From positions 1 to 64,000 of the forward strand of contig CAWFJP010000023.1 in the NCBI GenBank assembly GCA_963816145.1: a stretch of 64,000 nucleotides of DNA, written 5' to 3'. This DNA comes from an uncultured delta proteobacterium (GTDB taxonomy: Bacteria > Desulfobacterota > Binatia > UBA9968). A model generated the notes under the pieces. It did not search any database and was not told the DNA's origin. It saw only the letters and a program-made list of their open reading frames with translations. Shown piece after piece: positions 1-64,000 of this stretch. A program made the translations under genes and the position numbers. How positions within the stretch are numbered: position 1 is the first letter of the stretch; each line of letters begins with the position of its first letter.

Positions 1-1441
1 CAATCGCCCTGGGTAAAATACCCATCTTCGTTGGGCAGGGCGGGCGCTCCGTAGGATGCACCCTGGACCGCCTTGAAGGCATCGACCAGGAACAGAGACT
101 TGGCGCTTTCCCTGGCCAATTCTTCGATCCGCTTCTGCAACTCGGCAACTTTTTGCGGGTTCTTGTCGGCAAGGTTGGTTTTCTCGGACGGGTCTTCCGC
201 GATGTTGTAAAGCTCGATAGCGCGACGGCAGCGGCGTCCGCCAGACCAGCTTCCAGTCGCCTCTGACGCAGCCCGCCGCGGAACGGCTCGATGTTGTAAA
301 CCACCTCTTGGCGCGGCGACGGCTTGCCTTCGCTGATGGTGGACCAGACGTTGAGACCGTCGAGCGGTTTTTCCTTCTTGGCGTTGGCGCCGGCTAGCCC
401 AGCCAGCGTCGGGAACATGTCTACCACATGGATCAGTTCTTTCACCTCGCCGGCTTTGATATGGCCCGGCCAGTTGGCGAGCGCCGCCACTCGCGTGCCG
501 CCTTCGTAAAGCATGCCCTTGCCGCCGCGATAGGGGCCGTTCTCGGCTGGCAGCTTGAGCTTGGACACGTCGACATCGCCGGAGAACATGGCGGAGACGT
601 TGCCGCCGTTGTCGCTCATAAAAACGATCAGCGTATTTTCGCGCATTTTCTTTTTGTCGAGCGCCGCCACCACCTTGCCGATCTCATCGTCCATAGAGGT
701 GATCATCGCCGCGTAGGCGCGGCGGGTGGGATCGGCGATATTTTTATATTGGTCGAGGTACTGCTTCGGCGCCTGATACGGCGCGTGCGGCGCGGTGAAA
801 GCGAGGTAGAGAAACAACGGCGTCTTCGGATCGTTTTCGTTAATGCGCGCGACCGCATCTTTGCCGAGCAACTGCGTCACATATCCTTCTTCTTTAACCG
901 GCTGGTTGTTGCGATACCAATCTCTCACCTTCATCGACGAATGCGTGAAGTAATCGATCTCGCCGAGCACGGCGCCGTAGTGGTAATCGAAGCCGCGCTG
1001 GCGTGGCCAGTACTTGCGGTCAGCGTGGCCGAGGTGCCACTTGCCCACCATAACCGTTCTGTAGCCCGCCTCCTTCAGAGCTTGCGGCAGCAGCCATTCG
1101 TCGGTCGGCAGGCCATACTTGCCAGGCGTCGGGATGACCAGGGTCTGCAGGCCATAGCGGAACGGGTAGCGCCCGGTCATCAGCGCCGCCCGCGTCGGCG
1201 TGCACATCGGCTGAACGTAGAACTGTTCAAGCCGCGCGCCTTCCTGGGCGAGCCTATCGATGTGCGGCGTCTTGATATCGGAGCCGTGAAAGCCGACGTC
1301 CTTCCATCCCAAGTCGTCGGCAACGATGTAAACAATATTAGGGCGCGCCGCGGCGCCCCGTTCCGCCGCTTCAACTATTCCCGCTTGAGAGTTTGTTAAA
1401 ACCGCCACAGCAAACAAAAATGACCATAGAAGTGAAGTCAC
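1..1441 (-). CDS. Exported arylsulfatase (Cys-type, CxPxR); 3' end at the window edge; two apparent +1 indels near nt 220-265
   Basis: Manual translation: GTG start after AAGGAAGGA, signal peptide, RPNIVYIVADDLGW, MCTPTRAALMTGRYP, GKWHLG, SDNGG, GKGMLYEGGTRV; after the frame breaks, GDWKLVW and ELYNIAEDPSE. Missing from the ORF track because the frame runs off the window. Confidence 0.9.
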   Translation of the reverse strand, partial: MTSLLWSFLFAVAVLTNSQAGIVEAAERGAAARPNIVYIVADDLGWKDVGFHGSDIKTPHIDRLAQEGARLEQFYVQPMCTPTRAALMTGRYPFRYGLQTLVIPTPGKYGLPTDEWLLPQALKEAGYRTVMVGKWHLGHADRKYWPRQRGFDYHYGAVLGEIDYFTHSSMKVRDWYRNNQPVKEEGYVTQLLGKDAVARINENDPKTPLFLYLAFTAPHAPYQAPKQYLDQYKNIADPTRRAYAAMITSMDDEIGKVVAALDKKKMRENTLIVFMSDNGGNVSAMFSGDVDVSKLKLPAENGPYRGGKGMLYEGGTRVAALANWPGHIKAGEVKELIHVVDMFPTLAGLAGANAKKEKPLDGLNVWSTISEGKPSPRQEVVYNIEPFRGGLRQRRLEAGLADAAAVALSSFTTSRKTRPRKPTLPTRTRKKLPSCRSGSKNWPGKAPSLCSWSMPSRRSRVHPTERPPCPTKMGILPRAI

Positions 1442-1586
1442 GCCGCGGATTCCTTCCTTGAAGACCGTCCTGTATATTGCTAGCCGTCGCCGGATTCGAA
1501 CTATTTCCCGCCCGGCTGAAATCGCCGACTGCCGCTTTCATCCATTGTCACCGCTAGTCGTCGGTGCCGCCGATTACCGTCGTCGC

Positions 1587-3179
1587 TCATTCTTGCGCGG
1601 CAAGCGACGCTTCCTCGGCCTTATGCCAGTGCGGATCCTCGTGACCGAGCAACTCGTCCTTTAAGGAAGCGAAGATCGCCGATGAGATCACCACCAAGGC
1701 GACCGCCATAGCGGCGACGAATGCCGCCTCCTCAGCGATTTGTGGATCCTTCGACAGCGCGTGCCGTGATATAGCCGGCAGGACGAAACCGATGACAATC
1801 GCGCCGATCGCGGCGCCGACATGGTTGCTGAAGGTCCGAGTGCCGAAGAGCGTCGATGCCCAGCGTTTGCCGGTCTGCTTGATGACTCCCATATGGCCGA
1901 ACAGTCGGATCATGCCGAATCCGCTGCCCATTAGGACGAGCGATGGAAAGACCGTGGCATAGCTCGGCTTCTCAGATGCCGCAATAAACCACCAAGCCAT
2001 ACTCAAGACGATCAGGGTGCAGCCGATCAAAGTCTCGATCGGGCGGGTGAGTCCGTACTGCTCGCGGAATCGATGGGCGAGCAGATGCAGAGTGATCAAG
2101 GGGATCGTAAGCGCTAGCATGCCGATGCCTATTTCGGCCGATGAAAGATCAGTGTCCGCCTCGAGAATCACCGGGAAGGCCGCCACGATAACGTAGAGCC
2201 CGCCGACATGGATCGCGCCGAAGAGGTCGGTGATCCATAGGCGCCGGTTGTGCTGGAAGATGTTGGTGTCAAAAAGCGGCTGCGAGGAGTTGCGATTGAG
2301 CAGGAAGAAGCCCCACAGGCAGGCGACCCCAGCAATCACGATGGCCGCGCTGAGCGGTCCGGAGGCTACATGCTCCTTCCCTGTCAACAACGCCAGGTAA
2401 GGGCTCAGTAGGCCGAGGCCGAGCAGCATCGCGGGCAGAAGCAGGGCGAAGCTGAATACGCTGTCCTTATCGCGACGCTCCTTCATCGAGTACGAACCGA
2501 TTCCGACCGCGACTAGCATAAGAACTGCATCGGCGACGAACAGCGACCTCCAGGTCGACCCGGAAGCTATCATCGGTCCGATGACCGGGCCGAGCACCAT
2601 ACCGGCCATGCCCGCGCCGCGCCACAGCAGCCAGGCATCATGGCGTGTCGAACCGTGCATGGTCGACACCAGGACACCGCCAGTGGACGTGAGGACTAAT
2701 CCGGCACTAAAACCCATCAACGCGCGCACCGCAACCAGCGACCACAAGTTGGTCACCGTCAAGCCGAACAGTGCAGCAACTGAAAACGCCACACCGCCGA
2801 TCATAAACATGCGCTTGCGGCCGACAATGTCGGCGATTCGTCCGCCGGCGACAGCGATCATGATGAGCGCCACCGAGTAACTCGCCAACGCGAGTTTGAC
2901 CCGTGAGTGCGTCGCCCCGAGATCATCGGCAAGGACCACGTGGAACATCACGAACACTGTGCTGCCCAACCACGCGAGAAAGACCGACAGCGTGATCGCG
3001 AACAGACTCAGACGACGCTTCTGACGCTTGGCTTTTTTCTTCTCCGCCTTGTCCTCTTTCTTCTGCGCCTTCTTCAGCAGGTGCGCGGCCTCCTCTTCGG
3101 GAGTTCTCGGAACCTTGGGCGGAACAGCTTCGGAAGTCTCCTGAGTCTTGCGCGGCTCGACCGGGGTTGCTTCAGACAT
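1587..3179 (-). CDS. MFS transporter (DHA2-like) with Lys-rich N-terminal extension
   Basis: MFS motif A GRIADIVGRKRMF, many TM segments, GPVIG motif C. Confidence 0.85.
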   Translation of the reverse strand: MSEATPVEPRKTQETSEAVPPKVPRTPEEEAAHLLKKAQKKEDKAEKKKAKRQKRRLSLFAITLSVFLAWLGSTVFVMFHVVLADDLGATHSRVKLALASYSVALIMIAVAGGRIADIVGRKRMFMIGGVAFSVAALFGLTVTNLWSLVAVRALMGFSAGLVLTSTGGVLVSTMHGSTRHDAWLLWRGAGMAGMVLGPVIGPMIASGSTWRSLFVADAVLMLVAVGIGSYSMKERRDKDSVFSFALLLPAMLLGLGLLSPYLALLTGKEHVASGPLSAAIVIAGVACLWGFFLLNRNSSQPLFDTNIFQHNRRLWITDLFGAIHVGGLYVIVAAFPVILEADTDLSSAEIGIGMLALTIPLITLHLLAHRFREQYGLTRPIETLIGCTLIVLSMAWWFIAASEKPSYATVFPSLVLMGSGFGMIRLFGHMGVIKQTGKRWASTLFGTRTFSNHVGAAIGAIVIGFVLPAISRHALSKDPQIAEEAAFVAAMAVALVVISSAIFASLKDELLGHEDPHWHKAEEASLAAQE

Positions 3180-3191
3180 CGCGCATCCTCC

Positions 3192-3765
3192 TCAGACGCT
3201 TTCTACATCGTCGGCCAGCAGCATCTGCGGCACGACCACGAAACGGTACTTCGGTTCGGCGCCAGGCTGACGCACCAGCACCCAGATCAGATCGAATCGC
3301 TCATCCGGCCAATGCTTGGGAACGTCGTCGATGTTAACGATCGGAAAGTGGCCCACGAGTTTCGCCATGGTGCCATGATGCCAGACGATCAACGCTGGTT
3401 CCGGCCGGGCTGAGCACTTCCTTGACCAGGTCTTCTTCATTGCCGTGGGTGTGCGAGTCGACGATGTCAAGCTTCAGGCGCTTGGCGGTCGCCTCCGCGG
3501 TGTGCATCTCCCGCTTGCTCTTCGCTTCGTGGGTCGGCCGGGTGGCGAATATGCGACCCGGGGGCACGATATGGGGATGCGACTTGGAGGGAGCATGGGC
3601 GAACAGACCGGCGAGGGCGCCGGCGCGGGTCCAGCCCTTCACTGAAAGCGAGTGCTCATCGATCTCGCCGTGATGATTGACGCCGTGTGGTTTCGTGCCT
3701 TCCCCAGGCTTCTCGCCATGGCGCACGAACATGATAACTTCAGGAGCTGCGTTATGATTTGCCAC
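3192..3765 (-). CDS. Histidine phosphatase (phosphoglycerate mutase-like) family protein, +1 frameshift near 3412
   Basis: IMFVRHGEKP (RHG motif) in ORF 3334..3777 continues as LIVWHHG...WPDERFDLIWV in ORF 3192..3470. Confidence 0.75.
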
Positions 3766-4082
3766 GTCACACCTCAATCTTTCATCGCCGGCCGGACGTT
3801 GCCGCCGCCGAATTCATGTCGGTAGGAATGATTAGCACGCTTGGTACTCTTGTTGGGCGAATTACTCCCAACCTCGGGCACGGATCGCGCTGCCGGACCA
3901 ACGACCTCGACGGGCCACTTCGACAAATCGCCATCTGTTGCGCCGGGGCGGCGCTCACCCTGGCAATGGCCTTGAGTGGCTGAGACTTCCGATTCATCTC
4001 CGACTCATCGCTTTCGCTCTTCATTGAGTACGCCGTCTTGCCGCGGCAATCAACTGATCGCTGATTACCGCTCACTTTCTCC

Positions 4083-4847
4083 TCAAGACTGATCACTAAC
4101 GACTGATGACTGATCACTTTTTACTGGCCCTTTTCGGGAGCGCAACAAGTACAGCACCAGGGCAATCAATACGAATAGGCCAAGCACATAGAGCCACTGG
4201 GCGTGCCGATGAAAGAAGGCCGCGATGAAATGGATATCACGACCGAGAAAATAAGTTCCGAGCCCCCAGGCGCAAGTCCAGAGCATGGCGCCGGCGACAT
4301 TGTACGCCGTGAACGTCCACCAGGGCATTTGCAAAACACCAGCGACGATCCCATTCAACTGTCTCAGTCCGTCAAGAAATCGCGCTAACAAAACCACCAG
4401 GCCGCCGCGCTGTTGGAAAATATCATCGAGGTGCTGCTGGCGCTGCGGGTTGACCTTGAGCTTGTTCAGCGCCGCCCGACCGCCCCACCGGCCAAGCGCG
4501 TAACCGGCGCTGTTGCCGAGAGTGGCCGCCGCAGTGACTATAAAAAGCAGCAAGGTGATGTTCATCCGTCCTTCAGCCGCCTCCAGCGCTCCCGCCATGA
4601 GCAACGTCTGCCCCGGCGTCGGGACGCCCATGCCTTCCACCATCACAGCCGCAAATGCTGCGCCGTAACCGTAGCGTTGCAACAGCGGCTGTACTTTTGC
4701 CAGTGAGTTTTCGAACCGCCGTGTCATCGCGCTTGGCTGGGGCTCCGCCCCTGCCGCAAAAGATTCCACAGGAGCTAACAAAGTAATCAGAGCAATTCTC
4801 GAAACCGCGCCGGCTGACAGCGTCAAGAAGCATAGCAGGACAGCCAT
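4083..4847 (-). CDS. DedA family membrane protein
   Basis: EGMGVPTPGQTLL, LGNSAGYALGRWGG, LLARFLDGLRQLNGIVAG, FTAYNVAGAMLW; the upstream ORF extension translates repeat DNA. Confidence 0.88.
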   Translation of the reverse strand: MAVLLCFLTLSAGAVSRIALITLLAPVESFAAGAEPQPSAMTRRFENSLAKVQPLLQRYGYGAAFAAVMVEGMGVPTPGQTLLMAGALEAAEGRMNITLLLFIVTAAATLGNSAGYALGRWGGRAALNKLKVNPQRQQHLDDIFQQRGGLVVLLARFLDGLRQLNGIVAGVLQMPWWTFTAYNVAGAMLWTCAWGLGTYFLGRDIHFIAAFFHRHAQWLYVLGLFVLIALVLYLLRSRKGPVKSDQSSVVSDQS

Positions 4848-5028
4848 GCGTCCGACGAGAAGGGATTTGAACAGGAGGTAACGGAGATAACAGAGAATAT
4901 TTGGGGAGGGAACTTTGTTTCCTCTGTTTACTCCTGTGAGAAAATGCCGAGGAAATTTCCCCTCGACACCCGACACCCGACCCTCGCTCATTTCGGACTT
5001 TCTTTCGCTGGCGGCGAATCGGCCGAGG

Positions 5029-7236
5029 TTACTTCGGCGCCAACACCTTGGGAAGAAGAAAAGATACCTGCTTATACACAGATTCGTCGATGACGTTGAG
5101 ACGCGATTCGGACTCGTCGATCGTACTCACGCCCAGCGTCTGGTCGGACATAGTAAACAACGCCGCCATCTTAAGATCACGACGATTTTGGGCAAACTTT
5201 GCCAAATACCACCCTTCCACATCCAATGCCGCGATGGATTTTAACTTCCAGTCCTCCAACAAGGCGAGCGTTTCATGATAGATCGTCGGCACCCGGCCGT
5301 GCTTGGTCTGGGCGTGGACAGTAACCACACTTGACAGTTCTTTGTGATAGGCGTGAGCCAGATTTTGTTGAAACGGCACCGCGACACCGAGGTTATCGAT
5401 AAATTCATTGGGTATCACCACGGCGCCGACTTTATAACTCGCTATGGCCCCTGCGGTGCCCAAATAAACCACCTGACGCGCGCCCTTGTTATAGAAAGTA
5501 TCCATAATGATATTGGCATCGTCGCCATAGACATTGCGCGCAATCACCAGCCGTTGCTTAAATGTCGGGTGGGTAAAGAGATCAATATCCAATCCGGTTT
5601 TGACCAGCGGCTGGCGCCGCCAATTTTGCTCCAGCAAGATTTTTTCCCATTTTCCTTTAAAACCGAACAGCAGCCAATCCTGATCGCTGAGTTTCAAAGA
5701 GTTCCCGGCTGGATTGAAGACAAACAAAGGCAGCTCGGCCTTAGCATGCACCGAATGCATACTTGTAAAGGTATCCGACCGGGAAATTTGACAATAAACA
5801 TCGGCTTCCTGGTCAAGCCCTCGAAGATTGGTGAAAACTATCCGATAGGCGTGCGGTTTTGCTTTTACCGCAATATAAATGTTGCGATGAAGTTGGCCGC
5901 GCCGGGTCTGGAGGAAATAAAAAGTGTCAAATCCGTCGCGCCGATGAAACGCATAGGCGTCTTCAACCGTCTGGTTGTGGGTATAAAGGTCGGTGGACGA
6001 GATCGAGCGGGTCGGAAACTGGTCTCGCAAAAAGCCGGCAAAAGCCTTGGGAAAGCGATCGGAGGTATAGTCCGCGATGTTCATATTATATTTGCCGGTA
6101 GGCGCCGAACAGGCCACGGGCTTTACGCTGACTTTTAGGGATTCCTTCGCTACGCCTTGCTTCTGAACGAAAACCTTTCTCATATTAAAAAGCTTCGCAT
6201 CAGGGTAACCTTCGTAGATACTGGAGATCATATCTTCCGCAACCGGTTTGAATTTGGCGTAGCCCGCGGATCCTTGCAAAGGTTTTAGCGCGGCGTTGGT
6301 AAATTTCTCCGCCCAACGGTCCGCCGATTGACCTCGCTTATAAACCAGAACATTGGCTGAAGAATCCTTGCGATCGCTGCTGCTTGGTCCGCCGTCGGTC
6401 ACGAGAGATACAGCATTCCAACGCGATGTCAGTGCCGCGCACTCCTTGTCCTGCAAAAGATTGGGACAGACTAACTTGAGATCCTGCAAAAACCCTTTCC
6501 AACTTTCATCGAACAAGGCCCCTTGCAACTTTGCCAGGTCCTCGCTGACATCCTGGTACAGGCCAAGTCTCTCAATCACTATTTTCACGGCAGGATCGAT
6601 GAGACCCGCCGTTGCCCCGCCGGATTGAATAACCTTTCGCACCGCGCTCGCCGAGCTGCCCGGTGGTTCTTCGATCTCGACCAACAGTTTCGCATTCGCA
6701 GGCAACGTCTTAGGGTCAAGCGCCGGAGTTGGGGTGTCCGCTTGCTTCAGAGAAAATATCATCCATTGCAGCTTTTGATCGTGCGCCCCTGGCGAAGATT
6801 TCACCGCCTTATAAGCAGCGCTGTCGATGAACTGGATCAGCCGTTCAATGTTTTTATTCTCAAGAAGGGCACGGACTTTATCCTCCCTACTTCCTGGCGC
6901 GGTTACCACCTCAACCCGATCACCGTATTTGCGCAGCGCCTGCCGGACCATCAGTCCACGTTCCGTTGCGGAAGCCAGCGTATCCCCATCGCTGCTTTGG
7001 TCTACCGAGACCACTAGACGCTCGATAGTTTTGCCGATCCCCGCGCATTCTTTCCGAACGCTGGCGTCTCCCAGCGCGCAGCGCATCATGGCGATCTCTG
7101 CCTGAGTCGGCGGATCAAAGGTGCCGGCATACAAACCCACGCTGGCGGCCCTGGCCCCGGGTGCAAACAAAAGCACCAGACTCGCAATAGCAAAGATTAA
7201 AATCGTAAAACGGCCGAAACCCTGTGAACGCGTCAT
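5029..7236 (-). CDS. Exported fusion protein: degenerate NadD/CoaD-type nucleotidyltransferase domain, unknown middle region, C-terminal purine/uridine nucleoside phosphorylase-like domain
   Basis: Signal peptide ending ARA-A. GLYAGTFDPPTQAE (HxGH position degenerate), ASATERGLMV and SSASAVRKVIQSG..GLIDPAVKIVIERLGLY resemble NadD. VVYLGTAGAI..VGAVVIP..ALDVEG..LFTMSD resembles the PNP/UDP fold. Confidence 0.65.
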   Translation of the reverse strand: MTRSQGFGRFTILIFAIASLVLLFAPGARAASVGLYAGTFDPPTQAEIAMMRCALGDASVRKECAGIGKTIERLVVSVDQSSDGDTLASATERGLMVRQALRKYGDRVEVVTAPGSREDKVRALLENKNIERLIQFIDSAAYKAVKSSPGAHDQKLQWMIFSLKQADTPTPALDPKTLPANAKLLVEIEEPPGSSASAVRKVIQSGGATAGLIDPAVKIVIERLGLYQDVSEDLAKLQGALFDESWKGFLQDLKLVCPNLLQDKECAALTSRWNAVSLVTDGGPSSSDRKDSSANVLVYKRGQSADRWAEKFTNAALKPLQGSAGYAKFKPVAEDMISSIYEGYPDAKLFNMRKVFVQKQGVAKESLKVSVKPVACSAPTGKYNMNIADYTSDRFPKAFAGFLRDQFPTRSISSTDLYTHNQTVEDAYAFHRRDGFDTFYFLQTRRGQLHRNIYIAVKAKPHAYRIVFTNLRGLDQEADVYCQISRSDTFTSMHSVHAKAELPLFVFNPAGNSLKLSDQDWLLFGFKGKWEKILLEQNWRRQPLVKTGLDIDLFTHPTFKQRLVIARNVYGDDANIIMDTFYNKGARQVVYLGTAGAIASYKVGAVVIPNEFIDNLGVAVPFQQNLAHAYHKELSSVVTVHAQTKHGRVPTIYHETLALLEDWKLKSIAALDVEGWYLAKFAQNRRDLKMAALFTMSDQTLGVSTIDESESRLNVIDESVYKQVSFLLPKVLAPK

Positions 7237-7594
7237 CGCTTCGCCCTCACTTCGCCGCAGTTCCCGAGGCCCATTTAGTATCATTACAGCGCTCCGTCAC
7301 AGGCGAAATCGCATGCAAATTCCCAAAGACAAATTACCCAACCAATGGTTTTGAATAGGCAACCGCGCTATCTGTAGCCGCCGTGCGGGATTTCAATTCA
7401 CCCATTTCGCCGCGCTGCTGATCGATCATTCTAGCGTCTCACCCTGTTTGATTCTTAACATCAAAATGTTGAACAGGACAACGGCAAGAAAATCCATCGT
7501 GCCAGCACCTCTGCGAGTCAAATCCGAAAGCCGAATTTCTCAAGAGATCCCGCGGACCGAAATAAACGCTGAAACAATCGATGCAGGCGTATAA

Positions 7595-7623
7595 ATGACC
7601 ACGCGCCGATTCGACAATATCGC
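7595..7623 (+). promoter_or_regulatory. Putative sigma70-like promoter of NADAR copy 1 (ATGACC-N17-TATCGC)
   Basis: Aligns with the better-matching copy upstream of the second NADAR gene. Confidence 0.3.
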
Positions 7624-7670
7624 TCCGGTCAGGTAAAAGCTTGGACAAGCATTCTATTCGGTCTTTTATC

Positions 7671-8285
7671 ATGAAACATTTCCGCTCCCCGCTGCTTTGG
7701 CTGCTGCTCCTCCTCGGTACGACCGCAGCGATGATCGTAGCTCAGGCGCCGGCCGCGTTGGCAGCGTCGACGAGCGCCGCGCCGGCGAATAAGCTCAAGT
7801 GGGACGAAAAATTCGCTGGTGTCGTCCACGACGCCAAGAACATTCGTGGCTTCGTCGACGAGTATCGCTGGCTGAGTAATTTCTTCCTCAACCGCGTCGA
7901 GTGGGAGGGCCGCGTTTACAGCTCGGCGGAGGCGGCCTACCAATCGGGCAAATATCCTCCGGCGGAGCGCGATGTGTTCACGACGCTCGACCCCGGCCCG
8001 TCGAAAAAACTTGCAGACATCAACCCCTATGACAAGGCCGTTTGGGCGGCGCGCAAGGAGCGGACCATGCGCGAGGTCGTATGGGCGAAATTTTCGCAGA
8101 ACCCCGAGCTTGGCAAAAAACTCCTGGCAACGGGCGACCGCTACCTCGAAGAGACCAATTGGTGGGGCGATAGACTTTGGGGCGTTTACCAAGGCGAGGG
8201 AGAGAATCTCCTCGGCAAAATCTTGATGGAAACCCGTGCGCGGCTGGCAAAAGAGAGCGCCACGGCATCAGGCAAAACAAAATGA
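7671..8285 (+). CDS. NADAR (YbiA-like) family protein with N-terminal signal peptide, copy 1
   Basis: WLSNF, SAEAAYQSGK, MREVVWAKFSQNPEL, LLATGDRYLEETNWWGDRLWG, GENLLGKILMETR; leader MKHFRSPLLWLLLLLG..ALAA. Confidence 0.9.
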   Translation: MKHFRSPLLWLLLLLGTTAAMIVAQAPAALAASTSAAPANKLKWDEKFAGVVHDAKNIRGFVDEYRWLSNFFLNRVEWEGRVYSSAEAAYQSGKYPPAERDVFTTLDPGPSKKLADINPYDKAVWAARKERTMREVVWAKFSQNPELGKKLLATGDRYLEETNWWGDRLWGVYQGEGENLLGKILMETRARLAKESATASGKTK

Positions 8286-8352
8286 TCCGCCAATTCAGTC
8301 GGAGTTTATGACAAGGGATAGCAAATTGCTCCAGGACGATGCCGGGTTGTGA

Positions 8353-8381
8353 TTGACTACGCGCCGGTTCGATCATATAGC
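8353..8381 (+). promoter_or_regulatory. Putative sigma70-like promoter of NADAR copy 2 (TTGACT-N17-TATAGC)
   Basis: -35/-10 match with 17-bp spacer, conserved between both NADAR upstream regions. Confidence 0.4.
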
Positions 8382-8426
8382 TCCCGTCAAGTCGAAAGGA
8401 CGGGCAAACTTTTTCGCCCCTTTACC

Positions 8427-9020
8427 ATGAAACACTTCATCTCGCCGCTGGTACGGCTGTTGTTCTTACTCGGTGCGACCGCGGCGATCTTGGCGCCGAC
8501 GCCGCCTTCACTGGCGGCGGCCAAGAAGCTCAACTGGTACGACAGTTTCGACGGCGTCGTCCACGACGCCAAGAACATTAAGGGTTTCGTCGGCGAGGAT
8601 CGCTGGCTGAGTAATTTCTTCCCCTGTCGCGTCGAGTGGGATGGCCGCGTTTACGGCTCGGCGGAGGTGGCCTTCCACTCGGCCAAGTATCCTGCAGCGG
8701 AGCGCGACGCGTTCACCAAGCTCGACGCCGAACAGGCGCGGAAGCTTTCGCGCACCAAGCCCTACGACAAGGCCGCTTGGGAGACGCGCAAGCTGCGAGT
8801 GATGCACGAGATTGTTTGGGCAAAATTTTCGCAGAACCCCGAGCTTGGGAAAAAGCTCCTGGCGACCGGAGACCGTTACCTCGAGGAGACCAACTGGTGG
8901 GGCGATAAAGTTTGGGGCGTTTACAAAGGCGAGGGGGAGAATCTGACGGGAAAAGTTTTAATGGATACCCGCGCACGTCTCGCCAAAGAGCGCGCCGCTG
9001 AATCGGCGAAAGCGAAATAA
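8427..9020 (+). CDS. NADAR (YbiA-like) family protein with N-terminal signal peptide, copy 2
   Basis: Tandem paralog with the same motifs (SAEVAFHSAK, LEETNWWGDKVWG, GENLTGKVLM); leader MKHFISPLVRLLFLLG..SLAA. Confidence 0.9.
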   Translation: MKHFISPLVRLLFLLGATAAILAPTPPSLAAAKKLNWYDSFDGVVHDAKNIKGFVGEDRWLSNFFPCRVEWDGRVYGSAEVAFHSAKYPAAERDAFTKLDAEQARKLSRTKPYDKAAWETRKLRVMHEIVWAKFSQNPELGKKLLATGDRYLEETNWWGDKVWGVYKGEGENLTGKVLMDTRARLAKERAAESAKAK

Positions 9021-9259
9021 TCCGCCACGTCGGTGGGCTTTTGTGACCAGCGGTAAAGTGGGCCTTTCCCCGCCGCTCAATTCTACTTTGCAACTGAACG
9101 TTGAACACCATAACGAAAAAATCCATCAGGCCAATAGGCGAGCTCGATAAAGCGGGTTCATAAAGGGGCAAGAAAAACCCGCTCCGCTAGTTCGGAAATT
9201 TTCCGCCGCATCGCGGTTAGCAAGGAGGCCGTCGACGCAAGATCGATCACAAATCCCGC

Positions 9260-9335
9260 CACTCGACCCTCGACACTTTTTTCTCCACCCTCGACCCTCG
9301 ACACCCTTCCCTCGGCTCTCGACACTCGCCCCTTC
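9260..9335. repeat. Heptamer array (CACTCGA/CCCTCGA/CACTCGT type); further arrays near 4960, 11300, 15200, 31210-31290, 45885-45965, 46060, 47335, 50280, 52350, 52920-53000, 54685-54780
   Basis: Visible tandem actcgac/cctcgac/cacttt units. Confidence 0.8.
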
Positions 9336-9336
9336 C

Positions 9337-11085
9337 TCACCCCGTCTGCGGCGCAGCCGACCAACTCAATGCCATTTTTCCGGCCCCATCGGGTTTGAGT
9401 TCCATCATTTTATTGTGGAAGTCGGCGAGCGCGGCATGGTGCGCGATGCTGATGATCGTCGCGCCCGGCAACCGTTCGGTCAGCAACTGGTAAACGCGCG
9501 CCTGGCTCGGTTCGTCCAGCGCCGAAGTTGCCTCGTCGAGAAACAGCCACGCGGGTTTTTGCAGCAGCGCCCGGGCGATGGCGATCCGTTGCTGCTCGCC
9601 ACCGGAAAGCTGCTGCGCCCAATTCTGTTGCTCATCAAGCCGATCGGCTAGGTGAGCGAGCCCGGTCAACGCAAGCACATCGCGCACCTCTGAGTCGGCA
9701 AAGGCTTCAACGGGCGCCGGATAGCTCACCACCTGTCGGAGCGTGCCGAGAGGGAAGTAGGGACGCTGGGGCAAAAAGAGCGCGCGAAACTCGCGCGGTA
9801 TTCCGACTATTCCCTTGCCGAACGGCCAGATGCCTGCGATGGCGCGAAATAAAGTGCTCTTGCCCGAACCGGATGGACCCTTGATCAGCAAGCGCTCGCC
9901 GCGCTCGATGCGGGCGTCGATCCCGGACAACAACACGCGACCGGTTGGCAGGCCAAGCTCGAGGTCACGTAGCTGCACGTCGTCAGTCGTCGCGTCTGCA
10001 ACCACCGCTGGGCCGAGGCCGGCGCGGCCCTCCTGCTGGGTTTCCAATATGGCGTTGCGGAATCCGCTTAAACGATCGACCGTAGCCTTCCAAGAAGCGA
10101 AAGTCGTGTAGGCTTCGATGAACCATGAAAGCGCTCCCTGCACTTGACCGAAGGCATTGGAGATCTGGACCAAACCGCCAAGTTGAATCGCGCCGGAGAA
10201 ATAGCGCGGCGCGCCAACTACGAATGGAAATACCACAGCCGCCTGGCTGTAGCCGACCGTGAAAAAGCTCAAGAGCTTTTGCCGTTTCATGATCGCCCAC
10301 CAATTCTCCATTACCGCAGCGAAGCGGGAACGAAAACCGCGCAGCTCGTCCGCTTCGCCGCGATAGAGCGCGACGCCTTCGCTGTTTTCGCGAAAGCGTA
10401 CCAGATTGAAACGAAAGTCCGCCTCGTATTTCTGCTGGTTGAAGTTGAGCGCTACCAGCGGCTTGCCAATCTTGTGCGTTAGCCAGGTGCCGACGATGGC
10501 GTAAACCACGGCGACCCAAACCATGTAACCGTAGACGACGTAGGTCGTACCTGCGAACGAGAAATCGAGGGGACCGGACAGCGCCCAGAGAATCCCGACA
10601 AATGAGCCCAGGGTGACAGCAGCGTTGAGAAAACCCAGTCCAAGGGAGAGACTCTCGTCGACGAACAAACGAAAATCCTCGGCGATGCGTTGATCGGGGT
10701 TGTCAGTGCCGTCGCCCTTGAGCTGCATACGGTAGTAATTGCGCTCGGCAAGCCAGTCGTTGAGATAATTGTCCGTCAGCCACCGCCGCCAGCGAATCTG
10801 CAGCATCTGGTTCAAATAAATCCGATACACCGCGATCACGATGTAGATGGTCGCGAGCACGCAAAAGCGGCCAATCTGATGGAAGAACTCAGCCTTAGCC
10901 TTGTCCTGGAGCGTATTGTAAAAAAGGTTGTACCACTGGTTGAACAGGACGGTCATATAGACCAAGGCAAGCGTGAGCGCGATGTTGGCGATCAGCAGCA
11001 GCCATGCGCTACGCCGTTCCTCAGACACCCAGAATGGACGAAGCAGCGACCACAAATCGCGGCTAAAGTTTTTTAACTTGAACAT
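9337..11085 (-). CDS. ABC transporter, fused permease/ATPase (YddA/BacA/ABCD-like)
   Basis: DNPDQRIAED, EADFRFNLVR, Walker A GPSGSGKS, LSGGEQQR, LDEATSALD. Confidence 0.92.
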   Translation of the reverse strand: MFKLKNFSRDLWSLLRPFWVSEERRSAWLLLIANIALTLALVYMTVLFNQWYNLFYNTLQDKAKAEFFHQIGRFCVLATIYIVIAVYRIYLNQMLQIRWRRWLTDNYLNDWLAERNYYRMQLKGDGTDNPDQRIAEDFRLFVDESLSLGLGFLNAAVTLGSFVGILWALSGPLDFSFAGTTYVVYGYMVWVAVVYAIVGTWLTHKIGKPLVALNFNQQKYEADFRFNLVRFRENSEGVALYRGEADELRGFRSRFAAVMENWWAIMKRQKLLSFFTVGYSQAAVVFPFVVGAPRYFSGAIQLGGLVQISNAFGQVQGALSWFIEAYTTFASWKATVDRLSGFRNAILETQQEGRAGLGPAVVADATTDDVQLRDLELGLPTGRVLLSGIDARIERGERLLIKGPSGSGKSTLFRAIAGIWPFGKGIVGIPREFRALFLPQRPYFPLGTLRQVVSYPAPVEAFADSEVRDVLALTGLAHLADRLDEQQNWAQQLSGGEQQRIAIARALLQKPAWLFLDEATSALDEPSQARVYQLLTERLPGATIISIAHHAALADFHNKMMELKPDGAGKMALSWSAAPQTG

Positions 11086-11213
11086 GCGGTTACTCCGAAA
11101 TGAAAATGGGGCGAGCTAAGGTTGTTTACTGCGTGGCGTCCTCCGAGAGGTAACTAACAATGCGCCGGGGTCGAGGGTCGGGTGCCGCGGGGAATATCAC
11201 TCGTCACTTTATC

Positions 11214-11281
11214 ACAGGAGCTAACGGAGGAAACGGAGTTTTTCCATAAAACTCCTCTCCGTTATCTCCGTTACCTCCTGT
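11214..11281. repeat. REP-like hairpin with 9-bp periodicity (ACAGGAGnTAACGGAGnAAACAGAG...CTCTGTTnnCTCCGTTnCCTCCTGT); other copies about 4871-4937, 15114-15180, 30352-30417, 31310-31376, 34275-34341, 35481-35562, 45972-46039, 47143-47206, 47251-47315, 52278-52343, 53642-53695
   Basis: Inverted arms seen directly at about 12 intergenic sites, plus half-copies at about 30292, 41933 and 47084. Confidence 0.85.
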
Positions 11282-11391
11282 TAGTTTTCCCGCCCTTCGT
11301 CACTCGACCCTCGACACTTCCCGCTTACTAGCTGTTGCCGCGAAATTTGAAAATGCACGAGGAAACTCGATTTCGATTACTCTGACTGTCC

Positions 11392-12147
11392 TCACTTGCC
11401 GAGATGGGCGAGCGCATTGCGCATTGGCGCACTGGGAATCTGGATCACCCCTTCGAACGGCTGGTCGAGTTCGAGAATCACGAAGATCGCGCCGGACACT
11501 GATATCGCGGCTAGCAAGAGCGCGGTAATCGCAATGGAGTTGGCCGGCGCGAACAGGCCCCAGCTAAGGAAGATAATCGCCAGCCATGAGATCACCACGA
11601 TCAGCAAAGGCATGGAAACCGACCTGCCCGACTGCTCAAACAATAACCAGCGCAATTGACCGAGGTCGCTGTCCATGCCGACGGCCTGGGCCCTGAGCGA
11701 GGCCTGCGCATCGTTCTTCGGTGACAACTTCTGGATGGCTTTGTGCAGTTCCTCAATACCGGATCCGGCCGGGTCCAGTTGCACTTGCTGGGACCTTTCC
11801 TCCGGCCACATGCGATTGAGCGCACCTTCGACCATGCGGCGGAGCAGGACCCGGCTATCCGCCGACTCAGGCCCGTAGTTAGCCAACAAGCGATCGAGGA
11901 ACACGATCTTGGCCGCCATTTGGGTCACCTCATTCTTTTCGGTGTCGTAGGAGCCTTTAGCGGCCGCCACCAGCAGTCCGAGAATCAGCGCCGCCATCGT
12001 ACCGACCAAGCCCATGCCAAGTTTCACCGAGTCCTTGGTATCCGAGCTCAGGTGATGATCTGCAAGCACGCCGCGCAGCGCCATTCCCAACAATGATGCG
12101 CTAAAAATGCACACTAACACCGTTACTCCGATGGCGTTGTCACTCAT
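11392..12147 (-). CDS. DUF4239/bestrophin-like membrane protein
   Basis: GLVGTMAALILGLLVAAAKGSYD, LDRLLANYGPE, ILELDQPFEGVIQIPSAPM. Confidence 0.7.
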   Translation of the reverse strand: MSDNAIGVTVLVCIFSASLLGMALRGVLADHHLSSDTKDSVKLGMGLVGTMAALILGLLVAAAKGSYDTEKNEVTQMAAKIVFLDRLLANYGPESADSRVLLRRMVEGALNRMWPEERSQQVQLDPAGSGIEELHKAIQKLSPKNDAQASLRAQAVGMDSDLGQLRWLLFEQSGRSVSMPLLIVVISWLAIIFLSWGLFAPANSIAITALLLAAISVSGAIFVILELDQPFEGVIQIPSAPMRNALAHLGK

Positions 12148-12277
12148 CTTTTACACCTCCCAACGCAACCAACGTCTTGATTGGCAAACTAGATGAAATC
12201 TTTCCTGCGAATTTTGCATAACCAGCCAGCGGACATCGCCTACCTAACTCCAACACTCGAATAGTCCGTTCTTAAAC

Positions 12278-14440
12278 TCACTTAACCCAATGCAGCACAT
12301 TGCGTATTACCGACCACTGCGGTTGCTTGGGCCGCGCGTCCCGTCCGAGTATCCAGTGATCGTAAAGCGCCTGGATCGTGCCGTTCTTGCGTTGCAGATC
12401 GATCCAGGTCCCAAGAAAGCGCGCGAACTCCTGGTCGTGGCGCGCCACCGGGTAGGCAAGCGGAAAGCGAATCGTCAGCGGCTGCGGTACCGCAACCGCA
12501 AAGGCCGGGTAGAGTAGTGAAAAGTACGAGCCCCGTTCCGCGCTGAAGGCAAGCGCATCAGCCTGTGGACCGCGCCCGGCAAAAAAGTCGCCGACGCGAT
12601 CTACCGAGATTGGTACGAGTTCCGCCCGCGGGAATTCCCGCTGGATGATCTCCTCGACATACGGCAAATCGGGAACCGCCACCTTTAGCCCTGGCTCAGC
12701 GCGAACCCATTCGGCGCTGGAGAAATCGGCCCGGCGATGGTCTGGCACGACAAAGCCCAGCGTCTCGTCAAGATAAGGCGGCGAGAAAACCATCTCGTCG
12801 GCGCGCCTGGTGGTGACGGTCATACCGGACATGACCAGGTCGCAAAAACCGCCATTGACCGCCTCCGCCAGCCGAGCGCGCGATACCGGCACAAACTCGA
12901 TTTCCAATCCCAGTTCCGCCGCCAATGTGTACGCCATTTCAATATCCAACCCGACCAACTCGCCCTGGGAGTTGAAATAACTGTACGGCATCGCACTTTC
13001 CACATAGCCGACGCGAATCCGCCCGCTTTTACGGATCGCGTCGAGCAAGGATGCGCCGTCGCGCGGTTGTGGCCGCGGCTCGGACGGCAGTTCGTGCAGC
13101 ACGGTCGCGCGCACTGCGGTCGGCCTCAGGAGTTTCATTTGCGTCACCAGACGGTCCTTGTCGTAGACGCCGGCGCCAAGCACGCGCAACAGCCCGCCGG
13201 TCGCCGTCAAAGTCACTGCGACTAGGCCCGCAGTCACGAGCAGATAGCGCAAAATCCGCGCCGGCGAGAGGCGGATGCTGCCCGCCAAAGCGTAACTGCC
13301 GGCGAGCGCCAGGGTGACCATGTACATCGCCGATGCCAGCGTGCCAAAACGCGAGTTGATCACTCCTGTAGCGAGAAAGAGTTGAAAGGTGTCAGCGGGA
13401 ACCTTCACCAGGTCGAGCAAAAACGGCACGGCGACGTTGATACTGCCCATCAGGCTGACGATCCCCGCGAACACCAGCTTCAGGTAATCAGCGGCAAAAA
13501 GATCGGTATCCGAGTACCACGCGGCAAACAGCATAAAACTCAGCGAGAGCAGCTTGGCGGCATGGGGGAAATTGTAAAACGCCGGAACGATGACATCGGG
13601 CGGCGAACCCTCCTCGGACTCGGCGAACCCTTGTTCACGCAGCAGCTCTTTCGCGCGGTCGATGAGAATCGGCAGTACGATGAAGAGTTGGGCGGTCGTG
13701 AAGGCGGTCAACAGAGCATCCCGGGTCTTGTTCAGGATTTGGCGCACTGAGATCGGCGTCACGCAGGCCACGAACCCGGGCAGAATCCAAAACGAAAGCA
13801 GCAGCGTCATCGCGCCATAGCTGATCAAGTAAACCCGCAGTTTATCGAACTGCGCCGCGTCTTCGGTACCGATGGTTTGTGCCGCGATGGCGAAAAGACC
13901 GATCGGGGTTAAATCAACCGCAAACTGATTGGCCCGTTTGAGAGCCCGTTCGGTGAGACCAAGAACTTCAATAAGCGGCCCTTTGCGCTCGATGCCGATG
14001 AGCGCGACGCCGAAAAATACGCTGAACAGGACCACCGCCGGGACGATATTATTCGCCAGCGAGTGAAATGGATTGGCGGGTATATAAAGCGCGATGAAGT
14101 CCAGCGGTTCTTTGGCTTGGACCAATGAAGTGCTAAAGAACGAAGCGCTTTTTACTGGCGGAAACGCCAGCGGCATCAGCAAAACCGCGCCGATCACCAG
14201 CAACCAGAGCGCGCCGGTCAGGGCGCCGACGCGGAGAAACAGGCGACGCGCCTGGGGACCGTTCAGGCTGCCGATGCCAGCGATCAGTGAAACCATGACG
14301 TAGGGCAACACCGTCATCTGGAGCAGCCGGACATAGCCCTCGGCCGCGAAGTCCAGCATTGCGGCTTTCTCACCAAGGAACAAACCCGTGGCAACCCCGA
14401 GCGCGAGCCCAATAAGAATATTGCGGGTGGTCGAGGTCAT
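12278..14440 (-). CDS. Dicarboxylate/amino acid:cation symporter fused to a family-3 substrate-binding domain
   Basis: YVRLLQMTVLPY and IPANPFHSLANNIVPAVV (DAACS); IRVGY..PYSYFNSQGELVGLDIEMA and FSPPYLD (SBP3). Confidence 0.85.
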   Translation of the reverse strand: MTSTTRNILIGLALGVATGLFLGEKAAMLDFAAEGYVRLLQMTVLPYVMVSLIAGIGSLNGPQARRLFLRVGALTGALWLLVIGAVLLMPLAFPPVKSASFFSTSLVQAKEPLDFIALYIPANPFHSLANNIVPAVVLFSVFFGVALIGIERKGPLIEVLGLTERALKRANQFAVDLTPIGLFAIAAQTIGTEDAAQFDKLRVYLISYGAMTLLLSFWILPGFVACVTPISVRQILNKTRDALLTAFTTAQLFIVLPILIDRAKELLREQGFAESEEGSPPDVIVPAFYNFPHAAKLLSLSFMLFAAWYSDTDLFAADYLKLVFAGIVSLMGSINVAVPFLLDLVKVPADTFQLFLATGVINSRFGTLASAMYMVTLALAGSYALAGSIRLSPARILRYLLVTAGLVAVTLTATGGLLRVLGAGVYDKDRLVTQMKLLRPTAVRATVLHELPSEPRPQPRDGASLLDAIRKSGRIRVGYVESAMPYSYFNSQGELVGLDIEMAYTLAAELGLEIEFVPVSRARLAEAVNGGFCDLVMSGMTVTTRRADEMVFSPPYLDETLGFVVPDHRRADFSSAEWVRAEPGLKVAVPDLPYVEEIIQREFPRAELVPISVDRVGDFFAGRGPQADALAFSAERGSYFSLLYPAFAVAVPQPLTIRFPLAYPVARHDQEFARFLGTWIDLQRKNGTIQALYDHWILGRDARPKQPQWSVIRNVLHWVK

Positions 14441-15018
14441 CGCTCCAGCGCCCGCACGGCGTCAGCGATGTCCCGGCTCAAGCGCGCGAGCGCGCGGCTG
14501 TGAGCGGCGGCGAGCGCATCATAGCCTTTCTCTTGCACCGCTTCGCGCGCGGTGGTGCGGCCGGTTTCGGCCTTGCCATCCTTGGTTCGGCGCACGGTCC
14601 AGACCGCGTCCAGGATCGCTGCCTCGCCTGGCGCCGATTGGAAACTTTGCACGTCGACGCCGGCGCGGTAATCGGCATCCGCGCTCAGCGTCTGCGCAAA
14701 CAAGGTCACACGCGGCGTGCCCAGCATCTGCACGAGATTATCGGCGACCGCGCGCGCGATACTGTGCTGCAGCGGCGCCGCCCAGCGGTCGAATTCTTCC
14801 AGCCGTACTTGATTGGGGCCGATGTCGACGACGATCTGCGGGCGATCGACAACCGCAGGCACCGCCACCGGCCCGACGATTACAGAGATGTTAGATGACG
14901 CCGCGGCGGCTCCGCGCGCGGCGCTGAGGGTGTAAAAGCGCGACGGCGGCGTGGAACCGCACCCGGTCAAGACAGCAGCAAGGATACAGACAGGAGCGAG
15001 AGCGGTGAGCTGGCGCAT
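14437..15018 (-). CDS. pqiC: PqiC family lipoprotein
   Basis: Lipobox LTGC, RFYTL, VDRPQIV, RWAAPL; downstream of pqiB. Confidence 0.85.
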   Translation of the reverse strand: MRQLTALAPVCILAAVLTGCGSTPPSRFYTLSAARGAAAASSNISVIVGPVAVPAVVDRPQIVVDIGPNQVRLEEFDRWAAPLQHSIARAVADNLVQMLGTPRVTLFAQTLSADADYRAGVDVQSFQSAPGEAAILDAVWTVRRTKDGKAETGRTTAREAVQEKGYDALAAAHSRALARLSRDIADAVRALER

Positions 15019-15245
15019 TGGATTTTTACCTTTCAAATGTTCAACAGAACGACTTCAACGAGACAAGAATCAAGGGTCGGAGTGTCGAGGGGAAGATCAC
15101 TCGTCCCTTTTTCACAGGAGTTAACGGAGACAACGAGAGTTTCTGATGAAATTTTCTCTGTTACCTCCGTTGCCTCCTGTTAGTTTCCCCGCTCTTCATC
15201 CCTCGACCCTCGACCCTCGACACTCGTCACTCTTACCTTTTTAGC

Positions 15246-16913
15246 TCACTCCTCAGTCTTGCCCCTTATCAGCGCTTCGGGATGACGCTCCAAAAAGTCG
15301 GTCAATACGCGCAATGACCTGGCGGCGCGGGTGATCTCCTGCAGTGCTTCGCGCAGTTCCTGTTGCGCGGGAGCGTCCTTGCCGACGAGAGTCGCATCGG
15401 CATTCTTGAGCACCCCGTCGGCCGAGGTAATCGCGCGGCGGATTTCTTCGACCGTGGTTTTCAAGCCGGGCGTGACTTCCGCGTCGATGCGGTTCACCGC
15501 CTTGTCTGCGCTCTTCAGTGTTTGGTCGAGCGAGACGAGCACCTTCGTGACATCGGCGCCGATCGCTTCGAGCGGCAGCTTGTCGAGCTTGGCGACGATG
15601 CCGGTGATTTTCGCTTCGAGGTCACTAACGGTACTCGGCACCACCGGCAACTCCGGCGCTTCCTGGCGCCAGTCGATCTTCACTTTGGGAGCGTCGGGGA
15701 AGAAGTCAAAGGCGACAAAGAGCTGACCGGTAAGCAGATTGCCGCTGCGGAGCTGCGCGCGCAACCCACGTTGCTCGACCAGGCGCTGCATCAGCGCGTG
15801 GCGTTGCTGCGAGCTCCCCTCAAGCATTTTGCCGACCGCCGCTTGGTTCGAGCCCAAGTGGGCTAACAGACGCTCGGGGTAGGAAACGACCTCGACCCGC
15901 CCTCGAATTCTCATCGTCGCCGGGTCGATCGCGAGACCGACGTCGGTGACCTCACCTGCCGGCAGCCCGAGCAGCGTGACCGGCGCGCCCACGGACAATC
16001 CGCGCAGCGTTTCGTTGAAATACAGCACATAGTGCACTGCGATCGATTCGGGTTGCTTCATCGCCGTGGTCTTGTCAGCGTAGAGGGTGAAGACCACGTC
16101 TGCCGCCGCGGGCTCGGCCGTAGCCGCGAAGGGAGGCGTGTCAAATGCGAGGCCGCCCGCGAGCAGCGCGATTAGCGATTGCGTGCGCACTTCCACGCCG
16201 CCCGCGCCGATGGATGCATCGATTCCGCTCGCGTTCCAGAAGCGTGTGCCGGGTTTGACGTACTTGTCGTAGGGCGCGTTGATGAAGACCTTCATTTGGA
16301 CTGACTTGCCGTCGGCGGCAAGTTCATAAGCGATCACCTGCCCGGCCTGCAACTGGCGGTAGTAGATCGGCGAACCGATACCCAGCGAGCCGAGGTTCTC
16401 CGCCTTGAGGACAAACTGCCGGCCCGGCTGACCGCCGGTGATGATCGGTGCCACCTCGAGTCCGGTGAACTGGCGCTGCTGCTTTTCGGACTTGCCGACT
16501 TCAAAACCGATGTAGTTGCCCGACAGCAGAGTGCCGAGGCCGGATACCCCGCTCAGCGTAACCCGCGGCTCAACGACCCAGAACTTGGCATCCTCGACCA
16601 TTAAGCCAGCTTCGGCCTTGTCTATCTTCGCTGTCACCTCTACCTTCGAATGGTCGGCGGAAAGCTTCACCGCCGTCACCTGGCCGATGTTCACATCCTT
16701 GTACTTGACGAAAGTCTTGCCGGCCTCGAGGCCCTCCGCAACCTTGAAGACGATGGTGATGGTCGGCCCTTCGCTCATGATGCGCTGGATGGCAATGCCA
16801 ATGGCCACCACCGCTGCAAGAATCGGGATGATCCAGACGACCGAGATCCGTGTCCCCTTCTTCCGCACCACCGTAGCCTGCGGCAGTTCGTCACGATTGA
16901 TATTCTCAGCCAT
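15246..16913 (-). CDS. pqiB: PqiB MCE-domain protein
   Basis: SVVWIIP, AEGLEAGKT.VKYKDVNIG, FWVVEPR, GLRAQLRSGNLLTGQL, LERHPEALIRG. Confidence 0.92.
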   Translation of the reverse strand: MAENINRDELPQATVVRKKGTRISVVWIIPILAAVVAIGIAIQRIMSEGPTITIVFKVAEGLEAGKTFVKYKDVNIGQVTAVKLSADHSKVEVTAKIDKAEAGLMVEDAKFWVVEPRVTLSGVSGLGTLLSGNYIGFEVGKSEKQQRQFTGLEVAPIITGGQPGRQFVLKAENLGSLGIGSPIYYRQLQAGQVIAYELAADGKSVQMKVFINAPYDKYVKPGTRFWNASGIDASIGAGGVEVRTQSLIALLAGGLAFDTPPFAATAEPAAADVVFTLYADKTTAMKQPESIAVHYVLYFNETLRGLSVGAPVTLLGLPAGEVTDVGLAIDPATMRIRGRVEVVSYPERLLAHLGSNQAAVGKMLEGSSQQRHALMQRLVEQRGLRAQLRSGNLLTGQLFVAFDFFPDAPKVKIDWRQEAPELPVVPSTVSDLEAKITGIVAKLDKLPLEAIGADVTKVLVSLDQTLKSADKAVNRIDAEVTPGLKTTVEEIRRAITSADGVLKNADATLVGKDAPAQQELREALQEITRAARSLRVLTDFLERHPEALIRGKTEE

Positions 16914-17547
16914 GCGCACCCTCCGAGTTTGCCAGCGAATCCCAAATCAGCCGGGGGTCAAAGGACTCCGCCGCGATCATCGTCAACACCACCACCGCCG
17001 CGAAAAAAACTACCCCCGCACCGGGCTCGACAAACATCAACGGCTGGAGCTGTACCAGGGCAACGGTGAATGTGTCGACGAAAACATCCAACATCGACCA
17101 GCGCCCGATGAACTCGACCATTCGATACAGCCGGGTGCGCTCACCGCTGCTGCCGCGCGAGCCGCGCTGCACCGTGATCAAGAGATAGGCCAGCGCCACT
17201 AGTTTGCCGAGCGGGATTATCACGCTGGCGATCAACACGATGATCGCCAGCGGCCAAGATCCCGAGGTATAGAGAAATACCACCCCGCCCATGATGGTGT
17301 CGGAGTCGGTGGAACCGAGCGTGGTGGTGCTCAGCACCGGCAGCACGTTGGCGGGGATGAAACAGATTGCCGCGGCGATGACCAGCGCCCAGGTGTACTG
17401 GATGGAATGGTGGTGCCGCCACTCGAGCTTTCCGCCGCAGCGCGGGCAGTAGCCCGGCTCGGCCAAATCGGCCGGCCGCGACAGCAAAGCGCAGGTTTCG
17501 CAGGAAACCAGTCCCGCCTGGGCGGCAGTGAGTGGAGTGGTGCTCAT
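16906..17547 (-). CDS. pqiA: Paraquat-inducible protein A (C-terminal-type half)
   Basis: CETC/CPRC, IPANVLP, IGRWSMLDVFV, FDPRLIWD. Confidence 0.9.
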   Translation of the reverse strand: MSTTPLTAAQAGLVSCETCALLSRPADLAEPGYCPRCGGKLEWRHHHSIQYTWALVIAAAICFIPANVLPVLSTTTLGSTDSDTIMGGVVFLYTSGSWPLAIIVLIASVIIPLGKLVALAYLLITVQRGSRGSSGERTRLYRMVEFIGRWSMLDVFVDTFTVALVQLQPLMFVEPGAGVVFFAAVVVLTMIAAESFDPRLIWDSLANSEGAHG

Positions 17548-17599
17548 TGTATTACGTTGCTTAATCGTTTGCGCAGCTTTCGCAAAGTTTCCGCGGCTG

Positions 17600-18000
17600 G
17601 AGGGCGCGATGAATCGCGCCCCGACAAATCAATGTCCTTTCCGCCTTTTGCGTTTTGTTGTAAAACCTCGCGTTCCGAATCTCCTCAGGACAACGGCTTG
17701 AACGATTTAAACGACTGGAACGTGCTTTCTATTGGAAATTGCGATCCAAAAACATTAACACCAACATGTTTGGCATAACGTGCAGCCTAAATATTCCGCA
17801 AGTCGAAAGTTCTCGGATTCGGATATGCCTCCCGCAAAGGCGCAAAGAAGCCGAGTTCGGAATCGTTGTCATTTCGACCAGAGGGAGAAATCTCTCTTAG
17901 ATCCCTCGCATTCGCTCGGGATGACGGGCACCGCCCCGTCACCTTTGCGCCTTGGCGTCTTTGCGGGAGATCATCCGAGTTTCGGTTGCGGCCTTGCGGC
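17600..18000. repeat. Mosaic of nested REP-like elements between the two pqiA genes
   Basis: gggcgcgatgaatcgcgccc hairpin; ttgaacg 9-mers; cgcaaaggcgcaaag...ctttgcgccttggcgtctttgcg arms around a GTCATTTCGACC...GGGATGAC element. Confidence 0.65.
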
Positions 18001-18001
18001 G

Positions 18002-18646
18002 CTATGCTCCCTCTGCTCCGGTCGCGTCGTTACGCGGCAGCGCTTCCCCTTCGGCCCACTCAACCCGCTGCCAGACCTCGCGTGGATGGAAGGTGACCAT
18101 GATCGCGGCAAACAGGACGATTAGGCCGCCCACCGCATACAACCCGATGCCGGGTTCCACCGTTGCCAACTCGGCGATCTTGATCAGTGCGACCAGGATG
18201 CCTAGCATCATCACCTCACTCATCGACCAGGGCTGCATGGAGTGCGCCCAACGCAACATTTCACCGACCCAATGCGGCGCGGGTGGCCGCCTGGCAGCGA
18301 TTAGAACCGTTAGCATGAATATTACGTAGCTTGCCGGCGCGATCACCGCGCAGAATCCAACGATCATAGCCGTCACATCCTGCCCTTGCAGCCACATCTC
18401 GTAGGCGCCGCCGATGATGGTCGTGCTCGCTTGGCGCCCCACGGCCGAAAGCCCCATGAGCGGTGACGTATTAGCGACAATCAATACGATGGCGGCCGTG
18501 AGCGTGAGCGCCAGCGTGCGGTCGATCGAATCGGTTGGCGCCGAGGCGAGAATGTGGCCACAGCGCAGGCATCGAGCCTTACCGCCGGGCGGGAGTTCCG
18601 GCAAGCGCTGGAGCAAATCGCAATCGGGGCAAGCAATGGTTTCCAT
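18002..18646 (-). CDS. pqiA: Paraquat-inducible protein A (N-terminal-type half)
   Basis: IACPDCDLL, ARCLRCG, PWSMSEVMMLGILVALIKIA. Confidence 0.9.
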   Translation of the reverse strand: METIACPDCDLLQRLPELPPGGKARCLRCGHILASAPTDSIDRTLALTLTAAIVLIVANTSPLMGLSAVGRQASTTIIGGAYEMWLQGQDVTAMIVGFCAVIAPASYVIFMLTVLIAARRPPAPHWVGEMLRWAHSMQPWSMSEVMMLGILVALIKIAELATVEPGIGLYAVGGLIVLFAAIMVTFHPREVWQRVEWAEGEALPRNDATGAEGA

Positions 18647-18725
18647 CGGCGGGTCGAATCATCAGTAACGAGCGTCAAGTGACGCGGGACATCTCCCCTC
18701 GACACCCGACATGCGCTCCCTCAAC

Positions 18726-19226
18726 TCAAGGGGTGGACACGATATAGACGACTTGGTTTCCCTGAAAACCGGCCTTATAGAAAACGCCGCCGCAGTTAAA
18801 ATAATTGATGCCGTTGATCAATGTTGAATTGCAATTGGGCGGCAGGTACGGCACCGTCGAGCCGATCGGCAGGGCAGCGGCAGCTCTCTGGGCATTCGCA
18901 GCGGCAGCGGCAGCGTTTGCCGCAGCTGCCTGAGCGGCGGCGGCATTGGCGGCAGCAGCCTGCGCCGCGGCGGCGTTCGCGGCCGCCATATTCGCGGCCG
19001 CCGCGTTGGCCGCGGCAGCGTTGGTGGCGGCAGCATTCCATGCCGCTTCTCGATACATCGACCGGCGCGCCACTCCGGCGAAAGACAACGGCGTCCAGGG
19101 CATGCCGATGATCGCCTGTGCATCACCGACGAAGCTCAGCGTCAATGATGCATCAGGTTGGAAACTGGCTATGGGCAGATAGAATAGTGACGCAGTCATT
19201 ACTACAGCTAGTAAAGTCCTTTTCAT
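18726..19226 (-). CDS. Exported hypothetical protein with AAAAN/AAAAQ pentapeptide repeats and a small Cys-containing C-terminal domain
   Basis: RBS AAGGAG, signal peptide, TPLSFAGVARR, LPPNC..YFNCGGVFY. Confidence 0.75.
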   Translation of the reverse strand: MKRTLLAVVMTASLFYLPIASFQPDASLTLSFVGDAQAIIGMPWTPLSFAGVARRSMYREAAWNAAATNAAAANAAAANMAAANAAAAQAAAANAAAAQAAAANAAAAAANAQRAAAALPIGSTVPYLPPNCNSTLINGINYFNCGGVFYKAGFQGNQVVYIVSTP

Positions 19227-19285
19227 GGTTTGACTCCTTTAAATATATTATCTCAGCTTCTAACCAATTGAATCTTCCGGCTTTC

Positions 19286-19508
19286 TACCTTCGTGATCTT
19301 CGTGGCCTTCTTAGAAAATACACGCGCAACTTTGATGCGGGCGACGAATTCCCATAAGGCTTCCGTCATACCGGCGAAAGCCGGTATCCATCCCCCCGCC
19401 GTCGCCTGGATGCCGGCCTTCGCCGGCATGACGAATCGGGTGGGCGTGCAGGGGGCGGCAATTTCATACTCTGTAGACGAGCGTAAGCTCATGGTCACTT
19501 CGTGGTGA
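19286..19508 (-). mobile_element. Putative composite MITE with an internal GTCAT-type REP doublet; second, inverted copy at about 46582-46808
   Basis: Shared catgagcttaYgctcgtctacagagtatgaaattgcc end, cgtcataccggcgaaagccggtatcca..tggatgccggc..catgacg core and gtattttc end. Confidence 0.6.
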
Positions 19509-19540
19509 ACACGCTTTAACGATCATGCCGCAAGAACCGA

Positions 19541-20326
19541 CTATTTCGACTTCGCGGTGTCGGCGGTCAATTTGAGAAACTCGATCTTCTTGGCCCCTTT
19601 GGGCGGCGTGAATGTGAATTCCTGATTGCTCAACTTCGCCGCGACATCCCAGCTCCTAATCAACACCGTGAACTGCGGCGCGCCGCTAACCTGTTTGGTG
19701 GTAATCATGAATTTACGTGGCAACGGCTTGTCGCCATCCTCGATCCAGATCTGCCAGTCCACTTCCGCGCCGCGAAACGCCAGATGGCTGCACTTCACCC
19801 CGGCAACAATGCTCTGGCCGACCACGAATCCGGCCGAGGCCTCCTTGAGCATCTTCTCGGCGGCGTTCTTGTACAGCAGCTCGGCCGCCGGCGCAAGAAT
19901 GTCGAGCTTCTCTCGGGCGAAATCCAGCGTCTCATCGAGTGTCGCCGGCGCGGCCGTGGTCGCGTACAAGTTCTCGCGCGGGTTGTAGAGCGTCAGAGTC
20001 TTGCCGTCGTAGAAAAATTCCTGGTTGGCGAGGTCGCCCTTGCGATGGGCACGCAGCTTGTTGGGCCGCGACACCATCAGTGTCGCCGGGCTGTCATACT
20101 GCAGCTTCTGCCCGGAGGTCAGCACCGCTTCAAGGGTGCTCTCCGCCTTAAGACTAAACTGCTGGCGGCCAGCCAGATAGTCACTCATGCGCCGCAACAG
20201 CTTTTCCGCCTGCGGCTCGACCCCCGTAGGTTGCGCATGGCCAATCTCGGGCAAGCCGGTCAAAACCAGCAGCGCCAAAGCAACTACTGGGAAAATTCGT
20301 CGGGCAAAACTAAAGAAACCGTTCAT
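19541..20326 (-). CDS. DUF2092 periplasmic protein (LolA-like fold inferred)
   Basis: GQKLQY, RPNKLRA, FYDGKTLTL, VDWQIWI..GDKPLP; GAGGAG RBS. Confidence 0.85.
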   Translation of the reverse strand: MNGFFSFARRIFPVVALALLVLTGLPEIGHAQPTGVEPQAEKLLRRMSDYLAGRQQFSLKAESTLEAVLTSGQKLQYDSPATLMVSRPNKLRAHRKGDLANQEFFYDGKTLTLYNPRENLYATTAAPATLDETLDFAREKLDILAPAAELLYKNAAEKMLKEASAGFVVGQSIVAGVKCSHLAFRGAEVDWQIWIEDGDKPLPRKFMITTKQVSGAPQFTVLIRSWDVAAKLSNQEFTFTPPKGAKKIEFLKLTADTAKSK

Positions 20327-20433
20327 AACATTATCTCCTCCATTTGATCTGCCGCTCCGCTCGTTGACCGCTTGAGACACGCTGGCCTCAAGGCTTCATG
20401 GCGTTAACCTAACCTAAGAGGGTCGCCCTTGGA

Positions 20434-20453
20434 TATTGGCCTTTAGTCCAATA
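20434..20453. promoter_or_regulatory. Palindromic operator TATTGGCCTTTAGTCCAATA
   Basis: Member of the recurrent 20-bp palindrome family; upstream of the DUF2092-pqi operon. Confidence 0.65.
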
Positions 20454-20529
20454 AGGGCCGAGAAGCAAACAAGCGTGCCGCCTCACCATGCTAAGATCGT
20501 CAAGAAAACGCTTCTCACAGGAGTCAACC

Positions 20530-20609
20530 GACGTGAGCACAATGATGGCTACGGCCAGGAGTTCGATTCCGAGTGCCGAGAACTCGATGAGAGTACGGAT
20601 AGATTCCAT
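20530..20609 (-). pseudogene. Possible 5' remnant of a DUF1622-like membrane protein
   Basis: MESIRTLIEFSALGIELLAVAIIV, then coding character is lost. Confidence 0.3.
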
Positions 20610-20777
20610 GACATCATTTCTCTAGAGGTGAGTGACGGGTTTAGCTAGCAATGGAATCTTGGAAAAAAGGCATGATGATTCGCGAATATTTTAGTATTCC
20701 ATTATTCCAGGACTGCGTCGCTGAAACCTCGATGGTTGCTCTGCCCTGCTGCTGGCGCAACCAACCCTCCGTCCGGA

Positions 20778-21956
20778 TCACAATAACAGAGCAACGATCC
20801 GATCAACCATTTCTTCCAAAGGGATTACGAAGAGGAGGAGCGGCAGCAGCGGAGCAGCCAATATAATCGTCAATGAAAAGACCTGCTCCTTGCCGAAAGG
20901 CGTCAGGCGCGTCTCCTTCGCGACGGTGAAGCTGTTTGCCAGATCCGCCAATGACTGGATATCACCGGTGCCCAGCAACCGGTCGCCATCGGGGTTTCGG
21001 CCCTCGATCCATTTAGCGCGAAAGTCGCGAGTATAAACGCCGGCCACATCACCGTACTCCCGCAGCCCTCTTCGCTTCGCGTACGTCAGTTGAACACTAA
21101 AGTGAGCGGAACCAACACGAGGAGCAAAAGAAAAATTAGAATACCCGCAATCTCCAGTTTGAATTCCGGCAGGTGCGCCCCGGCGTGCCAGATGCGATTG
21201 GCAATTGCCCCCGAGAAAAAAACCGTGTGGGCCAGCAGCACAGGGGAAAAAGCAAACATGCTTCGGGCTAAAAAACCAAGCCCGCCGGCATGATCCGGAT
21301 GAAGCGTATTCAACCGCAGCGGCAGTCGCGCCACCTGCCACAAAAATCGGTACCAGATGAAAAGACGAAAGTACCGGCGCAAAACAATGAAGCGAAAGAG
21401 AGGCAGGCTGATGCAAGCGAACCAGTATCCGGCCGGCGTGAGATGCAGAGCGCCGTCGACCTCGGCGCCGTACCGCGTTGGCGCGTTGAGCGTCTGCGCT
21501 AGAGCCACCCAATGCCCCGCAAAAGCCAGGACGATCAGCAGGAGTTCCATGACAACCAAATTACGCAAGTTCAGCGCGGAGGTGACAATTCTATTGAACC
21601 GGGGGCGGTCCTCGGCGGCGATGATCTCACGTTCGATGAACTGTCGGACGATGCCACGGCTCCATTCGTGAACGAACAGCTCCGCTGCGATCAGAAGCGG
21701 CAATACCACCAGTAAGCGAACCTGAGCGTCGAGGGCGAAAAAAACGGCACTTGAACACGCTGACAAGATGTCCTTGCAAAGCCGTGAGCAACGTGAGCGG
21801 CAGCCAGGCGATGGCCGTAATGACGATGATCCGGCGATTCAAAAGTTCGAGTGCGGGCCCCGACAGCCGGGTGCGTAGACAAAATTGAAACAGCGGCCCA
21901 CCCAGCGCCAGGGAAAAATTCTCCGGCTCAGCGAAAATGTCGTTCTTGTTGGTCAT
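20778..21956 (-). CDS. Conserved hypothetical membrane protein, broken by two frameshifts (about 21745 and 21085)
   Basis: Three overlapping ORFs form one continuous protein: FSLALGGPLFQ / VRLLVVLPLLIAAE..HPDHAGGLGFL / AKRRGLREYG..DIQSLADLANSF. Confidence 0.75.
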
Positions 21957-22076
21957 AAAATTTTTGCTTGCTTATTCACGAGCCGCAACAGAGCCGGGCG
22001 CGGATATCGGAGCCCCGGTGTCAGCTTGTTCGACGATGTTTACACGACGTCTCTAGACCTTAATTGAAGTCGGTCT

Positions 22077-22952
22077 CTATTTCGCAACCGGCCGGGCTAC
22101 GTCCGCCGGATCGCGCAGCATTTTGCCCGTGACCAGCGCGAAAACCATATTCATTGGAATCGAGATACCGCTAAACGCCATGATCGGCGCGATTACTTCG
22201 GTGCCGGGAAAATAATAAAGCGCCACCGGAACACAAATTCCGAAATTGCGCATGGCCGTACTGATGGCGAGGACTTTTCGGTATCTGATCTCCGGGCCTC
22301 CCAGTATCCAGCCGACGACCCAACAAAGAACGGTCAAGAGCACGATCGCAGCGATACCGTGGGCATCCAGGGCCTTGATCGCGGGCGTCTTGAACCTGCC
22401 GCTCAGCAGCGCCGCGGCGATGAAAATCACGATCGACAACAGGCCCAACCAGCGGCCCAGTTTCGGCGCGACTTCCGGAAATCGCTTTTGCAGAGCCCGC
22501 CCCACCAAGAGCGGCGCCACCACCAACAGCAAAAATAGCAGGACGATCCGGATAAACGGCCGGCCTTCTCCATCCGTCCTGGGAAAAAGCCAATCGGCCA
22601 ATAGCGGCGTGATCAAGATCGCCAGGATCGTGAGAACGATCACCAGCGCAACCGCAAAAACGCGATCGCCTTTGGAGACGCGGGCAAATTGCAAAGCGAA
22701 CAGGCCGCCTGGCGAGATTGCCAGCATCATGATGCCGATTCTGATGTCGGGCGACAGGTTCAGCAGTCGGACGAGAATAAAGCCCAGGATGGGAACGATG
22801 ATCAGGTTTGCCAACAGTCCTCGACCCATCTTGCGCCGATCCTGGAGCATCGTCACGAGCTCGCCCCGCGTGGTCTCCAGCATGACCGAAACCATAAAGA
22901 CCACGACAAAAATGAACATGACAACTTTGACGTAAAGAGGTGCATCTCCCAT
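22077..22952 (-). CDS. Bile acid:sodium symporter family protein
   Basis: GLLANLIIVPILGF, LAISPG, LAISTAMRNFGI. Confidence 0.85.
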   Translation of the reverse strand: MGDAPLYVKVVMFIFVVVFMVSVMLETTRGELVTMLQDRRKMGRGLLANLIIVPILGFILVRLLNLSPDIRIGIMMLAISPGGLFALQFARVSKGDRVFAVALVIVLTILAILITPLLADWLFPRTDGEGRPFIRIVLLFLLLVVAPLLVGRALQKRFPEVAPKLGRWLGLLSIVIFIAAALLSGRFKTPAIKALDAHGIAAIVLLTVLCWVVGWILGGPEIRYRKVLAISTAMRNFGICVPVALYYFPGTEVIAPIMAFSGISIPMNMVFALVTGKMLRDPADVARPVAK

Positions 22953-23265
22953 AGGGATTCCTAAAGCCTACCAATCTCACTCGAACTGCTGGCCGCAGTC
23001 GATCGGCGACCCGCGTCAGCCGTTCGCCGTCACCTGCAATCGGGCTCAGCATACTAACCTAAAGGCGAAGCGGAGCCGTCTGTCGCAATTCTTTTATGAT
23101 CCGATCGTTCACGCTTCGCTCGACGCCGCTAGTCCTCACGTAATTTCAACGGCGATCAGTTGCTCGGCAACGCGATCGTTTCCAGTTGTTCCAGCCGCTT
23201 GAGCGCTTCGGCCATTTTTATCGTTTGATAGCCGATGCCCGCGGCGTGACTCACTTATGATCCGT

Positions 23266-24803
23266 CTAGCCGCCGCTCGACGCCGCCGTCATCTTCTCGA
23301 TCACCTGGTCGAGGCTGAAGCTCGCCGACTTCTGCCGGGGCGGGAACTCCTTGAAGGTGCTCAGGAACTCGCCGACGAAGGCCTGCGCGGGCACGAGCAG
23401 GTAGACGCGCCGAAACATCCAGTCGTAATAGGTATTCGACGTGATCTGCGCTTTCTCGTACGGGTCCGTCCGCAGGTTGAAGATAAACGGCACGCGCAGA
23501 GTCACGAACGGTTCCTGCCAGATTTGGAACGTACCCGGAACGCGCTGCTCCATGAACATCATCTTCCAGTTGTCGTAACGCAGCGCCGCAACGTCGCCAT
23601 CGTCGGTGAAGTAGAGGAAGGCTTGGCGTGGGCTCTTGGCTTCCTTGCCCGTGAGGTGTGGCAGCAGGTTGTAGCCATCGAGGTGGACCTTGTAGGTCTT
23701 CTTGCCAATCTTGTGGCCCTTCTTCAGCTTCGCCGCGATGTCAGGCTCGCCGGCCACCGCCAGGATGGTCGGGAACCAGTCCTGGTGGCTGATGATCTCG
23801 TTCGATACCGACCCGGCGGCAATCCTGCCGGGAAAGCGCACCATGCAGGGCACGCGATACGCGCCCTCCCAGCTCGAGTTCTTCTCGTTCCGGAAGGGCG
23901 TCGTGCCTGCATCCGGCCAGGTGTTCATATGCGGCCCATTGTCGGTGCTGTACTGCACGAACGTGTTGTCTGCGATGCCAAGCTCGTCCAGGAAGTCGAG
24001 CATCTCGCCGATGTGCTTGTCGTGGTCGATCATTACGTCGTGGTACTCAGATTGCCAGCGGCCGGATTGGCCACGGCTCTCCGGCTTCACATGCGTCCAC
24101 GCGTGCATGTGCGAGGTGTTGAACCAGACGAAGAACGGCTCGCCGGCGTCGTGGGCGGCCTGAATGAACTTCTTGGCGGCTGCGAGAAACTCCTCGTCGC
24201 ACGTCTCCATGCGCTTCTTGGTCAGGGGGCCGGTGTGAGAGGTCTGACGGTAGTCGAGGTAGACGAACACGGAGGCACGGCGCAGCGGCGACACCGTGTT
24301 GTTGGTCACACGCGACGTGAATACTTCGCCGTTCGGCACGAGCACCAGCCGGCCGTCGTAGGTCCGGATGTGCGTGACGCGAACCTCAATCTGCTCGACC
24401 GTCCCCTCAGTCTCGCCAACGACGATCTGATCGCCGATCTCGAAGGTGTGCGTTAGGAGTATCAGCAATCCGCTGACGAAGTTCGAGATGATGTCCTTTA
24501 GCGCAAAGCCCAGGGCGACGCCGCCGAGGCCCAGACCCGTGACAACGGCCTGCGCGTTGACACCCAGCACATCAAGAGCGACGAAGACACCGACCGCCCA
24601 CACCGTGTAGTACGACACCTGCAGGAGCAGGTTGCGCTGCGTCCGATTCTCGACGCATCCGGCACCGAACAGCGCGACTCGCCGCGCGAGCCTTGCCAAC
24701 CCCAGAAAATCAGGAGCACGGTGATTGCTGCGGCGAACGCACGGCCGTGCGCGTGAAAATTCTCCATATGCTCCTTGGTGATATTATTAAATTGATCGTA
24801 CAT
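23266..24803 (-). pseudogene. Chimera of an MscS channel 5' part and an arylsulfatase 3' part, joined in frame at about 24240; frameshift near 24700
   Basis: ALGFALKDIISNFVSG..FEIGDQI..VPNGEVF (MscS) joined to TGPLTKKRMETCDEE..STDNGP..WEGAYRVP..LRYDNWK (sulfatase). The catalytic CxxxR region is absent. Confidence 0.8.
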
Positions 24804-25229
24804 TTTCTTTTTGAAGGCTTCGTTTAAATGCTGTCAAAGTACTTGATGATTACGCCGGCTACTTGTTCCCCAGTCGCAGTTCCATTCAATTGTTGGCCTG
24901 CTTTAATCGCCTGCACCAACTTTTCGTTTACCCGAATGCCAAAACTGGCCAAGATAATTTTGTCACTAAGTGAGGAAACCGCGAGGCAAAAGCAGCAACC
25001 ACGACTCCCCCCAAGAGGCCCCGGCAACGGTCGATTTTTCACGGGCATTTTGTGCTAATAGAACTTGGTGTAAGACTTCGACCTGCTCATCTAACCAACA
25101 ACGGCAGAGCCGGAGATGATTTGAGCTCGCCCTGACCGGGAAAATCGAAGAGCAACAACCTGTAATCCTCGAAAATAGCTTACCACGGGTCTCCATGCGG
25201 CATGGTTTGCTGAGCACGTTCCAAATCAG

Positions 25230-25287
25230 GCTCGATCCGGCCTGATAGGGATACTTCTCGAAATCGACGAAAAATTCCTTAGCTTAC
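25230..25287 (-). pseudogene. Short remnant resembling an arylsulfatase C-terminus
   Basis: Translates KEFFVDFEKYPYQAGSSL. Confidence 0.4.
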
Positions 25288-25350
25288 CGATCACTGATCA
25301 CTCGCCAACGACAAGATCACCGATTACTATAATTTCCCCCTCGTCCCCCG

Positions 25351-27772
25351 CTACTTGTCTGTCAGCTTGCGCAGCCGGTCGGCATACTTCTTCGCCGCCG
25401 CGCTGTCACCGCGCGCTTGGTGGAAGCTAGCCAACGCCTGGACAATGTCGCGGTCGTTGGGATGGGCGAAATACGCCTTCTCCAGGCGCGCGATCGCCGC
25501 TTCGACCTTGCCCAATGAGTGCAGCGCCACAGCGTAGACATAAGCAAAGCGCGCGTTCGCCGGTTCAAGTATCGTGGCGCGCTCGAACTCACCGAGCGCT
25601 GTGTCGGTGCGTTTCATCCGCACCAGTGCCAGGCCGAGGCTATGGTGCAGCATGGCGCTGTTGGGCGCGCTCTTGAGTCCATCGCGCAGCACCCGCTCGC
25701 CTTCCGCATCGCGGCCTTGGGCACGGTAGAGGTCGGCAAGATTCGCGTATGCCGGAACAAAGCCGGGATCGTGAACGATCGCTGCTTTAATTTCTTGTTC
25801 GGCCTTGGCCGCCTCACCGCGATTCGCATAGAAGGTTCCGAGATTGACCCGCGCTTCGCTCCGATCAGCATTATATCGTTGGCTGGCGACATACTCGGCG
25901 CTGGCGCGCTCGAAAGCCGCGCGCTGCTCCGGGCTTAGTCGGTCGGCAGGGACAGACGCCAGCAAGCTCACCGCCTCGATGCGTAGCGCTTTCAATGGAT
26001 CGGCGAGCAGCGGCGCCGCCAGCGATACGCGCGTGGCGAGCGGAACGTTGGCGAGCGACTGAAGCGCCGCGAGCCGGAGCAGCGGACTGCGATCGCGCGC
26101 GCCCGCGGCCACGGTTTCGAGCGCGCGTTGACTGTCTGCCGCATTCAATTGCGCCAACGCTGTGGCGCGGACGATGGCGGGATGGCTGGCATCGGCGGCG
26201 ATCGCGAGCAGTTGCGCCGGAGCATCGAGCGCGCCCGCAGTCGCGGCCGAGAACGCCTCGCTGAAGCGTTGGAATCCTTGGGGCTCGCGGCCGTACCACG
26301 TCGTCACTTGCGCCGCCGCCCAGCGCGCATCGCGGTGAGTGTGACAGCCGTTGCACGGGTTGGGCGTGCCGAGCTTTACCGACAAATCAGGCCTTGGCAC
26401 GCGCAAACTGTGATCGCGGCGCGGATCGACGACCATATAGGTGGCGCTCGGCATGTGGCACGCCACGCACGCTGCGCCGGCACTGGCTGGCTTGTGGTGG
26501 TGGTGCGCCGCCGTATCATACTTACTTGGCAAGTGGCAGGTGGCGCAAAGCGTATTGCCCTCCGTCCTCAATTTGCCGCTGTGCGGGTTATGGCAGTCGC
26601 TGCAAGTGACGCCGTTGGCGTACATCTTACTCTGCAGAAATGAGCCCCAGTTATAAACCTCGCCGCGTTGCTGGCCGTCGGAATAGTAAAGCGGCGCGGT
26701 CAAGAACGCCGGGCGATAATAGTCGAGAAACGGCTTGCCCGCTGCGTAACCCTCTGCGATCTGGCCGCGCCGCGCGTGACATTGGGCGCAGACCTCGATT
26801 TCCTGGTCGGCTACGCGCGGCTTCGAACGCGCGGAATTGCCGGTTGTAGGATTGGGGGTCCAGACGATGCCGCGCCGTTCATCAAGGCTCGCGCTCAGAC
26901 CCTTGGACAATTCCTCCCCCTTTGAAAAAGGGGGATTGAGGGGGATTTTAGCCCTGGATTCAAATTCCCCCTCGCCCCCCTTTTTCAAAGGGGGGATTTG
27001 CAATCGAGCCCATTCAAGATGGCGCGAGCCTGGTCCGTGGCAGGCCTCGCAACCGATGCTGATCTCGCTCCATTCAGTCTTGAATCGGTTGGCAACCGGA
27101 TCGTAATTTTTTCGCAAGCCGGTTGAGTGGCAGTCGGCGCACATGAAGTTCCAGTTTTGCGCCGGACCGGTCCAGTGCAGTTCGTCGTCGTGAGTGATCC
27201 GCTCGTTGGGATACAGATGAAACCAGCGCTGGCCGCCGTCCTTTTTGGGACGTGCATCCCAAGCGCTTAACAGCGCCTGGATTCGCCCATCGGGAAACTC
27301 GACCAAGTATTGTTGCAGCGGCGCGACGCCGAACGTGTACTTGATCTCATAATCGGTCAGCTTGCCGTCGCGGCCTTCGGTGTTGGCAAAAAACTTTCCA
27401 TCGCGCTTGAAAAAAGTGGACGTGAGTCCGGCGTAGGTGAACTTGGCACTATTGAAATTACCCAGCACGCTTTGTTCGCTCGCCGGCGCCATGGCGTCGT
27501 GGTGTTGAGATTTTTGCCACTCACCGGCCTCCTTCTCGTGGCAGGAGACGCAAGCTTTACTGCCGACGTATTGCCCAGCGAGCGCCACAGTTCTTATCCT
27601 CGCCCTTTGGGAGAAGGTTCGGGTGACGGCTCTTGTCCGCGAAAAAGAAGTAGAGCAAAGCAGACGCGCCAAGTATGACGATCGCCAAGCCGCCCAAAAG
27701 CCAGTTGCGGCGGTTCCCTTTCTCCGGCTTAACCGGTTTGGCTTTTCGATCACGAGATTTTTTTTGCGCCAC
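25351..27772 (-). CDS. Membrane-anchored octaheme c-type cytochrome with HEAT/TPR repeats; frameshift near 27590
   Basis: Eight CxxCH motifs (CVSCH, CADCH, CEACH, CAQCH, CSDCH, CATCH, CVACH, CNGCH) and a TPR tail; the true N-terminus with its TM helix is in ORF 27557..27772. Confidence 0.88.
26913..26998. repeat. REP-like palindromic doublet (CCCCCTTTnnnAAAGGGGG) inserted in frame in the cytochrome gene
   Basis: Homologous intergenic copy at 51171-51267. Confidence 0.75.
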
Positions 27773-27967
27773 TTCGCTGCTCTTCGGTCGAGGAGTTTAT
27801 CGAGCTAGACATTCCCTGATCAAAATTCTAAATGCATGCTCCATAAGGGACTTTGTTCGTTAGCTTGTACTATTTTTTTTCTTTTAATTAGAGTCTGAAT
27901 AAGAATCGGCCAAGAGGAGTGAAAATGCGCTATTTCTCCGGCGCCGCGATCGCTCGCTTGCGACCGC

Positions 27968-28663
27968 TCAACTGTGCGGTTCGCGGTCTCGCTCCGGCGC
28001 TTGTGAAAGCCGCGCGCCCACCAACTGCGCCACGACGACGGCGATGTAGAATTGGCCGAACACCGCTTCGATGTTAGTCAATACGGTTGCCGGTGGCACG
28101 ATCGGCACAACCGTGCCCGAACCAAGACTCGTCAACGAGCCCATGCTGACGTAATTCATGACCGCGATGCGCCCATGCCAGCTGTCGAGATTCAGGCCAA
28201 ACCCCTGGCCCAGGCTGAAGGAGCCAGGAACAAAAACTTCGACCAACATGTAGAGATTGGACCACGCGCCGGCCGCCAGCAGATAGCCGCACACCGCGCC
28301 CAGCACATCGTCGGAGCGGACCACGCGCTGCCGGAAAATATTTCGCAGCATAAAGATCGTCGCAAAGCCCAGCAGCAGAAGCAACGCAGTGTGATAGACC
28401 AACCGGAGCGGCGCTTCAGGATACGTCGGCGGCAAGACGTAGTGAGCTAAGGCGCTCGCAACCGCCACGGCGAAAGCAATGAATGCGACCACGCGGTGCC
28501 CCTTACGTTCGAAGACGATCAGCAGCATCAGCATCTCTATCGCGGCAATGGCAAGATCCGAAGCCAAAGGCCCGAGCAGCCGCCGATGACTAAAAGACTC
28601 GATAAGAGCGACAACGATTATCCCAACGAGCAGAATCGCGTGCTTATGGCTCTGAAGTTTCAC
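27968..28663 (-). CDS. Ion channel (potassium channel-like) membrane protein
   Basis: GAVCGYLL, YVSMGSLTSLGSGTVVP (degenerate pore), EAVFGQFYIAVVVAQLVG. Confidence 0.75.
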   Translation of the reverse strand: MKLQSHKHAILLVGIIVVALIESFSHRRLLGPLASDLAIAAIEMLMLLIVFERKGHRVVAFIAFAVAVASALAHYVLPPTYPEAPLRLVYHTALLLLLGFATIFMLRNIFRQRVVRSDDVLGAVCGYLLAAGAWSNLYMLVEVFVPGSFSLGQGFGLNLDSWHGRIAVMNYVSMGSLTSLGSGTVVPIVPPATVLTNIEAVFGQFYIAVVVAQLVGARLSQAPERDREPHS

Positions 28664-28727
28664 CTGCTGTCCTCGATCGAGAAGATAAAATCCGCAAACT
28701 GTCTTCCCCTCGTGTAGCCTCTCTTTG

Positions 28728-29116
28728 CTATCTCACCCGCTCCAGTCGGACTACACCGAACCACGCACGGGCGAGGAGGAACGTCATCCCCGCGTGGAGC
28801 GCCACCGCCGGCCACAATAGGCGCCCGACCGGTTGGCCGGCAAGCCCCAGGAAAGCGAGGTAGAGTGTCGTTAGCAAGTTGTACGCAAGCAGCGCGCGCA
28901 GAGCAGAATTGCGAACGCCGGCCGAATCGATACCCGGCCAGCAGGCCAACCCCAATGAGAGGAGAGCAAAACCAGCGACGCGGCCCACTACGATCCCCGC
29001 GCCGGAAACGACTTCGCCGAGCAGCAGCCAGGAGACGAGAGAAGGATGAACGATCAAAACAAGGCCCGTCGCCGCTTCAAGCACAGCGGCGACGCGAGCA
29101 ATTTATTCAACGCCAT
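28728..29116 (-). CDS. Hypothetical membrane protein; frameshift near the start
   Basis: MALNKLLA, then LEAATGLVL..LGLACWP..LLWPAVALH. Confidence 0.7.
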
Positions 29117-29654
29117 TTCTCTTCGCTTTAGATTCGCATTTTTCGTATCTTGAACACAACGAATTCAGTTTGCAATCCGCGACCTGAAGCGGATACGTGA
29201 TGTGAGTCACGGGATGCGAGTCGTATAAGCGACCTCAAGTCAAAGGTTGTAATTACCCGAAACCGTTGTCGGAAGCGAGTCGCGCGCGACGCGATACGAC
29301 ATCCGAGATTGGAGAACGCGTGTCCCGAACTACGCGATCCGAATAGCCCCCGTCACTCGTGCCACGCCGCGGGCCATTCGTCAAACGCGATGATGTGCTT
29401 TCGGCCGATTTTTTGCTGATGACTGAGAAGCACAGCACGCCGAAGTCAGAGCATTTTTTCATCAATAACTCTCAACTCCTGATGCGGCGCCTATCCTGAC
29501 CACAGCGAAGGTTGCCTGCACAGAGCAATTTCGGAACTTCGAAACATGGGAAATTTTGAATCCCCTTTTCGTATTCGGGTTGAATTTAGAAACTGCCCGC
29601 TCACAAATTTGAGGGGGGCTTGACGCATCCGCCGCTTCCGCGTTACGTTTGGCC

Positions 29655-29888
29655 ATGAGTTCATTGCTATCACGCATCACTATCGACCCCGAGATTTGCC
29701 ACGGCAAGCCGTGCATTCGCGGCCTGCGGTATCCGGTCGAGTCCGTCCTCGAATATCTGGCCGCAGGCGATTCATTTGAGGATGTGCTTGCGGAGTTTCC
29801 CGACTTGGAACGCGAGGACTTGCTTGCCTGCCTTGAATTCGCCAAACGCTCGCTGCAGTTGAAGAGCCAACATCTCGTCCTGGCATGA
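29655..29888 (+). CDS. DUF433 family antitoxin
   Basis: RITIDPEICHGKPCIRGLRYPV, FPDLEREDLLACLEFA. Confidence 0.92.
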   Translation: MSSLLSRITIDPEICHGKPCIRGLRYPVESVLEYLAAGDSFEDVLAEFPDLEREDLLACLEFAKRSLQLKSQHLVLA

Positions 29889-30238
29889 AGTTCCTGGTGG
29901 ACGCGCACCTGCCGCCCGGCCTCTGCGCTCTCCTTCAGGCAGCCGGACACGACGCTATCCACACCCTCCATCTCCCGGCGCAGAACAAGACCTCCGACCA
30001 GGTCATCAACGAATTTTCCGTGACGGAAACGCGCGTCGTCATCTCCAAGGACACGGACTTCTACTACTCGCATGTACTGCACGATCGTCCCTGGAAGCTC
30101 CTGCTCGTACGGACAGGCAACATCCGCACGCGCGACTTGAAGGAACTTTTTAAGCGCCAATTGCCGGCCATCTTGTACGCTCTGGAGAATAACTCACTGG
30201 TCGAGTTGGACAGAGCCTCGGTTCAAATCGTGTCGTAA
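29885..30238 (+). CDS. DUF5615 family PIN-like toxin
   Basis: MKFLVDAHLP, SDQVI, VISKDTDF; ATGA overlap with DUF433. Confidence 0.9.
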   Translation: MKFLVDAHLPPGLCALLQAAGHDAIHTLHLPAQNKTSDQVINEFSVTETRVVISKDTDFYYSHVLHDRPWKLLLVRTGNIRTRDLKELFKRQLPAILYALENNSLVELDRASVQIVS

Positions 30239-30342
30239 GAACTGATTCACACGAGTTAAACATGAAAAACTGCGGTTATTTGAAATCAATCTCTGTTCTC
30301 TCCGTTGCCTCCTGTTGAGTTTTCTTCTCCCTCGACACTCGA

Positions 30343-30504
30343 CCCTTTCTCACAGGAGATAACGGAGGAAACAGAGGTTAATTTAAATCATCTCCGTTCT
30401 CTCCGTTGCCTCCTGTGTAAAATCAAATCTGAAACCTGACATCCGAATCCCAACCTCCTCGATCACTGTTCACCGATCATTCATCTTCTCCCTCGACACT
30501 CGAC
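30343..30504 (+). repeat. About 160-bp direct repeat, copy 1 (copy 2 at 31301-31465)
   Basis: Near-identical REP hairpin plus tcaaatctgaaacctgaca..ccgaat..caacct..tcgatca..accgatca..cctcgacactcgac tail. Confidence 0.85.
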
Positions 30505-30626
30505 TCTCATCACTCCGCACCAGACACGGTGCACTCGACGGCGGCAATTCGCACAGCCGTAGCGCGGTCGTCGAAAGCGCGCTGATCAAGCTCGGCGCCT
30601 TGCGCCAAGATCGCCTCTTCGGTCGA

Positions 30627-31106
30627 TTACGACTTGGGCGGTGCTTCCTGCTCGTTGAACGAGTTCACCGTCCAGCGTCCGTCTTCGTTAGAGAGGCCCA
30701 GGGTAGCGACCACGCTGCCAACATCCGATGTGCGGGCGGTGACCCGGTAAGTAAACGTCGCCGAGTTCGCAGTCGGGTTAGTGTTCCCGGTGAGATCATA
30801 GTTGACCCGGGGCTCGGCCGCGCTTGAGTCCGGCGCCACGCCTTTGATCGCCTGCAACTGACTCTCCAGTTTCGTCTTCGCCGCGCCACTGCATAGTTTC
30901 ACCGCCTCGGCCATATTGGGGCGCGAGTAGTACAGCTCCATGAAGCGGTCGGCGACCTCCTGCGGTTTGGATTCCTTGGTACAACTGGTCGCCGCCAGCA
31001 TGACTACGGCAAAAATCAACAAAGACCCGCGGAAGAGACGCGTGCCGCGACCATTTATGCGTGCGCTCAACGGTTGTTGGTGAGTTGTGGTTTTCTCGTC
31101 GTTCAT
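30627..31106 (-). CDS. Hypothetical lipoprotein
   Basis: AGGA RBS, hydrophobic stretch ending LAATSC. Confidence 0.7.
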   Translation of the reverse strand: MNDEKTTTHQQPLSARINGRGTRLFRGSLLIFAVVMLAATSCTKESKPQEVADRFMELYYSRPNMAEAVKLCSGAAKTKLESQLQAIKGVAPDSSAAEPRVNYDLTGNTNPTANSATFTYRVTARTSDVGSVVATLGLSNEDGRWTVNSFNEQEAPPKS

Positions 31107-31300
31107 ATCCTTTCCTGTCCTTTCCTCTCTGTTGCTGTGGGGGTTAGAGTCGAGCGGGCGCGACCTGGCACTGCACAAGCACAAGCCCGCATACAAAATT
31201 CGAAAAGAGACGAGGGTCGAGGGTCGGGTGTCGAGGGGGTACCTCACTCGACACTGCCTTTCCCTCGTCACTCATCACTCGACACTCGTGCACCCCTCGT

Positions 31301-31465
31301 CCCCTTCTCACAGGAGATAACCGAGGAAACAGAGGCTAATTTAAAAATCATCTCCGTTCTCTCCGTTGCCTCCTGTGCGAATTCAAATCTGAAACCTGAC
31401 ACCCGAATTCCAACCTTCTCGATCAATGCTTACCGATCACCCATCTTCTACCCTCGACACTCGAC
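31301..31465 (+). repeat. About 160-bp direct repeat, copy 2
   Basis: Matches 30343-30504. Confidence 0.85.
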
Positions 31466-31506
31466 GTTCGCCCGGCGCAGTTCGCGGGGCGGCAACGCGA
31501 ATTGGT

Positions 31507-33175
31507 TCAGGATTTTTGCCGATCGTTGGCCGGCGCCTGATACCATTGGTCCTTGGGTACCACCTTGGGCACTTCCGGGTCGCCCTCGTAGGCCGGCGTC
31601 ATGATCTGCACGCCGTGCTCGTTGAAGACATCGAGGATATTTTGGTGCATCGCGGTATAGAGCCGCGCCATGGCGTGAGGATCATCGCAGTAGGCATTCA
31701 GTTCGTAGGTCACGGCGAAGTCGCCGAGCGACTTCTGCAGCACGAATGGCGCGGGCTCCTTGAGCAGCCCCGGAGTGCGTTGCGCGGCGAGCAACAGCAT
31801 GGCCTCGACCTGCCGCCAGGGGGTTTCGTAACCGATCCCGACGGTGGTGTGCAGGATCAAGCCGCGGCTGCGGGCGAGCGTGCTGTAGTTCATGATGTTG
31901 CTGTTGATGATTGTCGAATTTGGCACGACGACCTCTTCGTTTTTGACCGTGCGCAGGTGCGTCACCATGAGCCGCCTTTCCGTCACATCGCCGATGACAT
32001 TGTCGACACTGATACGGTCGCCGACCTTGAAGGCGCGCCGGTAGATCATGGTATAGCCGGCCATCATGTTGCCGATGACCGACGAGGAGCCCAGCGAAAC
32101 CATCAAGCCAAGAAAGATCGACACCCCCTTGAACGCTTCCGAACTCGATCCGGGAATATAGGGATACGCGATCACCGCCGCGAAGGCGATGATGACCAGC
32201 CGCGCGATCCGATATGTCGGCAGCGCCCACTCACGGTCGAAGCGCGCAAGCGTGACGGTGCCGCGATCGACGCTGTCGAAATACAGCCGCGTCAGGCGTA
32301 GGACATAGCGCGTCACGATTACAACCACGGCGACAAACGCGATTCCGGGTAGACTGTCGATCAATCCCAGGCCCATGGTCTGTAAAGGGCTCGAGCAGGA
32401 TCGCCAGCAGTCGCAGCGCCAGCGGCCGCGTCCACGGATACAGGAAAAGCACAAAGTGGAGGTAGAGATAGCCGAGCGCCAACAGGGACGACAGATAAAG
32501 CCCTCTGAGAATGGCGAACAGCGCGCTACTCAATTGCCGCGCCTGCACCAGTTGGTGCGACTGCGCTTCGAAAGCATGGATGCGGTCTTTGAAGCGCCGC
32601 TCGGCGATGGCGTCGAGCTTGCGGAATATGCGGCGAACAGCCAGCAGCGCAATCGCCAGCAGCACCGTCGCGCCGAGCGCGTACGCCGTATTGATCAGCA
32701 GCACCCGCGGGCTGCGGTCATTGCGGTAAGATGCGATCGCCGCCGTGATTTTCATCAGCGCCCCTTCGGCCAATAACTGTCGGGAGATACCTTCCGCCGC
32801 GGCATCGGCATCGAAAAAGGCCAACACCAGACCGTCGCCGGCCATAATTCTGGTCCTGTCTTCTATCTCGGACACGCGCAGCGACCCGGCGGTCACAGAC
32901 TCATCGGCCGCGATCGTTTGAATGCGCTTGCTAATCGCCTTGGCGCGATCTCCGGCCGGGTACGCCAGGATGCCGCGCACCTGAAATAGCACCTCCCCAT
33001 CGAGCGTGACGGGCGCGCGCTCATACTCCGCTGCATCGGTCCCGGAGGGTTCCGTCGCCGAGCCATTGCTCCGTGTTGTAGCGGTTGCCGCCCGCGCATC
33101 TTGGGCGACCGGCATCGCGAGCGTTGCCAGAATCGCGCCTATGATCAGAACCATCATCGAAATAGATCTGTGCAT
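31507..33175 (-). CDS. MscS family mechanosensitive channel with periplasmic N-terminal domain; homopolymer frameshift near 32385
   Basis: YPYIPGSSSEAFKGVS, RAFKVGDRI, VVPNS, VGIGYETPWRQV, GVQIMTPAY. Confidence 0.85.
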
Positions 33176-33485
33176 GAAAAACTCTCCTGCCAAGTAATTA
33201 AGCGGGCGGGTGAGCAGCGGCAACGCGCTCACTTGCCGCATCCATCTCCGGTAAGTATCTGACGCCTGGCGATTTGTCGAACGGAGATATCCGCTGCCAA
33301 TGTTTTTTCATCTTTATATTCTCTCTTGCCCCTCGCTACCCGACCGAGTTTATTACGTTCAGTGCGCATGTGGTGTGACTAGACGAATTCCCCTACTTGT
33401 CGAAGGAAGAGCACACTTCGGCACCCGTTCGCGCCTTGCTAGCAAACTTTGCTCCGGTTAGGCTTCGACCATGCTTGAAGATCCA

Positions 33486-33797
33486 ATGGTACTATCTCCC
33501 GAAGATCTGCGCGCGCGGCTGCGTCCGTTCTGTGAGAAGCACCACATCCAGCGGTTGGAGGTTTTTGGGTCTGGCGCACGCGGGGCAATAACGCCGAGCA
33601 GTGATATAGATTTGCTGGTGACGCTCGATCAGTCCGCGCCGGTCTCGACTGCTGAGCTGCTGGAAATCGCCGGCGAGGCGGAAGAAGTGGTGGGTCGCCC
33701 AGTTGATTTTGTCTTGCGTACGTCCCTGGAAAAATCGCCAAACCGCTATGCTCGCGAGCACATCCTGGCCACCGCCTTGTGCTTGTATGGAAACTGA
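33486..33797 (+). CDS. mntA: MNT (minimal nucleotidyltransferase) antitoxin
   Basis: VFGSGARG...SDIDLLV, GRPVDFV. Confidence 0.85.
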   Translation: MVLSPEDLRARLRPFCEKHHIQRLEVFGSGARGAITPSSDIDLLVTLDQSAPVSTAELLEIAGEAEEVVGRPVDFVLRTSLEKSPNRYAREHILATALCLYGN

Positions 33798-34128
33798 CCA
33801 ACTCGGCCGCCTTCGTGACATTCTGGAGGCGCCTCGGCTCATTGCCCTGTACGTCAACGACACAACGGAATCCGCTTTCCGTTCGGATTTACAAAAACAA
33901 GACGCCGTGATTCGGCGCATCGAAATCATCGGCGAGGCCGCAGCGCATTTGACTGAGGCTACGCGATAGCTCATCCCTCAACTCCCTTTGCGAAAAATGC
34001 GCGGCATGCGCAACCTCGTGGCGCATGATTACGCAAACGTGAATCTGCAGATTGTCTGGGAGGTCACTACGATGCACGTCCCGGAAATTTATGCCATCCT
34101 AGAAAGGTTCCTCGCCCAGCAAGAATAA
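33787..34128 (+). pseudogene. hepT: HEPN/DUF86 RNase toxin with in-frame TAG at 33967-33969
   Basis: QDAVIRRIEIIGEAA..TEATR*LIPQLPLRKMRGMRNLVAHDY..IVWE; the frame is intact past the stop. Confidence 0.85.
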
Positions 34129-34390
34129 TCGGGCAAGCGACCGCAGGCCAACCGGCAGGCGGCGCAAGACCTTCAAGATAAAGTTAACAACGCGTCACTT
34201 CCTCCCAAGAGTAAACAGAGCAAAGCGAGAGGCGCCGGACGAGTATCGAGAAAAAGATCAGTCGTGTTTTTCGCACAGTAGCTGACCGAGAAAACCGAGT
34301 TTAATGCAAAATTCATCTTCGTTCTCTCCGTTGCCTCCTGTTGGTTTTCCTACCTCTCGTCACTCGTCCCGCGACACTCTCATTCTCTCG

Positions 34391-35387
34391 TCACTTGTCG
34401 AATGCGAAGATGCGCTTCCAGTCGTCCTTCATGCTGATCATATTCCAGCCGTTCTTCTTCGCCTGCGCCATCAGCGCATCGGTGAACGTGCCAACTTTGG
34501 ACTTCGGCCCGTACGCGTACTCGCGCTTGTCGTCGTCGTGGTGCACCAGCATCATCAGCCGCGCCCCGTCGCCCGCCTGGGTGTATTCGAGCATTTGCTT
34601 GTCGCCGACGGAGTTGCCGAAGGCCGCGACAGGTCGCCGGCCGATCATCAGATGTATCCCCTCCGGCTTGCCGGCGCTGTCGTCGTTCAATAGCAGCTTG
34701 GGCACTTTGACGAGGTTCGGCTTGCCGCTCTTGTCGTAAACAAAATTGGTTGCGCCGGCGCTGCCGACCACCTGCTCGGGCGGGATTCCGTAGACTTGTT
34801 CTGAATACACGCGCACGAAATCCTGGCCGCCGCCGGTGACGAAATAGGTTTTGTAACCATTGGCGCGAAACAGCTTCAGCACTTCCTGCATCGGCTGATA
34901 GGTAAGGTCGGTAAACAGCCGGTCGAAACGCGGATGCTTGGCGCTGGCAAGCCACTTTTTCGCCTCGGCGTTGAACTCATCCACCGTCATGCCGGTAAGG
35001 GTAGCGGCGAGAATCATTTCTAACTGCGGCATCGTGAACTTGGCCATCGCCTCACGATTGCCCGACAGCACTGTCTTGAACGGCTCGACGATTTTCAAAT
35101 CCGGCTTCGCCTTGACCACCGCCGGAACGCGATCCAAACAGTAGATCAATTGCGTGTACATCGGCTGCTCGACCCAGGTCGTGCCGTCCTGATCGAAGGT
35201 CGCGATGCGCGCCTCCGGCGCGACGAACTTCGCGACTGCTCTTTTCCGTGGTCGCCTTGACGAACTCGACGATCGCCTTTTTCGCCGCGCCGTCGTTCCA
35301 CGACGGCAGCGGGTCGCTCTGAGCGAAAGCTTGCGCGGCCGCCAGCAAAAAGATGAATGCTGCGAGCGGAGTTCTGTTTGGCATCAT
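34391..35387 (-). CDS. Exported HAD-family acid phosphatase; frameshift near 35233
   Basis: Signal peptide, DPLPSWNDG, IATFDQDGT (DxD), AFGNSVGDKQML. Confidence 0.85.
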
Positions 35388-35612
35388 AGGTCTCACGGGA
35401 AGTCTCCTTCTTATCATTTGTTGTACCCGATGTAACCGCGGACAGCGGAGGTCGAGGCCACGATCACTCGTGCCATCCGCACAGGAGCTAATAGAGAGAA
35501 CAGAGAAAACAGAGGTTAAGCTGACTTTAGTCTTCGTCTCTGTTCTCTCCATTGTCTCCGGTAAAAACTCAACGCAAGATAAGATGCAACGGCGCAGAGG
35601 GTTTACAATCAA

Positions 35613-35636
35613 CGGGCGGCCCATTTGGGCCGCCCG
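35613..35636 (-). terminator. GC-rich hairpin downstream of the sulfatase
   Basis: cgggcggccc-attt-gggccgcccg, perfect stem. Confidence 0.45.
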
Positions 35637-35673
35637 CTCAGGCGCAATTCACAATCTGCAATCCGCTTCCGGC

Positions 35674-37380
35674 CTATGAACTCGGGTGGCCGGCCGCCTG
35701 CATTTGCTTAAGAATCCCGTCCAGGTTGTAGGTTTCCGGCGCCTGCATCGGCGGGAAATCCTTGTACGAAAAAAGCTCCTTCTCCCAGAGCAACTGCCCG
35801 AGCGGCAGCATGTTCCAGTTGTAAATATAAGCGTTGCCGGCGGAACCAATTGATCCGCCGTAGCCAATGATTGACTTCGCATCGGCACCGACCGTCTGCT
35901 CGAAGGGATCACGCTTGATGTTGGTGAGCTGGGTCCAGTGGTAGGTAACCGCGCCAAACAGCCCGCCGACCGCGGTGTCGGGCACCATCGTGTAGTACAT
36001 TTTCCAGTTCTTGTAGCGCACCGCCGACGGTTGCGATCCCGTATAGTAGAAGAAAACTTCACGCGCCGACTTCTCGGACTTGCCTTCGAGGTAGTCAGTC
36101 TGGTCGACGCCGTCGAGCTTGGTCTTGCGGATCCCAGGATACTTGCCGGCCATGATCTGCTCGTTAAGCGCAGTGCCTTTCGGTCCGCCGGCGATGTTGA
36201 CCAGCGTCGGCAACCAGTCCAATGCGGCGAACAATCCGTTCTTGACCGTGCCCGGCTTGATGTGGCCGGGCCAGCGGACCACCAGCGGAGCCTTCATGCC
36301 GCCTTCCCACGTGGTCAGCTTGCCGCCCTTGAAGGGGGTGGTGCCGCCGTCCGGGAAAGTTATATTCTCGGCGCCATTGTCAGTCGTGAAGACAAGAATG
36401 GTGTTGTCGAGTTCACCCATATCCTCGAGCTTTTTGATCACATAGCCGATGTTGTCATCCAACTGCTTCATGCCGGCTTCGTTAAGGCCCCAGTCCTTGC
36501 CGCCTGGTTCGCCGACCATGGCCTCGTATTTCGGCGGGAGTACAGTTGTGATATGCATGCGCGCCGGGTTGTACCAGACGAAGAAAGGCTTGTTGGTCTT
36601 CTTCGGGTCGTTGCGGTCGAGATAATCGATGACCTTGGACGAGATTTCTTCGTCCACTGTCTTCGACCGCTCCAGCGTTAACGGACCCTGGTCTTGGCAT
36701 GTCTGATTCGCCTGGGTGCCATCACTGGACCTGCACCAAATGACCGGGCGCGGCGGGGTCAGGCAGGTCGAGGTCCGCGGATCCAAGCCACCGGGGACCT
36801 CCGGCAAGCCAGGGACCGGTGAGTTCCGGCACGGCGGCGCGATCCCTTGGACAAGTGGGGTTTTGTTTAAGTCGACGAAGCTCACGCCTTGCATGGCGTC
36901 GAGGTGGTACAGGTAACCCCAGTATTCCTGGAAGCCGTGCGCGGTCGGCAGGGACTCGGCGTGATCGCCCAAGTGATTCTTGCCGAACTCGCCGGTGTTG
37001 TAACCAAGGTCGAGCAGGAACTTGGCCACCGCCGGCGTGCCGGCGCGCAGCCACGACGGGCTGCCGGGCAGCTGCGGCGGAATCATGCCGGTGCGCAGCG
37101 GCGTCATGCCGGTAAAGAAGGCATTGCGCCCTGCCGTGCAGCTCTGCTCTGTCAGATAGTCCATGAAGATCGCGCCCTCTTGACCGATGCGGTCGATGTT
37201 GGGCGTTTCGCCGACCATTAAACCACGGTGATAGATGCTCGGCTGCATCCAGCCGATGTCATCGCCCATGATGAACATGATATTCGGTTTCTTCTGCTGC
37301 GCCGCCGCTGGTCCTGCTATTAGGCCCAGCAATGCCAGCAATATGAATGTTGTCATTGAAAACTTTTTCCCGTATCTCAT
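35674..37380 (-). CDS. Exported arylsulfatase (Cys-type, CTAGR)
   Basis: KPNIMFIMGDDIG, QSCTAGRNAFFTG, FGKNHLGD, TTDNGA, WEGGMKAP. Confidence 0.93.
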   Translation of the reverse strand: MRYGKKFSMTTFILLALLGLIAGPAAAQQKKPNIMFIMGDDIGWMQPSIYHRGLMVGETPNIDRIGQEGAIFMDYLTEQSCTAGRNAFFTGMTPLRTGMIPPQLPGSPSWLRAGTPAVAKFLLDLGYNTGEFGKNHLGDHAESLPTAHGFQEYWGYLYHLDAMQGVSFVDLNKTPLVQGIAPPCRNSPVPGLPEVPGGLDPRTSTCLTPPRPVIWCRSSDGTQANQTCQDQGPLTLERSKTVDEEISSKVIDYLDRNDPKKTNKPFFVWYNPARMHITTVLPPKYEAMVGEPGGKDWGLNEAGMKQLDDNIGYVIKKLEDMGELDNTILVFTTDNGAENITFPDGGTTPFKGGKLTTWEGGMKAPLVVRWPGHIKPGTVKNGLFAALDWLPTLVNIAGGPKGTALNEQIMAGKYPGIRKTKLDGVDQTDYLEGKSEKSAREVFFYYTGSQPSAVRYKNWKMYYTMVPDTAVGGLFGAVTYHWTQLTNIKRDPFEQTVGADAKSIIGYGGSIGSAGNAYIYNWNMLPLGQLLWEKELFSYKDFPPMQAPETYNLDGILKQMQAAGHPSS

Positions 37381-37435
37381 AAAATCTCTCCTCTTCTCCA
37401 TATTTATACGTCAGTGATTGCCGTTCTTGAGCCGT

Positions 37436-37756
37436 CTACACGCCGCAGGCGAACTTGATCTCGGCGATTCGTTCGTCGATCCGTTTGTTATATTCACCGG
37501 TCGCAACCCTAAGCTTTGTCCCTGTAGTCCCGGTAACCAGGCCAAGGACGATCCCAGCTGGAACAAGCGATGTAACCCCGGCGACAACTTGCCTTGCCAC
37601 ATGGGCTTTTTCCGATTCCAGGACACGTATATCTCCTTCGGCGACGTCACAGTTGATTGGCTGCTTGAGCGACTTTTCAACGCTCCTTTCCTGGAACGCG
37701 CACCCCGTCAGCGTCATCGCGGCAAAAATAATTACGACTTGCTTCTTCATGGTCAC
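37436..37756 (-). CDS. Small lipoprotein
   Basis: Lipobox LTGC, PINC..AEGDIRVLESEK; RBS AAGGGG. Confidence 0.8.
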   Translation of the reverse strand: MTMKKQVVIIFAAMTLTGCAFQERSVEKSLKQPINCDVAEGDIRVLESEKAHVARQVVAGVTSLVPAGIVLGLVTGTTGTKLRVATGEYNKRIDERIAEIKFACGV

Positions 37757-37932
37757 ATCCCCCTTTTAGGCTTCTCCTTTTACCTGCGTAATACCTATAA
37801 ACTTCATTTGATTTCAGAATTGTTACAGGTTCGAGCAAATGCGTTTATAGCGATAATTCATTCGCGAATTTCTCCAGGCTGTAGATGCGATGTCGGGGGA
37901 GCTGGCAGGCGGCAGAAAACCCGATGGCCGAC

Positions 37933-38259
37933 TTACCGATTCCACTGTTCCAATTTTATTGTGGAATCGCCTGACTCGACGACCTTCGCTTCGCAAATTC
38001 GGATATCGTCCAACTTCCCAAGCACCTTGACGGCGCCAATCAACGCGCGAAATCCTTCCGATGATAAATAAGCGTGCATCGCTGTCGCTTCGGACCATTG
38101 CTCCAGGAGCAATAAATGGGTTGGCGCCATGGCGTCTTCATATGCCCGCCTTTCCAAACAACCCGCCGGCAAATTATCGGACAACCACATTTTGCACGTC
38201 TGCATCAACTCCCGTCGTAGCTCGGGTTCAACTTCCGCTCTGATCGATATGCCAATCAC
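37933..38259 (-). CDS. Antibiotic-biosynthesis-monooxygenase (ABM)-like protein
   Basis: GCLERRAYED..LLLEQWS...HAYLSSEGFRALIGA. Confidence 0.65.
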   Translation of the reverse strand: MIGISIRAEVEPELRRELMQTCKMWLSDNLPAGCLERRAYEDAMAPTHLLLLEQWSEATAMHAYLSSEGFRALIGAVKVLGKLDDIRICEAKVVESGDSTIKLEQWNR

Positions 38260-38316
38260 AGGTTAGGCTTCCGCTGGAAAAGCATCTCTGGTCGCTTCCA
38301 GCGAGAACTGCTGTGA

Positions 38317-38331
38317 GCAGTTATCAGGCCA
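38317..38331 (-). promoter_or_regulatory. sigma54 (-24/-12) promoter TGGCCTGATAACTGC
   Basis: GG-N10-GC spacing, about 58 bp upstream of the ABM gene and directly downstream of the EBP gene. Confidence 0.65.
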
Positions 38332-38442
38332 AATCTCCAACGAGTGGATCACAGCAGTCAGAAGGTTAGTATTATCAATGAGCTACGAAACTTCGTTACG
38401 ACTATGTTAAGCGCACAAAGCTTTAGCGGCTCGCCACTGAGA

Positions 38443-38476
38443 TCTCAGGATATGGCGAAGTCTCAAAATGTTGAGA
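38443..38476. promoter_or_regulatory. Candidate upstream activator sites (TCTCAggatatGGCGA; TCTCAaaatgtTGAGA), with an IHF-like TATCAATGAGCTA at about 38372
   Basis: Dyad symmetry about 110-145 bp upstream of the sigma54 site. Confidence 0.4.
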
Positions 38477-38642
38477 CCGGCGGCAGGCAGTTCAAGTCGT
38501 CAAAAACAATTGATCTAACAAGGCAATGGATGACAGAGGCATTCAGGAATGATCGATCCGAGGAGGAACTGACTCTTAAGGTAGGAGAGTTCTGGAAGCG
38601 GGAGTTTGAAGTAGAGTATCAGTGTTTTTCGTTAGGGCAAAT

Positions 38643-41600
38643 TTATTTCTGGGTTTGCCCTGGTGTATAGCCCGAGATTTTGGTCAATCCCAGTTTTTTC
38701 ATGCGGAACCTGAGCGTCGATGGATGAAGTTTTAGCATCGCCGCCGAACCGTTAGGCCCATTGATACGCCACCCGGTCGCCTCAAGCGCCCGCAGAATGT
38801 GGTCCCGCTCTGCTTCGTTCAACGACGATACGCTGGTCGATTCGTAGGAATGCTTAACCTCGCTGAGAGCTGTATTCGTTGCTTGAAGTAGCGGTTCAGG
38901 CAAGCGCAAAACGCCATCCGATGAGACGATCACCGCCCGCTCGATCACGTTTTGCAGTTCGCGGATGTTACCCGGCCAGTTATACTCCGTGAATGCGCGC
39001 ATCACTTGCGCCGGCACTTCGCTGATAGTCTTGCCCAAACGTTCCCCGAGCTGTCGCGCATAATGGCTTACCAGCAATGGAATGTCTTCCCGTCGTTGCG
39101 ACAGCGGGGGAATGGTAATCGGATAGACATTGAGCCGATAATAAAGATCCTGGCGGAACCGGCCCGCCGAGACCTCGTCATGCAATTTGCGGTTGGTTGC
39201 CGCAATGACTCGGACCTTGACCTTGATCGTGCTCGAACCACCGACCCGCTCAAACTCGCCTTCCTGCAGCACGCGCAAAAGTTTCGCTTGCGTCCCGGCG
39301 GGCAGCTCCCCGACTTCATCGAGCAGGATCGTGCCACCGTCGGCGAGCTCGAATCGGCCTTTGCGTTGGCGCTCCGCGCCTGTAAAGGCGCCTTTTTCAT
39401 GGCCAAACAGTTCGCTCTCGACGAGAGCCTCAGGCAGCGTTGCGCAGTTCACCTTTATGTATGGCCGGTCGAATCGGGAACTTCTGTCGTGGATCGCGCG
39501 CGCAATGAGTTCCTTGCCCACGCCAGTCTCGCCCTGCAACAGCACGGTGGCGTCGGTCTTAGCCACTTGCTCCACCCGCGTGAGCACATATTTCAAGGCG
39601 TCGCTCTTGCCGACGATTTCTTCGAAGCCCTTTACCTCGGAAATCTCCTCCTTTAGATAGAGGTTTTCCTCCTCGAGACGCTCTTTAAGGCCGCGGATCT
39701 CGTCGAAAGCCGCGTTGAGATCATGCTCCGCCTGCTTGCGCGCGGTGACATCGCTGATCGAAGCCAAAACGAACAGTCCTCGCGGCGTGCGCAGCGGACT
39801 AAGGCCGATTTCGAGCGGGACTTCACTGCCGTCTTTGCGGCGGCCGAAAATTTCACCATTGGCGCCCATCGGGCGCAATTGTGGATCGGCAACGTAATTT
39901 TGCCGATCTCGCAAATGATTGACGCGGAACCGCTCGGGAATCAGCATTTCGATGGGTTGGCCGATCAGCTGGCCGCGCGAGTAACCGAAAAGCGCCTCCG
40001 CGGCCGCGTTGACCGAACTGATAATGCCCGCGCGATCCACCAGGATCATGCCATTGGGCGCCGCCTCGAGAATTTGCCGCGAGCGCTCTTCGGCCTGCTT
40101 GCGCTCGGTAATGTCCAATACCACGCCCATCCGGCGCCCTGCAGCGCCGCTGGATTCATTACTGGCGCGACCGCGCGTCAGCACCCATCGCTCGCTGCCG
40201 TCGGGACCGACCACGCGAAATTCCCCTTCATAGGAGCTGCCGGCCTGTTGCATGCGTGCAACCTCGGCGGCGACACGGGCTCGATCATCAGGATGAACCG
40301 CGCCGAGCAGATCTTCGAATCGGAGCGCATCGTTCGCTGCTAAGCCGAACCATGTCCGCAAGCGCGGATTGGCCCACACTTCACCGCGTGCTAAATCGCG
40401 CACCCACAGGCCGAGCTCGCCGGCTTCGGTGGAGAGTTCCAAGAATTCCTGGCTCTCCCGAAGTTGAGTCTCCGCGCGACGGCGCCGCCTGCGTTGCAAA
40501 AGCAAACCAGAGATCATTGCCGCTTGAACCAGAATGGTGGCGAGTACGGCGATGATGTACCAATGGTATTGCTCCCAGATTGAAGGCGAACGAAATCGAA
40601 TAACTCTGCCTTGGGGTAATCGTGATTCGTCGATGCCCCAGCGCTTCAACTCGCGCCAGTCGTACTCTGGTGCCGCTGGTTTCAAGAATACGGGCTTGAT
40701 ACTACTTGCGGATGTCCCGTTAAGAATCCGGAGCGCTATTTGGGCCGACTGCCGGCTCACTTCCTGGTACGGAGACAACGGGCCGCCAACGATGCCCCCG
40801 CCGAGTTGATGATCAAAGATTCCGAAGATCGGGGCGTTACTATGTTGTCGAAGCACATCGAGAGCTCTTTCCTGTTCGTAGGGCACACCGGCCGCGTCAA
40901 CAACCAGTAGAAAATACACGATTGCTGAGTCAGGCGGGAGCCTGGACAAGCGCCGGTCTAGCTCCTCGAATGAGAGCTCATTGAGCCAATTGAATTGGAC
41001 GCGTTTGGTTAAGTGCTGCGTATCCCGGCGGAATTCCGCCTGCCAGTATTTTTCGAAGGGCGAGTTGCCGGTTACGACTTCAATGTTCCTGGTTTTAGGC
41101 AAAATCCGCAAAATGTGTTCGACGATCCCCGCCAGATCCAGACTGATCCCGAACGCCGTAGCATTGCTGCGGTTTAGCTCGCCTACACGCCGATTGTCGG
41201 CGGCCACCACTAGCATGGGAACCTTCGGCAACAGAATGTCGCCGTGTCGCTGCAAGAAAAACATCGCCGGAGCGCCGATCGGCACAATCAGGTCCGGGGG
41301 TCGTTTAGTGAACAGGGCGCGCAAGTAGTTGACCAAGGGAGTTTCCGAACCGGCTTCGGCAAACATCGTGGATTCCAAGGAAGCCTCGAGAAAATCGATA
41401 GGGGCCGCCGATTGCCGGGCCAGTTCCGCGCGAAACGTCGTCGATACAGCTGTGAACGGCGCAAAATTCCGACCAAACGAATGTAAGATTAATACCCGTC
41501 TGACTTGCGGCTTGTCGGTAGCTTTGCCCTCTTTGACCGCAGGAATGTTCTTCGCATCCTGCGCCCTCGCAGGCAAACCTAGAATTAGTAAACACACCGC

Positions 41601-41708
41601 GACTAGCAGCAACCGATGCGAAAAATGAAATAGGGGTGAGATTCTAGTTTTTTGCGGACGTGCCCGCCGCGCAGGCAGTCCCAAACTTGAGGTAGGGGCA
41701 AATTCCAT
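38643..41708 (-). CDS. Membrane-bound sigma54 enhancer-binding protein: periplasmic SBP-like sensor, TM, two PAS, AAA+, HTH (start uncertain)
   Basis: [55 protein letters not shown]. Confidence 0.9.
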
Positions 41709-41893
41709 TGCGAAACTCTTAGCCGGGTCGACGCCCGGCAATATACCGAGTGGTGCGCGCAACAATAACCGTTACCACGGCCGCGCTTCCCGATCGCCAG
41801 CTAGACTTGGCTGGCAGCACGATCGCGTTAGGGAACTAACCGTATCGAGTGCGATCAGGCTCACTAAATCTATCGAAGAGTTAGAAAAGGATA

Positions 41894-41913
41894 TATTGGA
41901 CCTTAGTCCAATA
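41894..41913. promoter_or_regulatory. Palindromic operator TATTGGACCTTAGTCCAATA (second site at 42086-42105)
   Basis: Recurrent palindrome upstream of the EBP gene. Confidence 0.7.
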
Positions 41914-42106
41914 GGCGGACGTGCCGCGATTATCTCTGTTACCTCCTGTTAAGAACCATCCCGTTGAGGATAGTGGGCCACCGTGCCGGCCCGAACCACA
42001 GTTGTTTGGTATGACGGATCAATTATGTTTTGGATCTCGGGGTCAAGACTCCATTATCTGTCCTTCGAAACGAGAACCCACAAGATATTGGACCTTGATC
42101 CAATGG

Positions 42107-42547
42107 TTATCGCTTCGAATCGCCGGCGGTATGATTCACGATCGCCTGATGCACGTTTTCGAACATCAGCGGCTTTCTTAAGCACTGATAAATTCCACGA
42201 TGCTCCAGCTCTGCCGGCTCAGGCACCGACCGAAACCCCACCATTCCCAGGATCAAGGCTTTCGGCACAAAAGTTCTCGCGTGGCGCAGAAGCGATTTCC
42301 AGTGCGGCATATCGAGATCAGATAGAACCACCGCGAGATCCAAATTTTTGTCTATACAGGAAATCGCCGCCTCACGGTCAGCAGCCTGAAACACCCGATA
42401 GCCATCATGTTGTAGCAACTCCGCGAGACTGATACGCGCAAGCGGATACGATTCCACGACGAGAACTGCGGGCGGTAGAACTAGGGACGGATTCGCTGAG
42501 TACTCAATCATGTCAATAGTGCCAAAGTAATCGCCGCTTATTCCCAT
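42107..42547 (-). CDS. Stand-alone receiver-domain protein (atypical acidic pocket)
   Basis: VLVVESYPLAR, VVLSDLDMP, CLRKP. Confidence 0.65.
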   Translation of the reverse strand: MGISGDYFGTIDMIEYSANPSLVLPPAVLVVESYPLARISLAELLQHDGYRVFQAADREAAISCIDKNLDLAVVLSDLDMPHWKSLLRHARTFVPKALILGMVGFRSVPEPAELEHRGIYQCLRKPLMFENVHQAIVNHTAGDSKR

Positions 42548-42989
42548 GAAGGAGAAAAACGGGGAGAGTTTGACGTTGTTCTATGAGCACCGCAAATGCC
42601 AGACCAGGTCGCGAGCGTGCTGATTTTCGTTCTGGCACGCGATTGCGCTCCGAACCACCAGTCCGCAATATCTGCCAACCCCTTATATTCAACGGCGCTT
42701 ATGCCAAGTACCGACAGCTGATTAAAGCGTGGCAAGCGCAACTGTTGGATTCTCGCCCAACCCGGAGAGACCGCAGGTATTTTGGCGGGCACACAGCGAG
42801 ACGGATCGCGGATCGTCAAACTTTGCGAGAGGACACGTGGAGAGTGGCCGCCTAATGAGTCTCAAGTCTTGGCTCGAACTCTTAGCTAAAACGGACACGT
42901 GACGAATCTCGACCGCCAGAATTGTCAGTGCGGCGATGACTCAGGCGAAGACACGAAATCCTTGCCGAGACTGACGCTGCTCGCGCAAA

Positions 42990-43348
42990 GCCGCCAAGTT
43001 TCACCGGATGAACTGCCAGACGAGAAAGCGCGCAAAGCCGGACTCTCGCCGAAGTGCATACTGAAAGCCGATAAAGACAGCGGTCGGATTGTCATCGATA
43101 GCGAAACGACGCTAACCGGCATCCCACCCGAAGCTTGGGATTACCGACTCGGCAACCGCTCAGCGCTCGAATGGATTCTCGACCAGTACAAAGAAAAGAA
43201 ACCGAAGGACCCGACGATCCGCGAAAAGTTCAACACCTACCGATTCGCCGACTACAAAGAAAAAGTAATCGATTTGTTAATGCGCGTAACCACCGTGAGC
43301 GTCAAGACCGTTTCCGTGATCGACGCGATGAAACGCGCTTCTCGCTGA
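42990..43348 (+). pseudogene. C-terminal fragment of a type ISP restriction-modification enzyme (specificity domain)
   Basis: GIPPEAWDYRLGNRSALEWILDQYKEKKPKDPTIREKFNTYRFADYKEKVIDLLMRV; no helicase or methylase upstream. Confidence 0.7.
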
Positions 43349-43600
43349 TTAGCAACTATACGTTCAAAGCATCTGGGATGTTCACTGCCTGACCTCTGTT
43401 TAGAGATAGAGCGGCGGACGGCCCTTGCCGGTGATCACGTCAGTCTGGCGGATGGCTATCATTTACGCCGAGGCCGCAACGAGAAATGGATTGGCGGAAG
43501 TGCTTGAATGGAATTGGCTAACGATAACGAGGATCGAGTAATAAGAGTCGAGGGGGAATCGATCTCCCCCTCGACTCTCCACCCTCGTCACTTCTCCCGG

Positions 43601-43828
43601 TCAGACCAATAAACGTTTTTGCCGAAGACGTCCGCGATAGTGCCTGCCACTTCGCCTGCGCCATCGGCTTCCCAGAGCGGCGGCTCCTGTGCCCGCCGCG
43701 CCAACAGTGGCGATCATCAGGAAGAAGGGAACCACGAAGCACAACGTTACGGCTAACAAAACTATAACGAACAAATTATGAACCGTGGGGCCCATCAACG
43801 CAGTGATGGGGTGGAATATTGCAGTCAT
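43601..43828 (-). CDS. Small hypothetical membrane protein
   Basis: Single hydrophobic helix with basic tail, 7 bp after the upstream stop. Confidence 0.35.
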   Translation of the reverse strand: MTAIFHPITALMGPTVHNLFVIVLLAVTLCFVVPFFLMIATVGAAGTGAAALGSRWRRRSGRHYRGRLRQKRLLV

Positions 43829-43835
43829 GGCATCA

Positions 43836-45524
43836 CTATCTTAGCGTGATCTTCATGCCGGCAGGTCCGACGCTCAATTGCGTGCCGGACTCCTGGCCTT
43901 CGTTTTTCAGGATCACGATGGTCACGCCCCGTTCATTTTTCATCGACATGGCGCTGGCTCCTCCGGCGATGGCAAAGGTCGCCTGGCTTGCCGCGTAGCT
44001 GCCGGTCAAATCCCCCGGGCTCCTCAGATCGTAAACTTTCCCAGCGCCGGTATAAGTCGAGACACCGATGTCCGCCAGGCTCATGCCCGAAATCGAGAAC
44101 GGATAGCTCCTTCCCTGAAAGTTAAGCGTGCCCTCGCCCGAACTCCCGCCTACTCCCAAGGCCACGGTTCTCAGAGTCAGTGTGACCAGCCCCGACGGCA
44201 GTCTTTCGTCGGGCTTCTTGTAATCCGGATAGGTCTCCACCCAACTGAACAACTGTGCTTCGGCGCGATCATGAATCTGCCAGCCCCGGCTCTGGATTTC
44301 TTTTCGCGCCCGCGGGCTCAGCGTGCCGGTGAGCCAGATTTGTTTTTCCTTGACCCCCGGCAATGCGTTCACCAACTTATTCCCCGCCGTTATCATCTGC
44401 GCCATCGGTTCGGTCCAGGCCACATAGTCCGCCGGGAAATTGACCACCAACGCACCATTGGTGGCGCGGCTCACGGCGAATTGTCCGAGGGGGATGAAAT
44501 TTGCCAAGGGCGCCACCGACTTGTTGTAACCGGCATACATTTGCGCTTGGCGCTGGCGGAAGAATGCGATCATCGGGTTCTGGGTCGCCAGCGACAACCG
44601 AATCAATGCGCCACGGTCCGCCACGCCGTTCATCTCGCCCAATGCATGAACCATAAGGGTCTGCTCGCGCGGCGAAAAAACCGTGTTGTTTATATACGTG
44701 TCAGCGATCTCGGGATGGACTCCCATGGCAAGGAGTTTTTCGGTATTCATCTTGCGCAGCGCCACCGGCGGGGTGGTTTGGAAGATCTGGTTCAACAGTT
44801 TGTTGGTGCCGATGACGGTCATGGCGACACCGGCGCCGCCCGGCACCGCCGCCATCGCTGCCGACCAGGTTAGTGATCCCGCATAGCCGGCCCATGAGAT
44901 CTTGTTCAACATGTCCTGCAGCTTCTGGTTGTCCGAATAAACATCGACGTCGAACTGATAAGCGTACTCCCGTTTGGTCGTCGAGAATCCAATGGCGTCT
45001 TTGATGCGCGCATCCTCGGACGCGCTGCGGTCGGCGCCAAACAGGCTTTCGCCGACCCTGGAAAAGGCCGCGCCCAAACCCTGCACCGCGCCGCTCACGG
45101 TCTTCACTGGGCTGGTGATCAGACTGAGAGCGCTGGTCATGGCGTCGAGCCCGCCCTCTTTAATGGAATCGACGTATTCCTTGCTGCCCTGGACCTTCTC
45201 CATCACGACCATGGCGTTAATCTCGCCGATGCGCTTCCTCAACATGGCGGTGGAAATGGCCGTGAAGGTGCCGAACTTGGAATCGATCTGGTAGGTGTTT
45301 AAAAAGCCGTCGTTGGTAACTCGCTCCTGGACCCGATGATTCGGTCCGGACAAAAGCTCGGGTGGCAAAATCTTTGACGCGCTGAGCACCGGCGCGGTCT
45401 CATAGGGCTGCTGGGCAAAAGCCGGTGTGACGGCTGCCAAAAGTAATCCCATCGCTACGGCGCTAATTAATCTCCATAACGGCTTGCGCAAGTTAAATCT
45501 CGGGTCGGTATTTTTGCTATTCAT
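43836..45524 (-). CDS. Exported hypothetical protein with C-terminal EipA/DUF1134-like beta domain
   Basis: Signal peptide AFA-Q; VALGVGGSSGEGTLNFQGRSYPFSISG..GKVYDL..MKNERGV. Confidence 0.7.
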   Translation of the reverse strand: MNSKNTDPRFNLRKPLWRLISAVAMGLLLAAVTPAFAQQPYETAPVLSASKILPPELLSGPNHRVQERVTNDGFLNTYQIDSKFGTFTAISTAMLRKRIGEINAMVVMEKVQGSKEYVDSIKEGGLDAMTSALSLITSPVKTVSGAVQGLGAAFSRVGESLFGADRSASEDARIKDAIGFSTTKREYAYQFDVDVYSDNQKLQDMLNKISWAGYAGSLTWSAAMAAVPGGAGVAMTVIGTNKLLNQIFQTTPPVALRKMNTEKLLAMGVHPEIADTYINNTVFSPREQTLMVHALGEMNGVADRGALIRLSLATQNPMIAFFRQRQAQMYAGYNKSVAPLANFIPLGQFAVSRATNGALVVNFPADYVAWTEPMAQMITAGNKLVNALPGVKEKQIWLTGTLSPRARKEIQSRGWQIHDRAEAQLFSWVETYPDYKKPDERLPSGLVTLTLRTVALGVGGSSGEGTLNFQGRSYPFSISGMSLADIGVSTYTGAGKVYDLRSPGDLTGSYAASQATFAIAGGASAMSMKNERGVTIVILKNEGQESGTQLSVGPAGMKITLR

Positions 45525-46080
45525 TCGTCTATCCCCCGTTTCATTTTACATTGAGTAATAGGTTTCAACCTGAATCCAATATGGCAACTTTTCAGCGTTA
45601 CTATTTGTTCCTTTGACACTCGACCGGCACCACTTAGCCGCGGTGTTTGCAACACGACGCGTCCCGACCCGCAAATCTCCCTACAAGCAAGTTAGAATTG
45701 GCGGCAGCAGACGCGCGACAGAGCTAACGGATCTTCAACCCGATTGGTCAGACGATTTCATCGAAGAGAATTAGGGATGCGTTGTATTAGACCTTAGAGT
45801 GACCTCGGTCCATTACTTGTCGGCGCTTAAATCATTTTTTTGAAACTTAACGAGAGTCGAGAAAAAGAATGTCGAGTGATCTTCCCCCTCGACACCCGAC
45901 TCTCTTCCCTCGACACTGAACACTGATTGCGCTCTTCCACCAACACGTCCCTCAACACTCGACACTTTTCCACAGGAGCAAACAGAGGCAACGAAGTTCG
46001 TCCCAAAAAATCCATCTCTGTTATCTCCGTTACCTCCTGTTAGTTTTTCCATCCCGTCGACACTCGACCCTCGACACTTT

Positions 46081-46530
46081 TTATTTCATCCTCACGAAGT
46101 ACACATCATAACGCTGCTGCTCGACCGCCTGAAAATAGATTCCCCGGAGTTGGTCGGGCTCCCAATCGTAGGTCAGCGTGTAAGTGCTGCCGGGGTAATT
46201 CGGCGCGCGCAGCTCGACGAAGACCTTCACTGTCGAGCCATCGCGTGACGCATCAGCTTTGGCGATGTTGATCGGCTTGGGGTTGAGATAGACCGCGTCG
46301 ATTTTGCCGTTGGCATCGACAGCCTTGATCTCCAAAATGTAACCGCCGTCGGGCCGGACCCAGCGGCCGTTCAGCGCGTCGAAATCATTGCCGCCTCCGC
46401 GCAAAAACGCAGCGGCGGCAGCGATCCCAACCAGCAGCACGAGCGTGATAGCGATAAAAAGTTTGCCTCGCCCGCCCGACTTGGCGCGAGGGTCGGGAAT
46501 TCGCAATGTCTTGTGCTTAGTCTTGCTCAT
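46081..46530 (-). CDS. Membrane-anchored hypothetical protein
   Basis: TM helix, GRWVRPDGGYILEI, YPGSTYTLTY. Confidence 0.8.
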   Translation of the reverse strand: MSKTKHKTLRIPDPRAKSGGRGKLFIAITLVLLVGIAAAAAFLRGGGNDFDALNGRWVRPDGGYILEIKAVDANGKIDAVYLNPKPINIAKADASRDGSTVKVFVELRAPNYPGSTYTLTYDWEPDQLRGIYFQAVEQQRYDVYFVRMK

Positions 46531-46581
46531 CGGTCGTCATGCCCACAGTGAAGGCTTGAGTGAAAAAATCATAAACCCTTT

Positions 46582-46808
46582 CTCACCACAGAGTGTTCAT
46601 GAGCTTATGCTCGTCTACAGAGTATGAAATTGCCCGGTACCCCGCCACAGGTTCTTTCATTGATCCGTCATGCCGGCACAGGCCGGCATCCAGGGGCGGG
46701 AAGGGATGGATACCGGCTTTCGCCGGTATGACGAAACCTTCGTGCCAAGTCGTGGCCCGGAGCCTACCTGCACATGTATTTTCGAAGGAGGCACAGAGCT
46801 CACAGAGT
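46582..46808 (+). mobile_element. Putative composite MITE, copy 2
   Basis: Inverted homolog of 19286-19508. Confidence 0.6.
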
Positions 46809-46976
46809 TCAGAATAATTTCCAATCGAAACCGCTTCACGCCGCACCCCCGCGGTGATTCGTCGGGAAACCTGATAGCCGGCGATCCTATAGAGGCGGGC
46901 GACTCATCCTGGATCGCCCGCCTTACAGGTCAGCAAAACGCCATCGGCTGCTTACTTGGCCGATTGATACTTGTGA

Positions 46977-47075
46977 TTACCTTAATTTGAGATTGATCCC
47001 TCATGGGCTCGCCGTGAGCTGCGTCCGTGACTCTTGCGATACCAGCGAGATGACCACGCCTTTGGCGTTGGTCAT
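46977..47075 (-). pseudogene. 3' remnant of an EipA/DUF1134-like paralog
   Basis: MTNAKGVVISLVSQESRTQLTASP*GINLKLR* aligns to the C-terminus of 43836..45524. Confidence 0.6.
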
Positions 47076-47368
47076 GGTTAAATCTCCGTTAACTCCGTTC
47101 CCTCTTGTAAAAACATTCGTTCCGTTAAACTCTTTTCATTGAACAGGAGGAAACAGAGAAACCGGAGTTTTTTAAATCCGTCTCTGTAATCTCCCTTCGC
47201 TCCTGTTCAAGTCTCTTCTCTGCGCGTTATCTGACGCTCGTCACTTCTTTACACGAGACAACAGAGGAAACCGAGGTTTGTGAAAAAATTCTCCGTTCAC
47301 TCTGTTTGCTCCTGTTAAAGTCCCCATCCTTTGTCACTCGACACTCGACACTCGTCCCTCGACCCTTC

Positions 47369-48748
47369 TTAGAACACCATCTGCATGCGCAGACCGAGGA
47401 TCGTTGCCGTGCCGATGCTTTTCCGGCTCGATATAAAGGGGATTCCGATGGGGCCGGGAGCGGTGCCGATGGTGATTTTCTCTTTCTGTGCCCCTCGGAC
47501 AACTTGGATGTCCGGTGTCAATTGTAGCCACGGCGTTATTGCGAAATTGTAAAATGCCTCAAATCCGTACTCATCACGCAACAATTTAGTGTTCTGAAAC
47601 GGACGGCGGAGGTCAGGATTGTTGACATCCATGTAATAGAAACCGAAGCCGTAGCGATCGTCTGCGCGAGTAGGAATAACACCTTTACCACCGATCCCCA
47701 GGCTGTAGAAAAAGTGCATGAAGTTAGGATTGCCATCCGACGCGCCGAAGCGACCGAAGACACCGATTCCTTCACCGGAGCCTTTTTTCGGCTCATAAAA
47801 ATACTGGTCGAAGTTGTAATGGATGTTCCAAGAACCTTTCTTCCCCTCGAAGGCTCCGTTCTCGAACATGAAGCGCGCGTTCTGATCGATCGAAGTGAAT
47901 GTCCGGTTGGAAAAAAGCGCCCCGAAAAGCTGGTGCCCGGTAAGCCCAAAAAAATCGGTCCTCAAACGCCCCTCGCCGATAAACGTCAAGTTGTTGCCGT
48001 CAAGATCTTCGAAGCCGCTGGTGCTGGCTTTTCCGGTGGCTGAAAGAACCATAAAACTCACGATCGCTTGAGTTGGATCTTTCGTTGGCAACGCGATGAA
48101 TCCGGTGCCCAACGTCGAATAGGGCACCGTCGTCAGCAACACCGGATTGATATTAAACGCGAGGTTCATGAATTGGGTATCGCCCTTGCCGTGGGCAAAC
48201 TCATTCATGTCGCCGCTATTGCTCGTGATCGTAGCGTACTTGCCGATCGTCAAGCCGAAATAAGGGGAAAGAAATTGGCTGAAGTTTAACGCCGGCAGGT
48301 TAAAGTTGTCACCGGCGGGGGTGGGATAAAACTGGCTGCTGTTGACCGGCATGAGCGCGCCGGACCTGCCGTTGATCGATTTGAGCAAACTATCGGCCGG
48401 TATGAAATTGCCCTCGGCTTCGACGGTGAGAAATCCGCCGGGCCACAAGCCAAGTTTTCCGGTGTCGAGCAGGAGATTGATGTCACCGCGCCCGCCGCCG
48501 TACTGCCAGCCGGTGTCCTTGCCGCCATGGACGATGCCTTGGGCGGCCTGGGTCAGGCTCATATCGAGGGTCACGCCCTTGGCGGCCAACTCGTTGCGCA
48601 GGCCGAACCAGTCGCCGCTGAGCGTCGAGCGCGACCAGATATCCCCTGAGTACGGGGTTGGTTCCGGCGCCTCGCCAGCGTGAAGTTGCGCGCCCAGCAC
48701 AAAACTTAGCGCCAAGGCAAAGGCTACGACTATTCTCGCTAAAATCAT
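47369..48748 (-). CDS. Carbohydrate-selective porin (OprB family)
   Basis: LSGDWFGLRNELAAKG, EAFYNFAITPWLQLTPDIQ, terminal Phe. Confidence 0.88.
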   Translation of the reverse strand: MILARIVVAFALALSFVLGAQLHAGEAPEPTPYSGDIWSRSTLSGDWFGLRNELAAKGVTLDMSLTQAAQGIVHGGKDTGWQYGGGRGDINLLLDTGKLGLWPGGFLTVEAEGNFIPADSLLKSINGRSGALMPVNSSQFYPTPAGDNFNLPALNFSQFLSPYFGLTIGKYATITSNSGDMNEFAHGKGDTQFMNLAFNINPVLLTTVPYSTLGTGFIALPTKDPTQAIVSFMVLSATGKASTSGFEDLDGNNLTFIGEGRLRTDFFGLTGHQLFGALFSNRTFTSIDQNARFMFENGAFEGKKGSWNIHYNFDQYFYEPKKGSGEGIGVFGRFGASDGNPNFMHFFYSLGIGGKGVIPTRADDRYGFGFYYMDVNNPDLRRPFQNTKLLRDEYGFEAFYNFAITPWLQLTPDIQVVRGAQKEKITIGTAPGPIGIPFISSRKSIGTATILGLRMQMVF

Positions 48749-48893
48749 CTCGTTTTCTCCAAACCTATTTTCATCTTTCAGTTCCGCCGCAGCGATTTTG
48801 TCTCCATGGCCATCGGTTTTTCGCCTTTGCCGTCAACCCGATTGCCGCCTTGCTCGCGAACGATGGCATCGCGACTTATCCGTGAATCTGATT

Positions 48894-49529
48894 TCACGGC
48901 CGATTCATCTCCTGGAACTGGCGCTGGTTTTGCGTCGCGATATCCTCAAGTTGTTCATAATTGAGCGCCAGCGTTTCGCAGTTCGAGATCAGCGTCGGCC
49001 AATCAACGTTGGCGCTCGCAACCAGCGCCAGATTAGTCGCCAGCGACTTTCGCACACTGCCGTCCTGATCCCAAAACGAGCCGAACGAGTTCGAGAAAGT
49101 ATTGATGATATAATTGACGAATGACTGCATGCCTTTGAGCCCGCTTTCGATATTTACCTGGCCCGCTTTCCGGTCGCCTTGCTTTGCCTGGGTAAGTCCG
49201 AGGTATAAGCGCGCGAGATTATCCCCTTTATGCTGCGCCAGGGCTTGCTGCAGCGTCGCCTGGGCTGCGGGAAGCTGGCCGGTAAGGTATTGAGCTCTGC
49301 CGAGATAACTCAAAACCCCTTCGCGGAGCTCAGTGCCATAGATATAGTTCGGGCTGATTTGCGCAGCGCTCTCAAAGTCGCCCAACGCGGCTTGAGTATT
49401 ACCCATAAACAGCGCTTGCCTGCCGCGGGTGATATCGCTGCCACCTTGAAAACTCGCACCGCAACCCGACAGTAGGGCAACCAATAAGACTATCGACAGA
49501 TGACCCAGAACACTCATTGTTCGCTTCAT
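48894..49529 (-). CDS. TPR lipoprotein
   Basis: Lipobox LSGC; YLGRAQY, ARLYLGL. Confidence 0.8.
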   Translation of the reverse strand: MKRTMSVLGHLSIVLLVALLSGCGASFQGGSDITRGRQALFMGNTQAALGDFESAAQISPNYIYGTELREGVLSYLGRAQYLTGQLPAAQATLQQALAQHKGDNLARLYLGLTQAKQGDRKAGQVNIESGLKGMQSFVNYIINTFSNSFGSFWDQDGSVRKSLATNLALVASANVDWPTLISNCETLALNYEQLEDIATQNQRQFQEMNRP

Positions 49530-49788
49530 GACTTCACCTCTTCTCCAGGTTTTGTTTCCAGGTATCGGTTGTCCGAGGCCAAAGCGCCCGCACCGGGCGC
49601 ATTCTGCCTCCGGCTACTGAAGCCTGGAAACCGTCAATATTTGTTATCCCTCACCTCGCCGTCATTTCGGACACAGGAACTGTATCTGAAAGCGCAAAAA
49701 TCGTCAGCCGGCTCATGCTCAACTGCCTTGCCGAAACCTCGACCTTGTTTCGACTCAATTCCATATACCGAAAAATCGATTATTCCCC

Positions 49789-49808
49789 TATTGGACTTTA
49801 GTCCAATA
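49789..49808. promoter_or_regulatory. Palindromic operator TATTGGACTTTAGTCCAATA
   Basis: Recurrent palindrome upstream of the TPR-porin operon. Confidence 0.7.
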
Positions 49809-50343
49809 CCCAGCGGCGCGGCAAAATGTCGTATCCGCATGCCGCCGTCGGTCGGGTGAATACTCTGCTCCGTAAGAAGTTTGACGGACTTGGCAATGGG
49901 TATGGGTGCTACGCAGAAAGCTTCGGGGAATCGACCCGCAGGGATTGAACAACTCTCGGCTACCAGCCGATGGAGTTTGAAAGTATCGGCTTTAAGTCGA
50001 ATTTCGCTTGATCGTCATGCCCGCGAAAGCCTTCATCCAGGTTCTCGCCTGACCATTCCGAAAGAGACCTCGACGCTCGGACGAGGTCGAGCACCGGGAT
50101 CGCATTCTCAAACGAACCTTCTGGCCGTGTCACTTTTCTGCTGGAGGCAACCATGGAAACAGCGATTTTAAGAAAACTCTTCGTTATATCCCACTACACC
50201 TGTGTGGCACCAAATGTCGAGGGGCTAGTGACAAATGGAAAACCAGAGACACGAAAAACGGCGAACAAAATCTGGCATTTCCCCTCGACACACCAATCCC
50301 GACACCTTTTCCACTCCTCCCTCGACACTCTCTCGCGCACCGA

Positions 50344-51084
50344 TCAGTAAACCATTCGCGCTTTGCGCACCTGATCGGCGCGAATCCATCCCTGCTTGGC
50401 GAAAAACTCCGAGAGATAGCGCGCGACCTGATCGCCGCTCGTTGCGGCCATTCGAGCGACATCCGATTTGTAGGTCTTCACGCCTGAGACCGCGGCGTTG
50501 GCGACCACCATGCCTGCGGTTACGCCGCCGCTAACGATCGCTCCGGCGCCGAGCATGGGCGCCGCGCCGGGCATCTTGCCACTGTCGGATTGAGTGGTGA
50601 AAGCGAGCAGCTTGCGACCGTCTGGCCCCTGATAAACTTGAACCTGACTCTCCACCGTGGAGGCTCCGTTGCCGAAGCCAACCGCCAAACGACGCAGCGG
50701 ATTGCCTTCGTCGACGGTCATAAACTGACCGTCGATCAGCAGATCGGTCCCCCCGGCCTTGGTGTCGCGGCCGACCCGCTCGACGACGAATCCGAGCGGC
50801 TTCAAGGCGTCGACAATTTCCTCGGCCAAAGCATCTTTCACTTCCCGCGCCAGAACACGCTCCCGCTCGGAAGCGTCTTTGATGGTCGGCTGTTGGCGCA
50901 TGATGCCCTGGTACTCCTTAACTTCGCCCTCGCTCACGGCGAAGTCGAGAACAAGTATACGGCTAGGCCGCGGCAGATTGGTATCAGCAACGCGCGCGGC
51001 ACGGCGAATACCCGTCTGAGCGCAGGCCGCGGTTAAACACAATAGGAGTACGCCGAAATAACCACCCGTTCGGTTCGCTAACAT
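50344..51084 (-). CDS. DUF4410 family lipoprotein
   Basis: Lipobox TAAC, RPSRILVLDF, VDEGNPLRRLAVGFGNGAS, SGKMPGAA. Confidence 0.8.
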   Translation of the reverse strand: MLANRTGGYFGVLLLCLTAACAQTGIRRAARVADTNLPRPSRILVLDFAVSEGEVKEYQGIMRQQPTIKDASERERVLAREVKDALAEEIVDALKPLGFVVERVGRDTKAGGTDLLIDGQFMTVDEGNPLRRLAVGFGNGASTVESQVQVYQGPDGRKLLAFTTQSDSGKMPGAAPMLGAGAIVSGGVTAGMVVANAAVSGVKTYKSDVARMAATSGDQVARYLSEFFAKQGWIRADQVRKARMVY

Positions 51085-51170
51085 ACAACACCTCCTCCTC
51101 TTGTTTAACGGGTCATCGCGTAATCGAGTGGGCGCTGACTTAATGGCAAATTACTCTCCCATGGCCGGTT

Positions 51171-51267
51171 CCTCCCTTTCGCAAAGGGAGGTTAGGAGGG
51201 ATTTTTCATGGCTTGAAAGATCGTCTTCTGCACAAAATCCCCCCAACCCCCCTTTTCTAAAGGGGGG
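51171..51267. repeat. Intergenic REP-like palindromic doublet
   Basis: cctccctttcgcaaagggagg..gggattt / aaatcccc..cccccttttctaaagggggg. Confidence 0.75.
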
Positions 51268-51419
51268 TGAAACCTACAAGAACAGCATTTCTCAACAAAT
51301 TTCACCCACTCGATTACGTGAAGAGCCTGTTTAACTTCCTCAGAGCGACGAACCTACGGCATCAAAATGCCACAAAATGGTTAGCTGAAGAAACAAACTC
51401 TGCTTGAGCGACGTCAGCG

Positions 51420-52163
51420 CTAACGCGCTTTGGCGGCCGGGCTCGGCGTCCCGGCTGTTCCGCCGACACCGATCGCGTCTCGGTAGACCATTATTTCGAC
51501 CCGGCGGTTTTTCGCCCGCCCGGCCTCGGTCTTGTTATCAGCCACCGGGACGCGCTCGCCGTAGCCCACCGCCATCACCCGGCTCGGGTCGACATCTCTT
51601 TCCGCGATCAGAAACGCGGCGATGCTTTCGGCGCGCCGCTTTGACAGCTCATAATTGTAGGTTGGCGCGCCGGAGGCATCGGTGTGGCCGGCTATTAGAT
51701 AGACCAAATTGCCGCCGTCATCGGCCTGCCCCTTAACGTCGCTCAGGAAGCTGTCGATGTCTTTCTTCGCCTGGTCACTGAACTGAGCTGAGTTGGACGC
51801 GAACTGCGGCCCAGCGGTGAAATTCAACACCATTTTTCGTTCGGGCTTGAGCCGCTGCAAGCTCTCTAACGCAAGATTCGCCTTGGCGTCGGTTTGGCCG
51901 ACGCGGGCTTCGAGATCGGCGATCTGTTTGGCCATGGTGTTCACCCGGGCGTCGACTTGGGTGACCCTGCCGTCCGTCTTAGTCACATTCGCCTCTGTGT
52001 CCGAAAGTCGCTTATTGATCGGGAACAGTTGCTCGTTGGTCCAGCTTTGCACCCAGTCTTGGGTCGCTAGACAGCCCGAGGCGCCCAACATTGCGAAAAC
52101 ACTAAACAGCGGCAGTCCTCGCCGCAAGAAATTGGAATTATGCACAAAGAATCTCCTCTTCAA
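51420..52163 (-). CDS. OmpA-family lipoprotein with coiled coil
   Basis: ASGC, GHTDASG..YNYELSKRRAES, GRAKNRRVEI. Confidence 0.9.
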   Translation of the reverse strand: MKRRFFVHNSNFLRRGLPLFSVFAMLGASGCLATQDWVQSWTNEQLFPINKRLSDTEANVTKTDGRVTQVDARVNTMAKQIADLEARVGQTDAKANLALESLQRLKPERKMVLNFTAGPQFASNSAQFSDQAKKDIDSFLSDVKGQADDGGNLVYLIAGHTDASGAPTYNYELSKRRAESIAAFLIAERDVDPSRVMAVGYGERVPVADNKTEAGRAKNRRVEIMVYRDAIGVGGTAGTPSPAAKAR

Positions 52164-52382
52164 TTAAATTTTTTCGATCCACTCTTGAAATTGTCGTTAT
52201 ATCTTTCCACAAGCGCCGCGCCGTAACCGATTGCACCAGCGGCACTACAGCACTCTTCCCTCGCCACTTCCATCTTTACAGGAGGCAACAGAGAAAGCAG
52301 AGAGAGTCTTAAAAATTTCTCCGTGATCTCCGTTTGCTCCTGTTAAATCCCTCGACAACCGACACTCGACCCTCTTCACTCG

Positions 52383-52877
52383 TCACTTCACCAGCGGCAC
52401 ACCCTGGGCGATGTCGTACCGGATGACGGCGCGAATCTTGTTCTCGATCTGCAGGTAACGCGCGACTTTGACCATCGGCAGCGCTTTAGCGAGCTTGGGC
52501 GCGAAGGTGCTCTTGAGATTGACCTCCGCCTGTTCGATGGCGTTGGCCTCCTCGATCAGCTTCTTTGCCTTGTCGTCGGTCAGCGACTTACTACGGAAGT
52601 CAGCGGCGTAGATCTCTAGCACATTAACGATGCGCTGATTGATCTTGCGCAATTCCTTTTGATATTCGTCATAGATCGGCCAGAAGTTCTTCGCCTCCGA
52701 CTCGGTCAATTCCATGTTGCTCGCCACCAGCAGCTTTTTGTCCGCTTTGATCTTGTCACGCAGGATCTGCATGTTGTCCGCTGGCTTGTCCTGCGCCGCC
52801 AAATTCATCGATGGGAGCCCCAACAGCACGATCGCCACTGCAACGCGGATTGTTTTTTTCAATAAATCGATTCTCAT
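52383..52877 (-). CDS. Exported helical hypothetical protein (paralog of 53726..54217)
   Basis: QDKPADNM..KADKKL..MELTESEAKNFWP..ARYLQIENK. Confidence 0.8.
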   Translation of the reverse strand: MRIDLLKKTIRVAVAIVLLGLPSMNLAAQDKPADNMQILRDKIKADKKLLVASNMELTESEAKNFWPIYDEYQKELRKINQRIVNVLEIYAADFRSKSLTDDKAKKLIEEANAIEQAEVNLKSTFAPKLAKALPMVKVARYLQIENKIRAVIRYDIAQGVPLVK

Positions 52878-53010
52878 TGCTTCTCTCCTTCAGGTTTCAT
52901 TTGTCAGCAACCGAGGGGCGAGTGTCGGGTGTCGAGGCGAATCCCACTCGACCCTCGTCACTCGTCACCCTCTTTTTTCTCACTCGACCCTCGACACTTG
53001 TGTCGGCCGC

Positions 53011-53592
53011 CTACGGATTTGGATTGATCTTGGTAATCTTGGTTCCCTGGATGCCCATGCCGCCCATCAGTCCCTTTTGGTCAAAGATGAATGCATACAC
53101 ACCTTTTTGCAGGGTCGTGGTCGATAAGTTCTTGCCGAATCCTTCGTCCAACACCACCAGGCTAGGCCCGACCCCCAATTCGAAGCCGGCAGTGTTGTCG
53201 AGATACTGCAACGACGCATTATCCATAAAAAACAGCACGTAGCCGTAGGCTTGAATGCCGGCTTGAAATCCATACGACACCGCGAGCGAACGGTAATAGG
53301 CAACGGTCTTGCCGCGTTTGCGTAAAGCGCCGTCGCCGAATTGGCCGGCGAAGATGAATCCGCCTTTGACGATGCTCGGGAAGACCAACACTCCGACCGC
53401 CTTGTCCGCCAATGCCTTGGCGGCCGGATAGTTTTTAGTGAGTTTCGCCACCGTCGCCCTCACGTCACGGTCGATCTCGCTCGCACTCGCCGCCTGCGCC
53501 GCAGCCGGACTCAAGACATGGAAGGTCAACAGCATCAATGCCAGCCCGACGATTAAGTTGGGCATCTTGGTATTTCGGTTATTTGCTCTCAT
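53011..53592 (-). CDS. YSC84/SYLF lipid-binding family protein
   Basis: GVLVFPSIVKGGF..GDGAL, SYGFQAG, QKGLMGGMGIQGTKI. Confidence 0.85.
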   Translation of the reverse strand: MRANNRNTKMPNLIVGLALMLLTFHVLSPAAAQAASASEIDRDVRATVAKLTKNYPAAKALADKAVGVLVFPSIVKGGFIFAGQFGDGALRKRGKTVAYYRSLAVSYGFQAGIQAYGYVLFFMDNASLQYLDNTAGFELGVGPSLVVLDEGFGKNLSTTTLQKGVYAFIFDQKGLMGGMGIQGTKITKINPNP

Positions 53593-53725
53593 TCTGTGCT
53601 CCTGTCATCAAATTAGAAGGTAATCCCGCTCGCCATTTTTTACTGGAGGAAACCGAGGTTTTCGAAAATGCTCCGTTAACTCCGTTTGCTTCCGATTAGA
53701 CTCCCTCGACCCTCGACCCTGATCC

Positions 53726-54217
53726 CTACTTCGCCAACGGCACCGTGGTCGCGAGATCATATTTCAGCAGCACGCGGTACTCGTTTTCGATCTGCAGATA
53801 ACGCGCGGCCTTCTTGGCCGGCAGCGCTTTCATCACCTTGGGGATGAAGGCGGTGCGTTGCTTGACGTCGTCCTGTTCAAGGGCGATCCACTCGTCGAGC
53901 AGCTTCTTGGCTTTGTCGTCGGTGAGCGACTTGCTGCGGTAGTCCGCGGCGTAGCTCTTCAACAGCGCGCCGAGACGCTCATTGATTTTCTGCAAATCGT
54001 TTTGGTAGTCCTCGTACACCGGCCAGAAGTTTTTGGCTTCCGATTCGGTCAACTCCATATATTTGGAGACAATCAATTTTTTGTCCGCCTTGAGTTTCTC
54101 GTGGACGATTTCCAGATTGTTGGCAGGCTTATCCTGCGACCGCGCAGCTATCGGCGCACTTCCGAGCGCAGCCACGAATAAAACCGCCAAAAACTTTGTC
54201 CCTGTCTTGTTCTTCAT
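53726..54217 (-). CDS. Exported helical hypothetical protein (paralog of 52383..52877)
   Basis: QDKPANNL..KADKKL..MELTESEAKNFWP..ARYLQIENE. Confidence 0.8.
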   Translation of the reverse strand: MKNKTGTKFLAVLFVAALGSAPIAARSQDKPANNLEIVHEKLKADKKLIVSKYMELTESEAKNFWPVYEDYQNDLQKINERLGALLKSYAADYRSKSLTDDKAKKLLDEWIALEQDDVKQRTAFIPKVMKALPAKKAARYLQIENEYRVLLKYDLATTVPLAK

Positions 54218-54245
54218 CTCGACCCTCCCTTTTTCGATGTTTATA

Positions 54246-54668
54246 TCACGAATCAATATTTCCCTTGACAGCTTGGCGTCCCGGCGCCGAGATCAAGTAG
54301 CCGAGCATCACCGCCGGGACGATCGCCCAAAGCAGTGCCCGCACCGGGGTGTCGCCTTGAATTATGACACTCAGCACCAGCAAAAAATTGACGATCGCCA
54401 AGCAGATTCCCAACCACCGCGCCCAATGCCGCTGCAGCAATACGCCGCATGCAAAAGCGACAAATAAGAGCGCTAGAACCGCCACCAGCATGCCCCTGCC
54501 GATGGCGATCAGTCCAAGCAACGGCAGTAACAGCAGGCCCTGCCCCATCATATCACTGCCGACGTCGAACCACTGTAGCGCACGCAGAACAGCAGCGATG
54601 CTTTGAAGCACCGCCAGCACGGCAACGACCTTCAAGCCCAATGGATTATTTGGCAGTACCGATACCAT
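54246..54668 (-). CDS. Hypothetical 4-TM membrane protein
   Basis: Hydrophobic ORF in the operon. Confidence 0.7.
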   Translation of the reverse strand: MVSVLPNNPLGLKVVAVLAVLQSIAAVLRALQWFDVGSDMMGQGLLLLPLLGLIAIGRGMLVAVLALLFVAFACGVLLQRHWARWLGICLAIVNFLLVLSVIIQGDTPVRALLWAIVPAVMLGYLISAPGRQAVKGNIDS

Positions 54669-54791
54669 GGTGTCCCTAAAGAAGTGTCGGGTGTCGAGTG
54701 AAAAAAGCGCCCGACCCCACGTCTCTCGCCGACCCCTCGACACTCGACACTCGTCCCTCTTATCTCCCCCGACCCCCGTGCCTCGTTGCCG

Positions 54792-55763
54792 CTACGGCTT
54801 CACTTCCGTCCAGCTTTTATCAGGGTCGAACTCTTTCATCGCCTGGGCGGCTGAGCGGGTATTAGCACCCAAATCCTTTTGAAAAACTTTGCCTTCGTGG
54901 TTGACCGTGAACGTCATCACGCCGGAATTGCCGTACTCGGCGGGAAAGGCGACGAGCGCAAAGCCGCCCATCATGTTGCCATTAACGACGTAGCTGTAAG
55001 CCCCGCCAGTAGCGTTCTTTCCCTGACCCTCGAGGATCTTGTAATAGTAGCCGTAATAAGGCGCCGCGGTTTGCCCGGCGCCCGGACCTTGAGCGGAATA
55101 GCCGGCGCCTTGAGCCTGCGCCCAGAGCGGCCCCAGCGGACTCTGCTCTTCGCCGCTCTTTGCTTCCCAGTACAGCCCATTTTTCTTACCGGCCTCGCTG
55201 CGGATGCGGCGCGCGTATTCGAGAATCTTGTCGTCGTCGCGATCCTTCATCGCATACTCGCGCTGGGCATCGACGAACGTCAATGCCACTTGAATCGCGT
55301 TCAATTCGTTGGTGCCGATACGGCGGTTGAGAATTTCCTCGCGGCCCTTGTCGGTGTCGAATACCCAACTATCCGCTTTCTTGACGAGCGGAATCGGGAA
55401 TGGCCAGGCATTGTTGCCGATCGTGATGATCCGGCTATCGCCTTCGCTAACGATAGTGTTCTTCTCGTTATAGGCCGCCAAGAACCGCTCACGCCAATGC
55501 TTGTCCGCAACCGGATCGCCGGAAAACATCAGATCTTTGGCTTGCGCGCCGAAGATCGCCAAGAGCTCTTTGTCATCATTACTTTTGGCGGCGGCCACCG
55601 CGGCCTTGACTGCCTCTTCGGGGCTAGCGAATGTCTTTTGTTTTGCCGGCGTAGCGGCCACGGCAAACTGGCCTATCGTGAGCGTCAAAATGATCACCGC
55701 CGCGAACCCGGCCCAATACCAATTCGTCGGTTCTTTTGGATCTGCGCTTAGATTGTGCAGCAT
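54792..55763 (-). CDS. DUF2950 family protein
   Basis: FASPEEA, WPFPIPLV, EILNRRIGTNE, GLYW, PYYGYYYKIL, PAEYGNSGVMTF. Confidence 0.9.
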   Translation of the reverse strand: MLHNLSADPKEPTNWYWAGFAAVIILTLTIGQFAVAATPAKQKTFASPEEAVKAAVAAAKSNDDKELLAIFGAQAKDLMFSGDPVADKHWRERFLAAYNEKNTIVSEGDSRIITIGNNAWPFPIPLVKKADSWVFDTDKGREEILNRRIGTNELNAIQVALTFVDAQREYAMKDRDDDKILEYARRIRSEAGKKNGLYWEAKSGEEQSPLGPLWAQAQGAGYSAQGPGAGQTAAPYYGYYYKILEGQGKNATGGAYSYVVNGNMMGGFALVAFPAEYGNSGVMTFTVNHEGKVFQKDLGANTRSAAQAMKEFDPDKSWTEVKP

Positions 55764-55819
55764 CGCTTCTTTCTCCCTAACCTACGGCTCACCGTGAAGT
55801 TCTGAGCAAAGCCAAACCA

Positions 55820-57192
55820 TCAGCGGCGTCCGCCACCGCCACCGCCGCCTCTGGCACCACCGCCACTCCGTGCAGCGCCACCACTGCTCGTGCGGCTCGC
55901 GCTGCCGCGTTGGCTGGAGCTTTTGGCGGAACTGCCACCGCGGTCGATGCCTTCAAACGCGCCGCCGCGGCTGCTCGAAGCACCAAGGTTGGCGTTCGAC
56001 TGGCTCGCGCCGCCGCGGCTGCCGGCAGTCGCCGAAGTTCTAGCCTGTTCGCCGCCACGCGCCTGCTGGGTTCTGGTTGCGGCGCTCGTTGCTGCCGGCT
56101 GGTCGATTGTTGCTGCGGCTTGCTGCGCTTGCTGTCCGGTGTTTTGTTGCTGGGCCTGCTGACCGGCTGATTGCTGACGAGCTTGTTGAGCTTGCTGTCC
56201 GGTTTGTTGTTGCTGCGCTTGCTGCGCTCGTTGTTGCGCCTTTGCTGTTCCGCTGGGGTCAAAGCACTGCCGGTGTAACCGCGATACGCCTGGCGCGCCT
56301 GAACCTGTTGGCTCGGCGACGCCTGGTTATATTTCTGCGCCACCGCTTGATTGCCGTAGGGAACTCCCTTGCGATTGGCCGCATTGTGCTGCCAATTACC
56401 CTGCGCGTTTGCCGGTAGCTGATTTGCGTATACGTTGCGGTTGATGTTGGTGTTGATATTGACGTTCTGGTTGTAATTGTAGTGAACGTGTCCGTTGTTC
56501 CAGTTAGGGCTGCCCCATGCGTAGCCCCAGGCCGCGCCTAGCGCGACCGCGCTGCCAAACCAAAATGCCGACCTTGCCGCGACATATCCTGGCGGATAGT
56601 AGTAATACGGTGGATAGGCCGGATAGGGCCAGGTGCCATAGACTACGGTTGGATTGTAGGCGGGAACATAGACGACCTGCGGACTGGCAGGCTCGATGAC
56701 AATGATCTTATCCTGAACGATCACCTTTTGCTCTTGCGTCGTTTTAAGATTACCCGCCGCTTGCGCCTTGGCACGCAGACTCTGGATGGTATCCATGACG
56801 GGCTTTTCCCCTGCAAGAAACGCGTCGCCCAGTTTTTGCGTCCAATCGAGCTTCTCGTTCATCATGGTCAACACCTGGGGGAAATTGACCAGCGACTTCA
56901 CGCTCGGGTCCCAGCTCTGCGCTTCCAGCGCTTTGGTCAAGGCGTCGCCTTTGAGATTTGCGTTCTGTTTGGCGAATCGGGCGGCGTTAACCACATCGAG
57001 CGGATACGTCGACGCCATCAGGATCTGCGCGATCAATGAATCAGGATAGAGCGCGATCGGCGCGAGCAACTGATCGAGCTCTTCCTGCTTAACCACCGGG
57101 GCATTAGCCGCATCCTGCGCCCATGTCCCCGGAGGTACAGCCAACAGCGTAACCAAATAACATGAAAGCGCAATTTTTATGACTTGCCTCAT
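55820..57192 (-). CDS. DUF3300 family protein with Gln/Gly-rich tail; frameshift near 56240
   Basis: ELDQLLAPIALYPDSL, WDPSVKSL, VYVPAYNP; the shifted frame ends AFEG..GSASR..GGGGGRR*. Confidence 0.88.
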
Positions 57193-57308
57193 TATGCTCT
57201 CTTCGCTTTTACTCGTTCACTTAGTGAATATGACGCCGCTATACCAGTTTTCTGGTGACTCCCCAGGCGCACGACACTCAATTTCGCGCCAGACACTTTG
57301 CCTTGGGC

Positions 57309-57713
57309 CTATGGTTTATCGCCACCCGCCACTTCGCTCGCCAGCGCCGCGCGCAATGTTTTAATCAATAACTCATCGTCGAAGGGCTTGCGCAAAAAGG
57401 CCATCGCTCCGGATGCCAACGCCCGCTCGCGCACGCCGACTTCGTCATGCGCCGTGATAAAGATAACCGGAATGGGGTTGCCGCCGCGCGCGAGCCGTTC
57501 CTGGGTTTCCAGACCGTTCATGCCCGGCATTTGCACATCCAAAATGGCGCAGTCAGCTTGAAACGACGGCATCGCGTCGATACAGTCCAAAAACTCTTGC
57601 CCCGACGCGAAGGTCTCAGCGTTCATGCCGAGGGAGCGAACGAGTCTTTTCAAAGCTCGACGGACCGAAACGTCATCATCGACGATCGCGATCAATGGCA
57701 GGCCTTTGGTCAT
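57309..57713 (-). CDS. Single-domain response regulator
   Basis: IVDDD, LDVQMPGMNG, FITAHD, FLRKPF. Confidence 0.9.
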   Translation of the reverse strand: MTKGLPLIAIVDDDVSVRRALKRLVRSLGMNAETFASGQEFLDCIDAMPSFQADCAILDVQMPGMNGLETQERLARGGNPIPVIFITAHDEVGVRERALASGAMAFLRKPFDDELLIKTLRAALASEVAGGDKP

Positions 57714-57804
57714 TAAATTTTGTTGCGCAAGACATTCGAGGACAAACCAGATCCCGAACAGCTTTCGCTAACGATCATCTATATAGGAGAGCAGAAGGGC
57801 TGTA

Positions 57805-57824
57805 TATTGGACCTTGGTCCAACA
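57805..57824. promoter_or_regulatory. Palindromic operator TATTGGACCTTGGTCCAACA
   Basis: Between the FixJ-type regulator and the receiver/DUF3300 operon. Confidence 0.7.
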
Positions 57825-57915
57825 CAGAAAAGGCGGCCAAAACTCATCGCAAGTGAACGTTGGTCAAAATTAGGCGACAACGGAGAGGCCGACGATCATG
57901 CGCACCGGCACCCGT

Positions 57916-58557
57916 TCACCTACGAGCGCTTGCGGCTGTCGGCTGTTTCTGCGCTGGGATACCGACTTTTTCTGCCAGCCGTACCAGCTCCGCAATCGAA
58001 TCCACTGCCATCTTTTCCATCACCCGGGAGCGATGAACTTTGATGGTTTTCTCGACTGTGCCGAGCTCCCATGCGATTTGCTTGTTTAACATTCCGGTGA
58101 CCACCAGGGCCATGACTTCGCGCTCGCGCGGCGTGAGCGACTCCAGACGCCGGCGGATGTCGACCAGTTGGGCGGCCTCGGCACGCTGCCCGGCCGCCCG
58201 TGCCAGCGCCTGCTCGATGGCGGGCAAGAGAGTTTCTTGGCAAACCGGCTTGGGCAGGAAATCCACCGCCCCGGCTTTCATCGCCTGCACGCCCATCGGG
58301 ATATCGCCGTACCCGGTGATGAAGATAATCGGAATGGCTATTTTCGCCGCTTGCAACGCCTCCTGAAGCTCCAAGCCGTTGACACCGGGCATACGCACAT
58401 CGAGGACAAGACAGGCGACCCCCGCGGTTTCAGGCTTGGACTCGAGAAACTGCCGGGCCGATGCGAACGGCGCGACCTCATAGCCCGCCGCGCGAATCAG
58501 CCGCGCCAGCGCTTTGCGCACCGAGCTATCGTCGTCGACCAAAAACACCGTCGTCAT
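57916..58557 (-). CDS. FixJ/NodW-family response regulator (REC + LuxR HTH)
   Basis: VDDD, LDVRMPG, AMKAGAVDFLPKP, LTPREREV..NKQIA..TIKVHRSRVMEKM. Confidence 0.92.
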   Translation of the reverse strand: MTTVFLVDDDSSVRKALARLIRAAGYEVAPFASARQFLESKPETAGVACLVLDVRMPGVNGLELQEALQAAKIAIPIIFITGYGDIPMGVQAMKAGAVDFLPKPVCQETLLPAIEQALARAAGQRAEAAQLVDIRRRLESLTPREREVMALVVTGMLNKQIAWELGTVEKTIKVHRSRVMEKMAVDSIAELVRLAEKVGIPAQKQPTAASARR

Positions 58558-61500
58558 AAAGGATGCTCAAGCCGCCGCTCGGCCGCGGCCATTTCCGGCA
58601 ACAATAAATGGAACGTTGCGCCGCGATCCCGGTTATTCTCCGCCCACAAGCGCCCGCCGTGCCGTTCAACGATCGCCCGGCTGATCGACAATCCCATTCC
58701 CAGCCCCTCTCTTTTGGTCGTGAAGAACGGCTGAAAGATCGTGTCCAGCATATCGCTCGTCAAGCCTGAGCCGCGATCGCCGACCGATACCTCGACCATG
58801 CCGGCGCTGCCGGAGTCGACCCGCACCGTCACCTGGCGCTCGTCGGTTGGGCATTCTTTCATCGCATCGAACGCATTGAGAAATAGATTGAGCATGACCT
58901 GTTGCAACTGAACCCGATCACCACGGACCGGTGCGACGCTCTCACCGGCTCGGCAATCCACCTTCACGTTGCGCAAAATCGCATCGCTATGCACCAACGA
59001 CACGACATCACCGACAACCGCCGTTAGATCCAAGCGCGCCAACGTGAGCTCTTCCTTGCGCACAAGCGACCGGATTCTGCGAAGGATCTCGCTGGCCCGA
59101 TTGTCATCCTCGACGATATCATTGAGAATTTCCCGCACCTCGTCAAGGTTGAAGGCTTTGTTCGTGAGAAATCGTTGCGCCGCCTGGGCGTTACTCAAAA
59201 TCGCCGTGAGCGGCTGATTCAACTCGTGCGCTAAGGAAGCTGCCAATTCACCCATCAAAGAGACACGCGAGACATGCGCCAACTCATCGCGTTGTTGCCG
59301 CAGTTCGGTTTCCGCCTGCTTGCGGCTGGTGATGTCGGTCGACGCGCCCAAGATCTGATTCGCAACGCCATCTTTGCCAACGATGGGCCGTTTAACGGTC
59401 TGCAACCAACGAATTCTCCCCTGCGCGTCGGTTAAATGCTCCTCCGCGATGAAGAGCTCTTGGAGTTTGTCGATCACCTCCAGGTCCATGCGGTGGAAGT
59501 ACTCGACTTCATCGCGGTTCGGATTGAAATCCGCATCGGTCTTGCCGATCAGCCCATCCACCGTCGTACCGTAAGCGTCGGCGACAGCCTGATTCACCAG
59601 CGTGAACCGTCCATCGCGATCCTTGGCAAAAATAAAATTCGGGTCGATGTCGATGACTTGACGCAAAAACGCACGCTCCTTTTCCAACGCCTCCTCGGCT
59701 TGCTTGCGCGCGCTGATGTCGACGATCGACGTTAGTACAAGAAGGCCTTCCTGGCTGTGGATCGGCGTCAGTCCGATTTCAACCAAAACCTCGCTACCGT
59801 CTCTGCGCCGCGCGCGCAGATCCCGTCCCGGACCAAGCATCCGCGCCTGCGGCGCCGCGGCGAAGCGCGCGCGATGAGCCAGGTGGTTGTCGCGAAAACG
59901 TTCCGGTATGAGAATCTCCACCGACTGCCCGATCATCTCCTCGCGCGAGTAGCCGAACAGGATCTCGCTCTGCTGGTTCACAAGCACGATCTGTCCCTGA
60001 GCATTTACCATGACGGTCGCATTGGATGAAGCCTCGACAGCCAGCCGAAACCTTTCATCGCCTCGCTTGATCTCACTGAGATCGGTGGCCGTACCGATGT
60101 AGCCGAGAAAGGTTCCGTCGGCTTCGAAGCGCGGCACGCCGTGGCCAAGCACCCAGCAATACTCTCCATCGCTTCTCCTCAGGCGGTATTCCATAGAATA
60201 TTCGTGCCGAGCGTCGAAGGACGTCCTGTAGAGGGTGAGACTGTGATCTAGGTCGTCCGGATTAACGCCTTCGGTCCAACCATTGCCGAGTTCCTGCTCT
60301 AGTGTCCGGCCGGTGAAGTCGAGCCAGCCTTTGTTGAAAAAGGTGCAAAGCTTGTCCGTGCCCGACATCCAAATCATGACCGGCGCTGCGTTGGCCACGG
60401 TGCGGAACCGTTCCTCGCTCTCGCGTATCGCCTGCTCGCTCCGTTTGCGCTCGGTAACGTCAAGCATCAGGCCGCGAAGCTGGAGCGGCTCGCCGGCCAA
60501 ATGGTTACAATTGACGATGTCGTGCACCCAGACGACCTCCCCCGACGATCTGATCATGCGATACTCGAATTCGAAATCGTCAGCCCTCTGGCTCATGGTC
60601 AAACAGGTGTCGATCGCCCGTTGCCGATCATCCGGGTGAATATGAGAAGTCCAAAAATCTTTCTCGTACCATTGCTCGAGCGGATAACCGAGCAGCTTGA
60701 CCGCCTGTGGAGTGACATAGGTAAACCTCCAACTCTCAACATCGGCCTGCCATAGAACCGCCGCCGTGTTTTCCACCAACCGTCGAAAATTCTCCTCGCT
60801 CTCGCGCAGCACCGCTTCCATCTTTTTGCGTTCGGTGATGTCTAACAAGACACCCACCCTGTGCACGCCACGGCCGCCCACTACGTTGACGGTCGATCCT
60901 TTCGCTAACACCCAGCGCTCCCTGCCGTCGGCCAGTCGGGTGCGAAACTCGCCTTCAAACGGCGCGTTGGCTTGCTGGGCGCGCTCGACTTCGGCTACGA
61001 TTCGCTCTTTGTCATCAGGATGAATGCGGCTAAGTATGTCGCCCACCCGGACAGCTTCATTCGGGCCGATACCAAGCTCGGCGCGTAGCACCGGGTTAAC
61101 CCAGACATCGTTTCCGTTGAGACCGCGCGCCCATAAGCCCAACCTGCCGGCGCGGGTCGCCATCTCCAGTAATTCCTGGTTATCCCGAAGCTCTTTTTCA
61201 GCCCGGCGCCGATTCAATCGATTGAAAACCAAGCCGGAAATCAAAGCGGCTTGCAGCAAGAAAACCCCCAGCGCAATAACGATATACCCGCGATATTGAT
61301 CCCAAATTGAAGTCGGCCTGAAGTGAACCCTACTGTTTTGCGGCAGGCGACTTTCGCCGATACGCCAGCGCTGCAACGCGCGCCAGTCGAAGATCGGCAC
61401 TCCCGTGCTCCGGACTTCCAACCGCAAAGACTTGGGCTCGGCACCCCGCAGAATCAGTTCGCCCAGTTCACCGGCGCGCTTTCCCAGCGCCAGGGTATCT

Positions 61501-62366
61501 GCAACCGAACCGCCGACTGCGCCCGTGCCGAGCATGGGGTCTGACATGACATAAACGGGAGCATTGGACACCTTGGCGATCGCCTGGGCCGCCTGCGACG
61601 AAATGACTGCCCGGCCAGCGCCATCGCGAAACATCCGGGTAAAAAGAATTGCGGTTCTGGGCGGCAAAGCACTTACGCCCTGTAGAATGGCGTCCATCGA
61701 GCGATCGGCCCAGACCTCGACCTCGACTCTTCCGCCAAACGAGCGCGCAACCTTCGTCGCTCGGGCCATGACTTGACGATCCACCTCGGCGACTCCGCCG
61801 ATGAGCAAGATGCGCTCAATTTCCGGCTGCAACCGGAGAATCAATTCGATGGTTCCGCCGGGGTCGGAGCGTTGAACGGTGCCGGCTAAGTACTGGCTAA
61901 CTTTCGACCCGGACAGTTCCTCCTCGCTCAATCCGACGGCGACCACAGGAGTGCCTGGGAAGATATCGTCAAGCAGTTGCTGGGCGACGACCAAGTTGCC
62001 GACAAAAATCAGCACGATCACATCGGGAACATCGTCAACGTATTTATTGCGCAAGTAATCGCGGAAAAGCGAATGAAAGGTTTTGCTCGGAAAGCGAACG
62101 ATATCGAGATACTCGGAATAAAGCTCAAGCTCGCCGGCGTGCAGCTTGCGCAATTCGTCAATCGCGCTTTGCTCAACAAGCGGAAAGCCCGGCGAGAACC
62201 GGCTGCCGGTCGACAGCACCAACACTCGTTTGGCACGCGAGGAATCTGCGCCGAGGAGGCGCCCGGCCGCGGCAACGCCGGCAAGCACACACAGGAGACA
62301 AATAAACCAGCGCCTTAGGAATGGGCCTGGGGGGTGCTTGGTAAGGATAGTGTCGGAAGGTGCCAC
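58554..62366 (-). CDS. Sensor histidine kinase: periplasmic SBP-like domain, TM, five PAS, FixL-type kinase core
   Basis: GELAASLAHELNQPL, QVMLNLFLNA, FFTTKREGLGMGLSISR. Confidence 0.92.
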   Translation of the reverse strand: MAPSDTILTKHPPGPFLRRWFICLLCVLAGVAAAGRLLGADSSRAKRVLVLSTGSRFSPGFPLVEQSAIDELRKLHAGELELYSEYLDIVRFPSKTFHSLFRDYLRNKYVDDVPDVIVLIFVGNLVVAQQLLDDIFPGTPVVAVGLSEEELSGSKVSQYLAGTVQRSDPGGTIELILRLQPEIERILLIGGVAEVDRQVMARATKVARSFGGRVEVEVWADRSMDAILQGVSALPPRTAILFTRMFRDGAGRAVISSQAAQAIAKVSNAPVYVMSDPMLGTGAVGGSVADTLALGKRAGELGELILRGAEPKSLRLEVRSTGVPIFDWRALQRWRIGESRLPQNSRVHFRPTSIWDQYRGYIVIALGVFLLQAALISGLVFNRLNRRRAEKELRDNQELLEMATRAGRLGLWARGLNGNDVWVNPVLRAELGIGPNEAVRVGDILSRIHPDDKERIVAEVERAQQANAPFEGEFRTRLADGRERWVLAKGSTVNVVGGRGVHRVGVLLDITERKKMEAVLRESEENFRRLVENTAAVLWQADVESWRFTYVTPQAVKLLGYPLEQWYEKDFWTSHIHPDDRQRAIDTCLTMSQRADDFEFEYRMIRSSGEVVWVHDIVNCNHLAGEPLQLRGLMLDVTERKRSEQAIRESEERFRTVANAAPVMIWMSGTDKLCTFFNKGWLDFTGRTLEQELGNGWTEGVNPDDLDHSLTLYRTSFDARHEYSMEYRLRRSDGEYCWVLGHGVPRFEADGTFLGYIGTATDLSEIKRGDERFRLAVEASSNATVMVNAQGQIVLVNQQSEILFGYSREEMIGQSVEILIPERFRDNHLAHRARFAAAPQARMLGPGRDLRARRRDGSEVLVEIGLTPIHSQEGLLVLTSIVDISARKQAEEALEKERAFLRQVIDIDPNFIFAKDRDGRFTLVNQAVADAYGTTVDGLIGKTDADFNPNRDEVEYFHRMDLEVIDKLQELFIAEEHLTDAQGRIRWLQTVKRPIVGKDGVANQILGASTDITSRKQAETELRQQRDELAHVSRVSLMGELAASLAHELNQPLTAILSNAQAAQRFLTNKAFNLDEVREILNDIVEDDNRASEILRRIRSLVRKEELTLARLDLTAVVGDVVSLVHSDAILRNVKVDCRAGESVAPVRGDRVQLQQVMLNLFLNAFDAMKECPTDERQVTVRVDSGSAGMVEVSVGDRGSGLTSDMLDTIFQPFFTTKREGLGMGLSISRAIVERHGGRLWAENNRDRGATFHLLLPEMAAAERRLEHPL

Positions 62367-62437
62367 GGCACCGTGACTTTACGAACACAGGCCACGGGAA
62401 TCAAGCGCGGCGCGCCTCGCGCAACGTTATCTTAATG

Positions 62438-62845
62438 TTAGAAGACGCGATCGTTGGTTTCTTCCACCAACCAATCGTTGGCCCTCTTTTCCTCGTAGAA
62501 AACCCCAACGTCAACCCCCAGCGCCGAATTGGGCAACCTTAACAGCCGCAATAGACCGAATTGCTCTTGATGCCGGGGTGTCACCAGCGCAAGTTTTAAG
62601 TTGCTACCGTCGGTCCACGGAAAGCTGGCTAGCGCACACTTCAAATCGACAAGTTCGTCGAGACCTAAATCGCACGTAGTATCCTGGACATCGATCAAGA
62701 TTTTACAAGCGTTGAGCGGCCTAGTGAGGTCGACAACTTCCTCCATCAGCCGCAGAAAGGAATCTCTATTAATAAGTCCGCGGGCGACGATAACTAGACA
62801 ATGTCCATTATTTTGCCAGTAAAACAATTTGAGCTGATGATTCAT
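62438..62845 (-). CDS. Hypothetical protein (SpoIIAA/STAS-like)
   Basis: KILIDV, KLALV, VGVFYEEKRANDWL. Confidence 0.55.
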   Translation of the reverse strand: MNHQLKLFYWQNNGHCLVIVARGLINRDSFLRLMEEVVDLTRPLNACKILIDVQDTTCDLGLDELVDLKCALASFPWTDGSNLKLALVTPRHQEQFGLLRLLRLPNSALGVDVGVFYEEKRANDWLVEETNDRVF

Positions 62846-62938
62846 GCGTACTCGTTTAATGTCTAGCCGCCTGGTTGTCTTGACTTTCCGTGACACTCGA
62901 TTGACAGTTGGCGCCCGATTCGGCAAAGCAATAGATCT

Positions 62939-63952
62939 ATGGGCATTCGACCGCTAATCTCCAGCAGCGTGACCACAGGTCTGATCGATGCCATCGCCGC
63001 CACCAATGCCGATGTGGATCAGGTCAGAAAATCGTTGACGCACGACTTCACTACTTTGGCCAACGCACAGGGTTTTATCGCCTGCGCTGATTTCGCTCGT
63101 TTGCTGGAGGAGATCGCGCAAGCGACCGGCGACGGGTGCTTTGGCCTCCACTATGGCGAGCGCAGCAACCCAAAAAATCTCGGCCCGCTGATTTATGCGG
63201 TCCTCAACTCGCCGACGATTGCAATAGCGTGCGCGACCGCAGCGCGTTATCTTCATGTTCATAATCAGGCTTTGCAGCCGACTTTAGACGTCGATTCCAA
63301 GCTCGCGCATTTCGCCTACTCTTACGCCAATGTTGGACTGGAGAACTCAAGACAGTTCAGTGAATTTACCATGGCGGGCGTGCTGAACACTTTTCGAATC
63401 ATGGTGGGCAGCCAATGGACGCCAAGGGAAATTCAATTTACCCACGACGCCCCGAAATCGATAACCGAACACCAGCGAATTTTCAGCGCGCCGGTTATTT
63501 TTCGCTGCGCCAGCAATGCGCTGGTAATGGAACGCGAGTTCCTTGACCGCACGATTCCGGCCGCGGATCATCGCTTATATGGGATTTTGAGCCGGTATCT
63601 CGACGATGTGATCAATAAAATACCCCAGGAAGACCGCCTGGTTGCCACGATCCGAAAAGCGATCGGCGAATCACTCAAGGATGGCACGCCGCAGCTCGCC
63701 GGCGTGGCGAAATCGTTTGCGGTCAGCCCGCGCACGTTGCAGCGACGACTGGATAAACAGGGCCTCGAATTCAAAAAGTTAGTGCATGACACCCGCCGTC
63801 AGTTCGCGCTGGAATATTTACGGGACCAGGAAAACACACTGACGCAGATTGCTTTTTTGTTGGGCTATTCGGAAGTGAGCGCGTTTAACCGGGCGTTCAA
63901 GCGCTGGACGGGCTCGACGCCATTGGACTACCGCCGCAACCAAGTCACCTGA
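62939..63952 (+). CDS. AraC family transcriptional regulator (OruR/arabinose-binding-2 type)
   Basis: FGLHYG, SPRTLQRRL, IAFLLGYSEVSAFNRAFKRWTG. Confidence 0.92.
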   Translation: MGIRPLISSSVTTGLIDAIAATNADVDQVRKSLTHDFTTLANAQGFIACADFARLLEEIAQATGDGCFGLHYGERSNPKNLGPLIYAVLNSPTIAIACATAARYLHVHNQALQPTLDVDSKLAHFAYSYANVGLENSRQFSEFTMAGVLNTFRIMVGSQWTPREIQFTHDAPKSITEHQRIFSAPVIFRCASNALVMEREFLDRTIPAADHRLYGILSRYLDDVINKIPQEDRLVATIRKAIGESLKDGTPQLAGVAKSFAVSPRTLQRRLDKQGLEFKKLVHDTRRQFALEYLRDQENTLTQIAFLLGYSEVSAFNRAFKRWTGSTPLDYRRNQVT

Positions 63953-64000
63953 ACCAAACGATCCTCGATTCCGGGCCGAGGAATATTTGACTTGTCGACG

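Follow-up and report, generated by a model that had tools for sequence, protein, structure and literature searches.

The 64,000-nucleotide stretch of soil-bacterium DNA analyzed here (the window) encodes a three-domain fusion protein and, divergently from it, two tandem NADAR proteins. The reading that we favor, with confidence and doubt in about equal measure, is that the fusion is a Sec-exported periplasmic enzyme which, together with the exported NADARs, most likely dismantles nucleotide-like compounds that reach the periplasm. The fusion represents an undescribed family (243 homologues, the majority from metagenomes of soils and wetlands), and a literature search returned no paper on this family or on the exported NADAR family. 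In their longest readings, the three ORFs span 5029..7284 (-), 7641..8285 (+), and 8349..9020 (+); N termini of homologues pointed to starts at ATG 7236 (preceded 8 to 9 nucleotides 5' by an SD-like GAGG), ATG 7671, and ATG 8427, respectively. Fusion residues are numbered on a 736-residue query (5029-7239, minus strand) that begins one codon before the Met, with Ala as residue 1.

Table 1. Features of the fusion-NADAR region (window positions).
Feature	Position	Strand	Details
DedA/VTT-family membrane protein	4083..4847	-	PF09335, 64.1 bits; the most constant neighbor of the fusion elsewhere
REP-like intergenic repeat	4854..4985	.	Between fusion and DedA genes; repeat families D2, D3, I1
Exported three-domain fusion gene	5029..7236	-	735 aa from ATG 7236; ORF call and homologue N termini
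NP-I fold domain (MTAN/purine nucleoside phosphorylase/uridine phosphorylase-like)	5032..5730	-	Residues 504-736
Helical hairpin and middle domain	5731..6543	-	Hairpin, residues 233-275; middle, residues 276-503
NadD/NMNAT-fold domain	6544..7146	-	Residues 32-232; GTFDPPTQAE replaces GxFxPxHxGH
Fusion signal peptide	7147..7236	-	Residues 2-31, MTRSQGFGRFTILIFAIASLVLLFAPGARA; predicted cut ARA|AS
NADAR-1, exported, YbiA type	7671..8285	+	204 aa; leader residues 1-31; PF08719, 83.6 bits
NADAR-2, tandem paralogue	8427..9020	+	197 aa; same leader type; PF08719, 77.3 bits
Fused permease-ATPase ABC transporter	9337..11085	-	ABC_membrane_2/SbmA-BacA type

The whole fusion was modeled with high confidence (pLDDT 92.6, pTM 0.90), and six of its cysteines (C54/C65, C258/C267, C377, and C483) were invariant among 16 close homologues. 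The N-terminal domain aligned in VIA-align with 1yul and 1k4k (both Z 18.3; rmsd 2.6 to 2.7 over 180 to 181 residues, with 1yul at 2.7 over 180) and with 5llt (Z 18.2), and a profile of the fusion family retrieved Bacillus subtilis NadD from the PDB (1kam, E 7.3e-14), FDPPHNGH of NadD being matched by FDPPtkah of the profile. A Pfam search of the window's fusion itself did not detect the NadD-like domain; PF01467 was matched by 31 of 58 family members. When FDPPTQAE of the fusion was aligned with FDPPHNGH of B. subtilis NadD, the first motif histidine was Thr in all 15 covering sequences of alignment A1, the second was Glu in 14 and Gln in one, and Gln replaced the Arg of SxxxxR in 14 of the 16 close homologues; more distant family members retain the second histidine (PPTxAH). 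Because the catalytic histidines are missing, adenylyltransferase activity of this domain is unlikely, judging from its sequence. The middle domain comprises about 230 residues, among them many invariant Arg and His residues (HRR at 432-434, TRRGQLHR at 445-452). Modeled separately (residues 270-505, pLDDT 83.2), it gave no clear fold match in VIA, where the best Z was only 5.0, and nothing in Foldseek at an E value of ≤0.001, so that one third of the fusion is left unexplained.

The C-terminal domain scored 27.9 bits against PNP_UDP_1 (cutoff, 25.1) and adopts the NP-I fold, with VIA matches to MTAN 6aym (Z 21.3, rmsd 2.6, 204 residues aligned), PNP 1odi (Z 20.7), periplasmic MTAN 5b7g (Z 19.6), and AMP nucleosidase 7uwq (Z 18.2) and a Foldseek match to 1je1 (E 9.8e-13). 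Its D-V-E(675) and S-D(699) aligned with E-M-E and S-D of Bacillus cereus PNP and of an MTAN, and E656, D673, E675, and D699 were at least 90% conserved across the wide fusion family. We take the E675 position to be that of the ribose-binding Glu, D699 to be the catalytic Asp, and the PNP Arg (IRVGTCG), at whose position the fusion carries Tyr, to bind phosphate; with these residues, the NP-I domain is probably active. Both folds of the NadD-like/phosphorylase fusion proposed in the initial annotation were thus recovered, the NadD-like one without its catalytic histidines.

NADAR-1 and NADAR-2 are 68% identical, and a direct repeat (D1, 7779-8078 and 8514-8813, 79% identical) runs across their genes. 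The SAE and LEE glutamates were aligned in the matches of NADAR-1 to YbiA 2b3w (E 6.7e-11) and to 8bau (E 5.1e-10). Two glutamates define YbiA-type catalysis (PMC11543638, PMC11125620); both are present in each window protein, and on this alignment both NADARs are of the YbiA type and catalytically intact. The exported NADAR clade (781 homologues, from soil metagenomes) was looked for in 400 further genomes from this phylum and not found. Among 30 longer NADAR relatives, 17 were phytase-like fusions, three were fusions to a LOG nucleosidase, and two were fusions to PF01467, and signal peptides were present in the three NADAR fusion proteins inspected (P0380, P0387, and P0392). The phytase-like and LOG fusions fit extracytoplasmic breakdown of nucleotide-like compounds. 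The link of fusion and NADARs to NAD/ribosyl-N chemistry, as suggested from the start, was supported in that the recognized folds are all N-ribosyl cleaving or nucleotide binding.

The neighborhood was surveyed at 69 related fusion loci, many with short flanks (at least 1 kb upstream in 30 and at least 1 kb downstream in 33). Recurrent neighbors were the DedA protein, an OprB porin (within about 2 kb downstream at 14 of 69 loci), the SbmA/BacA-like ABC transporter, and a TPR lipoprotein. DedA lay downstream on the fusion's own strand at 18 of 69 loci and at 14 of the 20 close-clade loci with at least 900 nucleotides of downstream flank, and adjoined it at loci L074 and L075 as well; it was missing at 15 of 17 far-clade loci with flank. 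The ABC transporter (56 to 83% identity) was upstream on the same strand at 7 of 69 loci, 73 to 1,917 nucleotides apart. An exported histidine phosphatase (His_Phos_1) was found beside the fusion in the 50%-identity clade and at 7 of 17 far-clade loci, and in the far clade a gene for 205 amino acids, with no family and no leader, overlaps the fusion end. The window's ABC transporter matched PF06472 (204 bits), PF05992 (136.6 bits), and PF00005. Further REP-like copies were found at 9255-9334, 11256-11326, and 15082-15232, and the N terminus of the DedA ORF matched 11160-11240 and 15054-15218 in tblastn; its first ~48 codons (to 4991) overlap the repeat element and are probably noncoding. Near-identical contigs in metatranscriptome libraries covered parts of the fusion, both NADAR, the DedA, and the ABC genes; they are short and may derive from DNA. 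A search for a conserved upstream RNA element found none and Rfam gave no match, hence no clue to a ligand.

A NADAR was encoded near the fusion at only 2 of the 69 other loci, upstream on the same strand at L027 and downstream on the same strand, in two copies, at L014, as opposed to the divergent arrangement in the window. The three genes thus do not make up a conserved module, the recurrent partners being those named above. On the favored reading, fusion and DedA form the core, to which the NADAR pair is an optional rather than a constant addition. NADAR-adjacent loci were scattered on the fusion tree with no clustering (500 of 500 shuffles as low), which fits repeated gain and equally fits chance.

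It is a serious, if less than even, prospect that these genes adjoin one another only incidentally. The exported NADARs and the fusion (with DedA) would then be separate extracytoplasmic enzymes with unrelated substrates, and the NADAR pair would merely have come to lie between the ABC and fusion genes. The rarity and scatter of NADAR adjacency point this way, as do the loci at which ABC and fusion genes stand close on one strand with no NADAR, the REP-like repeats at either side of the block (4854-4985 and 9255-9334), the size of the NADAR clade, which far exceeds that of the fusion family, and genome G401 (completeness not established), in which the fusion was present and this query gave no NADAR match. 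Against it, three distinct juxtapositions in diverged lineages (64 to 69% fusion identity to the window) exceed chance by a rough estimate, not a computed statistic, that assumes a gene occurring once or twice per genome; moreover, both enzyme types are N-ribosyl cleaving with leaders, and NADAR is joined elsewhere to LOG nucleosidase and NadD-like domains.

The constancy of DedA raises another, improbable reading, in which fusion and DedA act not on soluble nutrients but on a membrane-bound substrate, such as an outer-leaflet nucleoside- or nucleotide-linked lipid (adenosylhopane-like or polyprenyl-phosphate linked). DedA relatives include undecaprenyl-phosphate transporters, and the fusion weakly matched HpnG, a hopanoid-associated phosphorylase (E 0.0099). 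However, NCBIfam DedA/UptA matches on the DedA protein were below cutoff, with UptA (45 bits) far below, as was HpnG; a repeat element separates the two genes in the window, the far clade mostly lacks DedA, and no lipid-binding feature was seen.

With regard to location, the three leaders share a K/R n-region, a hydrophobic core of 15 to 17 residues, and an A-x-A type site, the predicted cuts in NADAR-1 and NADAR-2 being ALA|AS and SLA|A. The calls were made with a crude home-made hydrophobicity/charge/AXA script, not SignalP, by which 80 of 103 full-length fusion homologues and 97 of 120 NADAR homologues scored as leader bearing. Hydrophobic leaders were present in every full-length fusion homologue of alignment A1 and in distant family members, and in the model the fusion leader is a detached low-confidence helix (pLDDT 49 to 73). 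The three adjacent divergent genes with signal-peptide-like leaders noted initially were thus confirmed, also from the downstream starts that homologues support. BamA-type Omp85 proteins are encoded in the host genome, and the host therefore has a periplasm, to which all three products look Sec exported, although members of their families are normally intracellular; the invariant cysteines of the fusion also fit export. We consider it improbable that the leaders are uncleaved N-terminal inner-membrane anchors or that the proteins are Tat substrates: some fusion homologues begin with a loosely Tat-like MRRFELF, and leader assignment rests on a home-made heuristic, but no twin arginine occurs in the three leaders encoded here, each hydrophobic core is followed by an A-x-A site, and the catalytic domains would face the periplasm under either topology.

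Known NADAR targets and NAD are cytoplasmic. Characterized NADARs undo guanine ADP-ribosylation and act as antitoxins (PMC11543638, PMC11125620), and the window NADARs are weakly similar to an anti-phage model of the NADAR type (37.7 bits; cutoff, 240) and to a PADLOC candidate, yet we hold it very improbable that they strip competitor-added ADP-ribose from envelope or extracellular targets or destroy NAD-derived signals, given the catabolic kind of the clade's phosphoesterase-like and LOG fusion partners, the cytoplasmic place of the known targets, and the lack of a DarT match in the genome (weak, as control genomes gave none either). No ADP-ribosyltransferase was found among the neighboring ORFs scanned, which upholds the earlier remark that no darT-like gene is adjacent and leaves the proposed defense against competitors' ADP-ribosylating toxins without support.

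For the favored periplasmic breakdown, the NadD-fold domain, having lost its ATP-use residues, may have the task of binding a mono- or dinucleotide, and the basic middle domain may hold the phosphates. The NP-I domain would then cleave an N-glycosidic bond, more likely by hydrolysis than by phosphorolysis, with a purine as the most likely leaving base. Candidate compounds are NAD, ADP-ribose derivatives, and other nucleotides; the NADARs may cooperate with the fusion, and the products could be taken up by the nearby transporters. The periplasmic scavenging suggested at the outset fits the NADAR domain fusions and the exported histidine phosphatase neighbor; its three-gene module is not conserved.

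The fusion shares with NadD and NMNAT (PF01467, CTP_transf_like) the fold over about 180 residues and the G-x-F-D-P-P loop; unlike them, it is exported, has both H-x-G-H histidines replaced (T...E) and the SxxxxR Arg mostly by Gln, and joins the domain to two further ones. With the NP-I family (MTAN/Pfs, DeoD-type PNP, uridine phosphorylase, and AMP nucleosidase; PF01048), it shares the fold (Z 18 to 21 over 204 to 225 residues) and the aligned ribose-binding Glu and catalytic Asp positions, whereas its PF01048 score is just above cutoff and its invariant FGFKGKW loop resembles neither PNP nor MTAN. Within that family, periplasmic MTAN 5b7g is an exported precedent, and AMP nucleosidase likewise has an extra N-terminal domain, whose family, PF10423, is unmatched in the fusion. 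The window NADARs align with Escherichia coli YbiA 2b3w and Phytophthora NADAR 8bau at the SNF and WG motifs as well as at the two catalytic glutamates but differ from the YbiA subfamily in the Sec leader, in ~25 additional mature N-terminal residues (KLKWDEKFxGVVHDAKNI), and in having no toxin partner. Haemophilus influenzae utilizes NAD in the periplasm through NadN nucleotidase, e(P4) phosphatase, and PnuC. The principle is that proposed here, compounds of the NAD type being dismantled in the periplasm prior to uptake, but the H. influenzae enzymes belong to unrelated families and cut pyrophosphate and phosphoester bonds, whereas those of the window have folds that cleave N-glycosidic bonds.

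The three adjacent long open reading frames of the initial annotation, read as an exported NadD-like/phosphorylase fusion divergent from two exported NADARs, were present where they had been placed, and likely true starts were set from the N termini of homologues (see table); the fusion start is preceded by GAGG 8 to 9 nt on its 5' side. Residues of the fusion, which consists of a NadD-fold domain, a middle domain, and an NP-I domain, are numbered on the 736-residue query window:5029-7239:-, one codon ahead of the Met. NADAR-1 and NADAR-2 are tandem paralogues with 68% identity, also seen as direct repeat D1, and scored 83.6 and 77.3 bits, respectively, with the Pfam NADAR family (PF08719). 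The sole Pfam match of the fusion was PNP_UDP_1 (PF01048) at the C terminus, with a marginal score of 27.9 bits versus a cut-off of 25.1. The domain calls were right overall, with the correction that the NadD-like domain has degenerated and probably lacks catalytic activity.

Features of the fusion and NADAR region and of the distant TPR-OprB genes (window coordinates)
Feature	Position	Strand	Likely start; product	Predicted cleavage site	RNA-library coverage	Remark
Split ORF pair	3192-3777	-				overlapping, different frames
DedA	4083-4847	-			parts	
REP-like repeat copy	4854-4985					
Fusion (long ORF)	5029-7284	-	ATG 7236; 735 aa	ARA↓AS	5048-5484, 6355-6557	
NADAR-1 (long ORF)	7641-8285	+	ATG 7671; 204 aa	ALA↓AS	7580-7979	
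NADAR-2 (long ORF)	8349-9020	+	ATG 8427; 197 aa	SLA↓A	8426-8696, 8856-9037	
REP-like repeat copy	9255-9334					
ABC transporter, SbmA/BacA-like	9337-11085	-			parts	
REP-like repeat copy	11256-11326					
REP-like repeat copy	15082-15232					
OprB-family porin	47369-48748	-				only one in the genome; 40 kb from the fusion block
TPR lipoprotein	48894-49529	-				directly upstream of OprB

All three products begin with a leader made up of an n-region with K/R, a hydrophobic core of 15 to 17 residues, and a small-residue site. Leaders were scored with a crude home-made script (hydrophobic window, charge, AXA-like site), not with SignalP, and were found in 97 of 120 listed NADAR homologues and in 80 of 103 fusion homologues of at least 700 aa; the misses were mostly sequences with a displaced start or with no K/R in the stretch scored. 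Signal-peptide or lipoprotein-like leaders were also seen in distant fusion relatives (20 to 31% identity), including forms without the N-domain. The leaders proposed for all three products are thus present and, by this home-made scoring, conserved in homologues, and the objection that the true starts lie downstream fails, as no start codon separates the NADAR leader from the conserved N terminus of the mature protein. Six Cys residues of the fusion do not vary among 16 close homologues (the pairs C54/C65 and C258/C267, each near in sequence, plus C377 and C483), which fits predicted disulfides of an exported protein. The genome (7.8 Mb in 31 contigs) encodes Omp85/BamA proteins, and a periplasm therefore exists.

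The fold of the fusion was assessed on an AlphaFold2 model built from a 58-sequence alignment (pLDDT 92.6, pTM 0.90) and compared by VIA-align with 48,161 PDB representatives. Residues 31 to 230 matched NadD (1yul and 1k4k; Z 18.3, rmsd 2.6 to 2.7, 180 to 181 residues aligned) with higher scores than PPAT (Z 15.4), the family profile matched Bacillus subtilis NadD 1kam (E 7.3e-14), and PF01467 was matched individually by 31 of the 58 family members; the N-domain has, by these comparisons, the Rossmann-like nucleotidyltransferase fold of NadD/NMNAT. The (H/T)xGH signature with its catalytic His is absent, the window reading FDPPTQAE opposite FDPPHNGH of 1kam. In the close clade (fusion loci of at least 60% identity), the first motif His is replaced by Thr and the second by Glu in 14 of 15 sequences and Gln in 1 of 15 (alignment A1); many distant relatives keep the second His (PPTxAH). 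At the SxxxxR (ISSTxxR) site, SSASAVR of the window aligns with VSSTMIR of 1kam, but 14 of 16 close homologues carry Gln in place of the Arg. The (H/T)xGH and SxxxxR residues of the nucleotidyltransferase superfamily handle ATP phosphates. We therefore read the N-domain as a predicted nucleotide-binding module and not an adenylyltransferase, which also makes sense where ATP is absent; the fusion would then illustrate how an NMNAT fold can be naturally repurposed, probably for binding.

The C-domain (residues 504 to 736) has the NP-I alpha/beta fold, and PF01048 was matched by 48 of 58 family members. The VIA-align matches were 6aym MTAN (Z 21.3), 1odi PNP (Z 20.7), 4lnh uridine phosphorylase (Z 20.2), 5b7g periplasmic MTAN (Z 19.6), and 7uwq AMP nucleosidase (Z 18.2), and Foldseek concurred (1je1, E 9.8e-13). 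A profile of 22 C-domain sequences was aligned residue by residue with Bacillus cereus PNP (2ac7) and an MTAN (4kn5): D673-V-E675 falls on E-M-E and S698-D699 on S-D, and these residues are invariant in alignment A4. We take the E675 and D699 positions to be the ribose-binding Glu and the general-acid Asp (E181/D204 of PNP, E174/D197 of MTAN). The Arg of the (I)RVG(S/T)CG strand binds phosphate in DeoD-type PNP and UP; this Arg (IRVGTCGA in 2ac7) is an invariant Tyr in the fusion family (vvYlGtaGa), whereas MTAN has Asn in its place. From the fold, the aligned residues, and the Tyr, we expect the C-domain to cleave an N-glycosidic bond with a purine-type leaving group, and we lean towards hydrolysis over phosphorolysis.

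The middle domain (residues 276 to 503), modeled separately (pLDDT 83.2), had no convincing relative, with a best VIA-align Z of 5.0 and no Foldseek hit at an E value of ≤0.001; it is a conserved 230-residue domain without a solved relative. Its invariant HRR and TRRGQLHR and other Arg and His residues suggest phosphate binding. A protein-atlas language-model lead (score 0.78) pointed to AMNp_N clusters of AMP nucleosidase, but an AMP-nucleosidase N-domain was not backed: PF10423 (AMNp_N) had no match across the whole genome at an E value of ≤0.001, and the best structural match (7uwq) lands on the catalytic part of AMP nucleosidase. Some distant fusion relatives have altered architectures (P0161/P0378, 3195 aa; P0189, 1132 aa; P0238, 548 aa), among them NadD-like/NP-I modules inside much larger exported proteins and a NadD-like domain with a transglutaminase-like domain.

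NADAR-1 matched Escherichia coli YbiA (E 6.7e-11) and 8bau (E 5.1e-10), its LEE(T) falling on LVE and LYE and its SAE on TSE and SSE of YbiA and 8bau, respectively. In the available parts of PMC11125620 and PMC11543638, the last-strand residue is Glu in the YbiA subfamily, Asp in the BC4488 type, and His in the phage type. The Pfam score, the last-strand Glu, and a second ribose-contacting Glu place the exported NADARs in the YbiA subfamily, and PADLOC assigned them only its generic NADAR candidate model. Among 30 longer relatives of NADAR-1, the NADAR domain was joined to a phytase-like domain (PF13449) in 17, to a LOG-type nucleotide nucleosidase domain (PF03641/PF18306) in 3, and to a NadD-like domain (PF01467, motif NPPTLAH) in 2. 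All three inspected phytase-like/LOG-NADAR fusions start with signal peptides, which are absent from the two inspected NadD-like-NADAR fusions. By these domain fusions, the exported NADAR clade belongs with predicted extracytoplasmic enzymes that cleave phosphoesters and N-glycosides. An hhalign comparison of the NadD-like domain of one such relative, P0403, with the fusion family gave no sign of a special kinship, only the 25-residue motif region being aligned (probability 5%). NADAR genes adjoin NadM/NadV NAD-salvage genes in phages, according to the part of PMC9503650 available. The genome has a third, leaderless NADAR gene in an unrelated context (contig C11:212169-212519; related locus L003 1360-2022, -), so that exported and cytoplasmic NADARs coexist.

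Conservation of the gene arrangement was assessed in 69 related fusion loci, one from a MAG and 68 from metagenomes; flanks of 1 kb or more were available upstream in 30 and downstream in 33. A NADAR was near the fusion in two: in L027 a single copy lies about 430 nt upstream, and in L014 an intact copy and a second, apparently frameshifted one lie downstream, in both loci on the same strand as the fusion. In a quick maximum-likelihood phylogeny built from 44 fusion sequences, the loci with an adjacent NADAR (three in all) were scattered and three changes were needed; 500 of 500 shuffles scored as low as observed, rows with short flanks being unable to show a NADAR. G401, another genome carrying the fusion, had no NADAR match with this query. 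The NADARs are therefore not a fixed partner of the fusion, and the conserved three-gene module of the initial annotation gives way to a loose, recurrent association; by a rough, non-statistical estimate, three differing NADAR-fusion juxtapositions exceed chance expectation.

Other neighbors recurred more often. Of the 40 close-clade loci, 20 had at least 900 nt downstream and 20 at least 900 nt upstream. DedA followed the fusion in 14 of the former (18 loci overall), and 14 loci had an OprB porin after either DedA or the fusion. Upstream, the ABC transporter was found in 6 of 20 close-clade loci (7 loci overall, 73 to 1917 nt away), and a symporter/binding-protein fusion and a TPR lipoprotein were each found in 7 of 20. 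The order ABC, TPR, fusion, DedA, OprB is kept in the divergent locus L074; the window has ABC, two NADARs on the opposite strand, fusion, and DedA. Since TPR and OprB flank fusion-DedA elsewhere, the fusion and DedA genes appear to form an insert of two genes that can move, or to have been relocated here. In the far clade (29 loci of <60% identity, mostly about 50%), a 205-aa gene of no family overlaps the fusion in 10 of 17 loci with flanks, and an exported His_Phos_1 phosphatase is present in 7 of 17. The small gene (about 193 to 205 aa; L045, L046, L050, L052-L054, L056, L058, L064, L068, L071, and L073) lies against the end of the fusion gene or overlaps it (-12 to +32 nt; e.g., L050:5129-5707) and had no Pfam, NCBIfam, or protein-atlas match and no obvious leader; in 7 loci the His_Phos_1 gene lies about 650 to 700 nt beyond it on the other strand.

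The fusion gene has a GC content 3 to 8 points under that of its flanks in the window and in all 8 other loci checked (L008, L011, L014, L016, L027, L031, L052, and L068); in the window it is 0.523, compared to a mean of 0.570, and the NADARs match host composition. Low GC was rejected as a sign of recent transfer, because a dip found at every locus checked belongs to the fusion gene and not to the window locus. An Rfam scan of window positions 4500 to 9600 (E ≤ 1) gave no match, and 23 aligned upstream regions of fusion genes had no conserved element and so no riboswitch clue. An intergenic REP-like repeat family (CTCGACCCTCGACAC... joined to TCTCCGTTACCTCCTGTT...) has two copies bracketing the fusion/NADAR block, and the long DedA ORF, which reaches 4991, opens with some 48 codons that translate one repeat copy. 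The split ORF pair resembles halves of a leaderless histidine-phosphatase-type protein (FVRHGEK..., then ...LIVWHHG), with neither piece matched by Pfam; a frameshift, a pseudogene, or an assembly error could explain it. Short metatranscriptome contigs from four libraries match the genes, several with 0 to 2 differences, which is weak evidence of transcription, as libraries of this kind may contain DNA; RNA-library contigs of other organisms stop around 4858-4898.

Fusion relatives numbered 243 among 5.8 billion protein clusters and only 137 representatives among 1.84 billion, and their names, where sources gave any, were automatic labels. The exported NADAR clade had 781 relatives of 112 to 357 aa. 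Among 401 genomes of the same phylum, only this one carried the fusion (two other rows were weak partial matches, 26 to 27% identity) or an exported NADAR (three others were core-only, 34 to 37%). A search around G401 found the fusion only in G401 among 301 genomes, whose sizes repeated those of the first search; it probably resampled the same phylum and added little, and a single-protein search of genome contigs returned one fusion locus, L004. The plasmid collection had no fusion match and only core NADAR matches of <60% identity. Both exported families come almost only from metagenome records, plus one MAG and environmental NCBI records, and 14 DNA runs from wetland or soil contained the window stretch in near-identical form (0.74 to 0.85 of sampled words). 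Our literature search retrieved no paper that deals with exported NADARs or with the NadD-like/NP-I fusion. NADAR roles given in the available passages of PMC11125620 and PMC11543638 are cytoplasmic only, "secret" there concerns toxins, and the terms "signal peptide" and "periplasm" are absent from those of PMC11543638.

The initial interpretation, an extracytoplasmic module that scavenges NAD-type compounds or counters toxins, was half right: the chemistry finds support and scavenging fits, whereas the module fails and nothing speaks for the anti-toxin idea. NADAR, NadD, and NP-I enzymes are regarded as cytoplasmic, and the present data indicate two sizeable families of exported versions, the fusion and the exported NADAR. 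Extracytoplasmic N-ribosyl chemistry by these enzymes is a well-supported prediction from sequences and models, and scavenging is the purpose that fits best. If active outside the cytoplasm, they could let soil bacteria cleave the N-glycosidic bond of nucleotides or NAD-type compounds ahead of uptake, a route that bears on the scavenging of phosphorus, nitrogen, and ribose from extracellular nucleotides. A broader proposal, which we consider unlikely, is that soil diderms have an unrecognised extracytoplasmic NAD-/ADP-ribose-type pathway, in which NADARs and fusion would share extracellular N-ribosyl substrates, the dead NMNAT fold would serve dinucleotide recognition, and the basic middle domain would act as a phosphate clamp; beyond nutrition, it could destroy NAD-derived signals or ADP-ribosylated compounds from competitors or lysed cells. 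The anti-toxin role had no support, with no ADP-ribosyltransferase gene among the neighboring ORFs scanned; a genome-wide PF14487 search gave no match, but control genomes gave none either. If extracytoplasmic activity is true, NADAR roles would extend past riboflavin damage control and antitoxins. The locus is, as first annotated, not of the DarT-NADAR arrangement: in the DarT1-NADAR toxin-antitoxin system an adjacent DarT accompanies an Asp-type (BC4488) NADAR, whereas the NADARs of the window are of the Glu type.
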